A DNA stretch of 64,000 bases from Trypanosoma brucei (taxonomy: Eukaryota): assembly GCA_000002445.1 (NCBI GenBank), contig CM000207.1, positions 1,472,001-1,536,000 of the forward strand, written 5' to 3'. The stretch's first letter is position 1, and the number at the start of each line of letters is the position of its first letter. The notes under the pieces are model-generated. The model did not search any database. It was not told the origin of the DNA and worked only from the letters and a program-made list of their open reading frames with translations. Below are positions 1-64,000 of the stretch, piece after piece. The translations under genes and the position numbers were made by a program.

Positions 1-844
1 AATGCACGAAGGTTAGAACGGAAAAAAAAAACGCAGACGAAGTCCAACAGGTGGGCGTAGAAGAAGGGGGAGAAGCGCAAAAAGCCAATATGAAATTGGA
101 AGGATCATTAAGTCCTCGACGAGTGGGCACATCCGTATATGAATTTTGTCAGTTCACTCGAAGCATCCCGATGACAATGAGCAGCGAAAAGGAAGTAACA
201 CAACGAAAAAAAAATGGTGTGACGGTTAAATCACCCATCAGCCCATCACAACGAATACAAACTGAAGGAGGATTCTTCATGACGACATAAAATGTTTAGC
301 CACGCGAGAGAAAAAAGAAAAAAAAGAAAGTGAGGCAACACTCCACGACAGCGCTCCTCAACAAAACAAATGTGCCTTCTCAAAGAAAAATGAGGAAAAA
401 AAAAGGAGACATAGAGATACGAACATTAAGAAAGACATCGACCGGGCCATATGAGGTTAGTTTAGGGAGTTTTGAATTCACCTTCCTTCCCCTTACTTCA
501 TACAAAATCATCTTCCCTGCGTTACGGCCAGTCACGCACTAAGGTCTCCAAAACACACTAAACTCCCGCTATATCGCAGTTTTACCAGCACCCCGCCGCT
601 CAATCCATTAGGTGTCAAACCGAGGATGAAAAAAAAAAAAAGAACTTTTTTTCTTTGTTGCCTGGCGGTGAAAGCAGCGGTTCACATGCCAAGTCGAGAA
701 CCTTCCCTACTGTTGACCTTCCACCTCACCTCGACTCGTTTGTTTCTCCATAAATCTACGCACGTATAAATGGTACGCTAGAGCAAAAGTGCGCTTACGT
801 ACAAAAAAAAAAAACACATACCACCAAAGTCATCTGCTCCATCG

Positions 845-2818
845 TCACGCTGTCTTCTTTTCCTGCATCATAACGCTTGATGCGAGAAGATAATTGTTCC
901 GGAGCACCCCATGAGAAAAAAATGGTAAGTAAGACAACACATTGTCAGCTCGAGGAAATATCCGACGGAATCCCCCGGCGCATGCCAGTTCCTCTTCCGC
1001 TTCCAAAAGCATCATGTGTTCTGCAGGGCTCAGAATAGACTCGGGTTCTTTGGGGTCGTTGAAACGTGTGAGAAGTGACTTCCGAATCATTTCCCCCGCC
1101 TTGTGAGGATGACGTCCGAATCGGTACCGTTTGTTGTAATTAGGTGGTGACGCCCCTCCATATTCCTGTTGGAAATTCGTCGCAGGGGCATCACGTTGAT
1201 GTGGAACGACGCGAATAAGAGTTAATAAATGTGCGAGCATGCGCGACTTGACAGCCTTGTCCAGAGGTGTTCCCGTCGCCAGGGACGGCATGATATTCAC
1301 CTCAATAAGACGAACGTTGTACTGATCGTCGGCCATTAAATCTAAGCCGTAAAGTTCAAAGCACCCCCGCCCTGTTTTGTTGCGACACTCCTTGCGGAGC
1401 CGCTCAACTACCTCGTGTTCAATACTGAGAAAAGCTTTTATTACCACGTCATCGCAACTACTCAAAACCTTTTCCCATACCCTCCTACCGTTTTCTACGT
1501 TCTTGTCTAAGAACTCACGCAAGTCGGAGAGACACCACTTAATATCTAATGGGTCATCGGAGTCGTATGTCTTACCACGGCTCGCCCGATTCAACTCAGC
1601 GGTTTTGTTCACGGAATAGTTGGTCAGATGTTTCTGAACATTGTCCAAATCCTTGTCCATTCCCGGGTACTTCTGCGCCGCAAAACGAACAAGGCCCTCA
1701 TCGAAAATATAAATACGTAATGGATCAAATGATGTAACGACGCAGTACAACCGTAGGTCAAACTTCCGTCCGAAGATCATCATCGGGTTTCCCACATACC
1801 GCTGGCATACCGCATTTTTGGAGCCTGTCGGCATGGGTGGCATACCCCGATACAAACGAATTCCACGACCGCAACTCGAAGCGCTGGGCTTTACAATGAA
1901 GATTAGTGGATCATCAGCACTATCCGGATTTTCGTTCACGTAGTCCTCCAACTGGGAACGCTGCTTTGGTAAAAGAAATGTCATTGGGATAACATTGAAG
2001 TTGTCAAGCCCAAAGTAGCGCTGCATCTTTTGAATGTTGGTAGCCAAACTATCTTTACGTCCAATACCCCATGTCCCAGGGAAGTGATTAACCTTTTGGT
2101 AAGGGCCAAGATGGGAAAGAATATATGTCGTTGCCCGCTTTGCCCATATCACGTTAAACAGCTCGTTTGATGCTGTGTACTTCATGCCTGAAGCCTCAAA
2201 CGCGTCGATGACAACCTTGAACGCCACTACTCCAGGTCCGAGCTTATAAAGGCACATCCGATTTAGGTTATTCTTCTGAACCGACACCGCATCAAACCGA
2301 AGGGATGGGCGATCATTTCCGTGGTATGTGAGGTTGATCTGCCCAGGGTTCGCGCTGCGCGCCCTCGCGCCGCCGTATCGCTGAATGGGAAAGAAGAGAC
2401 TCCCTGCTGAGAACGAGTAAATTGGTTTTACGAGTGTATAATATATTTTACCCCCAGAATTTGCTCCACTGTTGGATACGGGGGCGCTACTCCTCCGCCC
2501 CTCCTCTCGAGGTGCTACTTCTTCCTCCAGTGTGTACGTGGAGCGCGATATACTGCCCTGGTTCCGGGAGATCATCGGGAGCCTGGCACGGACGCGCGAC
2601 AGGGCGGTCTGCGGGACATACTTTGGGTTAGACGGGTCATCATCATTCGGATCCGGCACAAATTTGCCAACGACAATACGCTGGCTCTCACTCGATGAAT
2701 AAGTCGTTTCAGGTGTCAGGATATCAGTGTCCTCAGCTCCTCCGCGCTGCACGGAAGTAAGCGCCTGTGGGTAAAATGTGGCCACGTTTCTTGGAGGGGG
2801 AAGCACGGGTTCGGCCAT
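845..2818 (-). CDS. Tubulin-tyrosine-ligase-like (TTLL) family protein, probable tubulin polyglutamylase
   Basis: 657-aa ORF. Central TTL/ATP-grasp domain is recognisable (…IFIVKPSASSCGRGIRLY…, …QRYVGNPMMIFGRKFDLRLYCVVTSFDPLRIYIFDEGLVRFA…). Same strand as all neighbours. Confidence 0.75.
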   Translation of the reverse strand: MAEPVLPPPRNVATFYPQALTSVQRGGAEDTDILTPETTYSSSESQRIVVGKFVPDPNDDDPSNPKYVPQTALSRVRARLPMISRNQGSISRSTYTLEEEVAPREEGRRSSAPVSNSGANSGGKIYYTLVKPIYSFSAGSLFFPIQRYGGARARSANPGQINLTYHGNDRPSLRFDAVSVQKNNLNRMCLYKLGPGVVAFKVVIDAFEASGMKYTASNELFNVIWAKRATTYILSHLGPYQKVNHFPGTWGIGRKDSLATNIQKMQRYFGLDNFNVIPMTFLLPKQRSQLEDYVNENPDSADDPLIFIVKPSASSCGRGIRLYRGMPPMPTGSKNAVCQRYVGNPMMIFGRKFDLRLYCVVTSFDPLRIYIFDEGLVRFAAQKYPGMDKDLDNVQKHLTNYSVNKTAELNRASRGKTYDSDDPLDIKWCLSDLREFLDKNVENGRRVWEKVLSSCDDVVIKAFLSIEHEVVERLRKECRNKTGRGCFELYGLDLMADDQYNVRLIEVNIMPSLATGTPLDKAVKSRMLAHLLTLIRVVPHQRDAPATNFQQEYGGASPPNYNKRYRFGRHPHKAGEMIRKSLLTRFNDPKEPESILSPAEHMMLLEAEEELACAGGFRRIFPRADNVLSYLPFFSHGVLRNNYLLASSVMMQEKKTA

Positions 2819-4189
2819 CGATTCGGTGGAAGCTGAAGCACTTGGTTCTAAAAGCGCTTAGTCTGCCTCACCTCGAGTTGGGCTGTGCAAAATAAAGAGG
2901 AGTTGACAGAAGAAGGTACAGCTCAAGAAGGTGGGAATATAGAAAAGACAATTACATCACGCACAAATATATATCTGTTTTTACATATGGTTAAACAGAT
3001 CAGTCGTGCTCTATGCAGAGAAGTCGATGATCTTTATGGGTAGCGAAGGCCCGTCGTGACGATCAGGAACGATGGTAATCAATGTTGTATCATATTTACC
3101 TCAGTTACACCCTTACGACGGCTACAGCATGGGGTACACAACAATGGTGATAGAGGGAGAGAGAAAGGAGTGTTATTAACGCTCGCTGAGTGCCTGAGGT
3201 ACTACTACTACAGGCAGCACAATAGCACACAAAAGACCTGTGCAACGGTGGTGCAGTGGGTCACTTACTAAACTCTTATATGCTAAGCAACATGCTAGAA
3301 ACGCATCCACTAAAAAGGGTAAAAGTCCTTTTACAACTACATGTTACTCGATTGGCACTTCAATGACTCAATAAAGAATATAAACACACTCTTGAAACAA
3401 CACACCACAGCAGCGGCCCTCTCCCCCAAACGTTTGGTGATAGATCATTCAGCTCCAGTCGATACTTTCATCATGTGCCTCCCAACCACCGTAATATTCT
3501 CTTTAGCATTGGCACTCTCCATAACGCCCCTCCCCCCGGCGCGCAAATCTCCCTTTTTTTCTTTTTAAGTTGGTTGCGAACCGCGTAAAAAAAAGAATCC
3601 CCATAACGGCAGTAACCCACTCACTGTGTCGGTGAGGTTGGTGCAAGAGCGCCAACAATAAACAAAACCAAGCGAAAATGGGAAGGGAAGGGATAAATAA
3701 GGGGGAGAAGTAACACAAAGGGATGACGTGCAATCGGCACAAAGCTACATTTCTGATCCATACACGGGCTCAGTCGACAACACTGAAATGTGTAAATGGC
3801 CACCGCTTACTCTAAAGTTATGAGGAGTGAGATCATCACACATAGGCACTCCACCAAAATGGGTTGGCCACGCAGGAGAAAGTGAAAACTAAGTGGTTAT
3901 GGCTGAAAGATGCGCGCAAAACGAGAGCAAAAACAAAAACAAAAAAGACGACTACACAAGGAAGAACTAATAATAACTGCGGCGTCACCCTCCCTCTGAC
4001 ACACACCGGGAGGGAGAGGAGATAGGAGGAAAAATAAGAACAGATGGCCCCAATTGTGTATGCAAAGCCAGTTAGGGGAAGAATCATATCATCCCTCCCC
4101 TTCTCAGTCGACACACTCAACATAAAAACAAGGAAAATAACTAGAGGGATAAGAGTTCGACACTGTCCATAAACCACTGCTTAGCGAGA

Positions 4190-6511
4190 TCATGCATTAA
4201 ACGACAAACTACGCATGATTTCTTTGGCATCACGAAGCCTGTTTGGTGTCCTTGCGGGGGGTAATGAAACAGGTGGGGCAGAGAGCTGAGATAAAGAATC
4301 AGCCGGATAACATATCACCGTTTGTGGTTCTTCCCTCGGAGTTCTCACCTCAGCCACCAAACGCTTCACGCTTCTCAACGCAGCTTCAAGTGTACCAGAA
4401 TCTGAGTTGCTTCGTTTACCCACAAGACGATCAGGGGAGGGCGTTTTCTCATGAGGAGCCCTTAACTTACTGAGCCACTCACCGGCAGCCAAATCCTGCG
4501 GCACATTTTCAAGCGTTGTCTCAGAATCAAGGGTGCTGCTGCAACTGGAAAACGTGTCTGTGATGGCTTGCAGGATTGTGCGCTGCTTCTCCACGCCCTT
4601 GGGACTGAGATCGAGGAAATACTCCTCCAAACACTTTGAGCTTGTGTAAACATCTGGTCCAAGTACTTCTAATGGACATTTAAGACTGTATGCGCTTTGT
4701 TCAAAAAGGAATACCGTAAATGCCGCGTCCATTTCCGTGCAAACGCGCTCCAGGTGCAGTTTCGCGTACGCCTGCGTTACGCGAACAAGAGATTCCAGTA
4801 AGCGAATTGTGATCGGTACACAATCAGCAAGGTTTGGCACCGCGCCGCGGCGCTGCTGCATTTCATAGTACGCCTTGATAAGCCGTGAGGCTCCGTCGGT
4901 GAGCAGCGGACCCCCATTCTGGGAGTAATGTGCGTGAACCCACCGCAAGTAGCGACCCACATCATCGAGCGACAGCACCGAATCCGGCAACCTTCCAGCT
5001 TGCGAATAGTTGAGGATATGCGTGGCGATACGGTCGTCCGTTTCGGGTGACGGGGTGTCCCAAAGAAGAAAGACGAAGTCGAAACGGCTCAACAGTGGCC
5101 CACCAACACCAATTTCGGTCCCATTTTGACGGGTTGGGGGATTACAAGCAGATATAACAGAGCAGCAGGTACGCAGTTTGGTCACCATTCCAGCTTTGGC
5201 CACGGATATCGTTTGTTGCTCCATTGCTTCATGAAGGGAGGCCCTATCACCAACAGAAACGGTCCGAAGCTCGTCAATAACACAAACACCCCCATCACTC
5301 AATACCAAAGCGCCAGGCTCCAATACCCACTCTCCTTGCTCTTTCGATGCCGCAACCGTGAGACCAGCGGAAGTGCTCCCCATGCCAGTCGTGGAAGTGC
5401 TTCGTGGGGCTAAAAGGGCTGCGCATCGTAGTAACTGTGATTTTCCTGTGGAAGAATCACCAACAAAAAGGCAATGGATTGTGGAGCGGACATGCATGCG
5501 CGTCTTCCCAACCGTGGATGTCCCACCCAAAGTCGCCAAAATAACAGCCATGCGAGGAGCGAAGAGTCCCGCCAAATGTGGACAAACGGAATTCACCAAC
5601 GCGCTCCCTCTACCAAATTTGTCTTTGCCGAACGAGGAATAAAAGGACTCGGGTGTAAAGGCGGACTCTTCTACCTGTCCATTGTGCCTCCGCTTTGCCG
5701 CCGCAGACGCGTTGAAACTTCCGCCATCGCGGTAGGAGTCCATCACGTTAACGTTGAGCGCCCAAATGGTGGGTTCAATGATTGGCAACGCATTTGGGTA
5801 AGTATTGCGCCATTTTGGGAAAAGAATACCAATCACCTCCACCAACTGACCTACAGTACATTTTTTCGAGAGGTCATCTTCAAGCGTTATAAGAAGCGTG
5901 CGAGGAAGTCGGCCACTCTCGCTATGGCGCTGCTGCAGTCGGCACTCCGCGTAGTCCATCCACACCTGCCCAATCTGCTGCAACTCCTCTCCTTTGCATT
6001 CTTTGTTCGCACAATGAGGTTTCAACTTTGTTGAGCGGTCAAACGGGCTTGAGGTCAACTCCACTGTCTCAAGGCATTTGAAGCACTTTAACTTGCGCAC
6101 CAGCGGTACCACCTTCTTTGTATTCATCCGGACAATTGATCCACAAACACTAACCAATATCCCGCGCTGGGGAGGCAGCGAGGGCGGCGGGGTTCCCACT
6201 GTAGGAAGATGCGAAAGCCGTGGTGATAAATCACTAGGGTTAAGATGGCGCCCAGCTTTGGCGCAAACCTCCGCACAGATTTTTCTGAGCGCGTCCATGA
6301 GGGTGGTAGTATGGTAGAACAGGAGGTCCGCAACGGATGGACAAGCCGCCAGTAACTTCATGCAGTCCACATCAAGCGTCCATAGATTCCTAGTGGGAAG
6401 AGCTTCCCCGGAGAGCAGCTCCGTCATACACTGCGGGGGCTCACAACATTCAACAAAAAATGAGCGCAGCTGCATCAATAAATTATCCGTTATTGGTGCA
6501 ACACCATTCAT
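4190..6511 (-). CDS. MCM-family AAA+ helicase, MCM8/MCM9-like (not a canonical MCM2-7 member)
   Basis: 773 aa. C4 zinc finger (CFKC…HCANKEC). Walker A GDSSTGKSQ, Walker B/sensor GVCVIDELRTV…DRASLHEAMEQQTISVAKAG, arginine-finger region LSRFDFVFLL. Walker A/B variants deviate from the MCM2-7 consensus GDPGTAKSQ/IDEFDKM. Confidence 0.75.
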   Translation of the reverse strand: MNGVAPITDNLLMQLRSFFVECCEPPQCMTELLSGEALPTRNLWTLDVDCMKLLAACPSVADLLFYHTTTLMDALRKICAEVCAKAGRHLNPSDLSPRLSHLPTVGTPPPSLPPQRGILVSVCGSIVRMNTKKVVPLVRKLKCFKCLETVELTSSPFDRSTKLKPHCANKECKGEELQQIGQVWMDYAECRLQQRHSESGRLPRTLLITLEDDLSKKCTVGQLVEVIGILFPKWRNTYPNALPIIEPTIWALNVNVMDSYRDGGSFNASAAAKRRHNGQVEESAFTPESFYSSFGKDKFGRGSALVNSVCPHLAGLFAPRMAVILATLGGTSTVGKTRMHVRSTIHCLFVGDSSTGKSQLLRCAALLAPRSTSTTGMGSTSAGLTVAASKEQGEWVLEPGALVLSDGGVCVIDELRTVSVGDRASLHEAMEQQTISVAKAGMVTKLRTCCSVISACNPPTRQNGTEIGVGGPLLSRFDFVFLLWDTPSPETDDRIATHILNYSQAGRLPDSVLSLDDVGRYLRWVHAHYSQNGGPLLTDGASRLIKAYYEMQQRRGAVPNLADCVPITIRLLESLVRVTQAYAKLHLERVCTEMDAAFTVFLFEQSAYSLKCPLEVLGPDVYTSSKCLEEYFLDLSPKGVEKQRTILQAITDTFSSCSSTLDSETTLENVPQDLAAGEWLSKLRAPHEKTPSPDRLVGKRSNSDSGTLEAALRSVKRLVAEVRTPREEPQTVICYPADSLSQLSAPPVSLPPARTPNRLRDAKEIMRSLSFNA

Positions 6512-6908
6512 CGTGACGCACTAGTACTCCAACAACCGAGCTAATATCTCCCAGTACTCTAGCACACAGAAAGGAGTATTCGCAGAGTAATCGCCCCACC
6601 CGCACTGCAGCGGCTGAGAAACGCATTTATGCATTGGATAAAACGGAGAAAACATAGCATCAATTTGCAGCAGGACGCAAAAAGGAAAAAAAGCATGTTA
6701 CCTTATATATACAAAAAGGGTAGGGAAACCCCGTCAACCATAGCCTATTTCTATTTTACCTGTCTGTTCACTGCCTATCAAGCGTTCGATTCCGCCACAC
6801 TCGTAATCGCACACTTCCAAACAGTGTGTTTACCACATGTATGGAAACATATGTATGCATATATATATATACGTATTCTGTTTGCTGTTACGTTGCTGCA
6901 GCCTGGTC

Positions 6909-7235
6909 CTACGGGCTGCACAGGTGAAAATAGTATGCCTCCCAGTCTTGATTTTGGGCTTCTTCATACAACTCAATCATCTGCTCATTTCGAATCTCGT
7001 TCTCCAACTCAACGAGAAGGTCGACTACCGATGGGTCGGTCAGATCGCACTCGAATTCAGATCCTATAAAAGCATATTCGTTGGCTGTGGGCTGGGCAGG
7101 CTTGTCTGACTCCTCCCGCCGAAGCCGCAGGTCGCTAAGCCTCATGTCCCGTCTGCAGGCAGCATTATAATGCATCATCCGCTCCTTAATCTCTTGGCGC
7201 CTGGAGTACAATGCCTTGACGCCGACCTTTTGCAT
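6909..7235 (-). CDS. Hypothetical small acidic protein (108 aa)
   Basis: Only plausible ORF on the transcribed strand in the 2-kb gap between the MCM and DMC1 genes. Protein-like composition (…LVELENEIRNEQMIELYEEAQNQDWEAYYF…). No homology recognised. Confidence 0.35.
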   Translation of the reverse strand: MQKVGVKALYSRRQEIKERMMHYNAACRRDMRLSDLRLRREESDKPAQPTANEYAFIGSEFECDLTDPSVVDLLVELENEIRNEQMIELYEEAQNQDWEAYYFHLCSP

Positions 7236-8506
7236 GGTGCAAGCCTATTGCATTCAACACTTCAAGTGTGGCCGTCCGCGGACTTACTGATGGGAAAAAA
7301 ATTTTCCTAAAAAAGAGGGGAAATGATAGAATAACACGCGAACAAACGACCGCTACGTTAAAAGAGGTTTGAAATTAATTATCTTCACATGCTCTGGCAT
7401 TAAAAAATAGCCCCCCAACGACACTCAGCACTCTATGCTAAATGAAGGGGGGATGTAATATGCAAAACGGGAGGCGAAACAATGAAGTCAACACTTTTCA
7501 CTGCTCACTATGAAGCACCTTTTCAATGGAATCATGTGGGTAGAAGGACGAAGCAGGATATTTTTTTTACCCTGAAAAATGTGCTTCCCAACACGACTAG
7601 CAGTTACAGTTCGAACATCCGTGGTAAGAAACGATACACAGCGCGCCCCACACCGTGTAACCGAACGCCTTCGGGTAACTGAAACCTCGCCGTGTGTTCC
7701 TTCTGTGAAATTAACTCGCACGCCCTCCCTTTAATTTGCGTCTCGTGATTCCGTTAGTTTGTCATGTTGATGAAGCACTTACAACTATTTCCATAGCTGC
7801 ACAACTGTTTGGTGAAACGAGTGGAGGGTGTAGAGAAATACAAAACAAGTAGCGAAAAGGTGGAAACAGATGTGACGGAGTAAAACCCAAATAACGCAAC
7901 AGGTTTAAGCAAAGTACAACAGCGGAAAAATGAACCCACTACAATCAAAGGGAGGTAGAACGTCACTGTTGAAACTATTATCAACGGCCATGCGATGGAA
8001 ATGTACGAAAGCATGTCACATTAACAAAAAAAAATAATAGTCTGTTGCCTAAATATAAACGTCGAGATCTTAAGGATAAAACAACGAGGGAAAGCACGGA
8101 GGGTCGGAAGCACACTCTCCCCGACGAGATTCGTATGTTGAGGGTTTTCTGTTCTGTCAACCTCAATCTCGCCCCCACACTCCGAGAGTGGATCTCGGGA
8201 AGAAAGCGCTCCAGAGACGCAATAAGAAAACTCTGTGCAAATAAAGGGATATGTAAAAGTAATCACAATAGCTGAGGGAAGAATTGAAAATAAAAAGGAA
8301 AGCGTTGGGACAAAGTAAATGTCAGACGGAAGAACAAACCAGGCAAAGTGCAGCTGAAGACGTCAACACCACATCACACACCATCAACCGGCTACGCCAG
8401 ATACTCCCACGCACACAAACACACACGCGAAACAAATAACAGGGAACGGCAAAGGTATGATGAAAACACAACAGTAGCAAGTAGAAACATTCCATAGGAA
8501 AGCTAC

Positions 8507-9556
8507 CTACTCACGTGCGTCAACAATCCCTTGCTCCGATATGCTGAAAACACATTCCACCTCCGGCAACGACGGACTGTCATATATCTTACACACGCGC
8601 TGATCCCCCCGTCCTTTGCGCAGCGACAGTCGCGTCGTTGAGGCATGCGCAAGAATATGACCTCCAATAGGCTTTTTGGGGTCGGCCACAAACATGGAGG
8701 CGCCACCAGGATCCGCAACCACCTGATTTGTTATGTACACAGCAACGTTATACTCCTCCGCAAGTTTAATCATGTTGCTCAACATCTTGGCCAGTTTCTG
8801 CTGCCGCTCCGCGAGCTCCCCTCTGCCAGAAAAATCCACGCGAAAGAGAGCCGTTACACTGTCTACAACAAGGAGACTGAACTGATCCTCTACCATCTTC
8901 GCAGCAACCATTGACAAGAGGTGCATCTGATGCTCGTGCGTGTAAGCTCGTGCCACGAGAATGTTCCCCAGTACGGCCTCAACGTCGAGACCAAAACGCT
9001 CTGCGATGGGCTTAATCCGCTCAGGTCTGAAAGTTGCCTCTGTGTCAACATAAATAGCTTTACCATTGCCCCCCCCCATTGAAATGGGGAGTTGGCACGT
9101 TACGCACAATGTGTGTGCTATCTGCGTTTTACCGGTTCGGAACTCACCAAACGCCTCCGTAATTGACATGCTTTCTATGCCACCGCCCAACAACTGATCC
9201 AGAGCCGTGCTTCCAGTTGTTACACGGGTCACCCTCCCTCTCTGTTGCAGGTAAGCCGTTCCAACGCTGAAACCGCAATCCGATAACTTCCGTGCCGCCT
9301 CGATAATTTTGTCAACTTTGGCATCAGACAAACCCTTGATAAGAACAAGATCCTTTCGGCACTGCATGTGAATCCCAGTCACGGTGAATATACCCGCCTG
9401 CCGCAGCTTAGCGACATCCGCCGCGGCAACCCCCTGCTCGGTAAGGCGGTCAATCTCCATGATGGTGTGCGCCGCGTCCTCATGCGTCGAGTTGTCCGTG
9501 GAAACCGCCGCATCCTTCGCCTCACTTTTGCCCGACCGCGTTCCCACGTGCTGCAT
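8507..9556 (-). CDS. DMC1: Meiotic recombinase DMC1 (RecA/RAD51 family)
   Basis: 349 aa. HhH N-domain; Walker [13 protein letters not shown]1-diagnostic stretches [91 protein letters not shown] match DMC1 better than RAD51. Confidence 0.85.
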
Positions 9557-9952
9557 TAAGTTCCTTCAGATAATTGAAAGCGTGGCCCACTACCTAAAGT
9601 AAACGCATGGGAGTTAAGAGGTGAATCAGATCAAAAGAAAGTGTAGTTGCGGCAGCGCAGTCGTGAAACAGAGAAGAGGAAGGAAGTAAATACAACAGAT
9701 CATGTGGAGGAGAACGGAGAACCGAGGGACTAACTGTAGTACTCATTCGTGAAGGCGCTAATTATGACGATGAGACAGTGCCCGTACCTTTGGAAGACAG
9801 TGCTGCCACAGGAATTTCCTCACTACCCATTGGCAGGAGTCATTGATAACACACCAAGATGCTGGTATAACTTGAAAATGAAATGTAACCACAGCAGCGG
9901 AACGCAGAAGTCAGGAGATGGCTACAAAGAAAGTAAATGGTGCACAAAGCCA

Positions 9953-11029
9953 TCAAAACGGTTGCTGAGAGAACTGGTACAGAGTGTCGCAAACCCTCTG
10001 TAACGTTGAGTCTACGAAAGCCGGCATGAACCCCTTACGGGCGAGCTGAGTCAAATTCTCCCGAATTCCGTAGAACGCAAGCCGTACGTTTCCATCAATG
10101 CGATACAAGTTCTTGGCGTATTGTATATAGAAGAGCGTGAAGATGGCTCCCCCAGAGAATATAACAGTCAACAGCATTATAGCCTCCAACGACACCGCAT
10201 GCATAATGAGTCTTTGAGCGTTTGAAGTTATCGACTGCGCGTAGCGCAACCCCGCTTGATAAGCTGCTGGTGCAACCTGCTGCACTCTTGAGAAGTTAGT
10301 AGCGAGAGAGAGTGCACTGTAGAGGCCCTGAACGACGACAAGTGGAAGTTGCGCCCGAACTCCTGAGATCAATGCCACAAGACAGAGAATCAAGTCCAAA
10401 GTGCAGCGCACGTCAAACCACGACTTGAGTATAGACAAGTCGGGAACCAGCATGTGCCTGGAATGTGCGATAACAGCGTGGCGCGCGGCAGCGGCTATCA
10501 ATAGCAAAAACCAAGCGGAGCTTCCGTTCACCCCAATGAGTGAAGAAGCGAGCGCCGCAAAGGAAAGAACTAACACTAAAGTGTCAACAAGCAATCCTAC
10601 CGTACCATGTGGTGTAATTTGGGGCATGACCACCGGTGAGCCACCAAACTGCGCCTGTCCCCGATTCATTTCTTGCCGTAGCTTTTGCAAATTTTCCCGA
10701 CTACTGCTGTCGGTAGGTTCCAACGCCAGCGCCTTTTCGTATTCTGCTGCGGCCTCCCTTAAATTTCCCATTTTCCAAAATGCCTCACCCACTCGTTTAT
10801 GTGCCTTGAAGTTGTCTCGAACACCGAGTGAGCGCCGCGCAAACGAGATAGCGGCTTCACATCTTCCGAGGGAAAAGCTTGCGGCCGCAGCATTATTTAA
10901 AAGGTCGATGTTCCCACCATCGAGCGCGAGCCCTTCTTCGTAGTATTTCAGTGCCTCTTCAAAGCGCTTTGCTGCGTACGCCTCGTTACCCTTTTGCTTC
11001 AATTCCGTTGCGGTTGTCATTTCCCCCAA
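9953..11029 (-). CDS. TPR-repeat protein with C-terminal polytopic membrane region (hypothetical)
   Basis: 358 aa. N-terminal ~110 aa form 3 TPR motifs (…KQKGNEAYAAKRFEEALKYYEEGLALD…AEYEKALALEP). C-terminal half has 4-5 hydrophobic helices. Confidence 0.5.
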   Translation of the reverse strand: MGEMTTATELKQKGNEAYAAKRFEEALKYYEEGLALDGGNIDLLNNAAAASFSLGRCEAAISFARRSLGVRDNFKAHKRVGEAFWKMGNLREAAAEYEKALALEPTDSSSRENLQKLRQEMNRGQAQFGGSPVVMPQITPHGTVGLLVDTLVLVLSFAALASSLIGVNGSSAWFLLLIAAAARHAVIAHSRHMLVPDLSILKSWFDVRCTLDLILCLVALISGVRAQLPLVVVQGLYSALSLATNFSRVQQVAPAAYQAGLRYAQSITSNAQRLIMHAVSLEAIMLLTVIFSGGAIFTLFYIQYAKNLYRIDGNVRLAFYGIRENLTQLARKGFMPAFVDSTLQRVCDTLYQFSQQPF

Positions 11030-11662
11030 ATTAACGTTTTAAACACCGCCTTTTTGTGTTATCTCGCAGGCACGTGTGTATGTTATTTTTCCTGAAAGTA
11101 TTCCTATGGTCAGTGGTGTACTCTCTTTTCCCCTTGCTGTAGTTGCCTGCGCTCACTTCCCTTTCCCTTGTTTTTTCCTTGTGGCTGAGGGCAGACCACC
11201 GTAAGTTGGGGCACACAACCGCACAGAGTATGCAAGAAAAAAAAAATAAACAAAGGCAGATTTTTTTAAAAGAAAAAAGCGGGAAAGAAAAGTGAGTAAC
11301 GTTAAGGGCATAAACCAGTGACTGCCTTCGCATTTAAATATGGCAATGAAAACGTGGCATCTTCGCATTGAAGATGCGCTAAGAAGCAAAAGAAATGAAC
11401 CATTCCTCGCTTCCTCTTTTGTATCCCCTGCGCGCATGCGCACATTCCTACCTGAAGAAGCAAATTAACTGATATGAGAATCACAACTATATATTATATG
11501 CACTGACAAAACCTTCGCACTGCTACATTTATTCGGCACCGCATCGCGGTAGCCGACTGTCCCCCACAATATTGTCAAGGACAGTGGAAAAAGAATAAGG
11601 GTGATATCGAAACGAAGCAAGTGATTACTCAACTAAAATGTGACGTGGTTGACAACCTTTGC

Positions 11663-14620
11663 TCAGCGCGATTGAAACTTACTTGCAGCCTCCCTCGGTG
11701 CAACGACAGGCCGCCTCCCAAAGACTTTGTTGTAGTTGTCCTCACGGTTGACAAGCTCAAGTTTATACATCTTCATATCCTCCAACGCCTTCTTCAGGTC
11801 CTGTTCCTTTTTCTTTGCCTCCTTCATGAGGCGGTTAATCATCTCCACATCTTCCTGACGCGACTCTCGGTACTCATAGCGGTGCCGAAGGTCATCAAAC
11901 GCCCTCTGCAACTCCCTTAACCTTGCATTGTGCCCGGTACGCTCTTCTTGCTGTTGCTGAATCAGGTCGTCAACAAACATCTTGTGTTTCATGCCCAGTT
12001 CATTCAAGATGTTCTCCGCTTGTTGTTCCAAATGTTGCATCTTCTCGTCATGATCATGCTGTTTCCGCCTGAGAATTTCATCAAACTCGGACTTTGCTGC
12101 CGCCAGCCTCTGGCGCTCCATTTTCAACTCCTCCGAGCACCTACCCAACTCGTTAGTAAGCCCGTCAATCCTTAACATCGCGTCACGAAGTTCCTCCTGT
12201 GTATTATTGTACTTTAGTCGCAGCGCAGAAAGAGATTCGTCTGCCCGTCGCTGCAAGTTGTCACGCTCCATCGCAGCCGAGGCTCGTAGGTTGTCAAGTT
12301 CTGCCTTCGCCTTCTGCTCGCAAGAATCCATTACGGCCTTGAGGGATTCCTGCAACCTTGTTTCCGCGTCCTGAATTGCTCGCTTCGCATCTTCTCTCAG
12401 CGTTGCAATGGTAGCCTCTAGATCCTGCACCTGCCTCTGAGCGTCGAGCGCATCCCGCTGACTGGTTGCAAAATTTCGGCGCAACTCCTGCAGTTCATTA
12501 GACATATTTCGATCGGATGCTTCCAGGCCTTCCTTCTCCGCGATAAGTTTTGCTATAAGGCCCTTCAGCGCTTGGATTTCTTCAAGCATGACGCTTCTTT
12601 GCTTATTTGCGTCACCGCGAATGCCGTCAAGCTGCTCTTTTAGCCGCCGGAGATCTTCTTCACGCTGCCGTAGTCGATCACCGCTCTCTTTGAGAGCACG
12701 ATGAACTGCCTCCTTCTCATCGGTATCGTTCTTTGCCCGATCTGCAATGTTTTTTATTACCGAATTGCAATGGGATGTGACTTGTTCAAGGCACATCACT
12801 TCCTTTTGGGAGAAGTGGTGCAGTTGCCCTTCGTGTAGTGTACTCAATAGTTTCAATTGCTGGGCGTACGCATTGTGGCATGCCTCTAACTCAGCTACTA
12901 ATCCTCTGTTGTTTGCGTTTCGCCCTTCTTCCAGTTTTTGTTCCCACTCCCTCGCAACTTCCTTGAGCCGGGATTCCGCCTCTTGCCTAATTTCGGCAAG
13001 CTGCGCCTCAAGAGCGGAGATCTTGCCATCGCGATCGGCACACACGGCTCTAACCCGCTGCTCCGCATCCGTCTCCAATTCCTGCAACCGCTGAGCGTAT
13101 CGAAGCGTTTCCTCCTCTAGATTCTGCGTTACCTCCTTCAGACACTTGTCGGTTTCCTCCAACCTCTCCCACGCTACCTTCAGTTCAGCCTCTAAAGAAG
13201 CAATAGTATCACGCAGCTTTTTCTCCAGTTCTTGCATTTCCGCCTCAGCACGACTAGCAGTAGATAGACTCTCCCGGATGCTGTTGATTTGCCGGTCGTG
13301 ATCCCGTTTCAGTTCTGCAACTTGCTTCTCGTGCTCCTTTTTCATTTTGTCCTTCTCAGCCTCGTGCAATCTGGCCATCTCCTCTTTCGCACAGCGGAAT
13401 TCGTCACTGGCCTCTTCGGCAGCCCTCGTTGCTGACGACTGATAGTCAGCCATACTTTTGGCATGACTCTTACGGAGTTGATCCAAATCCTCCAGATGCC
13501 GCTTCTCAAGCTCCTCAATACACCGCTGTAGGTCTGCACACTTCCCCCGTAGCTGAGCCTCGAACTGGCTGTGCTGGTTAGCTTCATCCTGGTTTAATTT
13601 CTCAATATCGTGGAGCTGGGTGCTAAGCGTTTCTAAGCGTTTTTCCAGCACACTTATCTGGTTTTGCAACTCTAAATTCTTTGTCGTAAGTTCGCTGTTG
13701 CGTGTCTCGAGCAAACTACGTTGATTTTCCAGATTAATAACAATAGAATCCTTCTTTGCAAGCTCCTGAAGTTTTTCAGCCAGAGTGTCATTGAGAGTCT
13801 CGCACTGCTTCTGTGAGTCACTCAGTCGATTTTCTAACGCTTTCACAATCTCGCGTAGTTTGGCCTCAGTCTCACGGTAGCTCCCGAGGGAACTCGCCTT
13901 TTCATTGAGGCAGTTACTAAGGGAGTCGCACTCCGCCTGCAATTTCTGCACACATGCCCGTGCCTTCTCACACTCTTCCTTCCACCGGGCCAATTCTGCC
14001 GCTGCCTTCGCATCAGAATCCTTTTGCTTCGCCTCCAGCTGTTTCAGTTCTTGTGCGTGTGCCCTTTCAGCCCCCTCTAGTTTGGACCGTAGATCGTTTA
14101 TCGTCTTCTCTAACTCATCTCTAGCGTTCATCTGCTCCGCCAACATCGCTTTGTACCGGTCATTGTATTCTCGGACAAGATTGGCGGTCTCAGCGTCCTT
14201 TGACTGGCACTTTTCAGCTATCGCCTTTTCTGCATCAGCCTTACAAGATGCCACCACGTCCTTCACTGCCGTTTCGAAACGAGCCTTGCTGGCCTTCAAA
14301 TCCTCCGTCATTGCAGATATCTTCCGTAAGTACTCCGCCTTCGCCGCTTCTAGGGATTCCTTGTATTGTCTCTGCGCGTTCTCTACAATGCCAATACGAT
14401 CCTGCTCTGCCGCACGAAAAGATTCCTTCACCTCCTCAACACGTTTGTTTGTGGCATCGTGCAACTGACGTATCTCATTATCGTGCCGCTCGCGGATATC
14501 ACTGAACCGTGTGTCGTTATCCTCATTTTGCAGGTTAAGGTGATAGATAACTTTCGTTAGTTGTGCTATTTTCTTGCACAACTTGTAATGCAAATCACCG
14601 TCCACTTGTTTGTTGCTCAT
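11663..14620 (-). CDS. Large coiled-coil protein (985 aa), hypothetical; cytoskeletal/flagellar type
   Basis: Continuous heptad-rich E/K/L/Q sequence with no enzymatic motif. Long uninterrupted ORF on the transcribed strand. Confidence 0.6.
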   Translation of the reverse strand: MSNKQVDGDLHYKLCKKIAQLTKVIYHLNLQNEDNDTRFSDIRERHDNEIRQLHDATNKRVEEVKESFRAAEQDRIGIVENAQRQYKESLEAAKAEYLRKISAMTEDLKASKARFETAVKDVVASCKADAEKAIAEKCQSKDAETANLVREYNDRYKAMLAEQMNARDELEKTINDLRSKLEGAERAHAQELKQLEAKQKDSDAKAAAELARWKEECEKARACVQKLQAECDSLSNCLNEKASSLGSYRETEAKLREIVKALENRLSDSQKQCETLNDTLAEKLQELAKKDSIVINLENQRSLLETRNSELTTKNLELQNQISVLEKRLETLSTQLHDIEKLNQDEANQHSQFEAQLRGKCADLQRCIEELEKRHLEDLDQLRKSHAKSMADYQSSATRAAEEASDEFRCAKEEMARLHEAEKDKMKKEHEKQVAELKRDHDRQINSIRESLSTASRAEAEMQELEKKLRDTIASLEAELKVAWERLEETDKCLKEVTQNLEEETLRYAQRLQELETDAEQRVRAVCADRDGKISALEAQLAEIRQEAESRLKEVAREWEQKLEEGRNANNRGLVAELEACHNAYAQQLKLLSTLHEGQLHHFSQKEVMCLEQVTSHCNSVIKNIADRAKNDTDEKEAVHRALKESGDRLRQREEDLRRLKEQLDGIRGDANKQRSVMLEEIQALKGLIAKLIAEKEGLEASDRNMSNELQELRRNFATSQRDALDAQRQVQDLEATIATLREDAKRAIQDAETRLQESLKAVMDSCEQKAKAELDNLRASAAMERDNLQRRADESLSALRLKYNNTQEELRDAMLRIDGLTNELGRCSEELKMERQRLAAAKSEFDEILRRKQHDHDEKMQHLEQQAENILNELGMKHKMFVDDLIQQQQEERTGHNARLRELQRAFDDLRHRYEYRESRQEDVEMINRLMKEAKKKEQDLKKALEDMKMYKLELVNREDNYNKVFGRRPVVAPREAASKFQSR

Positions 14621-15008
14621 CGTACGCCTTTTTGAACAGATTCAGTGGTGGTGACGTTGTTGTTATTAGCTGCATAGAAAAGGGATAGAAGTCATAAGAC
14701 AGTGTAAGCACAGAAGGAAGTAGTACAGTTCTGGCAGTCAAGGAGTAAATGTATACATGTGTATATAGCTCCATTTCAATTTGTCGTTCCTGTTCAGCAC
14801 AGAAGCACAATGAAACTCCTTACGACGCTCCACCTTGCATCAACTATTTTCTCCTCCCTTACGCCACACCCGCCGCATTCCTCGAATAAGCGAAAATATG
14901 CTTCAAGCTAACCGCGCTGAGCCAAGGAATTTCTTACAAATAACGCAGCCGATTAATATTTAACGTTAAAAATGTCGTGTGCCTGCAGAAACAAAGCACA
15001 CGTGCTGT

Positions 15009-15020
15009 GGGGGGGGGGGG
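15009..15020. repeat. G12 homopolymer (C12 on transcribed strand)
   Basis: Read directly, in the 1.1-kb intergenic region upstream of the coiled-coil gene. Confidence 0.9.
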
Positions 15021-15708
15021 AAATGAGCATGCTTCCTCATGCTTCGGTCAATGAACGGCATCCGTAAAGTTAGGGTTGTGCACCCACACTTCCGGAGACT
15101 AAAAAAGGGGGGAGTGCCATCTGTTTTTCTCCTCTGTTCCCTGTTTACCCCCTAACCAATTTCCCTCCTGCATCCACAGAACTTTCCTCTTGCAAAGTGG
15201 AACTCCTCGCCCGGTCGATGGGCTCCACAAGGAGGAGGTTCATGCACATAACTGCTTATAATTTAAACATTTTGTTTTGCTTAGTTCCCCGTCCTCGAAC
15301 ACATGTGCTTCCCTCACACTGATATCCCCCTCTTCTAAGTCAGTTTAACCATCTTTCTGTGCTTCTGCACCCGGAAGGGTTTTACACATATGTTTGTTTT
15401 TCTCGTACCTCTTTTGGTTTCCCACCCCGCTACCTCCCACTGACTTCCCCCCTTGCACATACACCAACCCTACCGGTTGCAGGGCCCACCGATAAATGAA
15501 TTATACACGGACGATGTGAACCACAACCACCGCAGTTGCCTGTAGTAGGGGGGATTGGTAATGAAAAATTGAAAAACGAATCACCAACGTAATCAAAAAA
15601 AAAAAGTTTCCTTCTCAAACACGACACGCCAATCGCTACTTCCTTTCCCATGTTTGCTCTTAAATTCCCTAACCTTTTCGTCCGCTGGGCAAAGACACAC
15701 CATAACTT

Positions 15709-16764
15709 TTAGGCAGTGAATACCACACCATGTTTCAAACCTCCTGAGTGAATGTCGTACAACGCATTGTACATACACATAAACTGGTTGAAACCACTGC
15801 GATCACCACCAAAGGGAACCTCCACAACCGCCTTCAACTGTGAAAATCCGAGCATGGCCGTGCTTACAGATCCTCCGCCAACGAACTGTTTCTTTGTGCC
15901 AAAGCTCAAAAGGCCCATCAAGCCGCTCTGCCCCTTCTTCGTGTATTCTAACTGCATCGCGAACTCGACGTCGCTGGCCCAGTCGCTACGCGTGAGCCCC
16001 ACCTTCCATTCACCTTTGGAGGGGGACCACTCCGCAGCCAGTGAACCCGTTTTCGAGGGATTTGTTATGCATCCCGCATATGACAGCGATGTTCCTTTAG
16101 TCAGCGCATCCCATGAAAGATTCGAGCCCAGGTAGAATCCCCTAATGAGACGCTGGGCATGACTCACTGAAAATGACTGATCCTTCACGTACTGTACCTG
16201 CGTACAGCCTCCTTGGACCCACGGATATTGAATCATACCGACCACGGTGCCTTGTGTCATCCCTTGTTGTCGTTGCGCCATGCACTGCGCGAAGAGCAGT
16301 GCTCCTGTTGAACTCACACGCTGGTACATCAAACTCCACCGACTGAGCGTATTATACGTCGCCACGACAATGTCGCTGAACCCGTTCATTTGTAGACTTA
16401 ACTCCCAGTTGGACATCTGTGGAGATACAAGCATTGTCTTGGTAGACATCATGACGTTCTGCGCATTGCGGGCAACGCTGATTGTGAGACCCTCCTGCGT
16501 CTCTGCTGCATTTCCATCAAGCAAAAGCCTTTGCAAGGGGCGGAGAAGCGTGTCATATGCAACCACTTTTCCTGGCGATGGTGGGCCCTCTTTGGCGCTA
16601 GCTGCCAGTTTCCTTCGAAAGGCATCCTCACGCTGTGCAATGATCTCCTCTTGTGAAGGCTCTAGTGAGGACTCGACATCGACACCCAGTGCGCCTCGCT
16701 TCACTGGTTCCGCTTGCGCAACGGGTTCTTCGCTCTGCTTTCCTCGAAGCCATTCCTTCAGCAT
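15709..16764 (-). CDS. ATOM40: Putative mitochondrial outer-membrane beta-barrel protein (ATOM40 / Tom40-VDAC-like)
   Basis: 351 aa. Hydrophilic N-terminus followed by a long run of alternating hydrophobic/polar segments typical of porin beta-strands, C-terminal …GGLKHGVVFTA. Identification rests on pattern plus remembered synteny, not on an alignment. Confidence 0.4.
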   Translation of the reverse strand: MLKEWLRGKQSEEPVAQAEPVKRGALGVDVESSLEPSQEEIIAQREDAFRRKLAASAKEGPPSPGKVVAYDTLLRPLQRLLLDGNAAETQEGLTISVARNAQNVMMSTKTMLVSPQMSNWELSLQMNGFSDIVVATYNTLSRWSLMYQRVSSTGALLFAQCMAQRQQGMTQGTVVGMIQYPWVQGGCTQVQYVKDQSFSVSHAQRLIRGFYLGSNLSWDALTKGTSLSYAGCITNPSKTGSLAAEWSPSKGEWKVGLTRSDWASDVEFAMQLEYTKKGQSGLMGLLSFGTKKQFVGGGSVSTAMLGFSQLKAVVEVPFGGDRSGFNQFMCMYNALYDIHSGGLKHGVVFTA

Positions 16765-17362
16765 CTTTTCAAAGGACAGAGGCTACGGTAATCTTTAGCG
16801 GTCACTCCAACCGTTATATGTACGCTTGCGTGTGAGATCCTTCCCCTACCGCGTCCGTCGGCACGACAAAAACGGGAGAAAGAGAGGAACAAACAACAGT
16901 AGTTAGTAGATGGGTTGTCGAAGCATAAAACAGAATTACTTTATCATCGGTTATTTTCCACACAACTGCCGAATAGCGGCAACCATCAATCAGTAAAGGG
17001 AGAAAGATGACAAGAAGGGGAGAGAAGGCACAGAAGTATTCCCGGCCACATCTCGATTACCCATGCACTCCAGAATGAAGATAAAAAGGGGAGGAGCAAA
17101 GATAGTAAAACAAAAATAAACTTTCAAACGTTAGCACCCCACAAAACGTGAAAAAAAAAATGAGCGCTTGTGACATGCACCGGTTCGTTTCTCGGCAGTT
17201 AGTTCTAAGATCATCCACACATGTCACTCCCCCTTTCTCTGTTTACGTTCAATCCCGCCCCCTCGCCTTCTCCCTTTCCCTCCACTAAACCCCCTTCATG
17301 GAGTCTTGGGGAACCTAGAGTTCACCACATGAATGTACGCGTACAAAAACATACGCGGCAAG

Positions 17363-18115
17363 CTAATCAGCCTCCGCAAGTAGAGTTAGCCACTCCTCCA
17401 CCTCCCTATCTGGAACCCGTGAGAAATGGTGGTCATCTGCTGTACACCTCCCAACCTCCACACCTGACGCCCTCAAAGACTCACCGAGTGCGCTCTGGAG
17501 TGCCGCAAGCGCAATCATTGCGGCTTCTTTCTGGGACAACGTGTGGAATGGTGCATTTTTCTGTTTCTTTTCAAGAAAGGCGCAGGCCTCAATTTGCTTT
17601 TTCCCCACGGCACATGCGTGGTAGCTGCCGCACCACCCCGCTGGGTCTACGCAGTAAATCTGTGGAATCCACGCACCATCCTCATCGTTTTGTTCCATGC
17701 CCACAAACGTCATGATGGTTCCCATCAGTCGCATGCCTGCTTGTTGCGTCCTCACCTGTGCCATGTCTGCCACTCGCTTTGCGAGGACGCTAACAGGCAT
17801 TGGCATGCCGTAGCGGTACTTGTACTCCGACGCCTCGTTACGTGCCTTCTGCACAAGCGCCTTTCCATCGGGAGCCCTCCCAGTTATGCATACACCAGTG
17901 TTATCGTTCACATTGTAGAGAGAGGTAATGGTTTCAGGTCGCATAAGCTTGTCCGGAACACTGTGCTGCGTGAAAACAAGCACAGCATCTTTGCAACGTA
18001 TGGCCACCGTTAGCAGCCCCGCGTAGGTAACTGCCTTGAAGGCATATTCGACTTGATAGAGGGACCCTTCCGGGCTGAAGACAGTAATGTACTTGTCAAA
18101 CCCAGCTCGGCTCAT
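17363..18115 (-). CDS. 20S proteasome alpha subunit, alpha-1 (PSMA6/SCL1 type)
   Basis: 250 aa. N-terminus FDKYITVFSPEGSLYQVEYAFKAV is the canonical alpha-subunit signature. PSMA6-like throughout. Confidence 0.85.
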   Translation of the reverse strand: MSRAGFDKYITVFSPEGSLYQVEYAFKAVTYAGLLTVAIRCKDAVLVFTQHSVPDKLMRPETITSLYNVNDNTGVCITGRAPDGKALVQKARNEASEYKYRYGMPMPVSVLAKRVADMAQVRTQQAGMRLMGTIMTFVGMEQNDEDGAWIPQIYCVDPAGWCGSYHACAVGKKQIEACAFLEKKQKNAPFHTLSQKEAAMIALAALQSALGESLRASGVEVGRCTADDHHFSRVPDREVEEWLTLLAEAD

Positions 18116-18804
18116 TGTGATCGTTACGGCAAATTGTCGACGACTGGAGAACTCAGCGCCGGGGCGATTTCGCTTTCGTTATGGATCACCCACTGTTTTT
18201 CCTTCCCTTCTCCTTCTGTACGGTTCAGAAAAAAGGGAGTGCTAGCACTTAAACCAACTGCTTACCTTTCTTTACCTCGCTGATTCTGTCCCGAGATATA
18301 AGAAACACGTGCGAGAGAGGAACGAACGTGGATAAAGAAGCGTATTAACGTTTTCTTTGACAAATGAATGGACAGTGCTTAACAAAAAAAAAGCGGTAAG
18401 GGGCGCGAGTGAAAAGTACTAGAACGGCCATTTAGGTAATGCACAACTCGACAAACTTCGCACATGACAAAAAACAAAGCAAAGAACACAAACGCAGCCC
18501 ACAATTTTGACACTAAGAGAAAGAGCAACCCGCACCCAAAGAATAAAACAAACACACGCCACGCATATGTGGGCAATTTGCCGGGATATACAAAAAACCT
18601 CCCCACTAACGACTCCACCAAAGATGAAGATTCACATCTACGACGAACATGGAGAAACACCTGCACAACCGAGTTGGCGTCTCCCACACCTGCTCGCTCA
18701 GCCACCCTCATCACCGCCAAGGAAACACCCTTCACATATGTTACACTGGGGTTCCTATTTCCCACTCTCCCGTCTGATTTGCACCCGTTTCCAGGTCATT
18801 CATG

Positions 18805-19590
18805 TCATTCATTACCTTCACCCTCATCGCCTCGCTCACTTTCCTCGTTTAATCTACCTCCGTCCTCTGAAGACGTTGGCGAGTACCGTATCATGGCTTC
18901 TCGCCCATTTGGAATGCCACTATCTGACGTCTCCTTGTTGAGTTGGGTCGTCGTTATATCGGACTGTCTCGGGATCTCCTCAAATCTACTGTTATAAACG
19001 AACTTTGCGCTGGGACAATCGAAGGTCCTTGAAACGGCGGATTTTTCGAATACCTGCTGTGAGTGTACCTCTGCAAAGTATTCAACACCGTTAGCCCTCT
19101 CTTGGCCACAGTAATGGGTAACGTGGTGAGAAGCTTGGACAATGCTTTCACAATAGAAACTAGTTTCCATCTTGCCGGACGAGACTGACTCGGCGAGCAC
19201 GTCCATACACCAGCCGCCATTTTTTTCCCGCTTATCAAGAGCAGTATCAAGCCAACGGCATATGTTGTTGATCTTAGCGAGCGTTCCGTTGACCATAGTC
19301 ACCTGAAAACCACGGTAGTCGTTGTACGTCACCGGTTTCACCGCGGGCACGGCGTAAGCAAGGCTCACTGAGTTGTCAGCGCCAGTGCTTTTCGGATCAC
19401 GACCATCTACAGTTCCTGAAGTGAGTGCCCCATCAACCCCACTTCGTGTGGCATTGAGACCCTTGCTCCTCCGCGAAGCTGTTGTGCCCACAGAAATCTG
19501 GCACCCCATCACCGGATATGTGGTGACGTGTGTTTTTTCGTAGAGGGACAAAGGGGTAGCAGCTAATATTAATATTAATAACTTAATCAT
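18805..19590 (-). CDS. Hypothetical secreted/ER protein with signal peptide (261 aa)
   Basis: N-terminal MIKLLILILAATPLSLY signal-like segment. Cys-containing middle domain, acidic C-terminal tail. No family recognised. Confidence 0.5.
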   Translation of the reverse strand: MIKLLILILAATPLSLYEKTHVTTYPVMGCQISVGTTASRRSKGLNATRSGVDGALTSGTVDGRDPKSTGADNSVSLAYAVPAVKPVTYNDYRGFQVTMVNGTLAKINNICRWLDTALDKREKNGGWCMDVLAESVSSGKMETSFYCESIVQASHHVTHYCGQERANGVEYFAEVHSQQVFEKSAVSRTFDCPSAKFVYNSRFEEIPRQSDITTTQLNKETSDSGIPNGREAMIRYSPTSSEDGGRLNEESERGDEGEGNE

Positions 19591-19826
19591 GACAAAAATG
19601 TGACAGAAAACATGTCAACAACGATAGAGGAGGGGGAAACGCCCAACACACAAAGCAGATTTTGTTCTGAAGACAGAGGATGGGGGAAAAAAAACCGCAT
19701 AGCCTGATGCAATCACATAACACATACGTGGGTGGCATCAGTTGCTAGGGCAAAAACAAAGCAACAGAAAATTTGTTAGTATGAGTCGACCGCGCGCATC
19801 CGTTGATTAGGTCTGTTGCGTGTTCA

Positions 19827-21209
19827 CTAGTGATGGTTGTTCCGGTAAAAACGAGAGAAAACGCGGTCCCCATGAGCCTGAATAGAGGTTTCCAGTGTCC
19901 GACGAAGCGGACCAGCTCGTGTTTCCATAGCATTTAATGCTACGTCTGGGCCGTTTGTGTGCATGTGCAGAGCTGCCCCGGGCGCATTCCCACCGCCTGC
20001 AGCCACGGTTTGTAGCTGTGAATTATCACTCGTCAACCACTTACCTGGAGACATGAAATCCTCGTAATGTTTTTCATACTTGTGTTGTGCTACCTTCAGC
20101 TTCTCCATCTCCACAAGATTCCTGTAGCCCGGTAGCGCATAAGAACCTACTGCAAGGACAGCATAGCGCATCTCGAAAACAGAGGCGCTCGGTTGTAGTA
20201 ATGACTCCTTGAAACGGATATACTCCTCGACACTGTATTCCGGCTTGAACCAATACGCTTGCCTGAGAACATGCACGTCCTGCCCGTAGTGCACCAATTC
20301 TCGAATAACGTGCTCACTTACTGAATCGGCGATGCGTTCCACGTGAAATCGAAACCGGTTGTGTATACCTGTCCTAAGATCTAGGCAACAAGCCGCAGCA
20401 CCCGTTCCTATATTTGGTGTATCTTCCTTCACTGGATGCAAAACATAGAAGCCCTCGACACTATAGTCCCCATGAGGTAATAAAACGATCTTATTTACCC
20501 CCAAATCGTACATATCCAGTACATCTTTGCAACTCCTTCCGTCTTCCACAGTCCAGTTATTGACAAATTTGTCTACGAGATCTTCCGTGGGTGTATCAAG
20601 CGGGATCTCCGCCGCAGAAAGGGTAAGTTCGTGTAAGGCGTCCAATACATCATCATCTCGTGTTGCCTCTAGGCTCGGGAGGGTGAAGTTCACCAAACAA
20701 AATGTTTCAGACGCATACGATTCCAAACCAACCAAACCAAAACTCCCCGCCGGAGGGTCGATGCATTTCCGTCTGCAGAGTTCATCTATAGCTATATTTA
20801 TGTCCATTTGCGCGTTCTGCATAGCCTTCACGGCTTCCCTAATGCTAACACCAAACCGCTCGCTGAGGTGATGTAATGTTGCAGGATTGACACACCGCAG
20901 TGGGTGGCACCCTTCAGGGAAGCACTCACCAAGCTCGCCTGAATAGACGTCCCGTGGCACTGGTTTGTAGAACGCCACACGGTTTCGCATGATGCCAAAC
21001 GAATCACCAGGTACGGTTACGTCTGTCTCATTGTCATCGGTTGGAGACCGATCACGAGAGCGGAGACTCGTCAAGAGCTCTCTCGGGGGCAACTCCTGGT
21101 CCAGGTAACGCTGCTCCTCAACCGACAGCGTCTCTCGGGTGGAGACAGAACGAACGCTAGTGAATACTGTCGGTGTGAAAGCACCCAGTGCGATGCGCCG
21201 GAGTCTCAT
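19827..21209 (-). CDS. Hypothetical protein, probable mitochondrial (460 aa)
   Basis: N-terminal MRLRRIALGAF… Arg-rich amphipathic presequence typical of trypanosomatid mitochondrial imports. No catalytic motif recognised. Confidence 0.5.
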   Translation of the reverse strand: MRLRRIALGAFTPTVFTSVRSVSTRETLSVEEQRYLDQELPPRELLTSLRSRDRSPTDDNETDVTVPGDSFGIMRNRVAFYKPVPRDVYSGELGECFPEGCHPLRCVNPATLHHLSERFGVSIREAVKAMQNAQMDINIAIDELCRRKCIDPPAGSFGLVGLESYASETFCLVNFTLPSLEATRDDDVLDALHELTLSAAEIPLDTPTEDLVDKFVNNWTVEDGRSCKDVLDMYDLGVNKIVLLPHGDYSVEGFYVLHPVKEDTPNIGTGAAACCLDLRTGIHNRFRFHVERIADSVSEHVIRELVHYGQDVHVLRQAYWFKPEYSVEEYIRFKESLLQPSASVFEMRYAVLAVGSYALPGYRNLVEMEKLKVAQHKYEKHYEDFMSPGKWLTSDNSQLQTVAAGGGNAPGAALHMHTNGPDVALNAMETRAGPLRRTLETSIQAHGDRVFSRFYRNNHH

Positions 21210-21499
21210 TTAGTGTGCCGTTTGGGCTATTCGCACGTAAACATCAAATAAGAAATACAGCAGCAAAACGGTCAAATACATGAAGCAAACTAAGGGTACC
21301 AACAATGTGACTGCAAGCACGGCCCTCCGTATATTGGGTAAAGGGTAGTTAGAGCACTTTCGCGCGTTAAAACAAGTTACACGCGATGGGGGAACTTGAA
21401 AAAAGAACATCAAGATTGCGGGGCACGCCCAAGCTCGCCACTCACCGGCAGCAGCTTATTCCCTTCACTACGCGGGCCGACAAGTTGACAACATGCAGA

Positions 21500-22507
21500 T
21501 CAGAAACCCTTGTACAACACTGATACGGTAGATTCCTCGATGTAGACTTCCCCGGTGGATTCATTTCTTACCAGGTCAAATGAAACAACAGCACAATTCT
21601 TTAGTTTTTTTGTCTTTGCCACATGGCGGGACGACGACGGCAAAAAGCGCTTAAAAAAACAACGGAAATATCCGCTGTGACCAACCACTATCACTTCTTT
21701 AAGTGCAGAGTTTCCGGACTCGGCACCGGAGGCAGGCACATAAGGATTGGATTTCACTCCTCCAAACAAATGTTGAACGAACTCATCCATCCGGTCATAA
21801 ACATTCCTTTTGGCAGTTCTGTTACCACCATTTAGGTGGGGGTCAAAGGCGGTACCCAACAGCTGGGGTGTGGCCAATTCCCCCATTTTACACGGAACAA
21901 TCTTTCCAGGCTCGGTGGAGAGGGATTGCGCATCGATATTCCGCGATCCCTCTTGGAGGGACGAGTCCACAACAATTCGTTCGCCCGTGGAAACGATACG
22001 AGGTTGCATGCCGACAAGCGCGGTTTCCATTGCCCGCCGTAGGTTGCTGCAAACAATGAGGGAACAGCTTGCGTCAAAACACACTTGGCCTTTCGCGGAG
22101 CGTACAAAACGGGCCAGCTCTTGTGCCTCTGACCTGCCCTTTTCACTTAAAGGAGAGTCAACGATAACAGAATCGAACGGGTTTGTAAAAAAATAAACGG
22201 CCTCGTTCACCATCGCCTTCACAGCGCGCACAGGCCAAGTTGCATCAAAGCTGTTGAAAAGCGAATTCCACACCGATTGACCGTGTCGGATGAAAACCAA
22301 CCGTATGACACGTTTGGAACCAGACTTTGAGTTAACTTGCACTTGCAAGCAGTTGCTCCCTCGAAATGCCGCCGGGAGGTCATTAGCTGTCGCCATGAAG
22401 AAGAAGCCCTCAAAGTAAGTCACCAATTTCATACGTAGAGCTTGCGCAGCCGGTGCAACTGCAATTGCCACCGCCACCAGCAGTGCAACCACCATCAGAT
22501 AAAACAT
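21500..22507 (-). CDS. Histidine phosphatase superfamily (phosphoglycerate-mutase-like) protein with signal peptide
   Basis: 335 aa. Hydrophobic N-terminus. RHG catalytic motif (LVFIRHGQSVWN) and second-His region (VVGHSGYF). Confidence 0.65.
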   Translation of the reverse strand: MFYLMVVALLVAVAIAVAPAAQALRMKLVTYFEGFFFMATANDLPAAFRGSNCLQVQVNSKSGSKRVIRLVFIRHGQSVWNSLFNSFDATWPVRAVKAMVNEAVYFFTNPFDSVIVDSPLSEKGRSEAQELARFVRSAKGQVCFDASCSLIVCSNLRRAMETALVGMQPRIVSTGERIVVDSSLQEGSRNIDAQSLSTEPGKIVPCKMGELATPQLLGTAFDPHLNGGNRTAKRNVYDRMDEFVQHLFGGVKSNPYVPASGAESGNSALKEVIVVGHSGYFRCFFKRFLPSSSRHVAKTKKLKNCAVVSFDLVRNESTGEVYIEESTVSVLYKGF

Positions 22508-22781
22508 TCGTAGTCGGGTTGCTTTGCCTCTGCTTGACTACTCGCTACGCTAAGTACAGATACATCACAGGAGTCACGATGTCGATAAAGACAATGCAGA
22601 TACAACGGAAGGAGCAGCAGCACTGAAATATACAAATGTAGGCAAACAAAGTACGGGCAAAGAAAAGAGGGAGATATTATCAGTTCAGCAACCGACACCA
22701 AATGGAACGAACCACACATCCACCGGCGGTTCAAGCCGCTTCCATGCAAGGGTCCTGTTTGCACACCGCAGATTTCCCATA

Positions 22782-23540
22782 TTACAGTGCAAATATCATA
22801 TCAGCATCGGACAGCTCCCTATACGCACGACTACGGCCATAAATCGCATCACAGACGGTAGACGCTACCACAGTTATGTCGTACTTACATAACTCAAGTT
22901 CCTTCAGTTTAACATCGGCTTTCTTCACATCCTCGTTACATACGAGATGGAGCTGAGAAGAACGCCGATAGCCCCGTCCACACATAGTTCCATGGGAGTA
23001 CAGCACATCGACTTGCACATTAGACACCGAAACATCCTTAGAACATGTGTATGTTGCCTCCGTATTATTTATAGGGGCACCGGAAGCGTTTAGGCGCTCC
23101 GGAATGGTGTGAATACCATCTCTGTATCGTAACCGCTTGGAGCCAATTTCATCAGCGAGGTGCCATCGGTGCTGGACGCCAAGAAAATTCTCATCCACAA
23201 TGACATTTCCATCCTTATGAAACTGTCGGATCCAACGGCCTGGACACACCTCGTATGTCCAGTAGCCAGTTTTCCATGAAATGCAGCCAGACTGCACTTC
23301 ACTCTCACTGCCACTAGGATTTGTACGAGAAAAAACCTCCACCTCGTACTCGCGGAGCCGCTGCGCCCATTCACATTCCTTCGCAGACACGATTTTTAGT
23401 AGTAAATATAGAGATGCTAAAGTTAAAGCCGCCCGTCCAGCCAACACCGGCTCTGCCATGTGCAAACGCTCCGCGCCCCCAGGGACGGCGGATGTCAATG
23501 TACTAGATAAACCACCCAAAGAGGATGGATGCGCAGGCAA
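22782..23540 (-). CDS. MRH-domain ER lectin, OS-9/Yos9-like (ERAD) candidate
   Basis: 252 aa. N-terminal TM/signal-anchor. MRH signature WTYEVCPGRWIRQFH… and conserved Cys pattern (…YSHGTMCGRGYRRSSQLHLVC…). Confidence 0.5.
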   Translation of the reverse strand: MPAHPSSLGGLSSTLTSAVPGGAERLHMAEPVLAGRAALTLASLYLLLKIVSAKECEWAQRLREYEVEVFSRTNPSGSESEVQSGCISWKTGYWTYEVCPGRWIRQFHKDGNVIVDENFLGVQHRWHLADEIGSKRLRYRDGIHTIPERLNASGAPINNTEATYTCSKDVSVSNVQVDVLYSHGTMCGRGYRRSSQLHLVCNEDVKKADVKLKELELCKYDITVVASTVCDAIYGRSRAYRELSDADMIFAL

Positions 23541-23878
23541 ACTAAGTAGAGCAAGGAAGGAGTGCCAAAAAATAATGGGAACGACCTGCCGGTTGGTAGA
23601 ATCACAAAAAGAGGTAAAGACAGACGTATAAATTTATATGTGTATGTTATGGATAACACGAACGTCAAGTCTACAATCCCACGGCTTCCCCATCCTTATG
23701 CGGTGTGGCAAACGGTTGCGAACGTTCACAACCAGAGGCGCACACGCAAACATACGCCGTGTCCCCTTCCTTATGTTTCATTTTGCTTTCACCTTATCTC
23801 AGCTTGAAACACAACCCAATAGGAACTAACTATACACGCACGGGGTTGTAAAAAAAAAAACTAATTTTGTACGCACGC

Positions 23879-23903
23879 ATATATATATATATATATATAT
23901 ATA
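23879..23903. repeat. (AT)12 dinucleotide microsatellite
   Basis: Read directly from the intergenic region downstream of the MRH-lectin gene. Confidence 0.95.
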
Positions 23904-24490
23904 CTTCTTAGACGGTAAACGCTGCACCGACAGCCGCACCCCACCTTCCTTCCCATCTCCCGAGCACACATGGTCACCAGAGATAGTCACTAAAGTTCAA
24001 GGGGCTCTTTGCTTGCCACCAAAAACAGACAAACAAATCATGAACCATTTGACGTGGTAGCCTTTCACACGAAGCGGTCCGAGTAGCTTAAATGGATGCA
24101 CTAAACCCTAATCTCACCGAAGCCAGCAACCTTTGCAGTGCGGCGTGGCGGATGGATAATTTTTACACGAGTGTATATATATAAATATATATATTTATAT
24201 GGAAAACCAACGATATATGGTAGGACGAAACTCCTGTTGCCGCAAAAAACTACACGCGCGCAAACACAACGCCACCCACATGCAGAAGGCATACCCCCGC
24301 GCGTACCATTAAAAATAAAAGTTTTCCTTTCTTCACAGTTATGTTCATGCTCACCACCCACACTCTTCTATGGTTTCATTGCGATATCGTTGTCTCCTCC
24401 GTGAAGTATACTGTCCTACCTCGCCTCATCTTGGTAATGACGAAAAGCGAGACACCAACTGAAGATGACACCAAATGAGACAACGTGTGC

Positions 24491-25690
24491 TTAAGCCGCT
24501 GCACGCTTCTTGTATTTTTTCTCAAGCGTCTCCATGAGCTTTGCTGAAGGAGCGTACGGTCCATACGGTGGAATCAGCTCCTTGAATATCATACAATCTT
24601 CCGCCCAATTCGACTGTACCAGGATTAGACCTGGAACCGTCTTCTTCACATGAGCTGCCTCGATCAATATGGGGCACTTTTTTTCACTGTGATCATACAA
24701 CACGTGAGTAGTGGAATTCCTCAGCAGCTCCCCAAGTTTCCCGTGTGAAGATATGATTACTCTTCCTCCGCACGCGACGAGCGCTTTAACAACCAACGGG
24801 TTGGATTCAAGTACAGGTGTCAGAAGGAATTTGATGCCGCTGAAAAGAGCATTGTTCACACGGTTGTTGCGCTGATCACCTTTGAACACTTCTATATCGG
24901 TAGCTCGGTTCCGACCTTCACGGACGTCATCGGAGTGTTCATCTTCCTTCTCCACTAGCCTTCCCTCTCCGGCAGCACTGCAAACAGCTTCGTAGATGTC
25001 TATGTTCGTATATCGTAGTTCTGGTATCTGAAAAGTTGGCGGAAGCTTCATGTTTTCGGGGGAAGTAACCACTTCTCTCGCAGCGATTGCCCCATCAGCT
25101 ACCGCTCTCCCGGCGGCGGCAAGCGTGTATTCCTTGACATTCATAACATAATATGGATGGTGATGGTGCGGAAGGTCCATCCCTTTTACGGTGGGTTGCG
25201 GTACAAGGGGAATGGCGGCCAAATGGAAGAGAGATGGGTGAATCTGGCGCGATTGAAGCAAGCAGTCCAGCATCCACGTGATGGGGACCACAAAAACACC
25301 ACGTCCCGCTTCCACACATTTTCGAACCTTCTCACTTCGTTCGTATCCTGGACGATACACCAACACATTCACTCGACCGAAGTCAAGCTCCACCATGCAC
25401 GTTGCTCCATGCCGCTCAGCCATCCGCCACTCAACGGAGTGACTTTGGTGCTTCACACTACGTGGAATTATGCCGTTGAAGGTTATGGTAAGGTCGGTAA
25501 AGATCTGTGGTACACCGTGACGGTCCATCGGGCGTGCGAAGGAACATATCTTGCAGAAGGCTTCTTCTTTAGGGACCTCCACTGAACAATTTGTGCAAGT
25601 CCATCCACTCGTCGCCACCGTTGAGTCTATCGGGTCGATGACTCGCCGTGCTGCTGATGTTTTCATCTCTCTTGGCTTCGTTACGGGCAT
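24491..25690 (-). CDS. RanBP2-type zinc-finger plus tandem-BRCT domain protein (DNA-damage-response type)
   Basis: 399 aa. GWTCTNCSVEVPKEEAFCKICSFAR = RanBP2 ZnF. Two BRCT-like modules, each ending with a W…DC/W…EDC motif. Confidence 0.55.
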   Translation of the reverse strand: MPVTKPREMKTSAARRVIDPIDSTVATSGWTCTNCSVEVPKEEAFCKICSFARPMDRHGVPQIFTDLTITFNGIIPRSVKHQSHSVEWRMAERHGATCMVELDFGRVNVLVYRPGYERSEKVRKCVEAGRGVFVVPITWMLDCLLQSRQIHPSLFHLAAIPLVPQPTVKGMDLPHHHHPYYVMNVKEYTLAAAGRAVADGAIAAREVVTSPENMKLPPTFQIPELRYTNIDIYEAVCSAAGEGRLVEKEDEHSDDVREGRNRATDIEVFKGDQRNNRVNNALFSGIKFLLTPVLESNPLVVKALVACGGRVIISSHGKLGELLRNSTTHVLYDHSEKKCPILIEAAHVKKTVPGLILVQSNWAEDCMIFKELIPPYGPYAPSAKLMETLEKKYKKRAAA

Positions 25691-26068
25691 ATTCGGACCC
25701 TCTCGGTTTCAAGGAAAATATTCAACAAGTTAAAAAAAGGTACGAATATTAAGCAGTATCACTCAAAAGGTACGACAACAATGACAAAAAGTTTCCTCCT
25801 TCCCACACTTTGGAAAGGCAGATGTGTGACCAGACGAACAAGCAAATGCACTTGTGTAGGAAGAACTAGTCATAAAGAACATCTACTATAACAAATAACA
25901 TAGGTGAAAACCGAATGTGGTCATTGACATAATTCCCACTTTTCGCAGCAGTGACACAAAGGTCACTCAGATGTTACCTCCTTGTGCAATTAGTTGCCCT
26001 TGCCTTCTAAGTTTAGGCACATCCGTAGATTTCATTCCACAAAGGATGCACAACACGGTAAGGGGTGG

Positions 26069-29000
26069 CTATCGGTGCAGAGGAGGTAACGAGGGAAGTT
26101 CCCGCCCACCCTTCTTCGGCACATCCTCAACACGCACATGCCTGAGCACTCCTGGCGGCATTGGGCGCCATCGCAAAAGTCGTTTGACTGTCTCCCGCTC
26201 CGCTGTCATGAATTCGGTATCCGGCACGGGTGGTACTCCCCGCGGGTACCTCAGCGACTTCGCCCTATTTTCGCGCTCGACTGCCTCCATTGCGGATTGT
26301 CTTCGGGCGCCCACCTCAACGAGATTCTCGACCAAATGCCGTTGTTGTCGACGGAGAGCATCCGCATCAAGACGTTTGACGCGAAGACTTTCTCGCGTTG
26401 ACTCTATATCGCGGAGTAACATTTCCATGGCCTGGTCGTGGGTCGACAGTATAACCTCATCGGCATCAATGCCAACGTTCATCTCATTGATTTCCTCCTC
26501 CTGATGAGTCGTGAGCATACAGCGTTTGATGGGCCGACCGGAGCATAACTCAAGCATCTGCATCTCTGTATGGTACGTCTCAAATCGGAAGGCAACACGG
26601 ATGTCGGAAAGATGCGTCCGCAGGGGGTCATTTCCAAGAGACGAGCTCATATACCAACAATCACCGATCGCCTCTCGCTTAAACGTATAATCAAACCCAC
26701 ACTGAAGCACGGAGTTGCGCGCGATTTCACATAGATCATTCGGGGATAAACCCCACACCCGTGCCGCAACGCTGTATTCTTCGATAAGTGGTTCTTGCGT
26801 CTGGTGAAACATCATCGGATCATCGGTACTAAGTGAAACATTCAGTCCGCGTCTAAAAAATTCTGGGAACGGATTGTTCAAAAACCTCAAAAAAAGCGCG
26901 TTGTTGCTCAGCGGCGAAACGTGCAAACCAATCCGCGAAAGATAGTACAAGTACTGCATAGGAGGATCCTTACGAAGATTGATGCCGTGGCATATGCTAT
27001 TGGCGCAGAGAAACGCCCCATAGAGGTGGCCAACGGATCCAGATTCTCCACAGTGCGGCCGCAGGGCAAATGTCGAAAAGCCACGCGAGGCGCGGAACTC
27101 ATTGAGTGTGCGGATGTTGGCATACAAGTAGTATAGATAGTAGTCGTAGGAGGGATTTTCGACGGACGTCCACGCCCATGGGGATACCACGGTGAAAGGT
27201 GTGTCTATCGTTGCTTCGTTGTCGACAGAATCAAAACCGCTCACATGGTTCAAGAAATTATGCACCAGTGGATGCTGCGACGGGTGCAAAGATGCCTCCC
27301 AAAGCGGCTGGAAGATATTCTGAAGGTACTGGCCGAAACTGCCGATGATATTTTGGGCACGGAACACCTTGTAAACACGTGGAACCTGGATGATCCATTT
27401 GTTGTGTTGTGAAGACATACCGTGTGTAGAGAACCAGAGAGCAAGGCTATCCCATTCCTTGACGTTGGTCCCATAAATCGAGACACGATTCTCAGCATAC
27501 GTATGTCGATCTCTTGAGTATTGAGCAAACACGTCATGAATCAACTCAGCAAAATACCGCCCTTTCATAAAGTTGTCCGTTTTGAGCAGTAGCGAACGCA
27601 TGTCAGGTGATTCAAGAGGATTATATTTATTATTGAAATTGTCAAACCGCTCGAACAATGTGTGGTCCGCCTGAACATTAAGCTGATCAACTGTCAGATT
27701 CGGTGTGATACCGTTGTTCTTAAAGAACTGGGCGAGTGTGAGGATTGTATCGCCCTTCTTAAAGGCGATATCGTCACCACTGTAGACAAGCTTCTTCACT
27801 ACGAAATTCAGAAGTTGTCTACCGGTCATTCCAGCCGCCATGTGAATGTGCGTATCCACCTTAACCGCTTGATAAATGTCTCGGTTTGATGATGTACGCT
27901 CTTCCGTCGTCCCTGCCTCGTTGGCGTGGTTGAGGGCAAGGTGTAGACGAAACTTGTGCTCAAGATTTTCCAACCGTTGGTGCGCAAAGTCCTTCACCTC
28001 TGGGCGTGAACAAATTCCATGAAGTTCAGCCAAATCACTATTAAAGGCCTCCAGTGTGGGAACATGCCGAGGCCACGCGTGGACGACATTCTTTGGGAAC
28101 GAAATGAAAACTGCGTCACTAGCGGCATATGTCCAGTCATCTTCATTGAAACTATCTGTTTTCCTCCGGAAGTCGGCTTCGACTGTACGCTCCGAGGTTG
28201 TTTCCCATGGATTAGGCGGTTCCCATATGTACTTAAAACGCAAATCTAGCGCCCGCGCGACGTGAGGGGCGGCGGCGACCGCTGATTTCACTTCCTTTAG
28301 TGGTCCACTTAGTACCGTACGGGGAAAACGAATGCGCATGTCCAAGACAGTGTCGTATTCCACTTCCTTCACGCGACTCAGGTAGTACCACCGTGAAGGG
28401 CCGGCAACCTCCTGTGGTGACAATTGGTTGAGGCGCAAGTCACGAAGCAAACTATGTTCTAGCTCCCACGATTCTTCACGAAATGCGAGACGCACGTTTG
28501 TCACCTGACTCTTTTCAAACTCGTTACCGTCGACACCCCGATGATACCGCTGCCCAAGCCATTCCTTCTTCCGCTCCGATGGAAAGGAAGACATTATGAC
28601 ACTGTTTCGTGCTAGCTCCGTAACATCTAGGAAACTCAAACGAAATAAATTCATTGCAGTTCCATATTCCTCTATCAATGGCGTCATACTGTGATGAAAG
28701 TAAAGGGGCGCATGTGTACTTATCGCCACCTTGAGGCAGCGGTGTAGAAAGTTAGGAAGGGGATGCTTCTGGTATGGAGTGACACCGCGCACATGATCGT
28801 GAAGGGGACTGACAGTAAGACCAACGCCGTGGAGACCGCAAAGATATTGCAACACGGGGTAATCCATAATTCTCGTGGCTCGCGTAATCACGTCCCCTAG
28901 CAAATATCCAGCCAGAAGCGCGTTCACACAATTCTGGTGAGTGCCACTAATGCGGAGTTGGAAAGTGTTGAGCCCCCTCATTTTTCTAAGATCATTCAGA

Positions 29001-30343
29001 ACCTTCATGTTTGCATAGATGTAATACACGTAATACAATCCATTCGGCTTGTCTTCATAGTTAATATCGCTTGGTACAGGTGATTCCACGTCCAAATCCG
29101 CCTCAACACCGGTAGACACGGCCTCAACTTGAAAGCCACCAAGCTGCTTTAACAGCCAAACAAGAGAGGAATACTTTTGTGTTGATGGTTGTAATGTGGC
29201 CTTGAAGAGCGGCAGAAAAAGGTTATCAAGCTGGTCTTGGATTGTTTTGCATTCAACCGCGTAGTTCACCCCGGAAGGAACCTCGTGCTTCAAACGGAGC
29301 TCCAGGATCCACATATTATTTTTGTAGGGTCCAATGTTCTGCCCATGTAGTGCCTCTGCAATATCGAACAACTCTCCAGGGTAGGTTGCATACACTGGAA
29401 TAGAGTACTCCGTCGCTTGTACATTATATGTCCGCTGTTCCTCCCTCTGCATCCGACGCTGAAGAAAGCGCGCCGTGCAGGAACCCCGAAGGTGAAGAAA
29501 GCTGTACCGCAGTTCCGCACTGAGTGGTTTATTGTCACGTTTACGATCGTCTTTATCATAATTTCCATGATATAATTGCCACCCCAGGCCCTCGACAGTC
29601 AGACGTGTGGGATCCTCCACGCCATTAGCTTGGAACAGTTCCCTCAAAGTGGAGTTGGATCCGTCGCGCAAGCGAATCGGGGCATCAGGGGTGTGGCGAT
29701 ACCAATCTTGGATGAAGTCCAACAGCTCCTGACCATCAGGGAATCGTGACAGGAGAACACAATTATCTACCTTCGTGACGTTGGAAAAGACCCCACCGGC
29801 CTTGCTAAAGCTATGTCTTTCCTCAATATCGGCATTAAGAAGGAAAAACATCCTAGACCGCTCCTGTATAATGTTCAGCCGGTGCGAACAAGCTTTAATG
29901 CATGTTGTATTCCCGACAGTCAGTTTCAGCTGCTGCACATCCTTGACAAACTTTTTCCACGGTTGTGAACACACAATTGACACATCCCTGCAAGAGGCAC
30001 GATAAACACCATCCTCCTGTGAAATAGATACATGCTTCAGATTTGCTGACAAATGTGAGACCTCGTTAGACTTCTTATACTGGGTCCTCATGTCGATGGC
30101 AAGATCGAGACGTTTGTACACCTTGCGCAAATCCACTCCGCCGTCATCTCCGTCGATGACCACCTTGAACATATTTGATTCCTGCAACTGACATTTCACG
30201 TAGTCATTGCGCCCTTCAGTAGTTGCAGTTGGATGCGGTTGCGGTGACTGGCCGAACTGATTCACACTCTGCCATGGCCTAAGAAAAAATGAGCTACGCC
30301 CGGGAGCCAGAGACACACTCATTCTTGCCTCCTCCCCTAACAC
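26069..30343 (-). CDS. AMP deaminase, large form with duplicated deaminase domain (N-terminal copy degenerate)
   Basis: 1424 aa. Domain 2 (aa ~775-1265) carries all AMPD signatures: KVDTHIHMAAG, YYLYYLYANIRTLNEFRASRGFSTFALRPHCGESG, SLSTDDPMMFHQTQEPLIEEY. Domain 1 (aa ~265-640) aligns along its length (YYVYYIYANMKVLNDLRKMRGLNTFQLRISGTHQ…AISTHAPLYFHHSMTPLIEEY) but lacks HxH, HCGE and DD. Confidence 0.85.
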   Translation of the reverse strand: MLGEEARMSVSLAPGRSSFFLRPWQSVNQFGQSPQPHPTATTEGRNDYVKCQLQESNMFKVVIDGDDGGVDLRKVYKRLDLAIDMRTQYKKSNEVSHLSANLKHVSISQEDGVYRASCRDVSIVCSQPWKKFVKDVQQLKLTVGNTTCIKACSHRLNIIQERSRMFFLLNADIEERHSFSKAGGVFSNVTKVDNCVLLSRFPDGQELLDFIQDWYRHTPDAPIRLRDGSNSTLRELFQANGVEDPTRLTVEGLGWQLYHGNYDKDDRKRDNKPLSAELRYSFLHLRGSCTARFLQRRMQREEQRTYNVQATEYSIPVYATYPGELFDIAEALHGQNIGPYKNNMWILELRLKHEVPSGVNYAVECKTIQDQLDNLFLPLFKATLQPSTQKYSSLVWLLKQLGGFQVEAVSTGVEADLDVESPVPSDINYEDKPNGLYYVYYIYANMKVLNDLRKMRGLNTFQLRISGTHQNCVNALLAGYLLGDVITRATRIMDYPVLQYLCGLHGVGLTVSPLHDHVRGVTPYQKHPLPNFLHRCLKVAISTHAPLYFHHSMTPLIEEYGTAMNLFRLSFLDVTELARNSVIMSSFPSERKKEWLGQRYHRGVDGNEFEKSQVTNVRLAFREESWELEHSLLRDLRLNQLSPQEVAGPSRWYYLSRVKEVEYDTVLDMRIRFPRTVLSGPLKEVKSAVAAAPHVARALDLRFKYIWEPPNPWETTSERTVEADFRRKTDSFNEDDWTYAASDAVFISFPKNVVHAWPRHVPTLEAFNSDLAELHGICSRPEVKDFAHQRLENLEHKFRLHLALNHANEAGTTEERTSSNRDIYQAVKVDTHIHMAAGMTGRQLLNFVVKKLVYSGDDIAFKKGDTILTLAQFFKNNGITPNLTVDQLNVQADHTLFERFDNFNNKYNPLESPDMRSLLLKTDNFMKGRYFAELIHDVFAQYSRDRHTYAENRVSIYGTNVKEWDSLALWFSTHGMSSQHNKWIIQVPRVYKVFRAQNIIGSFGQYLQNIFQPLWEASLHPSQHPLVHNFLNHVSGFDSVDNEATIDTPFTVVSPWAWTSVENPSYDYYLYYLYANIRTLNEFRASRGFSTFALRPHCGESGSVGHLYGAFLCANSICHGINLRKDPPMQYLYYLSRIGLHVSPLSNNALFLRFLNNPFPEFFRRGLNVSLSTDDPMMFHQTQEPLIEEYSVAARVWGLSPNDLCEIARNSVLQCGFDYTFKREAIGDCWYMSSSLGNDPLRTHLSDIRVAFRFETYHTEMQMLELCSGRPIKRCMLTTHQEEEINEMNVGIDADEVILSTHDQAMEMLLRDIESTRESLRVKRLDADALRRQQRHLVENLVEVGARRQSAMEAVERENRAKSLRYPRGVPPVPDTEFMTAERETVKRLLRWRPMPPGVLRHVRVEDVPKKGGRELPSLPPLHR

Positions 30344-30797
30344 TCGTTTTCCAGAGGAAGGCGACGTGCAAGGTGCGGAACAAGCAAGTCAGATAGTTCT
30401 CGTAAGATGTGCCTTGTTCTTTTAAGTTCCCGCTGAGCAGACTTGAAAAAAAAAAAGTAAGTGGAGAATGCGATTGGAAACAAGAAAAAAAAACAGTAAA
30501 GTGAGGAAAACAAGAAGTCTGTGACCATCACACGCAATAATAAGGATAGGACGTAACTGTAACCAAGCCCACTCACTGAGGCACAAAAACCCACTGAATT
30601 ACCCTTCGTTGGTATTCAAACGTAATAGGGATATAAAATGATTCTTCCTTCAGCAAAAATATAATGCTATACCCCTCCCCCCCCGCCTCAATGAATATAC
30701 CGGTAACGTGCAAATGACGTCACTTCATGGCCGGCGCTGCTGTTTCTCACTTTTTTTTAATCCACTCGATCGCCATTCACAACCTTCCATTCCGCTT

Positions 30798-31481
30798 CTA
30801 TGGGGCTGTGTCAGCAGGCGCGCCGGCCTCGGGTTTGGCTGACGAAGCCATGCGAAAGTATTTAATTCCCAATAATAAAAGCATAAGACAATGAGCTGTC
30901 CAGAGAGATGCGGATATGATAGCAAGGATAAACACGAGGAAGTTCTTTTCACCAAGCGCCATGATCCATCCGCACCCCCCAAGACCGCTAACCCCAACGG
31001 CCATCCATATGTCGAATATCACACCTAAGGCGAGACCAACGTACCCAAGCCAGCGCCTGGAATTGGCTTCATTTACCACCGATGAGTACACATTGTAATA
31101 CCAAACAACAAACGCTCCAGGAATTCCAACAAGGTACACAAACGACAGACCAAAGTGCATGCCACTCCCGCCGAAAACAAAGCTTAGAAGTGCGATCGAT
31201 ATATTGTAGATAATGATCGCAATGAGGGCAAAGTACATGAAAGCAAGAGTGTACATAAAGCGTTGCGAAGGTACTGGTACCTGTTCCTTGATGTTGTGAT
31301 ACACCAAAGGTTTGATGCACAAAAATTGGGGAGGAAAATTGGGCTCGGGGCCAAGCGGTGATGCGACGTTACCTTGCATTCGGCGTATCTCCTGACGTCG
31401 CTTAGCTAATTCCGCCTCCTTTTCCTCCACCATGGCGAGCGAAAGGTCCGCTGGAATGCCAACAACTGAGTCCGCTGGCAT
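30798..31481 (-). CDS. Secretory carrier membrane protein (SCAMP)
   Basis: 227 aa. PNFPPQFLCIKPLVYHNIKEQVP matches the SCAMP NxPP/E-peptide region; four TM helices follow. Confidence 0.6.
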   Translation of the reverse strand: MPADSVVGIPADLSLAMVEEKEAELAKRRQEIRRMQGNVASPLGPEPNFPPQFLCIKPLVYHNIKEQVPVPSQRFMYTLAFMYFALIAIIIYNISIALLSFVFGGSGMHFGLSFVYLVGIPGAFVVWYYNVYSSVVNEANSRRWLGYVGLALGVIFDIWMAVGVSGLGGCGWIMALGEKNFLVFILAIISASLWTAHCLMLLLLGIKYFRMASSAKPEAGAPADTAP

Positions 31482-32626
31482 CTTTCCAGGCTGATCGAGA
31501 GACGTATACTAGACCCGCTAATATGCGATACGTTGTGTGTATATATTAAACGTATCTATACCTACACCTAACAACTCTTTTATGTTGATTAACCCCGACT
31601 TACTACGTCCCCCTACAAAAGGAACACTGCGGAAAGAAATATATAAATGGCGAAAGTGAAGGAAACACCAAACATAACATCTATTACTGACATTTCGAAA
31701 CACGATGATGGTACATATAGTAACTCAACTTCCTCCAGGTCGACTTGCCGTGACGCGGACGCATAGTTGTTCACATGCAGCTGCAGCAAAAATAGTAAAA
31801 AAAAAGTTTGAACGATGATCAATCATCATCGTCCCCTCACTCCCCGAAAAGAAAAAAAAGCAACCCACAACAAAACATTGCGCAATCTACTATCTTTCAC
31901 TTCCTCTCCCGGGACGAAGTGACCGCAAGTAGCCCTACAGCTGCAACGCCTGAAAAGCATGCACTTGGTAATTAATAGGTCTGAAACCAACCTCGGTAAT
32001 GGTTGGAACGATCACCTTCAACAAATGTTAGAAAGGCCCCGAACCAGTTCCGCTCACTACATGATTATCGCATAAACGGCGATAAACGGCTTAACTACGG
32101 AATCTAACCATATCGGTGTTCTTTTGTTGTTAAGAGTTTGGCAGCGCGGTATTTTTTTGCCACGGACATTTACCCTCTGCAATTGGAAAGGGAGGAGAGT
32201 TTCGCCTCGGACACGACGACGAAGCGACAAGCAGCGACACGCGCGTAAGAAAAGGCAGCGAGAAACACGTAAACTTGATATTACATCTTACATGTGCTTC
32301 GATCAGGTCCGAAACAACAGCAGCATCCTCAAAATCACAGTCACCACAATACTTCCCTACGAAACATCCAAGAATAACAAGGGAAAAACGAAGCAAATTT
32401 GAAACTACCAACATTATCATACATATAATCTGTTTCCCTAACTTCGGATGCGCAGAGTAAGCATCTTCACTGACACCTGCAATAACACTCGGAGAACCAG
32501 CATCAATGCAATAATATTGACAATAATTAAAATAATAACGGTGTAATAATATAATAGGGAAATAAACACAAAGAACGGAAGGTACGAGGGAGGGTGTCGA
32601 AGAAAAATGTGCCACACGAGGCACCG

Positions 32627-33691
32627 TCACGAAAACATCTTCTTCAAACCGGAAGCCAACTTGGCTGTACGAGCCTTTTCGGCCTCTTTTGCTTGCTGCA
32701 GCTTCGCAGCAACCTCTGTGTTTTGCGGGTCTAGTGCCTTCGCCTTCGAAAGGTCTGCGATTGCAGATTCAGGGTCACCTGACCCAAGGCAGGCAGTTCC
32801 ACGTCGAAAAAGAGCCTTGACGTTTGACCCATCGATATCAAGAACCCGCGTGGCGGCATTGCGCGCATCCGACCACCTGCTTAGCTTCACTGCTGATGCT
32901 GCCGCATTGTTGTGGCAAGCAATCAACATTTCATTAATAGTCCCCTCATTTGCCGAGGTTTTATTGACGGCTTTGAGATACCGAGTTACTTTCGCGTACT
33001 TCTCCATGGCGTTCTCGTAGTCGCCACCCTTGAACAGATTGTTTCCAATTTGCCGTATCTCTTCCCCTGCTCTCACGAGTTCCGCATCACTCAGTGCGGG
33101 AGAACAATCCTCCGGATAGTCCGGATATTTGTCCCCACCGACTTGCTCCACGGGATCGGGAAGTGATTCCATTACCCCACAATCAGCAATTACACAGGGT
33201 TGAAGAGGGGTGTCATTGGCACCTGTTTCAACGTACTCCAACGCGCGTACCGTGTTCATTCCGCGCACGACTTTTCCGAAAACTACATGCCGGCCAGTAA
33301 GATGGTGCGCAGGGTTTACAGTTATGAAAAATTGGGATCCATTGGTGTTTGGTCCCGCATTTGCCATGGCTAGTAAGCCGGCCTTATCACATGGCATATC
33401 AAAGTTCTCGTCGTCAAAACGCTCACCGTAAATGGATACCCCACCTGTGCCATTGTGCTTTGTAAAATCACCCCCCTGAATCATAAACCCGCCGATAATC
33501 CTGTGAAATGTACTACCCTTGTAAGTCATTGGTGTGTCCGTCCCTTCAACGACCTTCCCTTCGTTACCGGTACAAAGTGCCCGGAAGTTAGCACACGTCA
33601 AGGGAGTCACATCATCGAAAAGCTCCAACACAATCTTCTCTCGAAGCGGCTTCCCACCGATGGTTACTTGGAGCCAGCAGAACTTGCCCAT
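32627..33691 (-). CDS. CYP40: Cyclophilin-40 (peptidyl-prolyl isomerase domain + C-terminal TPR)
   Basis: 354 aa. Cyclophilin core FHRIIGGFMIQGGDFT…GPNTNGSQFFIT followed by three TPR motifs. Confidence 0.9.
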   Translation of the reverse strand: MGKFCWLQVTIGGKPLREKIVLELFDDVTPLTCANFRALCTGNEGKVVEGTDTPMTYKGSTFHRIIGGFMIQGGDFTKHNGTGGVSIYGERFDDENFDMPCDKAGLLAMANAGPNTNGSQFFITVNPAHHLTGRHVVFGKVVRGMNTVRALEYVETGANDTPLQPCVIADCGVMESLPDPVEQVGGDKYPDYPEDCSPALSDAELVRAGEEIRQIGNNLFKGGDYENAMEKYAKVTRYLKAVNKTSANEGTINEMLIACHNNAAASAVKLSRWSDARNAATRVLDIDGSNVKALFRRGTACLGSGDPESAIADLSKAKALDPQNTEVAAKLQQAKEAEKARTAKLASGLKKMFS

Positions 33692-34288
33692 ATGTTCGTG
33701 TGGTACGCGCCTTGATGCTCAACTTTTCCTTGCGTCGCGCAGAAAATAAAAAAAAAAACTACAACGCAAGAGGAATTAAGGTGATCCTAAAAAAACGCAT
33801 AAAGGGTGATGACTATCCAATCTTCGCGGAGCGTCCACACTTTTTGCCGCACCACTCTGAGCGCAGGTTAAGCATGAAATTTGGGCAGGGATAATCATTT
33901 GCAAACGTCTCCACTAGAACCCTGTAAAAACAACTTTTACCCCCTTTTGCTGCTGCTGTAGTCTACAGAAAAGTCGAAAAGCTGAACACCACGGAAACAC
34001 CTGATAAAACGCGTTACATTGTCTCTAAACATGAAATACCACCCCCTTTAATTGTTTACAGTCAGATTATTGGTGCGGACAGCACTAACGCTTTGTCACA
34101 ACCCTTTCCTGACCGCTCTGCTACACCGGGAGCAGCAACGCGCACTAGGCTGTCAGCACCTCCGTCCCTTTCTACACGCTCCCACACATCTATAGACAAA
34201 CTCTTCATTCTCTTTGCGCTGCTTCATTCCATGTCATGTTTGTTCTCTCCTCCTCCTGTAACCATCAACACGCCACAACATCTAAAAT

Positions 34289-34747
34289 CTAAAATACGTT
34301 AACTGTCATAATGGCATAGTATGTAAGGGAAGCCAAAAGAGCTGCGATAACCTCATATCCCACATCAGCCGCAAGCAGTGGCAAGGGGCGCTGGTGTTGA
34401 ATAGATAAGTGTTGGCTCACGCACGAGATCCCTGCAACAAGCAACGCCGCATTCTGGTAGTCATGTAGCGAATTTCCCTTGCATATGCCAACAATTGTGG
34501 CGATGAAGACGATGCGGAAGCACGCCGAAAGTAGAGTAACAATCCAGTGAACGTAGGGAGGGTATCTCTGCAGAATATGCTCCACTCGACGGACGCCCTT
34601 ATCGGCAGCAAGGTGATAGTCCACTATTGTTTTCACAATAAGTTTGTACCACAAGGCAGCAAAAGCGACCTGAACGACAGATGCAAACAGAACAATACAG
34701 GGATTAACCTCCTTGATGGACTGTATTAGGGTTGTTTGAAGCGACAT
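34289..34747 (-). CDS. Hypothetical small polytopic membrane protein (152 aa)
   Basis: Four predicted TM helices. Transcribed-strand ORF filling an otherwise 850-bp gap. No family recognised. Confidence 0.4.
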   Translation of the reverse strand: MSLQTTLIQSIKEVNPCIVLFASVVQVAFAALWYKLIVKTIVDYHLAADKGVRRVEHILQRYPPYVHWIVTLLSACFRIVFIATIVGICKGNSLHDYQNAALLVAGISCVSQHLSIQHQRPLPLLAADVGYEVIAALLASLTYYAIMTVNVF

Positions 34748-35140
34748 TCTTTCCCAGTACCAAGCAGCTGTAGGGTAGGGACGCGTGCGCGCTACAAGTT
34801 TGTAGTTTGATTAATGATGCTGTCGCTTCACGGATTGAGAAACACACGATACGAAAACAGGATGAAATGCGGGCAGAGTGAAGCAACACAACAAGCGTGT
34901 AATGACGAAAAGCATTCTGGACAACCGAATTGGGAGGGGGCGTGATTGAACATTGAAATGAAAAAGTTTTGATGATAATGTGGTGGTTTGACCCACCAAG
35001 GCTATCGTACATAGTGCGGCACGCTCGTGAGTCTCTCACACGACACACTCACCCACATGCGTGTAAAATCTAAGGAACCCCTTGCCCCGCTCACGTGCAC
35101 ATCTCTTTCCTGTGGCAAACGTCAAGGCCGCCAAAAACTA

Positions 35141-36208
35141 CTACACATTATTCTTCTTTGCATCCGCGTCATTCATAACGGGTATCAGAGAAATAAGACG
35201 TTTCGCGAAACTTCTTTCCAGGTCAAACCAAAGCGTGAATTTATACAGTTCCCCTTCCCGTACGCACTGAGACGCCGAGGGATCATAACAAAGCTTCCCA
35301 TCTGGCAACAGATCACGGCTAATGAAATCTCTCTTTGACACAAAGAGCACATCCTTAAGCCGATCCTTTGACGCTTCGATGAGGGCCTCGTCAACAGACT
35401 CTTTGGCAACAGGTTGCTTGAAACGTAGCAACATGTCAATTGCACAACCCTTTGTTACCGGAACCTGAAAGGCGCTTCCGGTAATTCGCGACGAAAGAGT
35501 GGGCATCAGTTTGCAAAATGTAGTCATCCCAGTGTGCGCATACGGTGTTATACTATCCAACGTCACCCGGGTCTGCCGCCAGTCCTGCGAATTTGCTGAT
35601 CTGGCTGCATTGGGCTCTACCGGTTGGATGGCATGGATGGCTGTGTACGAGCAATCCTCCACGCCAAAACTCTCATGCAAAATGCGGATAAATGGGGCAA
35701 GAGCCACAGCGAGCGGAGCCCCAGAGCATATGATGGGTTGTATCTTCGAAAGATCAGAATCGTTTACCCCAGCAACGATTGCCGGCGCATCACCGCTCTG
35801 TCCGGCAACGAGGACACCACGCGCTCCAGAAGTCAAATGCCCCCAACAGCGGTCGCGTGTGGAAGTAAACCCAGTACATTCCACCACGTAACTCACACCG
35901 GCGTCGCGCCACGCAATATCCACAAGATCGTGCTTCTGCGTAACACGTATCCTTTCCGTTCCGCGGTAGAAAATGTACTCACCAACCACAGTAAGAGACG
36001 CCTTGTCTTCAGCAGAAAGCGGGCTCTCGTTCTGCAGCACATACAACACATAATTGATACTCACAGAGAAATCGTTTACGGCCACAACTGTTACTTGAGG
36101 CTCCGTCATTGATGCAAACAGAACGGCTCGCCCAACAGCTCCAAAGCCATTGATACCTATGGGTATAGGCAAGGGAACTTCACTTATCTTGCTCGTTTCC
36201 GCCTCCAT
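35141..36208 (-). CDS. GAPDH-like protein (glyceraldehyde-3-phosphate dehydrogenase fold, catalytic Cys replaced)
   Basis: 355 aa. Rossmann N-term IGINGFGAVGR…VAVND. Active-site region QPIICSGAPLAVALAPFIRILHESFG aligns to [24 protein letters not shown] with Pro165 (codon 35714-35716) in place of the nucleophilic Cys. The TAIHA histidine is retained. Confidence 0.7.
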   Translation of the reverse strand: MEAETSKISEVPLPIPIGINGFGAVGRAVLFASMTEPQVTVVAVNDFSVSINYVLYVLQNESPLSAEDKASLTVVGEYIFYRGTERIRVTQKHDLVDIAWRDAGVSYVVECTGFTSTRDRCWGHLTSGARGVLVAGQSGDAPAIVAGVNDSDLSKIQPIICSGAPLAVALAPFIRILHESFGVEDCSYTAIHAIQPVEPNAARSANSQDWRQTRVTLDSITPYAHTGMTTFCKLMPTLSSRITGSAFQVPVTKGCAIDMLLRFKQPVAKESVDEALIEASKDRLKDVLFVSKRDFISRDLLPDGKLCYDPSASQCVREGELYKFTLWFDLERSFAKRLISLIPVMNDADAKKNNV

Positions 36209-37796
36209 CAGTATACCTTCGGGCGGTTCCGTACGGCTTCCCTGTTTGTGCTTCCGGCTTCAGTTGGGACAGATAGGAAAGAAAAATACAACTAACAATG
36301 TAGAGGTAGAACCCGCAATGAAAGGAATGGTGCCAAGAAAAAAAAACAAATCTACATATCGGCGGTCGCTGCATTCACATCACAGCACATGCATCTAATG
36401 TGGTGTCCGTTCCAGATGGAGGCCACTTAAAATGCACTCCGATTACCGAGTCCAATACACAGATTAGAATAATGCAAAATAAAACGTCCTGTTCCCGTTA
36501 GTTGGTTAAGCAAAAAAAATTTTTAACATCTGACCTTTCAGTTCGCGAATGGAAAGAGACGACCTATAAAAGTACAGTCTAGTTTACCTTGTGACGCACA
36601 GTGATCAGTGCAGAACGAGCACAAGTTTCACGTTATCCGCCGTGTCGCTTAACTGCTTAACCCCATTTATATAGAGAGTTCTTCATAATTCAACCTATTT
36701 GCATGGGAAACATGGGTTCGCGTAAGGGCCCCGACCATTATTGTCCATGCTTCTCCGATTGTACAAACACAACTGCATCCAAGTACAACCAGTTACAAGC
36801 AACTGGGACTTGTAGCCGTTTGGTCGCGGATTCTTTTCGCATATAAACATCGCGAAAGTTGCAGTAAATCGGACAAAACGACTACACGCACGTATATGTT
36901 GATTCCTATTATAATTACCACACTTGCCGATACGACTTAACTGGAGTCAGTTTGACATTCCTTGAATTCTATTTGGAGAATACGCTTTCCTGAACCGATA
37001 ATAAGACGCGGAAGTACACGCCCGTCAACGTCACAGACGGCACAAATTCTGTCTTGCTCTATATGCACCTCGGCTGCCGTCAAGAAAACTTATCGACAAC
37101 AACAGTAGAAGGACTTACACTTTCCTTGCACTGCCATGATCGGTTATGTGTCTGCAGCAAATGCTTAGCTGTTCCTAACATGGCGCACCCTTTCAACACC
37201 AACTCTTTGGTTTACCCGTTTTTAAAAAAGGAAAAAAATCATGTTTCAATGAGCGGTGTTATCTGTACAATTCTCTGACCCAGGTAGCGATACCTCCGTT
37301 TCCTGAACCACACGCGTTTCACAACTGCATTATCTCCTCCACATGGGGACTCTGAAATGCTCTTCGCGAGGCCGTGTCCCAAGAGAACTGGTGGCCCTCT
37401 CTCTCTCTTTCTCAAAGCTGTTTGCGATGCGTGGATCACTGCCCTATGGGTGTTCTCACACCAGTAAGCCTATGTACCCCGAAAGTCCCATGCCCTTCGT
37501 CGACGACGAATGCAGTGCGGGGGTTTGAATTTTAAAAGATAAAAGAGATCCCGCAGAGGAGATTAAGTCAATTCAAAACAAGAATGGAAATGAGGCTCAA
37601 CAAAATAAGCTACGCGATCCTCATCTATAGAAAAAAAAATCTGTATCCTACCAGGACGAGCCTTCCTGTGCACCAATAGGGACTGGGAATAAAGAAGTTA
37701 AACAGTTTCACTTTTTCGTTTTCGCTGCGCAAATGCTTGTATGTCTGTGACTTCAACGTGAATGCGTTTAGGGAAAAACAGATGTTTTACCACCCC

Positions 37797-38213
37797 CTAT
37801 TCTATAAATTTGTTGTATTCATCGGCAGTCATAAGCCCCTTTGGTATCTCGTCACACTTAACCTTGACAAGCCAGCCATCGGCCTCCGCGGAGCGATTAA
37901 TCAGCGACGGCTCATCCTTTACTTTCTCGTTAACCGCATGCACGACACCGGTGACAGGACAGTAAACATTGCTTGTAGCCTTCACACTCTCCACCTCTCC
38001 CAGCATATCTCGCTCTGTTATTTTATCACCAACATTTGGCAATGCGACGTAAACAACGTCACCAAGGTTCTCCTGCGCATGCGCCGTTATACCAATGGTC
38101 GCAATGCCGTCGCCATGCTCTACCCATTCGTGGCTATCCGTGAAGAAACGGGTGGTGTAAAAGCGAATAGTGGCCGCCACGGTGGCTGCTGGACAAAACA
38201 GTGCGCGACGCAT
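37797..38213 (-). CDS. GCVH: Glycine cleavage system H protein (mitochondrial)
   Basis: 138 aa. Lipoyl-lysine motif GEVESVKATS. N-terminal presequence-like MRRALFCPAATVAA. Confidence 0.85.
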   Translation of the reverse strand: MRRALFCPAATVAATIRFYTTRFFTDSHEWVEHGDGIATIGITAHAQENLGDVVYVALPNVGDKITERDMLGEVESVKATSNVYCPVTGVVHAVNEKVKDEPSLINRSAEADGWLVKVKCDEIPKGLMTADEYNKFIE

Positions 38214-39507
38214 TGCTTAATGTCCCTCTTTTTCTCTGTTGTTCCTTTTTGTGTTATACACTACCTGCCAAACAGTGTGGGTAATACAAAAGGAAACAAT
38301 AACCATTTTACCGAGACAGGAAAATAATTCCACAAATAAGGACGATCAAAACTATTACTTTCCATTTAAAGCTGACCGCTTCTGCGGAACATTGCTGAAA
38401 ATGGTCTGAGAAAAAATGAATAAACCGTCGAAAAATGGGCCTGTACAGCTCCAAATCTTCTCATCGCGCAAGTCAACACAGCTCCCCTTGGTTGGGTAAG
38501 TTTCACCGTTCAAAGAAAAAAAAATGGGCTAAACATGGTGAACGATACCACATACGAAAATGAACTTCCGTACGTCCTCTCACTATATCGATCAGTAGTC
38601 ACTATAAAGAGCAGCTGTGAAAGTTGTCTCACACTTTCCTTCGGCCATCCATAGAAGATGAACAGTTTTTTTTTTAAAAAAAAAAGCGATGTCCTACGAT
38701 GTGTTCCCCACCAAAATATTACAGGTATTGGCTTATGTTTCCTTCGTCTAATATACCATCGACCACTTTCACCTCTTCGTCGTGCAGATAGTATCCTCCT
38801 CTAATACGCCACCACCAGGTGCTGCACCCATCATGAATTCCTCAAACGGTCAACAACTGCGTTGGAAGCTGTTGCAGTGGGTTTAACTTGGTGAATATCA
38901 GTGTACAAAATTTGTATTTTGATCCAGTTATACCTTAGTTTAGTACAAGGAGCACGCGTCTACGTTGGGCAGGAAAGCGGTCGCCGATACTTCGACACGA
39001 GACGTACTGCCATCGATTCTTCTGCCTAAAGAAGTTTTTTTTTGTAAATTCATCCTCTCGTCACAATCGCTGGGATGTGTTGCAAGCACGCAACTCATTT
39101 CTCCTCCGAGCAGATGCCACCATCTACCCTTAATTGGGCACGCAGTCCGCAGGTCCAAATATGTTTAGGCAATTAGCATCCAGCACGTGATCGGCAGTAT
39201 CCAACACGATCTAGGACATTTACCTACATACTGTCGCTTACTAGGGTTTACCAGATCGACAATAATAAGAAAAACTGAAATTACACAATTTCAAAGGAGG
39301 AAAACATGCTTTGAAACGTTTATTTACCGCGGAGTGGAGACGATCAAGTGCACTGGAACTGAAGGCGTCGTGGAAAATAGTACCTGCATATGTGTATGCG
39401 CAAACCCACATACACAGAGAGAAAGGTGCTAATAGTAATAATAATTAAAGGAAAAAACAACCCCTCACCAGCAAGGTGGCAAACACGCAGCACGTAAAAG
39501 CGATACC

Positions 39508-41676
39508 TCACAAGTCTCCCTTGACAGCATCGTCGCTGCCACTTGTGGTGTTCGTTGTATTCTTGTTTTTACCGCTATTCTTAACAAGTTCCTTCAAAGT
39601 GGCAAGTTTATTTTCATATTCTTCTTTACTACATGATTCATTGCTTCCATCGCCATCCTCCAGCCACTCCTGCGCTTCCGCTAATGCATTCTTCAATGAG
39701 TTTACTTCTTCTGGAGTATAGGGTTCTAACGCTGTTGTATTCTCCAAAATGCCCTCCGTCTTTGCCCAGAAAAGATATGTTTCCAAATTATTCTTTGCAG
39801 TTGCTGCCTCATGCTTCTTTCTTTCCTTTTCCAGTAACTGAAATATTTTAACCCTTGAGTTATTCAAAAGCTCATAAGATAGTGGCTCTGGGTTAGTAAA
39901 GGTAACCCTTGCCGATAGTCTAGCTGATTTTCGTTTCATCTCAACTACATATCCGCTTTCGTTGGAACTATTAGAATCGGCCTGTACCCCGGTAGTTTTT
40001 GTGCTCGAAGAAACATTCACAGCATAGCGGTAAAAAACGCCTGCCTCCTCAACTTCTAAAAGGCCAGATTCATTGAAACGAACCTGAATGCGAATAATGT
40101 GGCTGTTGTTTGTGTGGTTAAGTTTGGGTTGAAAGAACCCAAGCCTTTCCAATGCCCCTTTCACACCAGTGATATTAACGTTCCCGATACGCGCATCTGA
40201 ATCGAAGAGTTGAATTGAAAAATCATCAGTGCGATTCACAGTTATGCTCCATCTTGACCCAATGATGGGGTTGTTGGCGAGCATTCTCTTTGAGTTCGAA
40301 GAGTTCTTCACCTCTGGACTGACTGCGAATAAAAACGTGTATGGGACGCGCTCAATTATCCGGAATGAGTGGGGGCGATAATGTGGAGACAGCCGAAGAG
40401 CATAATATGCAGCACCCATTGCGGCAGCTTCGTCTGAATTTAAAGTTCTATTCACCTCCTTCCCCCAAAAGGTGGATAGGTCACTTATTATTTTTGGAGT
40501 TCGTGAAGCGCCACCCATCATTTCAAAGGCATCAATGTCCTTCAAAGTCAGAGATGACTTCGTCACAGCTTCCTGAGCTACACGAGGAAATCGTTTGAGC
40601 AACTCGGAGCAGTTTGTTTCGAATTCTTTTCTTGAAACCTCTGTGCTAAAATCTCTATCGGGGGCAATACCTTCAACCGTGACTGGAGTCTTGCTATTAA
40701 CAGAAAGAACCTCCCTAGCCCTCTTAGCTGCCCGAAATAAAGAAAACTGAGCCTTTCTCTGAGAAACCGTTGATCCACCCAGTACCGGCGAAATCTTCAT
40801 TTTAGAAATAGCCTCTGCTTCGATACCCTTTGCAATGCATGAATCCAGTGCTCTACCGCCTAAGGTTGCATCAGAAACTATACCCATCGTTGTTAGTGTT
40901 CCAAAACTCTCGACGTTTTTCGTCCTCTTCCCCTGTTCTTGAACTGGTGGAGAAAATTTATATACACCAACTTCTGTGTGTGTGCTACCGATGTCGTAAA
41001 CAAGGAGATGAACGGTCCTGTTCCCGAATCCTCTGCGACGCACACCGTAATATAAGGCCGTGGCAGTGGTACTGTGCAACAAACCCAACGTATTAATATG
41101 GACCAAGCGCGCAGCTTCCAAAATAGTTTGTCTCCTCCCCAGCGATGAATGAAAAGGTAAGGTGATAACCACATTTTGGGGGTTTGGCACACCGGCTTTT
41201 TCAGAGATACTTCGGCAGTAGTTTAGCATCATGGCATAAATTTCCTCAGCCGTGTATGTGTCATTATTGTCTTCAAATCTGAATCCAACCGTACCCCGTT
41301 CCTCCGGATGTGGGTCGAATTCACATTGAAGTTTTTTGAAGTTCGCAAAGTCAGACGAATTGTAAGTAATACCAACCAGGTGATTGATCATCGCTATCAT
41401 ATTGGTAGGGAAGCGAGCCGCCAGAGACTTTGCTTGAGCACCTATTGATCTCTCTCCATTCCTGAAACCAATATAATTGTCTGTCTTTCGATGGGACTGC
41501 TCGTTTAAAATTATGTCAACGTTTACTCCATTTATAGGGCCTGCGACCTCAATGTAATCTGAGCCAAAGTCAACCCCTATAACATTAGCAGAAGTTACAT
41601 CGTATCCGAAAGCTGCGGTTAAAAGAAAGGCCACAAGCATCCGCCTGATTTCATTTGCAAGCACTCTCATAGCCAC
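39508..41676 (-). CDS. Divergent HSP70-family protein with N-terminal signal-like segment (possibly ER-lumenal)
   Basis: 722 aa. Actin-like ATPase motifs VIGVDFGSDYIEVA (phosphate-1) and LVYDIGSTHTEVGVY (phosphate-2). Hydrophobic N-terminus. C-terminus …KGDL resembles trypanosomatid xDEL-type retrieval signals. Confidence 0.6.
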   Translation of the reverse strand: MAMRVLANEIRRMLVAFLLTAAFGYDVTSANVIGVDFGSDYIEVAGPINGVNVDIILNEQSHRKTDNYIGFRNGERSIGAQAKSLAARFPTNMIAMINHLVGITYNSSDFANFKKLQCEFDPHPEERGTVGFRFEDNNDTYTAEEIYAMMLNYCRSISEKAGVPNPQNVVITLPFHSSLGRRQTILEAARLVHINTLGLLHSTTATALYYGVRRRGFGNRTVHLLVYDIGSTHTEVGVYKFSPPVQEQGKRTKNVESFGTLTTMGIVSDATLGGRALDSCIAKGIEAEAISKMKISPVLGGSTVSQRKAQFSLFRAAKRAREVLSVNSKTPVTVEGIAPDRDFSTEVSRKEFETNCSELLKRFPRVAQEAVTKSSLTLKDIDAFEMMGGASRTPKIISDLSTFWGKEVNRTLNSDEAAAMGAAYYALRLSPHYRPHSFRIIERVPYTFLFAVSPEVKNSSNSKRMLANNPIIGSRWSITVNRTDDFSIQLFDSDARIGNVNITGVKGALERLGFFQPKLNHTNNSHIIRIQVRFNESGLLEVEEAGVFYRYAVNVSSSTKTTGVQADSNSSNESGYVVEMKRKSARLSARVTFTNPEPLSYELLNNSRVKIFQLLEKERKKHEAATAKNNLETYLFWAKTEGILENTTALEPYTPEEVNSLKNALAEAQEWLEDGDGSNESCSKEEYENKLATLKELVKNSGKNKNTTNTTSGSDDAVKGDL

Positions 41677-42216
41677 ACTTGGACCTTATTGGAAAAGCGG
41701 TGGGAAAATAGAAACACTTTAAGGGAAGTTGTCCCGCAACTGTTAAACCAGAAGGAAAAGGTAAGTACTCCCAATACTGGTTCTGACATTATTGTCTCCT
41801 TTCCCCTCTGAGACAAATGCACGTACCCATGAGTATTGCTCTGCATCGTACAGGACCATAATATATGCATATATATACACAGTTATGAACTCGTCACTAT
41901 AAAAGAAACCCCCCGTTGCAGCACATATGAAACAATATGCAGACGTAAATAAGTATATATATACGTCCCCCCCCCAAAAAAAAAACACCAGTAGACCGTA
42001 GTGGTTATGGTGCAAAAAAGAGCACATTGACGCTCTACAGACAAATTATCTACAAAAGATCTCTATACCCAAAACATTTAATATTTTTTTAATTTCTTCT
42101 TTGCAAAAACAGAAAAAAAGCTGAGTGAACGGGACAAATTACCACGCATAGGATAGTAAGAGGATAAATAAATGAGACGGAAAAAACGGAGAACGAACCG
42201 ATAAAAAAAATCCTCT

Positions 42217-43665
42217 TCATCTCCTCTGCGTAGCACACCGCGGGGCAATGGGGGCTTTCTTTGATGATGTCATGACTTTGCGCCCCTTTGTTCGAGCATC
42301 CACTATTTTTTGCCACACAGACGTATAGATCTGTTTGGCGCCTTTCTCGCTTATTTTCGCATGAGATTCCATTATGCGACGGATGAACTCTGCCTCAGGA
42401 ATATGAACAAGGGTACGACCATCTCCTTCAGGAAGAATATATTCTGGGTTGGTAATCCGACCTCTCGAGCACCGACATATAAATGCCAACGCTTGCTCCC
42501 TGTCAAACCCATTTGGATCGTCGGGGTCATCAGCAACAATACGTGCTGGAACGGTTACCGCAAGCAAGGAGGCGTACCTCAATGTGTTTATTGTATGTCT
42601 AGAATCTCTCAACAGAGGAGAAACACATGCTATTACTACCGTCTTCGTTGGTCTCTTCACAGCAATTTCAAAACAATCACGCAGTAATAGTGTTAAAGGC
42701 GATCTTCTAAATGGTATATGCAGGTGACTGGTGCTTGTCGCTGCCATTGCTCGCGCCCGGATGCATTCTTTCAGCGTCATAAGTGAGGTGTTGATGAACT
42801 TTGCTTCCATTTGTCTTTCCTTATCATGTGTAGCGCTGTCCGCTGTGTTCTCACTTCCGGCAAGATCCACAATAAATAACTCCCCTGGTTTAACCCACGT
42901 GCTGTTCTTACAAATTATTTGTATGCAGGTAACCATGTGGCTGCGGGAAGAGACTTCATTTCTCCCTGTTGCCTTTGTCATCCTCTGGGATGCCGCCTCT
43001 TGGAACACAGCTAATAACATTTCATCATTAGAACATTCAAAACCATCTGTTCCACGGATCTTCAACTCACCAGATATATCCTCAACTACCTGAACCTCTG
43101 AACCGGTCAGGAGATCAATATTTTTGTTTGCTTGTATCTCAATAACTGTAATGAAAATGTTATGTGAAGCAAAGTAAGGAGCCAGATCCCTTGACATAAG
43201 GCCAACAATACCCAACGTCGTATGCGTCTTACCACTCCCTGTTTGTCCATAGCACAAAACACAGGTCGAGGCACCCTCAACCGACAAGTGAACGAGAGGT
43301 GCACATGACTCCATGTATACGCGTTCGGTGTCATCCCCTCCGCAAAAAACTCCGTCGAGAGTTACGCTGTGTGGCTCGATTGTGCACTGTCCAGCTAGTG
43401 AAATTTTGGGGGACATTACAACAGGATCGCGATACCCGTCCACTTTACGAATGATACTTTTGCTATTCATGTCTTCTTGGTCGAAAGGTATAATTGGACG
43501 ACATCGGACAAATATTCTAGAGTCCTGAGAAGTGAAAAGTTCTTTAGGGTCCATAGACGGGCGGAGCTTCTTCTTGACAACCTCAGGCACCTCGGAGGTG
43601 TTGAGCAAGCGTTGAAACTCGGCACATTTGGTACCAAGTTCAGCCACTAACGGTATGTTGGGCAT
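42217..43665 (-). CDS. Kinesin-13 (MCAK-like microtubule depolymerase)
   Basis: 482 aa. P-loop GQTGSGKTHT, switch II VDLAGSEN, and the kinesin-13-specific KECIRA loop (KFINTSLMTLKECIRA). Confidence 0.8.
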   Translation of the reverse strand: MPNIPLVAELGTKCAEFQRLLNTSEVPEVVKKKLRPSMDPKELFTSQDSRIFVRCRPIIPFDQEDMNSKSIIRKVDGYRDPVVMSPKISLAGQCTIEPHSVTLDGVFCGGDDTERVYMESCAPLVHLSVEGASTCVLCYGQTGSGKTHTTLGIVGLMSRDLAPYFASHNIFITVIEIQANKNIDLLTGSEVQVVEDISGELKIRGTDGFECSNDEMLLAVFQEAASQRMTKATGRNEVSSRSHMVTCIQIICKNSTWVKPGELFIVDLAGSENTADSATHDKERQMEAKFINTSLMTLKECIRARAMAATSTSHLHIPFRRSPLTLLLRDCFEIAVKRPTKTVVIACVSPLLRDSRHTINTLRYASLLAVTVPARIVADDPDDPNGFDREQALAFICRCSRGRITNPEYILPEGDGRTLVHIPEAEFIRRIMESHAKISEKGAKQIYTSVWQKIVDARTKGRKVMTSSKKAPIAPRCATQRR

Positions 43666-43883
43666 TTTACTTGCTACACAACCTTTAGACCAAAAAAACC
43701 TGCGGTAAGAGTTGCGGGATCCCTACTTATCTGCTATAGAACCTAACGGTGGAACATGAAGAAAGCGAGCATTTATTCGCGCAGTCAAGCTATGCCACAA
43801 GTGGTTTCAGAAACAAAAAACCTCCGCCACAAGAATGATGATATCAAACCGTGCGGCCGCAAAGTCACTGCAACAACAACCTA

Positions 43884-43902
43884 GTTTTTTTTAAAAAAAA
43901 AA
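43884..43902 (-). promoter_or_regulatory. Candidate polypyrimidine tract / splice-acceptor region for the kinesin-13 mRNA (T11 on transcribed strand)
   Basis: Plus strand TTTTTTTTAAAAAAAAAAA gives A8T11 on the minus strand, ~220 nt upstream of the ATG at 43665. AG dinucleotides follow. Inferred from the general kinetoplastid trans-splicing rule only. Confidence 0.3.
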
Positions 43903-46900
43903 AGACAAACTAAGTCAATAAACGAATCACGCAGCTCTCTTTCTCTCTGTCGGCTCAGCCAAAGAGTTACGAAAAAATGCTTTAAGATATGCACAAAGTA
44001 AAATTGTTTAACTGCGACCTGAGAAAAACAAAGTTCCACACGAAGGCATAAGTTGAGAAATACGTGAGAAACAAAGTAAGCATAAGACCAACAAACCGTC
44101 GTCAGGGGAAATTAAAGATAAAAACGGAAGGTGGGAACAGTTCTTTGTATACATTACCAACCAACTTTAATTGACGAAAAGATTTACAAACACATGCCTT
44201 GTTTCCAAAGGGAAGGGTGACAAAAAACAGTGAGCTCACACTCCACCATCAAAAAAAAAAGATAAAACAAACTCCAACCCACAGCAACTTCCGATCCCTT
44301 CAAGTCTGGCCGCCTCTCCGAAGCCAATCTAAAATGTACAAGATTCGTTAAGCACCTCCTTCCCTGTGACGAGCTCAAGCACACACGAAGAGCATCGAAA
44401 CTAGGAAATCATGCAAAAATAATAAATTCACGATGAGTAGGTAAAAGCGGAGAAACCATCAATATTAACCGAACAAGCGGTGTCACAGGGGCTAAAGGCC
44501 GCACGGTTTGGCGACCGCAAGTCGCGCAGACCATCAGCAGCAATCACCACTCAAGAAGGTATACGCCGAGGGCCCGTCACAAGTAGCCACCATTTGGCAG
44601 CCGTGCGAACCTTTAATTGTTGCGAATGCGGCGGCCGGCCGCCCGCATGCACCCCGGGCCCCGAGCATCAGAGCAGTCGGATGGCCGCCCAGCATCGAAG
44701 AGAAGGCCGGTGGCAACACCACCCACTGTCCCTGGCGACGGGGGACGCCATTTTCGGATCCTCTCGCCCCCTGCGCGTCCTCTCGGGTATCGACGGCATC
44801 CTTTATTGCGATATGGGGACCGGGGAGGGACAATGAACGAAATACCCATTCAACACTTTCCTCAACGCGTGGAGAACGGTGACGGGACCAAATGCAAAAA
44901 AAAAAAAAGAAGAGCGCACACTAACCACATGATGCGGGCGCACGGCGTCGGCGGAACCGCCTGCACGGGGTGGGGGCATAGCGGCAGGGAATGGCGTAGG
45001 CGTCGCGAAAGATCTAAGGGCAATAAGATGTGTTGAAGTCAAACCTGCCGAACGCCTGTTCAATCGCGAAGACCAGACAACATTCGTGTCAACATATTTC
45101 CACAAATCAACTATCCTTAACCAATAACGGCTGAGGACGTTGAATTCGACGGAGGGCCGCTCATTGTGGTGTGGACATGAGTTCCCGCAGCCGACCGTGG
45201 AACCGAGCCACCGCTTCTGGAAAAGCAGTCGAATGCGCGGTTCGATGGCGCCCGAGAGGGGAAAAGAAGATCACCGGAGTGCAGCTCTTCCCTCGCATTA
45301 CTTAGACACTGTATGAAGTAGGAGGGGCTGTGGTGGAGGCGGAAGAAAGGTAGCAGCAGCGGATTCACCGGCAACACACACAGGGCAAACGTCAGCGGAG
45401 GCCGCGACGGGCCCATTCTGGTCACAACCTCCAGCGCATCATTCACACGTAGCAAGACTGACCCGAACAGCTTGGCAATAAAGCGGTGTGCAAGAATTGC
45501 AGAAAAGATACGGGTGGTTCCTAAGGCGGAGCGAGTGGGAGAAGCTAAACCATTTTATAATCCACACTAAGAATCAAGGCACAAAAAAAAGCATCTCCCG
45601 TGGGGGAAGAGCGTGTTGACGACATTTTCCCGGCCAAAGGGCCCAACCTTATCGACCCAACAGCAGAAAAACTTTCTAGCACCTCGAAGAAGCAACAACG
45701 GTGGGCAAGGTGAACTCAGCGGTGAAAGAAACGACCCCAAGGCAACACGAATACAAAACAGAAAAACTGGAAGAGGCCGAGGCAGGAATGTGAGACCTGG
45801 CTGCCGCGGCACTTGCACCACGGACGTTGAGCACATTAGTTGTAGGCGTCAAAGAGCAGAAGCCAACAAAACGGCGGTAAGCAGATGCTGTTGCGGAAAT
45901 GTACTAAAAGAGGCTCAGAAAGATACGGCGAGCTCCGAGGGTGGAATTATCAGGGGTAACAAACTATAAGTCTAAGTTGTTTGATTACGGAGGAGCGGAG
46001 GTTGACACAGAGTGACGTATACGCTGGAACTGCACCTAGAGAAGATTGCACACACGGAAAGAAATTGTGGAACCTTGTTTGGAAAGAGAGGAAATGCTTC
46101 GTGAGGTTTTATAATCACCGCGTGGAACACGGCGGAATACCCGGGCGGGGGTGAGAAGGGCGGTAAAACATCACTCTCGGGAGACAGAAAAAGCTTGCAA
46201 AAGAGGCGGCGGCAGCCCGAGAAGCGGCCCTTAGAAGTGTTTTCTCCAAGTCGATGAGGGGTTGATTGGCAGGACACTGAAAGGTCACTTTGATCGGTTG
46301 CTTACATCAAAGAAACCGCCGTTTATGCCAAAGCACCAAGCAGTAGACACCAAGTTTTTGACGTTTGGTGAAACAAGGTGGAGAAATGGGGAGACAGCAA
46401 CTGCTTTCATGGATCGTGCAAGAGCGACCGGCTCAATGGATCGTCGGGGGATCACTCACTGTGGTTTTAAATCGCTGCGATGCGCATCTCCGCTTAGCGA
46501 GACGGATAGGACAGTTGCCGCATAATCGAAAATCCAAAATGAAGATGAGCAACGCGTAGCCAGGAGATTTCCTCGACCTTAGGGGTGTGGCGGGAATTTG
46601 TCCTCGAACCACTTCTGGTCGCTGTGATAATGGAAGCATAATAAGAGGCACTGATCGGAGCACAGGGATTAAGCATACCTTCCTTGCAAACGGTCCAATC
46701 GTCATACGCGCCGGCAGAGGTCTAAAAAAATTTTGAGCAAACGCCACGGAGGGAGCCTCGGTTGTGTGCCAATGAACGGTCGAAAAGACCTTTCGTGGAA
46801 ATTTCGGCTGAAGAGGAATGCACATGCTTCGGGATCATTCACGGCAACGCCTAGAAGTCCCATACATATAATAGCTGAAAGAAGGGCCCCAAAATTTCTG

Positions 46901-46912
46901 GACTTAATACCT

Positions 46913-46930
46913 AGTAGGGTTAGGGGGGGG
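46913..46930. repeat. Interstitial telomere-like TAGGGTTAGGG followed by G10
   Basis: Read directly: tagggttagggggggggg. Confidence 0.9.
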
Positions 46931-49759
46931 GGCACGGAGGGGCCGCGGGGGATTCACGAAAGAAGCTACGAAAGCTAAGGGTCATCCCCTGAATGGCGGT
47001 TGGGTTGGGAATCGCTACGGTAAACTTAGGTTGTTCTTATGTCTTACAGGGGGGAATTGTGCCATGGCATAACTTTCCGGCTGTATTCGTCATCGACTTC
47101 ACAAAAGTGTTCGAGGAGGCGTGCTGGCAGAGGTTTTAGACACAGTAAGTGGAACGCCTAAGTTAGCAGATGGGGAAAACATAGTGAAAGAGGCCAGTCT
47201 CATGCCAATAGTGGGCGCTAAAAACTAAAGAAAGGGCACTGGGCTCCATTATGCCACTCCAGATGAAAGGAAATACCTTTTGAGTAGACCCAAGAAGCGG
47301 GCTTACACGGGATAACGGTGCCTGTTGGAGCATATTCAGGTGTGTGGGTGGGGGGCAGAGAAGTGTCGTGGTATGTTCCGTCGATGGGAGGAACTGCTTG
47401 AGAGGAAGCGTCTCATGTTGATGGAGAGGTCCCTCTTCAGTTGCATGACGCACGAGGGACTGAAAGTGAACGCCTTTGAAAATGGAAAACACACGGAAAC
47501 AGTGAAGACCGCGATAAGCTTTAGGGAAGGTGGCTGTTAGCATTGCCGGGACCCTCTTTCAGCGGTTGTTAGTATTAACAGTTAAAATGGTCTGGGTTTG
47601 GAAGTTGAGTCTTGTGTTAGGATTAACGGTCATGCGGCTATATATATACATATATATTTTTACACGCATTAAACATTCCTCAACACCACTCCCCCAAAGG
47701 TTCCACGTGCCCTTTAGACTCGGCCTCCCCCCCCCAAAAAAAGCATTCCCCAAAACAGCTTTTCACCTTTATTTGTTTGACACATGCACCACGACGATTT
47801 TCCTCTTCTCTCCTCATCTCCGACGCGCTTCGATCAGTTTGTCCATTACCCTACAAATCTCGTCTCAACAGTTATTTGGTGATTCGCATTAATATCCGGA
47901 ACCACGTTAATGCAAACTCACCCCCTAAGAAATGAATTAAAAAAAACTCGCTGCATATTACCTCCCCCCTAGCTCACGTGAACTCCTCAAAAAGATTTGA
48001 TGCCCATGCGGAACTTGTGGCGGTCAGTTCTTCCTTTAGTCTTCGTAGTGTTACCGGCTGTCGTACCGCCGTCCCGCTAAAAGCAAATATTTTAACCAGC
48101 AACACCTCCTTCTCTACCCATCGTCACATTTGCTCCACTTGCCTCACGCACGGTAGCGGTTTGGGCCGCCTTTTCGAGAGAGTGTCGACGCTGCTGAACA
48201 AATGGGTTTCACCACTTGTGCGATAATTCCCATAGCGAGCAGCATTTTGAGTGTTGCTTATTTTTCATTTCCCAACCCGCTAGCGTCCGCACAACTTTTG
48301 ATAGTGCTTTTCGAATCTTGCTCGAGAAACAGATCTGTCGTCACCCTGTTCGGAGCCCTCGTGCACGCGGGCTCCGATGCGAACGCTAAGAAATGTGCGG
48401 ATGCATCTCGACGCGTTGATAATTGCAACTTGTTTCCTTTTGGGTTTGCTGCCGCAAGCTGGGGAGCTGCTGCACTACCTAACGAATTCTGTGGATCCCT
48501 GTTTGGAAGTCATCTTAACAGCGGGTTTAAGCGCCAAACATCTCACTACATTGCATGCGCCGTTAAGCCCCCAATCTCGAGGAAAAACTGCGGCGACAAC
48601 TAAAACTGCCTTTTCACGAGGTGTGTGTATGAACAACGCTTTTTGGTGGAGGCGTTAGGTGTGGAGGCCCGGGAGTGCTCTATAGAAGCCACTTCCCATA
48701 CGCCTCCCCACACGTACAATGCCGGATCCTTCAGGTTATCACAAGAGCAAACCACTATGATGCTACCCGGCACGGTCATACACGCTGACGGCCACCACAA
48801 AAAGGTCGAAAAAAAAAACTTCTTTTTCTCTTGTTGTGACAGTTTCTTTATTGCTCTCCACTCCCACCCTCAGAAGGAACTCGCATTGCCGTTAGGTCAT
48901 CACTTCCAATCTGGTTCCTAACTTAGCAGCGCCACCCATATCATTCGTTGCTGAACCCCGGGAAAGTTGGAACAAGCACCTAAGCAAACAAAATGTAGAG
49001 GGCATACGGTAACTACCTTCACTACTTGCTTCAGAGGGGTTCTAAGAGAAATGGAAAGAGGGAAGTGGATTTGTCGTGTATTCATCTGCAAGGCGTTTGT
49101 GTTGAAAAGGCCATTTAACACTGGTTGTGGGAAAACAAAGACATGCCATCTAATGGTACGCAATCATGTATCAACCGTGGCGAAACAGAGCCATCAGAAT
49201 ACTCGATGGCCACACACAAGGATGCAGTTGTGTGAAAAAAAAACGGAGGGATCTAATGTGAGAGGAGCGAAATAACGGTAGAATGGCATTTGTTTATGCA
49301 TCCACGCAAAGGCATGTTCGGTTCTTCGGAATCTGCAGCCTTCATTTTTCTGCTGTGAGAAGCTGGAGGAATCATGTCTCATTCTTTATTCCTTTCCCCC
49401 CCTTATTTCCTTTTTCCTTTCGGTATAGCATGGCTTCAGACTGCCTAACTCTTTGCTTCATCATTTGCTTCTCCATGTTTCACATTTTGCGCAGGCTAAA
49501 CAACAGCCGCTTCCCATTTATCTAAGTTCAACGAAAATACATGTGCGCCAACAACGAACATTACATTACATTAGGGATGGAAACAGGCCCCTCCTTCCTT
49601 TCTCCTCCCCTCCACAATACATACATTGGACATTACGACTAGAATTGAAAGGATAATATATATATATATATATACTTTTCTGTGTATCTCTTTCTCTCCT
49701 TGTCTACTTTTATACACTCCTTGCTTTATCAGCTTAACAGCAACGGAACGACGAGACTA

Positions 49760-50698
49760 TCACATGAGGCATGACTCATACGTCGGGACCATGTATTTAA
49801 TGTTGATGTACGCGTCCTCCCCACCGTATTGTTCGAGCAAGTGAAGTGTTTCATTTACCAAATCACTAATGTTTTGCCTCTTGGTTTGGGAATAGTCAAT
49901 TCGGTCGCCTATGTTCTTGTTTCGGTTCTTGTAGAGATTGAACACCGGAAGGATCTGCCTGTAATACGGCACGAGTGCCTGACCAACAAAGTCGGCGCTC
50001 TCCACAAGTTTCTGAAGAACCTTGAGGACGTTAATGATAACAGTTGGGTGTCGTGTATTTAGCGCTGTTTTGATAGGCACAATGAGTTGAGGGATGGTGG
50101 GAAGAATTTTATCTCCTCCCCTCTCAAGTAAGTCATAGCAGCCCTGCAGGGCAACAAATATGAATGGTTCCTCAAGTTCTCTAAGTCCATCGAAAAAAAT
50201 AGGAAGGAAATGATGATAATCTAGCGAGGACACATTCAGCCGCCACGAAAGCGTGCGTGAGGCGCCTTGCTGGATTGTCAGCGGCAAGTCTCCCCTCACA
50301 TAATAATTTCTGAACTCAGTAGGCGGGATGACACGCTTTCTATACGCACCAGCCTTCTCCGGTCCCTTTGGGTCGCCGAAGCAACCAATTTTCAATGACT
50401 GACGGAAACCGTTGTTTTTAAATGTGCTGAATGTCATACCTCCCGTGCCTGTGTGTCCTACCAGGATTTGCTTAGGGCGCTGATCGCTCTCCGTATCTTG
50501 TTTGCCCCGTTTCTGCACATCGGCTGACGCCGGCTTCGTCGCCGGATCCCCTCGCACCACACAGCCCTTTTTTGTGACTGTTATGTCATTCTTGATGCCA
50601 TAACCCGGCGGGAAGGGGCCAAAGGGACTTTCTGCGAGTTGCGGGACGAGGTCCCTGTCGCGCAGTAGTTGCTTCCGCTCCTTTCGTGAGAACGCCAT
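49760..50698 (-). CDS. PACRG: Parkin co-regulated gene protein (PACRG), axonemal
   Basis: 312 aa. Long collinear match to PACRG core: NYYVRGDLPLTIQQ…LDYHHFLPIFFDGL…GGDKILPTIPQLIVPIKTALNTRHPTVIINVLKVLQKLV…ALVPYYRQILPVFNLYKN…IDYSQTKRQNISDLVNETL…GGEDAYINIKYMVPTYESCL. Confidence 0.85.
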   Translation of the reverse strand: MAFSRKERKQLLRDRDLVPQLAESPFGPFPPGYGIKNDITVTKKGCVVRGDPATKPASADVQKRGKQDTESDQRPKQILVGHTGTGGMTFSTFKNNGFRQSLKIGCFGDPKGPEKAGAYRKRVIPPTEFRNYYVRGDLPLTIQQGASRTLSWRLNVSSLDYHHFLPIFFDGLRELEEPFIFVALQGCYDLLERGGDKILPTIPQLIVPIKTALNTRHPTVIINVLKVLQKLVESADFVGQALVPYYRQILPVFNLYKNRNKNIGDRIDYSQTKRQNISDLVNETLHLLEQYGGEDAYINIKYMVPTYESCLM

Positions 50699-50803
50699 TG
50701 CACTTATGTTTCAACTGCTTTGCTTAAGTTAATCCTATCACCGTGCTAACTACGAAAACGGATGAAATCAGGCAGTTGAACACTAATGACAGTGGTTGCC
50801 GTT

Positions 50804-50849
50804 CCCCCCCCCCCCCAATTCCATGCATGGAAATGGGGGGGGGCAAAGA
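50804..50849. repeat. Imperfect palindrome C13-AATT-CCATGCATGG-AAAT-G9 (hairpin-capable)
   Basis: Read directly. Palindromic core CCATGCATGG flanked by complementary homopolymer arms, one mismatch in the AT linker. Confidence 0.9.
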
Positions 50850-51200
50850 GCAAAAACTGTGTGACAACACCGCCAGGCGGGTGTGATGTCTCATTTGTCA
50901 ATGTTTCAGAGGAAAAAGAAGGGGAAGTTCTACCAGATGGGGGGGGGGAGGGGGGAAATGGGGCGTTTCTGGACCGCGCCAGTTCACCGCACTTCGGGCC
51001 CTTAACTCAGATCCTTCCCCTCCCTTGTGCCCCATTTACCCGAGAAAAGCGAGTCAGTTACCAACTAGGAAAATTTGCAAGGAAATAGGAACCATGTCTT
51101 TGATTCCCATGCAGCAATGTTACTGGTAGCAGCAGCAAGAAAAAAAAAAAATGACTGCGTAACGACACAGACCAAAGAAACGGAACAAAACTAAGTGAAT

Positions 51201-52769
51201 TTACACACAACCAAAGTCACTTTTGTTTTTCCCTCGTTTACCCGAACGAAGCGTCTGATGCTCCGTAGTCTCCTGCTGATTTTGAATAAACTGCGACATT
51301 TCACCGAGTTGCTTGTGCTGTTTTGTAAACAAGCGAAGTATTTTTTCATCGCGTCTGAGTTGAGTGGAGCCGCGGACCCAAGAAAGCCACAAGTGGAAGA
51401 TATTAGACCTCATGTTTTTCCGCGTGTCTTGCTGAAGCAGCTGTGCAAGCGCCTTCCAAACAGACCTGGAACCAGTCCTCTCCGGGAGCACAGCGCTGGC
51501 GGAAGAAAATTGTGGCACCGATCTCCTATCCTCATCCTTAATACTCTGTCGTAGCACGTTAGAGTAACTGCGGATGTCTTGACTCATTTGCTTTACTTGG
51601 TCCCCAACCTTGTTTACAGTGTTGGTGAGAACTCGCTGCTCGCCATCGAGTTCCGCCAGTTTGGACGCATGGCAGTCGAGTTCAGCATCATGCCGGTGCC
51701 AGTCTGTTCGCAGGACATTTATCGTCTCTTCAATCACAGCAATTTCCCTACGAATGATTCCCAGCTCTTCCTCACCAGAAGTTTGCGCCGCTGCGGGATC
51801 ATCCCACTTGCATTGTGTCCCTTCGCGGTGTTGGGAGAGAGTGACTGCGTCTGCGGCGTACCGCTCCGTAGGCGTATCGCCAACGCTCGCCATCTCTCGT
51901 AGATTCCGGCCATTATGGAGTACGGTGGCCTTTAGGTTCTGCAGTTCCTCGGAAAGCACTGACTCACGTTCTGATAGATACCTTATCTTCTCGACTGCAC
52001 ACTCCATGAGCGCGAACCACTGCCCTCGTTCCATTTCATGTGTCTCTCTTTCCAAGCTCAAACCCTCGGAGAGTTGGGTTAACGCTTTCAGGACCTCCCG
52101 TGCTAAATTAGTTGCGCCCTCACCTCCTGCTGAACGCCCTCGGCACCCTCCCGTCAAAGTTTCTAAGGTGTCCTCGACATTCAAAATCCGATCCTGTAAT
52201 TGCCTTGCATACCGCTTTACTTCACGGCGACTTGTTGACTCTCTTAGAACAGACTCCGCCAGTAGTGCTTCCAGTCTGGCGGCCTGTTCCTCTTGTCGGC
52301 GCCAGAGCAACCCAATGTAGGAAGAATCACTATCCAGCACTGGCTGTGACGGTAACCCGGCACCGGCGTTACGAATTTCTTCCCTCACCTTCCCAATGAT
52401 GTAGCGCTCAAACTCCATGAGGTGATTCTGGAGGGAAGTGACGTCCATTGCGGCGTCCGTGGTTAAGCTATCTCCCTGCCGCGTCAGTTCTTCTGAGCGA
52501 ACAAACTCCGCGACGTCTTTCTGTATCCTTTCGCAGAAACTGCTGGACTGCCGTGCCTCGATACGAACTTCATCCAACGATTCCCGGAGCGACCTAAGTT
52601 CTTTGTACATATCCAAATTTACGAGATCCCAAACATTATCCAGCTGGGTGGAACCGGAGACTTCCTCCATTACTGTTCCTCCTCCTTTCTCCTTTTCTGG
52701 ACATTGAATGCAGAAGCTCGAGTTATATAAGTGTTTGTGTATTTTGTGCTCATTTCGGATGTAAGACAC
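51201..52769 (-). CDS. Coiled-coil protein (522 aa), hypothetical
   Basis: Heptad-rich E/L/R/Q sequence with no catalytic motifs. Transcribed-strand ORF. Confidence 0.55.
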   Translation of the reverse strand: MSYIRNEHKIHKHLYNSSFCIQCPEKEKGGGTVMEEVSGSTQLDNVWDLVNLDMYKELRSLRESLDEVRIEARQSSSFCERIQKDVAEFVRSEELTRQGDSLTTDAAMDVTSLQNHLMEFERYIIGKVREEIRNAGAGLPSQPVLDSDSSYIGLLWRRQEEQAARLEALLAESVLRESTSRREVKRYARQLQDRILNVEDTLETLTGGCRGRSAGGEGATNLAREVLKALTQLSEGLSLERETHEMERGQWFALMECAVEKIRYLSERESVLSEELQNLKATVLHNGRNLREMASVGDTPTERYAADAVTLSQHREGTQCKWDDPAAAQTSGEEELGIIRREIAVIEETINVLRTDWHRHDAELDCHASKLAELDGEQRVLTNTVNKVGDQVKQMSQDIRSYSNVLRQSIKDEDRRSVPQFSSASAVLPERTGSRSVWKALAQLLQQDTRKNMRSNIFHLWLSWVRGSTQLRRDEKILRLFTKQHKQLGEMSQFIQNQQETTEHQTLRSGKRGKNKSDFGCV

Positions 52770-53446
52770 GTAACGACAACGTGTTTTTTTTTTGATCGTT
52801 CCCGATAATCAGTTGCGCCGACAGTGCGCAAAGGGATTAGAAGAGAAGACGACAATCCGTTACGCCGCACGCACAGGGTGAAAATTGCGGTAAAAGGTGT
52901 GGGAGAGTAGAAGAGAAGAGGTGACATATTGCGAAGAGTGGATGTATTAAACGGTTTGTATGGGAAAAGATAGAAAGTAAATGCAGTTTGTGTTTTCTGT
53001 CGCAGTAGGAGTGTTCCTATTAGATAAAAAGATTTCGACGGCGGAAGGTGAGTATTTACAAACACCAGCTCACGTTCCCTTCACTAATTCTCTCCTTCCC
53101 TTCCTCCTCTCTTTCTCCTCCTTCTCCCCGGAAAGAGGAAAACGAGTGGAAAAAGAGAGGAGGAAGGAGGGGAGGGGGGGGGGAGGAAAGAAGTGACGAA
53201 AAAAAAACAAAGGATACAAATATATACGTATATGGGGATTATGCACAAAATAGGAAGAACACTCACCGCCACTACGGGCAGACCGTCAGAGGGAAACGCA
53301 ACCAAAAAAAAAAGTGGAGGGAGATGTATCCCTTCCCCCCACTCCCATGTGGACACACACGGCTACAGCATTCTTTCTCCACAAACTCACTGTACAAGAA
53401 AAAGAAAAAAGAACGAGGACAAAATCAATAAAATCATCTATATGTC

Positions 53447-55063
53447 TCACGAAGAAAGTGGTATTTCATTTAATACTTCACGCACCTCTTCACCGACGGG
53501 GCCCTTCCTCTTCCCCAGTTTTTGTACTACCGAGGCAACGGCGTCAAACTTGGCACTGAGTTCGTAATACTGCTCCATTGTCAGGCTCGTTGAATTTTTT
53601 TCTCCATTGCGAAATGATGGGGCTTGACGACGTGCCTCATCTAACTTGGGGCGGAATTTACTGCTCATACTTTTGAGTACTTTGAGGGCCGCCAGCAACT
53701 GATTCTCTCGTTCACCGGCCAGTGCATACATTACAACATCAAGCAAATCAGAAAGATTACTTAAAGTAATGCGCTCTTTCATCCGCAAATGTTGCATGGC
53801 ACCGAGGAAGTCCGCAGTAACTCCGTAGTCTGAATTCGTGGTGTATAACTCCTTAAGATACACCAGTGCCTGCTGATTGTCTTGTACCCAAAGCGCACGA
53901 AGGACCCGCAGATGTGTAAGTCGCTGCCGCAGCACAGACACTGTCGTAACGCTTGAAGTCAATAAATCATCCATTTGTAGTTCGCCCGACTCACCGGTGT
54001 GGGATGCCGCGGCCACTTGTGAAGGCGAGCGGTGCAGCCGTTGATGTGCGGCGCGAAGAACAGGTACAGACATTTTAGCATTCTCTTCCCCCCTATTAAA
54101 GGAAGGAGGATCCCTCTGTTGCGATTTTACCGTCTTCTCTATTGGGGGGATGGTGAGTCCGCCGTCAGCGAGAGGTACACGGCCCATGACCGCTGTTTGC
54201 CCACTAAACTCCACAAACAGTGCCTCATCCGTATTCGAAGAATAGTTCAGGTCACCGATTATGTTCCACTGCGATTCAATTATTGGGGCGAAGCTATCAC
54301 TCATCATGTCGAAGTCATACACTCGAAGAATGTGAGACGCCGCGACAAGCATCCTCTTTCCTGACAGATACACCGCATCAACAGGCGTGTCAAGGCACTT
54401 GCTTTGGAATATTTTAGTGAAACCTTCTAACTCCCAGAAAGAGACTGAACCATCACTGCTTCCCACGGCTAAATAGTATCTCTTTGGGTGAAAACAAATT
54501 GATGTAACGGGTCCAGAATGCGCACGGAACTCGTGCATCTCCTTTCCTGACTGCAGATCGTACAGGCGAACCACACCGTCAGCACAACCACTAACGCACC
54601 AGCGACCACTTGGGGAGAACTCAGTGGCACAGAGAGGCGCTTTTGCCTCCATATGCGACCGAACACAACTCTTTTTTCGTGTGTCCCAAACGCGAAGAAC
54701 GGAATCTCGCGAGCAGGTGGCGATGACATCCGTGTGTGGGTGAAAATCCACTCCCGTTACCGTCGACTTGTGACCGTCACCGAACGTGCGCACAACCCCT
54801 TCAGTAGTCATATCCCACAAGTGCAAGCTGCCCTCATCGGTCCCACCTACCAGGCGCCTTTGCTGAGGATCGAAGGCAATAGATGTTGAAGGTGAGCAAC
54901 CTGCACTCAAAAGTACCGTTCGGGAATAGTCCTCAAAAGGATACACATGCACCCCACCGTCCCTGCAACCCAGTCCCACCAGCCGGTTCGCGCTGTCAGG
55001 GCTAAAACGCGAGTGGTACACCTGACATGGAAGTTGGAGTGTCATCGAATCGATAACTGGCAT
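53447..55063 (-). CDS. KAT80: Katanin p80 WD40 regulatory subunit
   Basis: 538 aa. Six N-terminal WD repeats matching KATNB1 (…FSPSGRWCVSGCADGVVRLYDLQSGKEMHEFRAHSGPVTSICFHPKRYYLAVGSSDGSVSFWELEGF… vs human …[67 protein letters not shown]…). Con80-like C-terminal domain. Confidence 0.75.
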   Translation of the reverse strand: MPVIDSMTLQLPCQVYHSRFSPDSANRLVGLGCRDGGVHVYPFEDYSRTVLLSAGCSPSTSIAFDPQQRRLVGGTDEGSLHLWDMTTEGVVRTFGDGHKSTVTGVDFHPHTDVIATCSRDSVLRVWDTRKKSCVRSHMEAKAPLCATEFSPSGRWCVSGCADGVVRLYDLQSGKEMHEFRAHSGPVTSICFHPKRYYLAVGSSDGSVSFWELEGFTKIFQSKCLDTPVDAVYLSGKRMLVAASHILRVYDFDMMSDSFAPIIESQWNIIGDLNYSSNTDEALFVEFSGQTAVMGRVPLADGGLTIPPIEKTVKSQQRDPPSFNRGEENAKMSVPVLRAAHQRLHRSPSQVAAASHTGESGELQMDDLLTSSVTTVSVLRQRLTHLRVLRALWVQDNQQALVYLKELYTTNSDYGVTADFLGAMQHLRMKERITLSNLSDLLDVVMYALAGERENQLLAALKVLKSMSSKFRPKLDEARRQAPSFRNGEKNSTSLTMEQYYELSAKFDAVASVVQKLGKRKGPVGEEVREVLNEIPLSS

Positions 55064-55676
55064 ATTTTCGGTCTGTTCCTACTTTCGTTAGTAATGACAG
55101 AGAAACGAGACAAACACAATAGGGAAGAAGGAGCGGGGGTAGAGGGAAGGGGGGAGAAAAAAGAAAAAAAAAAGAAGCGACGGGCGCTACATTTAGGGGA
55201 TTCAACAATACAGGACGAGGTTGGAAATGGTGCAACTCCCCCACAGTGCGGGGAACACCGAGTCCACAAGGCGAGTGTACCTGTTTGCATGTGCCAACCG
55301 TCTACATAAAGAAGTATATGCCCTGCGATCGCACAACCTCTGAAGAGGGAACACGCGGGGAATGAGCGCTAGCGAGGTCAACCGCGGCATTTTATTGTTG
55401 ATGGTTGAAGCAAATAAAGCTACCACAGATGCCAATTTCGCCAGTGATCCAGAAAATATAAAGAGGGTAAATAACAATAATTACACTGTGTGCGTCTTCC
55501 TGAGCGTATAAATGTGTGGCACCCACCCCAAGTTATTCCCCACACTTCGTGGCCCCACCCGTCTGTGCAATGAGGAGCGGGGGTTGAAGCAATGCAAACG
55601 ATTTGGATTGCTGGTTATATGATGTAGACTCAAAAAACAGCAGTGCCATCGTCGCCTCTCCCCCCTCCTGAAGAAG

Positions 55677-57047
55677 TTAAGCAGTGTAGTACTTTCCTTG
55701 AGGGAGCCTAATTGCAAAAAACTTACCTTCCTCGACTTCTCCCTCATCTGTTGCGTGTAGTAATTCGAAACATGGAACGCAATAGGGACAGGGGCTCTCA
55801 GGTGAAATTTCATCATTGTAACACACAACTGTTGCTGGATGACTCCTACACAGGCGACATCGCACTACACGGGTCGGAGTCTTCATCACACGCTGTGGGT
55901 ACGCTGCCCTCGTGTGGTCATCTCGATCAAAACCACGTAAGCTAGTGACTGAACTAAGGTAAAAGTAATGGTTGCACCATCCGAGGTGTCGCATGACGCC
56001 ATACTCACCCAACCGCAAGTTAAGATCTCCAAAGGTAGTCTGTGAAACGTATTTGACGGGGCAGTTTCCAAACGCGATGTTTTTCTGCCTTGTTTCACCC
56101 TCCGTACTCGCGCCTTCTCCACAGGGATCGAAGTGCCGGATGGGTGCCGTCAAATCTTCATAGTCCTCCCCACCCTCTCCTGCGTGGCGATTGTCAACGT
56201 AGAAGGTACCTCCAATAAAGAAAAATGCATTCTTTGAAATGTTCACTGGGATACAATTACGGCAGACAAAAGTGTCAAGCAGGGTGCCTAAGCTCTGGCA
56301 CGACAGTACAGCCCATGTTTCCTGAGGCTCTGTAGTGGACCCAGGTGTGAAGAAAGTAAACTCCCAACGGTGCGAGTGTTCAGTCAAACAAAAATCTTCC
56401 GAGGTGTCGATAACGTTATGACGTAAGCTCGCTGCGATGCCCTTGTTTGGGTAGCGCGGCTCCGCTTGGCGGAAAAGCTCGCTATTTCCCTCATCCATTA
56501 CCTTTAGACGAAGCTTTCGTCCGTCGTACTCTTCGTCAAGTTGCTCTCGTAGCCTCTTCACCGGTTCTAAGTCCACGAGAAACTGCAAAAGAGCAGGTCG
56601 CCGCTCGCACTCACTGTACTCTTCCCTAACACGGGCCAGTTGGCGCTCGCCTTCTTCTTTTACTTGGGTTACAATCCTCTCCATTTTGGACAACACTCTG
56701 CGGGTGGGGAGCTCCGGTAGGTTTGGCCCTTCCTCTTCCAGGAGCCTATCTAACCTTGCCTCCAGTTTACGCATCGCATCCTCTGCCTCACCAATTGTAA
56801 AGAAGCAACCATAAGGGTTCCCCCGCTCGCTCAGGGTCTGTGGCAGATGGACAATAGTGCCTGCAGGCAGTTTGTCACTAATTTTGTAGACATCAAGTTG
56901 TGGGTTCCGCCGGCGTATGTCTGTGAGAGTAACAGCTGTGTGCGCAGCGACATTGGCAAGTGTCGTTTCCTTCTTATTACCTACTTGAAGGGAAAAAGGG
57001 TCCACCAATTGTTTAGGAGGCATTTTTTTTTTTTGGCACCTCCCCAC
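55677..57047 (-). CDS. SNAP50: snRNA-activating protein complex subunit SNAP50 (SNAPC3) homologue
   Basis: 456 aa. C-terminal Cys/His SNAP-finger region TFGDLNLRLGEYGVMRHLGWCNHYFYL…RVVRCRLCRSHPATVVCYNDEISPESPCPYCVPCFELLH parallels human SNAPC3 …RKCFVCKMY…DPCFFCDVCFRMLH. Confidence 0.6.
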   Translation of the reverse strand: MGRCQKKKMPPKQLVDPFSLQVGNKKETTLANVAAHTAVTLTDIRRRNPQLDVYKISDKLPAGTIVHLPQTLSERGNPYGCFFTIGEAEDAMRKLEARLDRLLEEEGPNLPELPTRRVLSKMERIVTQVKEEGERQLARVREEYSECERRPALLQFLVDLEPVKRLREQLDEEYDGRKLRLKVMDEGNSELFRQAEPRYPNKGIAASLRHNVIDTSEDFCLTEHSHRWEFTFFTPGSTTEPQETWAVLSCQSLGTLLDTFVCRNCIPVNISKNAFFFIGGTFYVDNRHAGEGGEDYEDLTAPIRHFDPCGEGASTEGETRQKNIAFGNCPVKYVSQTTFGDLNLRLGEYGVMRHLGWCNHYFYLSSVTSLRGFDRDDHTRAAYPQRVMKTPTRVVRCRLCRSHPATVVCYNDEISPESPCPYCVPCFELLHATDEGEVEEGKFFAIRLPQGKYYTA

Positions 57048-58164
57048 TCCACCTCCCCGCTATCCCTTCTAACACCTTTACGCTCCGCCACTCACTCGCG
57101 TAGGTCCTATTGCTACTGTTGGTATTCCGCGGAGGTGGTAAAATCAAGAGAAAGAGGAAGCAAAGACGGGTTTTAGGTACGGAGAGAAATTGTGTATAAA
57201 CAGGGTGATGCATGTACTAAACTCATCTGTCGCCTCGTGTTCAGGAACACATATTCGGCCCTATAGCCCCAATTGAACCCACGGCCCATGACTTTCATCA
57301 GGTCTGCGCCGTCACACACACAAAAAAAAACGAAATAAATCAGGTGGGTGCTCTAATGCGAGTACGTCACGGAAAACACATATAGTACAAAAGAGGAGAA
57401 TGGGCCAGAAGAAGGATTGGAGGAGAGGTAAAAAGAGCAGAGTTTGCGGTAAGACCATCAATCTTTTTCTTTTATGCGTTCCCTTCCCTTATGTGGATCA
57501 CCGTCTTCATTCCCCATGGCCACCGGCTATGTTCGCCGCCGTCGCCGCCCCCACCCCCTCCACAACTCAGCGGTCACTTTTTTTTTTTTCGTCGCACCTG
57601 TGCAACCAGGGACAAGTGCAGCCGACTATCGGTTCTAACGGTGTTAACAAACACCCCCAAAACAAATAAACAAACAAGCGAAAGGCAGCGGGACATTTGG
57701 CTGACTTTAATTTATCTTTTCCCTCAAGTTGCTCTCGTCCTTCCGTCTCGTTTCTCTCTGTTTCCCAACGTACCGCTTCCCCTCCTTCCCAACTCCCACT
57801 TCATTTCTTCTTCACTTCTAAATGCTATCAGGCACCTTCCGCAGGTTCTTCTTCATTTCCAGTGTGATAGCGAGAGTTCAAACCGATCATTGCTAAAGGA
57901 AGCGTTTCCGTCACGAATCCCCCCCCACACACTTACAGAGGGTTAACGACAGAACCCTCGTGGTTCAGCTGCGTGCCTCTTTTTTTTTTCTCTTTATCGT
58001 TGAAAACCGCTGCGTGACGAAACAAATCCGAAGGAAAATTTCTTTCGGGGAGATAGCGACGTATATTTGCTGCTGAAACAATCTGAAAAATCACCGAGTA
58101 AATCAAACCGAGAATGTACAGGTGTTTCTTTTTTTTTTCTTCTTTCCTTCCTTCGGACCAAACC

Positions 58165-58971
58165 TCAAGCGTGTAAATTGTTAAGATAAAAGTCTACGAG
58201 CTGATGCCGAAAAGACACATTTTTGAGGATGTTTACTCTCCCCCTCGACCGAAACAACTGCACACAGCTGATTGGTCCCATGTGATAATACTGCATTAAA
58301 TAGGCAATGCAAAGTGTGACGCTGCGGTTGACGCCTGCGACACAATGAACGTATACTCGGTGACCGTTTCGCAGCGCGTCGGTAACAATCTCTGCAAATC
58401 GATCATAACAATGAAAAATAATCAAATAATCGCTACAGTCCTCTGCGTAGAAATCATGTACTACAAATCCCGTGGGTAAAACGACACGCGTGTCAAGTTC
58501 TCTCGCACAGCAGTTGATGATGACATCAATGCCCTCCCGTTTCAAGATCTCTAATATTTCCTCATCTGGGAAGCCACCAACATAAAGACCATCCATAAGG
58601 GGCGTCACATCAGGCGTTATGTGCCTGAAAGGGTCCATTTTCATTATTGAGAGCTCGGTGTCAAGGGCGGCGCGGAGCTGCAATTCCTCCTTCATAACTT
58701 GTGGAGTGCTGAGTGCAGCCTGCAACTGAGTCGAACCCACTCGTGACGCTTTAGGGGTCAAAAGCTGAGTTGGACGGGCCTCCGCCGCCATTGCATTCCA
58801 CTCTGGCTGCACCCAACAATCCAGAGGCGTGTGGCCATGACATGATGGTCGAGGCGTTGGAGGTGAGCAGCTCACCTCCGTTGGGTAGTCAAACAGCCTG
58901 TGGTAACAAATAAATGGCGTGCCACCGGGGGAGGTGCTGTCGCGTGAAGGCGAGGCGGAGGGAGTGGCCAT
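58165..58971 (-). CDS. Dual-specificity protein phosphatase
   Basis: 268 aa. Catalytic loop VHCVAGVNRSVTLCIAYLM (HCxxGxxRS). Confidence 0.7.
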   Translation of the reverse strand: MATPSASPSRDSTSPGGTPFICYHRLFDYPTEVSCSPPTPRPSCHGHTPLDCWVQPEWNAMAAEARPTQLLTPKASRVGSTQLQAALSTPQVMKEELQLRAALDTELSIMKMDPFRHITPDVTPLMDGLYVGGFPDEEILEILKREGIDVIINCCARELDTRVVLPTGFVVHDFYAEDCSDYLIIFHCYDRFAEIVTDALRNGHRVYVHCVAGVNRSVTLCIAYLMQYYHMGPISCVQLFRSRGRVNILKNVSFRHQLVDFYLNNLHA

Positions 58972-59544
58972 GTTTCGCCACAGGCCCTGTGTACGGGAAC
59001 AGCTCCTCTGTTAATTATATTTATGTATCTTCTTTGTTGTATGATAATATTAGTAATCTATTTAAAGTTACTTGCTCTGTTCCTTTCCTGCGACAGTTTG
59101 TGGTTGCTTGGGTGACCCGTCCAACAGAGGCACAAAACCTTCCGCCAACTTTGCACACCGACTAGTAAGGACAAACCAGAAGGAGGAAATACTGTTGAGT
59201 CCCCCCTCCTCTACTACTTAAAAAGTAAGTTGAATGGTTCACATAAAATCGTGAGGCAAAGATGAGGGCTCGCAGTTCCAAGGGGAAAACAGTGAGGCGT
59301 GACAAACAAGCGGGTAAAAACACATCAACATGGGCCGGTGAAGGAGGCTTGCGTAACGGCGCATAGGTTTCTTGGGAGGTATAGTGATATTTTGCTTGTC
59401 GGATGATTTCGTGCCAACAACGCGCCATAGTAACACGAGACCTTATTGCTTTTAAACGAACGAGGGTGCTTTGGATGGAAATGTAGGAAGCTGAGGGTGC
59501 TTGTCGAGAACGGTAGATCGATGAACCTACAAAACCACTTCCTA

Positions 59545-59880
59545 TTACAGTTCGTGCATCATGTATATCCGTGCCTTTTTCCGGTGCTTTGGACTCAGTT
59601 TCCGTATGGCTTTATCGTTTTTGATCTTCTGAACCACCATGTTTTTCTTCTCGTTTTCTGCTTTCCGGTCCAAGTTCGCCTTACGGGACTCGCGTGCCCG
59701 CTTCTCTTCGTTGTTTATCTCGTCACGAAGCTTAGTTGACAGCTCACGCACCCGCTGAAGACGCTCCTTCTTTCTTTGTTGTATCTTGAAGGCACGTTCC
59801 GCTTCTTTCGGGTTCCTAGCTCTGGAACGCTGCGGCTTCCTCGGAGTCTTCCCAAGTTTGCGCTGCTCTAACTTCGACAT
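59545..59880 (-). CDS. Small basic nucleolar-type protein, Cgr1/CCDC86-like (start at internal Met)
   Basis: Longest ORF extends to 60045 (166 aa), but its first 55 aa are low-complexity Cys-rich (CVCCCCRC). The homology-bearing part starts at MSKLEQRKLGK…. C-terminal …ENEKKNMVVQKIKNDKAIRKLSPKHRKKARI resembles CCDC86 …[27 protein letters not shown]. Confidence 0.4.
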   Translation of the reverse strand: MSKLEQRKLGKTPRKPQRSRARNPKEAERAFKIQQRKKERLQRVRELSTKLRDEINNEEKRARESRKANLDRKAENEKKNMVVQKIKNDKAIRKLSPKHRKKARIYMMHEL

Positions 59881-60607
59881 GCTTTCCCCCCTTTTTTTCG
59901 AGACGCTGATGCGATTCGCTTTGGTACGAATGAAGGAACGCGCAACACTGATGAGGCGTGTGCCACCGCCATGGGAGATACAAACAGGAAGAAGAGGGAG
60001 CGTACAACGACAACAGCAACAAACACATGTATACACATACTTCAATAAATAAATGAAACAGGCTTGACGCCATGAGTGTTACGAGGCGTAAGGTACTTCC
60101 AGAAGTGTCAGCAAGCCAAGGCGCCATCAAGCGGTCTCGCTGACAACAAGAACAGTAAATTAGACGGCCCTGTGGAAGGCCGTACGGTTTTTTTTTTGAT
60201 TCTTCACAATGTCTTAACCGTAATACACGCGGTGCATTACGACCTTACCTGTTCGGCAGTTGTAAGGTGTTATACCCTGGAGGAGGGGGGAAGGGCCAAA
60301 AAAAAAAGATTTAATAAAAATCTATTCACCACTGACAAGCACCTCCAAGAGAAATGGTGCTCCCTTATTCCCAATTTACTCTTCCTACCGCATTGCTTCC
60401 CCTCGTCAAAGGGGTTCCTGCTCCCTTTTTGGCCGTCCATTCCCCAGTCTGTATTATCGCGTTCTTTCCACCCGGACGCTTCCCATTGAACAGCAGGCGA
60501 TTCTGGGGAAACCTTTTCGCACGTAAGTGTCGTGCGACAACCAAGTGAGAGAGCAGTAGCCGACGCAGGAACAATATTATCAATTCCCCCAACATCACTA
60601 CACTTCC

Positions 60608-62080
60608 CTAGAGCCGGCGCAGGCTGGCTTTCAGAAGTCGCTTTTCATTCTTGGACCCAACCTGCATTTGCAGGTAATTCTTATACATTTTCTTATATAC
60701 CGCTTCGATCTCGGGTCCCATGGCATCCACGATATCGTTGGCCCGCTGTGGTACTGTTGTGAGTTTCTGAATGTGGTTCTTCACCTGCTTATTGTCTCCC
60801 TCAAAAACCAAGTGCAGCAGGTCGCGCACCTCCTCATGGAGGTTCATAAGTTTGCGTGCGCTGGGAACGCCACTTCCGACCTTCTCCAGTAATTCCTCTA
60901 GTGCCTTGTCGATCTCTTCGATATGAAGAAAGAGGAAGTACGAAATGACTTTGTACTCCGTGGGAGACGCTAGCTGTAACGTGCCTTCACCTTGGTGGTG
61001 CCCCAAATGGGCTGCGTCGTACTCGTCCAGCAGCCGGACACCGTTTTTTACCAAATATTCATGGAGAACTTCGATGTCGCTGTCGTCGAAGAAGTTTCTT
61101 AGGAAGGTAATGTTCTTATCAATCTCCACACAACGTGTAATGAAGTCTGGGTATGATGGAAGGTTCAGCGAGGCGTTTTCGTCTGTGTTTGGTGGCAGCA
61201 TACCCAGAGAAACCAGTAACCTGACAAGGTAACGACGTGAATCACGCCGTTCAACATACTTTTGATCCTCCGGAATTCCCAAGTGCTTCAGAAAACTTTC
61301 TAAACGCTCCCTTCCTCGTTGAATGTGCCGCAGTTGTTGTGAAATACCTCCTTGATCCCTGAAATTGTACCATATGGCTACGGGAACGGCGACAAGAATG
61401 CCAAGGAGACCAAATAGGACAAGCCCATCGTGTTCTCGGGAAGTGAGAAAACGCGGCAGAGCAACCCCGACAGTGAACTCGTGAGTGTTTTTTGCCTCTT
61501 CCTCCTCGAATGCTTCCCTGTCCACGAGAGCCTTGTATGCTCGACGGACTTGCACATAAATCAAACGCGCCTCCTCAGTTTTATTGTGATCGGGGTGATA
61601 CCGCCTCGAGAGCATTCGATAAGCCTTTTTAATTTCTCCTGTTGAGGCGGTCGTCGACACTCCAAGAATGGCATGGGCATCGAAGGTCAATGTGACGTAC
61701 ATTGCGGAAGAAAATAGAACAACCCAAAGCCAGAGGATAAAAATCTTCGGCCGGATGATGAAGCGGAGGAAGCGAGGGAGTAAAGAAGTGAAGAAAAAAT
61801 GCTTCTCCTTGATGCAGATACGGGCACCCACAGGTAGCATCGAGGGTTCTGTTAGTATCTTCGCTGCGACAAGAGGCACGTATATGATAGATTTCCACAT
61901 ATCTTCCAGTGGGTTGTTCATCATCCTTTGCCTTTTACTCGGTGTTGTATAATATTCAATGATACTCCGCACGTGTCTGATCACCCAAGGGATGTACACG
62001 ATGGTTACGATAACCGACACAATGGCGAAGCAGAATGAAATGAAGCTTTCATCACTTCCACCAATTCCACTTTCCACCAT
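60608..62080 (-). CDS. DnaJ-domain polytopic membrane protein, Sec63-like
   Basis: 490 aa. Topology TM1-TM2-J domain (DAHAILGVSTTASTGEIKKAYRMLSRRYHPDHNK)-TM3-cytosolic tail matches Sec63 architecture. Confidence 0.5.
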   Translation of the reverse strand: MVESGIGGSDESFISFCFAIVSVIVTIVYIPWVIRHVRSIIEYYTTPSKRQRMMNNPLEDMWKSIIYVPLVAAKILTEPSMLPVGARICIKEKHFFFTSLLPRFLRFIIRPKIFILWLWVVLFSSAMYVTLTFDAHAILGVSTTASTGEIKKAYRMLSRRYHPDHNKTEEARLIYVQVRRAYKALVDREAFEEEEAKNTHEFTVGVALPRFLTSREHDGLVLFGLLGILVAVPVAIWYNFRDQGGISQQLRHIQRGRERLESFLKHLGIPEDQKYVERRDSRRYLVRLLVSLGMLPPNTDENASLNLPSYPDFITRCVEIDKNITFLRNFFDDSDIEVLHEYLVKNGVRLLDEYDAAHLGHHQGEGTLQLASPTEYKVISYFLFLHIEEIDKALEELLEKVGSGVPSARKLMNLHEEVRDLLHLVFEGDNKQVKNHIQKLTTVPQRANDIVDAMGPEIEAVYKKMYKNYLQMQVGSKNEKRLLKASLRRL

Positions 62081-62370
62081 TGTTTCTCGTTACGTTGTCG
62101 TGGCAATATAATTCTTTTTCTTATCCTTAGGTAACTTATTTCCTCCTGCTTATATCTTTTGGTTAATCCTACCCTTTGGAAATCTTTTATCCCTCGTATT
62201 TACTGAATCTTCGTGTAGCCTTTAAGGGTTCAGCCACCTTTCCTTTAAAAATCGCAAACCAAAATATATTATGACCGCAAATCCCACTAATATATAAGGC
62301 AAATGGGGGCAGAAATGCACAGCTGCAGTGTCAAACGGTTCTCCGTCGCGCGATTGCGAACTTCCGCACC

Positions 62371-62372
<2 letters not shown>

Positions 62373-62402
<30 letters not shown>
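62373..62402. repeat. (CA)15 dinucleotide microsatellite
   Basis: Read directly. Accounts for the spurious VCVCVC ORF at 62222..62452. Confidence 0.95.
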
Positions 62403-62404
<2 letters not shown>

Positions 62405-62758
62405 ACAGAATTGATGACGAGGTTGATTACGCAGAAGGCGCTCACCCAACACGGCCGGAGACAGAAAGTGTATTGGGCACGATTCGGAGCGGCAAACCCG
62501 TCCATATTAATTCAGTCCTTCCAAACCATGTCACTTGCCAACGCCGGCATGTCATGGGGAAGAATGAATGGAATACGAAAACCTCATGAAGTGTGCGGCG
62601 CTTTCTCGAGACTTCCCCGCCAGCGGTACCGCCTTCTCTGGTGGTTGAGATAATCTCCTCTTTAGAGTGGTTGAAGGAAACACACCATACGATATCACAC
62701 CAACCCGCAGTAGTAAAGTAAGTAGTGGCATTGGGCGACATTGAAATAACCAAGAGCA

Positions 62759-63562
62759 CTACGGTTCCTCATCGGCTTCCTCACTCTCCTCCGTCTCTTC
62801 CTCCTCTTCTGCAGTATCATTCTCTTTTTTCTCCTCTTCTGGTTCACTTTCTTCCTCATCCTCTTCTTCCTCCGTGCAACTCTTGTCAAGTCCGTCCCTG
62901 TTAGTAAGTAACGGATGCATTATGAGTTCCGCTATTGTCGGTCGAGCGTGTGCGTCTTCCTGCAGACACTGCATGACAAAGCTCACAACGGAAGAGCTCA
63001 ACGACGACACCTCCGGTGAGATGATGTCCAACTCTACCAGGTCCTCTGTTTCATACACCTTCCCTGCCGGTGCAACAAGTTGCAGCAAAACAGCCCCCAG
63101 ACCCCATATGTCGGCGCTGTAATCAAACGGCGATGCCCGCATTATTTCCGGTGCACAGCAGCGCCACACTTCTTGCCCTACATCACTGGAAGGATCAAAC
63201 AAGTCTATGGTGAGAACTTGCTGTAGCAGAACGATCCGCCCAGATGCACTATGCCGGCGCAACACTTCAGGGCGGAGGTGCCCATGGACTAATTTACGCA
63301 TGTGCAGGGCGTGCAGCGCCCGCATCAGTCCCATTATGACCATACACGCATCTTCCTCCCCCATCGGAAGTTCAAGGGGCTCTAGAATACCGTCAGTGGG
63401 CTCCTCTGCGGTAACAAGTAGATAACGTGGTGAGAGCCGCGCTTCCTTGTACCTAACCATCGAGTCGACTGAAGGCCACTGGTTTAGTTGTTCGATTCTC
63501 CGCTGCACTACCTTCACCTTCTCAACAAAAATGTCATACTTTTCTATCTTGATGTCCAGCAT
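62759..63562 (-). CDS. Protein-kinase-like (pseudokinase) domain protein with acidic C-terminal tail
   Basis: 267 aa. C-lobe motifs present but degenerate: LVHGHLRPEVL (for HRDLKPEN; Asp→Gly), DLF (for DFG), CCAPE, DIWGLG, HARPT. No glycine-rich loop or VAIK. E/D-rich tail. Confidence 0.5.
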   Translation of the reverse strand: MLDIKIEKYDIFVEKVKVVQRRIEQLNQWPSVDSMVRYKEARLSPRYLLVTAEEPTDGILEPLELPMGEEDACMVIMGLMRALHALHMRKLVHGHLRPEVLRRHSASGRIVLLQQVLTIDLFDPSSDVGQEVWRCCAPEIMRASPFDYSADIWGLGAVLLQLVAPAGKVYETEDLVELDIISPEVSSLSSSVVSFVMQCLQEDAHARPTIAELIMHPLLTNRDGLDKSCTEEEEDEEESEPEEEKKENDTAEEEEETEESEEADEEP

Positions 63563-64000
63563 AGGCAGCTACACAAGTCCTAAACATTCACGTACGTTAC
63601 TCAAGGACAGGTGTCCACAGGAAGCACCGAGAAAGGGGAAGCATTGACGTGGTCACTTCTCTCACTGTTGAAGCATCAGAACATTTAAGTTATACGTCGC
63701 ATTCCGAGTGTCTAATTCGGGTGTGTGTAGCTCACTACGCTTCGATACAGGCTAAAAGGACACGTGTTGTGTCCGCCTCTGCGCTTACCGGCCCTCTTTT
63801 AATAACAATCAAAACACTATAGGAGAATCATCCTCTCGAAAAGGCGTTTAACCTGATTATCACTCGTACCCCGTACCACACAAAACACTGATTCCTCACG
63901 AGCGGACCCTTGTTCCCCCTGTATCCTTCAGTGCGCCATCCTTTCCGCTCTTACAACTTTTATCACCAAAGCAGCTGTTGTCCGGAATGAGATCCTCCTC

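Follow-up and report, generated by a model that had tools for sequence, protein, structure and literature searches.

Does a Trypanosoma brucei gene that resembles glyceraldehyde-3-phosphate dehydrogenase (GAPDH), with a proline where the catalytic cysteine is expected, still encode an enzyme, and if not, what has become of its product? The gene is found in a 64,000-nucleotide stretch of DNA, here called the window, as a complete coding sequence on the minus strand (positions 35141–36208). The ORF list and translation give 355 amino acids and a TAG stop codon, with the ATG start codon at 36206–36208 and the stop at 35141–35143. All other features of the gene given below are on the same strand. 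A preliminary description of this locus had interpreted the product as a GAPDH-derived pseudoenzyme, and the peptides it quoted are present in the translation. In the reverse complement, two stretches rich in pyrimidines precede the gene and lead to an AG (36259–36258) roughly 50 nt before the ATG. As trans-splicing of trypanosome mRNAs takes place at an AG that follows a polypyrimidine tract, the region 36258–36349 was marked, on sequence alone, as containing candidate 5′ processing signals.

The predicted protein was 100% identical to a cluster labelled 'glyceraldehyde-3-phosphate dehydrogenase, putative', which is made up of T. b. brucei 927, T. b. gambiense DAL972, T. equiperdum and further Trypanozoon records. 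Four Trypanozoon accessions carry the identical protein (EAN76952.1, CBH14489.1, RHW70311.1 and SCU72465.1), the first of which is the T. brucei 927 protein. A GAPDH-like protein of T. brucei, TbGAPDHL (Tb927.9.9820), was described by Brown, Collingridge, Gull, Rigden & Ginger in 2014 (PLoS One 9:e103026; PMC4106842), who reported replacement of Cys152 by Pro, of the flanking Ser by Ala and of the flanking Thr by Leu, with GINGFG conserved at residues 18–23, and predicted the absence of catalytic activity. The window ORF carries the features published for Tb927.9.9820 (A164-P165-L166, and GINGFG at 18–23), and its residue numbering and substitutions agree exactly with the published text (PMC4106842). 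The assignment of EAN76952.1 to Tb927.9.9820 was based on these matching sequence features and not on a database cross-reference. The ORF is very probably TbGAPDHL, a protein with a GAPDH fold that has lost catalysis and is now a non-enzymatic component of the paraflagellar rod, and the Cys-to-Pro GAPDH-like pseudoenzyme has already been fully described (PMC4106842).

Judged by sequence comparison, the homology of the ORF to GAPDH is far above chance. A phmmer search of PDB chains matched 140 GAPDH sequences, the best with an E value of 7e-49 over residues 15–343. Pfam profiles placed an NAD-binding (Rossmann) domain at residues 16–117 (PF00044, Gp_dh_N; E 2e-19; profile positions 2–100 of 101; nucleotides 35858–36163) and the GAPDH catalytic-domain fold at residues 170–308 (PF02800, Gp_dh_C; E 1.9e-21; nucleotides 35285–35701), bearing out the earlier claim that the ORF aligns to GAPDH over both domains. 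The NCBIfam equivalog model for type I GAPDH (TIGR01534) aligned end to end (positions 2–329 of 330) with a score of 176.8 bits, which does not reach the equivalog cut-off of 367.2 bits. An AlphaFold2 model built from a 45-sequence alignment had a mean pLDDT of 90.3 and a pTM of 0.88, with pLDDT above 90 in the NAD-binding domain and only 61–73 in the S-loop region (residues ~191–220). When this model was compared with the PDB using Foldseek, the top 50 matches were all GAPDH (TM 0.82–0.91), with values of 0.83–0.90 for the GAPDH crystal structures cited in support of the fold, and the two-domain architecture of type I GAPDH, Rossmann followed by catalytic, was present both in the Pfam assignment and in the model. 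Canonical type I GAPDH (EC 1.2.1.12) has in common with TbGAPDHL the full-length two-domain fold, GxGxxG with Asp35, the catalytic His and WRxxR. However, TbGAPDHL is only ~28% identical to the canonical enzymes (human, and T. brucei glycosomal and cytosolic) and, unlike them, is without the nucleophilic Cys, the flanking Ser and Thr, Arg234, Thr182, Asn316 and Ser122. The fold is kept and the chemistry is predicted to be gone.

The column of the nucleophile (human Cys152, Bacillus Cys149) was checked in three ways, using phmmer pairwise alignments, MAFFT multiple alignments and a profile HMM of 86 canonical GAPDHs. In the pairwise alignments to Naegleria and human GAPDH, the TbGAPDHL segment 'iicsgaplavalap' was in register with the catalytic motif. 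The MAFFT alignments with canonical GAPDHs gave the same register, and the profile aligned the segment against PIICSGAPLAVALAP with maximal posterior probability; all three kinds of alignment were free of gaps here. The nucleophilic Cys of the SCTTN motif is missing and Pro165 (codon CCG, 35714–35716) stands in its column, as the preliminary description had proposed. Cys161 (codon TGC, 35726–35728) was found in a Ser column four residues upstream in both the phmmer and the profile alignment, in agreement with the view that it is not the equivalent of the nucleophile. Comparison with Gp_dh_N and Gp_dh_C had been put forward as a means of confirming the Cys column; it confirmed the two domains, but the column lies outside both models, as Gp_dh_N stops at residue 117 and Gp_dh_C begins at 170, leaving residues 118–169 uncovered.

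The functional residues of human GAPDH, whose roles are established GAPDH enzymology, were mapped onto the alignment with TbGAPDHL. Both flanks of the nucleophile were replaced (S151 by A164 and T153 by L166), as were further substrate and cofactor residues (T182 by Q195, R234 by Q248, N316 by L330 and S122 by A135). Gln248 (35465–35467) occupies the column of Arg234 (Bacillus Arg231), part of the substrate-phosphate site, in the context AFQVP vs AFRVP, and Leu330 (35219–35221) that of Asn316 (Asn313), which positions the nicotinamide, in WFDLE vs WYDNE. Human T211/G212, in the S-loop region, align with H225/T226; given the low pLDDT of the S-loop, the placement of Cys152, Arg234 and Asn316 is more secure than that of T182 and T211/G212. 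The residues of the phosphate anion sites are largely lost, with only R211 and R214 kept, in the Arg197 and Arg200 columns. The catalytic His in TAIHA, which had been reported as retained, is indeed kept, His192 (35633–35635) being aligned with the catalytic base His179 in the pairwise alignment, the site table and the profile. The dinucleotide-binding motif GxGxxG (G21-F-G23-A-V-G26; 36131–36148; codons checked) is also kept, together with Asp46 (36071–36073) in the column of human Asp35, an NAD ribose ligand in canonical GAPDH, so that as aligned the NAD-site columns would retain the motif and the Asp and differ at A135 and L330. Because the thiol nucleophile is Pro165, and residues of the phosphate and nicotinamide sites are also replaced, oxidative phosphorylation of glyceraldehyde-3-phosphate would not be expected, and the catalytic inactivity of TbGAPDHL is a very strong prediction from sequence and model.

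In an alignment of 16 GAPDHL-family sequences, two further cysteines, Cys111 (35876–35878) and Cys255 (35444–35446), were present in every member even as the catalytic residues drift. Seven residues past the lost Arg234, Cys255 takes the place of the Ser that is conserved in the NVSVVDL strand of canonical GAPDHs.

Orthologues with 54–59% identity were found in T. grayi, T. vivax, T. conorhini, T. cruzi, T. rangeli, T. melophagium and T. theileri, and a profile search recovered a 'GAPDH-like protein' from Novymonas, L. mexicana and L. major with 33–37% identity. The corresponding value against the canonical enzymes is ~28%, which sets the GAPDHL orthologues apart from the glycosomal and cytosolic GAPDHs. 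The comparison across kinetoplastids that the preliminary description had called for found Pro in the Cys column in all nine Trypanosoma and all four Leishmaniinae orthologues. In the window, the local order on the minus strand is a glycine-cleavage H (GCV-H)-like ORF of 138 aa (37797–38213), GAPDHL, a DUF1761-like membrane protein of 152 aa (34289–34747; scoring under the Pfam cut-off) and a Cyp40-type cyclophilin-TPR protein (32627–33691). The same order was found on a Logan contig carrying an orthologue locus (L004), and T. melophagium and T. theileri share its downstream part. Synteny of the block covers the orthologous loci L004, L005 and L006.

ORFs of at least 200 aa in the window are on the minus strand in 25 of 26 cases, and the sole exception (51610–52320) sits inside a longer minus-strand ORF, a pattern that fits a single trypanosomatid polycistronic transcription unit. 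No Rfam match at the gathering threshold and no tandem repeat was found in window positions 1–64000. The neighbours of GAPDHL encode AMP deaminase, SCAMP, the cyclophilin-TPR, DUF1761 and GCV-H proteins, an Hsp70-like protein, kinesin and PACRG. As trypanosomatid gene order does not imply shared function, no functional inference was made from these neighbours, and a functional linkage with GAPDHL was considered and dropped, these being unrelated genes of one polycistronic unit. A gap of ~6 kb (43700–49700) was observed between the kinesin gene (42217–43665) and the PACRG gene (49760–50698). It contained no ORF of at least 200 aa and nothing that matched Rfam or repeated in tandem; the only ORFs, on both strands, are short and not very plausible. 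Its length is unusual for intergenic or UTR sequence.

The published data on TbGAPDHL speak to the localisation and expression that had been suggested as a check. The protein is expressed in procyclic and bloodstream forms according to proteomics, and when tagged with GFP or YFP it is detergent-resistant and found in the paraflagellar rod of extracted cytoskeletons (PMC4106842). This localisation, together with the lost residues, supports the earlier reading of a kinetoplastid pseudoenzyme whose role is structural or moonlighting and not glycolytic. The localisation persists after RNAi against PFR2 and is lost after RNAi against PFR calmodulin (PMC4106842), which positions the protein either within the rod's proximal zone or at its connecting links. 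TbGAPDHL-null procyclic cells grow and move normally in culture (PMC4106842). This lack of a null phenotype in culture weighs against the preferred reading, and any structural requirement for the protein would be hypothetical. In a 2024 paper the flagellar glycolytic orthologues were called 'likely inactive' (PMC11148470); our literature searches found no later functional or structural studies of GAPDHL, only citations repeating the 2014 conclusion.

To examine the wider clade, 1.84 billion representative proteins were searched exhaustively with a profile, and the residue in the Cys column was then read out. Non-Cys residues in this column were P, R, T, F, S, L and E. In Phytomonas P0135 it was Leu, with the glycine motif broken (G12N), in P0130 Phe (G12T), in P0138 Glu, in P0132 Ser (G12S together with D35E) and in P0142 Ser. 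P0022 and P0025 have Arg, with Ser at the His column, and the metagenomic P0026 and P0131 have Thr, with the His, T182 and N316 kept. The Cys was kept, in a Ser-Cys-Thr motif, in P0134, P0136, P0143 and P0149 and in the prokinetoplastid Papus (P0140); apart from Papus, these relatives are sequences from metagenome or sequencing-run assemblies. R234Q and N316L were common to all trypanosomatid members, and these sequences formed one clade, nested among Cys-retaining sequences, in a neighbour-joining tree that is rough and carries no support values. The Bodo saltans orthologue is known to keep the SCT motif (PMC4106842). The clade picture agrees with the published scenario of loss and extends it, and the sequences hint at additional independent losses. 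The additions to prior work are the survey of wider relatives, the R234Q, N316L, T182Q and S122A losses, the dN/dS values and the synteny.

Several other explanations of the missing cysteine have to be set against the non-enzymatic reading. A degenerating gene copy would be expected to lose catalytic residues, but we give next to no credence to a decaying pseudogene, or to an artefact of sequencing or assembly affecting the Cys codon. The ORF is intact (343–356 aa) in nine Trypanosoma species and also in the Leishmaniinae. Nei-Gojobori dN/dS for GAPDHL between T. melophagium and T. theileri was 0.148 (dS 0.41), and three of its neighbours gave 0.09, 0.14 and 0.30 in the same pair; GAPDHL is under ordinary purifying selection and is a functional gene. 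The combination of intact orthologues, synteny and a dN/dS of ~0.15 indicates that it is neither a pseudogene nor the result of a sequencing error. A pseudogene was ruled out by the orthologue conservation and the dN/dS, and a sequencing error by the identical protein in the four independent Trypanozoon records and by the codon, as CCG differs from both TGT and TGC at all three bases and a single-base error cannot explain Pro165. No sequence correction restores a Cys codon. The published expression in both cultured life stages and the defined localisation of the tagged protein also count against this explanation (PMC4106842). It is, in addition, very improbable that TbGAPDHL is an active dehydrogenase in which Cys161, Cys111 or Cys255 has taken over as the nucleophile. 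His192 is available, Cys161 is conserved in eight of nine Trypanosoma, and Cys111 and Cys255 do not vary in the 16-member alignment. However, Cys161 was rejected as a shifted nucleophile on its position in a Ser column and its poor conservation, being Ser in T. melophagium and Ala in the Leishmaniinae. The Arg234 column is Gln in every trypanosomatid orthologue examined, Asn316 and Thr153 are lost, and the His is replaced in some orthologues that keep Cys255 (by Tyr in L. major and L. mexicana, by Ser in others). The TIGR01534 score is far under its cut-off, and mean conservation among GAPDHL orthologues is 52%, compared with 85–87% for the active isoforms (PMC4106842, Table 1).

A ligand-sensing role, in which binding of NAD(H) or a related nucleotide to the Rossmann pocket couples redox or energy state to rod function, overlaps with the preferred reading and the two are not mutually exclusive. 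We consider such a role unlikely. G21, G23, G26 and Asp46 were invariant in our alignments between the GAPDHL orthologues and canonical GAPDHs, and in the published model the size and shape of the cofactor pocket are preserved and its lining residues conserved, so that the pocket may be retained (PMC4106842). On the nicotinamide side, however, the contacts are gone (S122A, N316L and Cys152Pro), and the broken glycine motif or Asp in P0135, P0130 and P0132 means that dinucleotide binding cannot be a family-wide requirement. The invariance of Cys111 and Cys255, with the Rossmann motif kept in most members, could mean that the protein senses redox state or dinucleotides and is not an inert brick. 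A kinetoplastid-wide GAPDHL clade that has lost its active site several times and has a redox- or dinucleotide-sensing role in the paraflagellar rod is possible, and we hold it with quite low confidence. The preferred reading, that of a non-enzymatic rod protein, would make TbGAPDHL a building block or docking site in the extra-axonemal lattice of the rod. It may be the remnant of a flagellar GAPDH, ancestral and active, of free-living kinetoplastids, and the adenosine side of its dinucleotide pocket may still bind a ligand.

In the flagellum of mammalian sperm, the sperm-specific GAPDHS is attached to the fibrous sheath; it keeps a full active site and supplies glycolytic ATP. Both it and TbGAPDHL are GAPDH folds built into extra-axonemal flagellar structures. 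The phmmer and Foldseek matches of TbGAPDHL included the GAPDHS structures 3h9e, 5c7i and 5c7o. Unlike GAPDHS, TbGAPDHL is predicted to be inactive and is without the proline-rich N-terminal anchor. TbPGKL (Tb927.11.2380; PMC4106842) is, like TbGAPDHL, a degenerate copy of a glycolytic enzyme, the next in the pathway, that is flagellar and dispensable in cultured procyclics. It differs in having another fold and a multi-domain organisation (PGK-like, cNMP-like and HTH-like regions plus transmembrane helices) and in being axonemal, whereas TbGAPDHL is found in the paraflagellar rod; TbPGKL is not encoded in the window. TbGAPDHL illustrates well how an enzyme fold can be put to new use in the cytoskeleton, and adds little as a discovery.

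Among the wider relatives, P0026 was found on three metagenome contigs (L001–L003) that are compact, same-strand and kinetoplastid-like in appearance. On these contigs its Cys column is occupied by Thr and its R234 column by His, with His179, T182 and N316 kept, and a DUF1761-like gene is located downstream of it, as in the window. P0026 may represent an independent inactivation in a possibly free-living kinetoplastid. Another relative, P0129, is a predicted protein of 2089 aa with four separate GAPDH-like stretches, an SCT motif being present in the stretch inspected; either its domains are in tandem or, perhaps, the gene model has fused separate genes.
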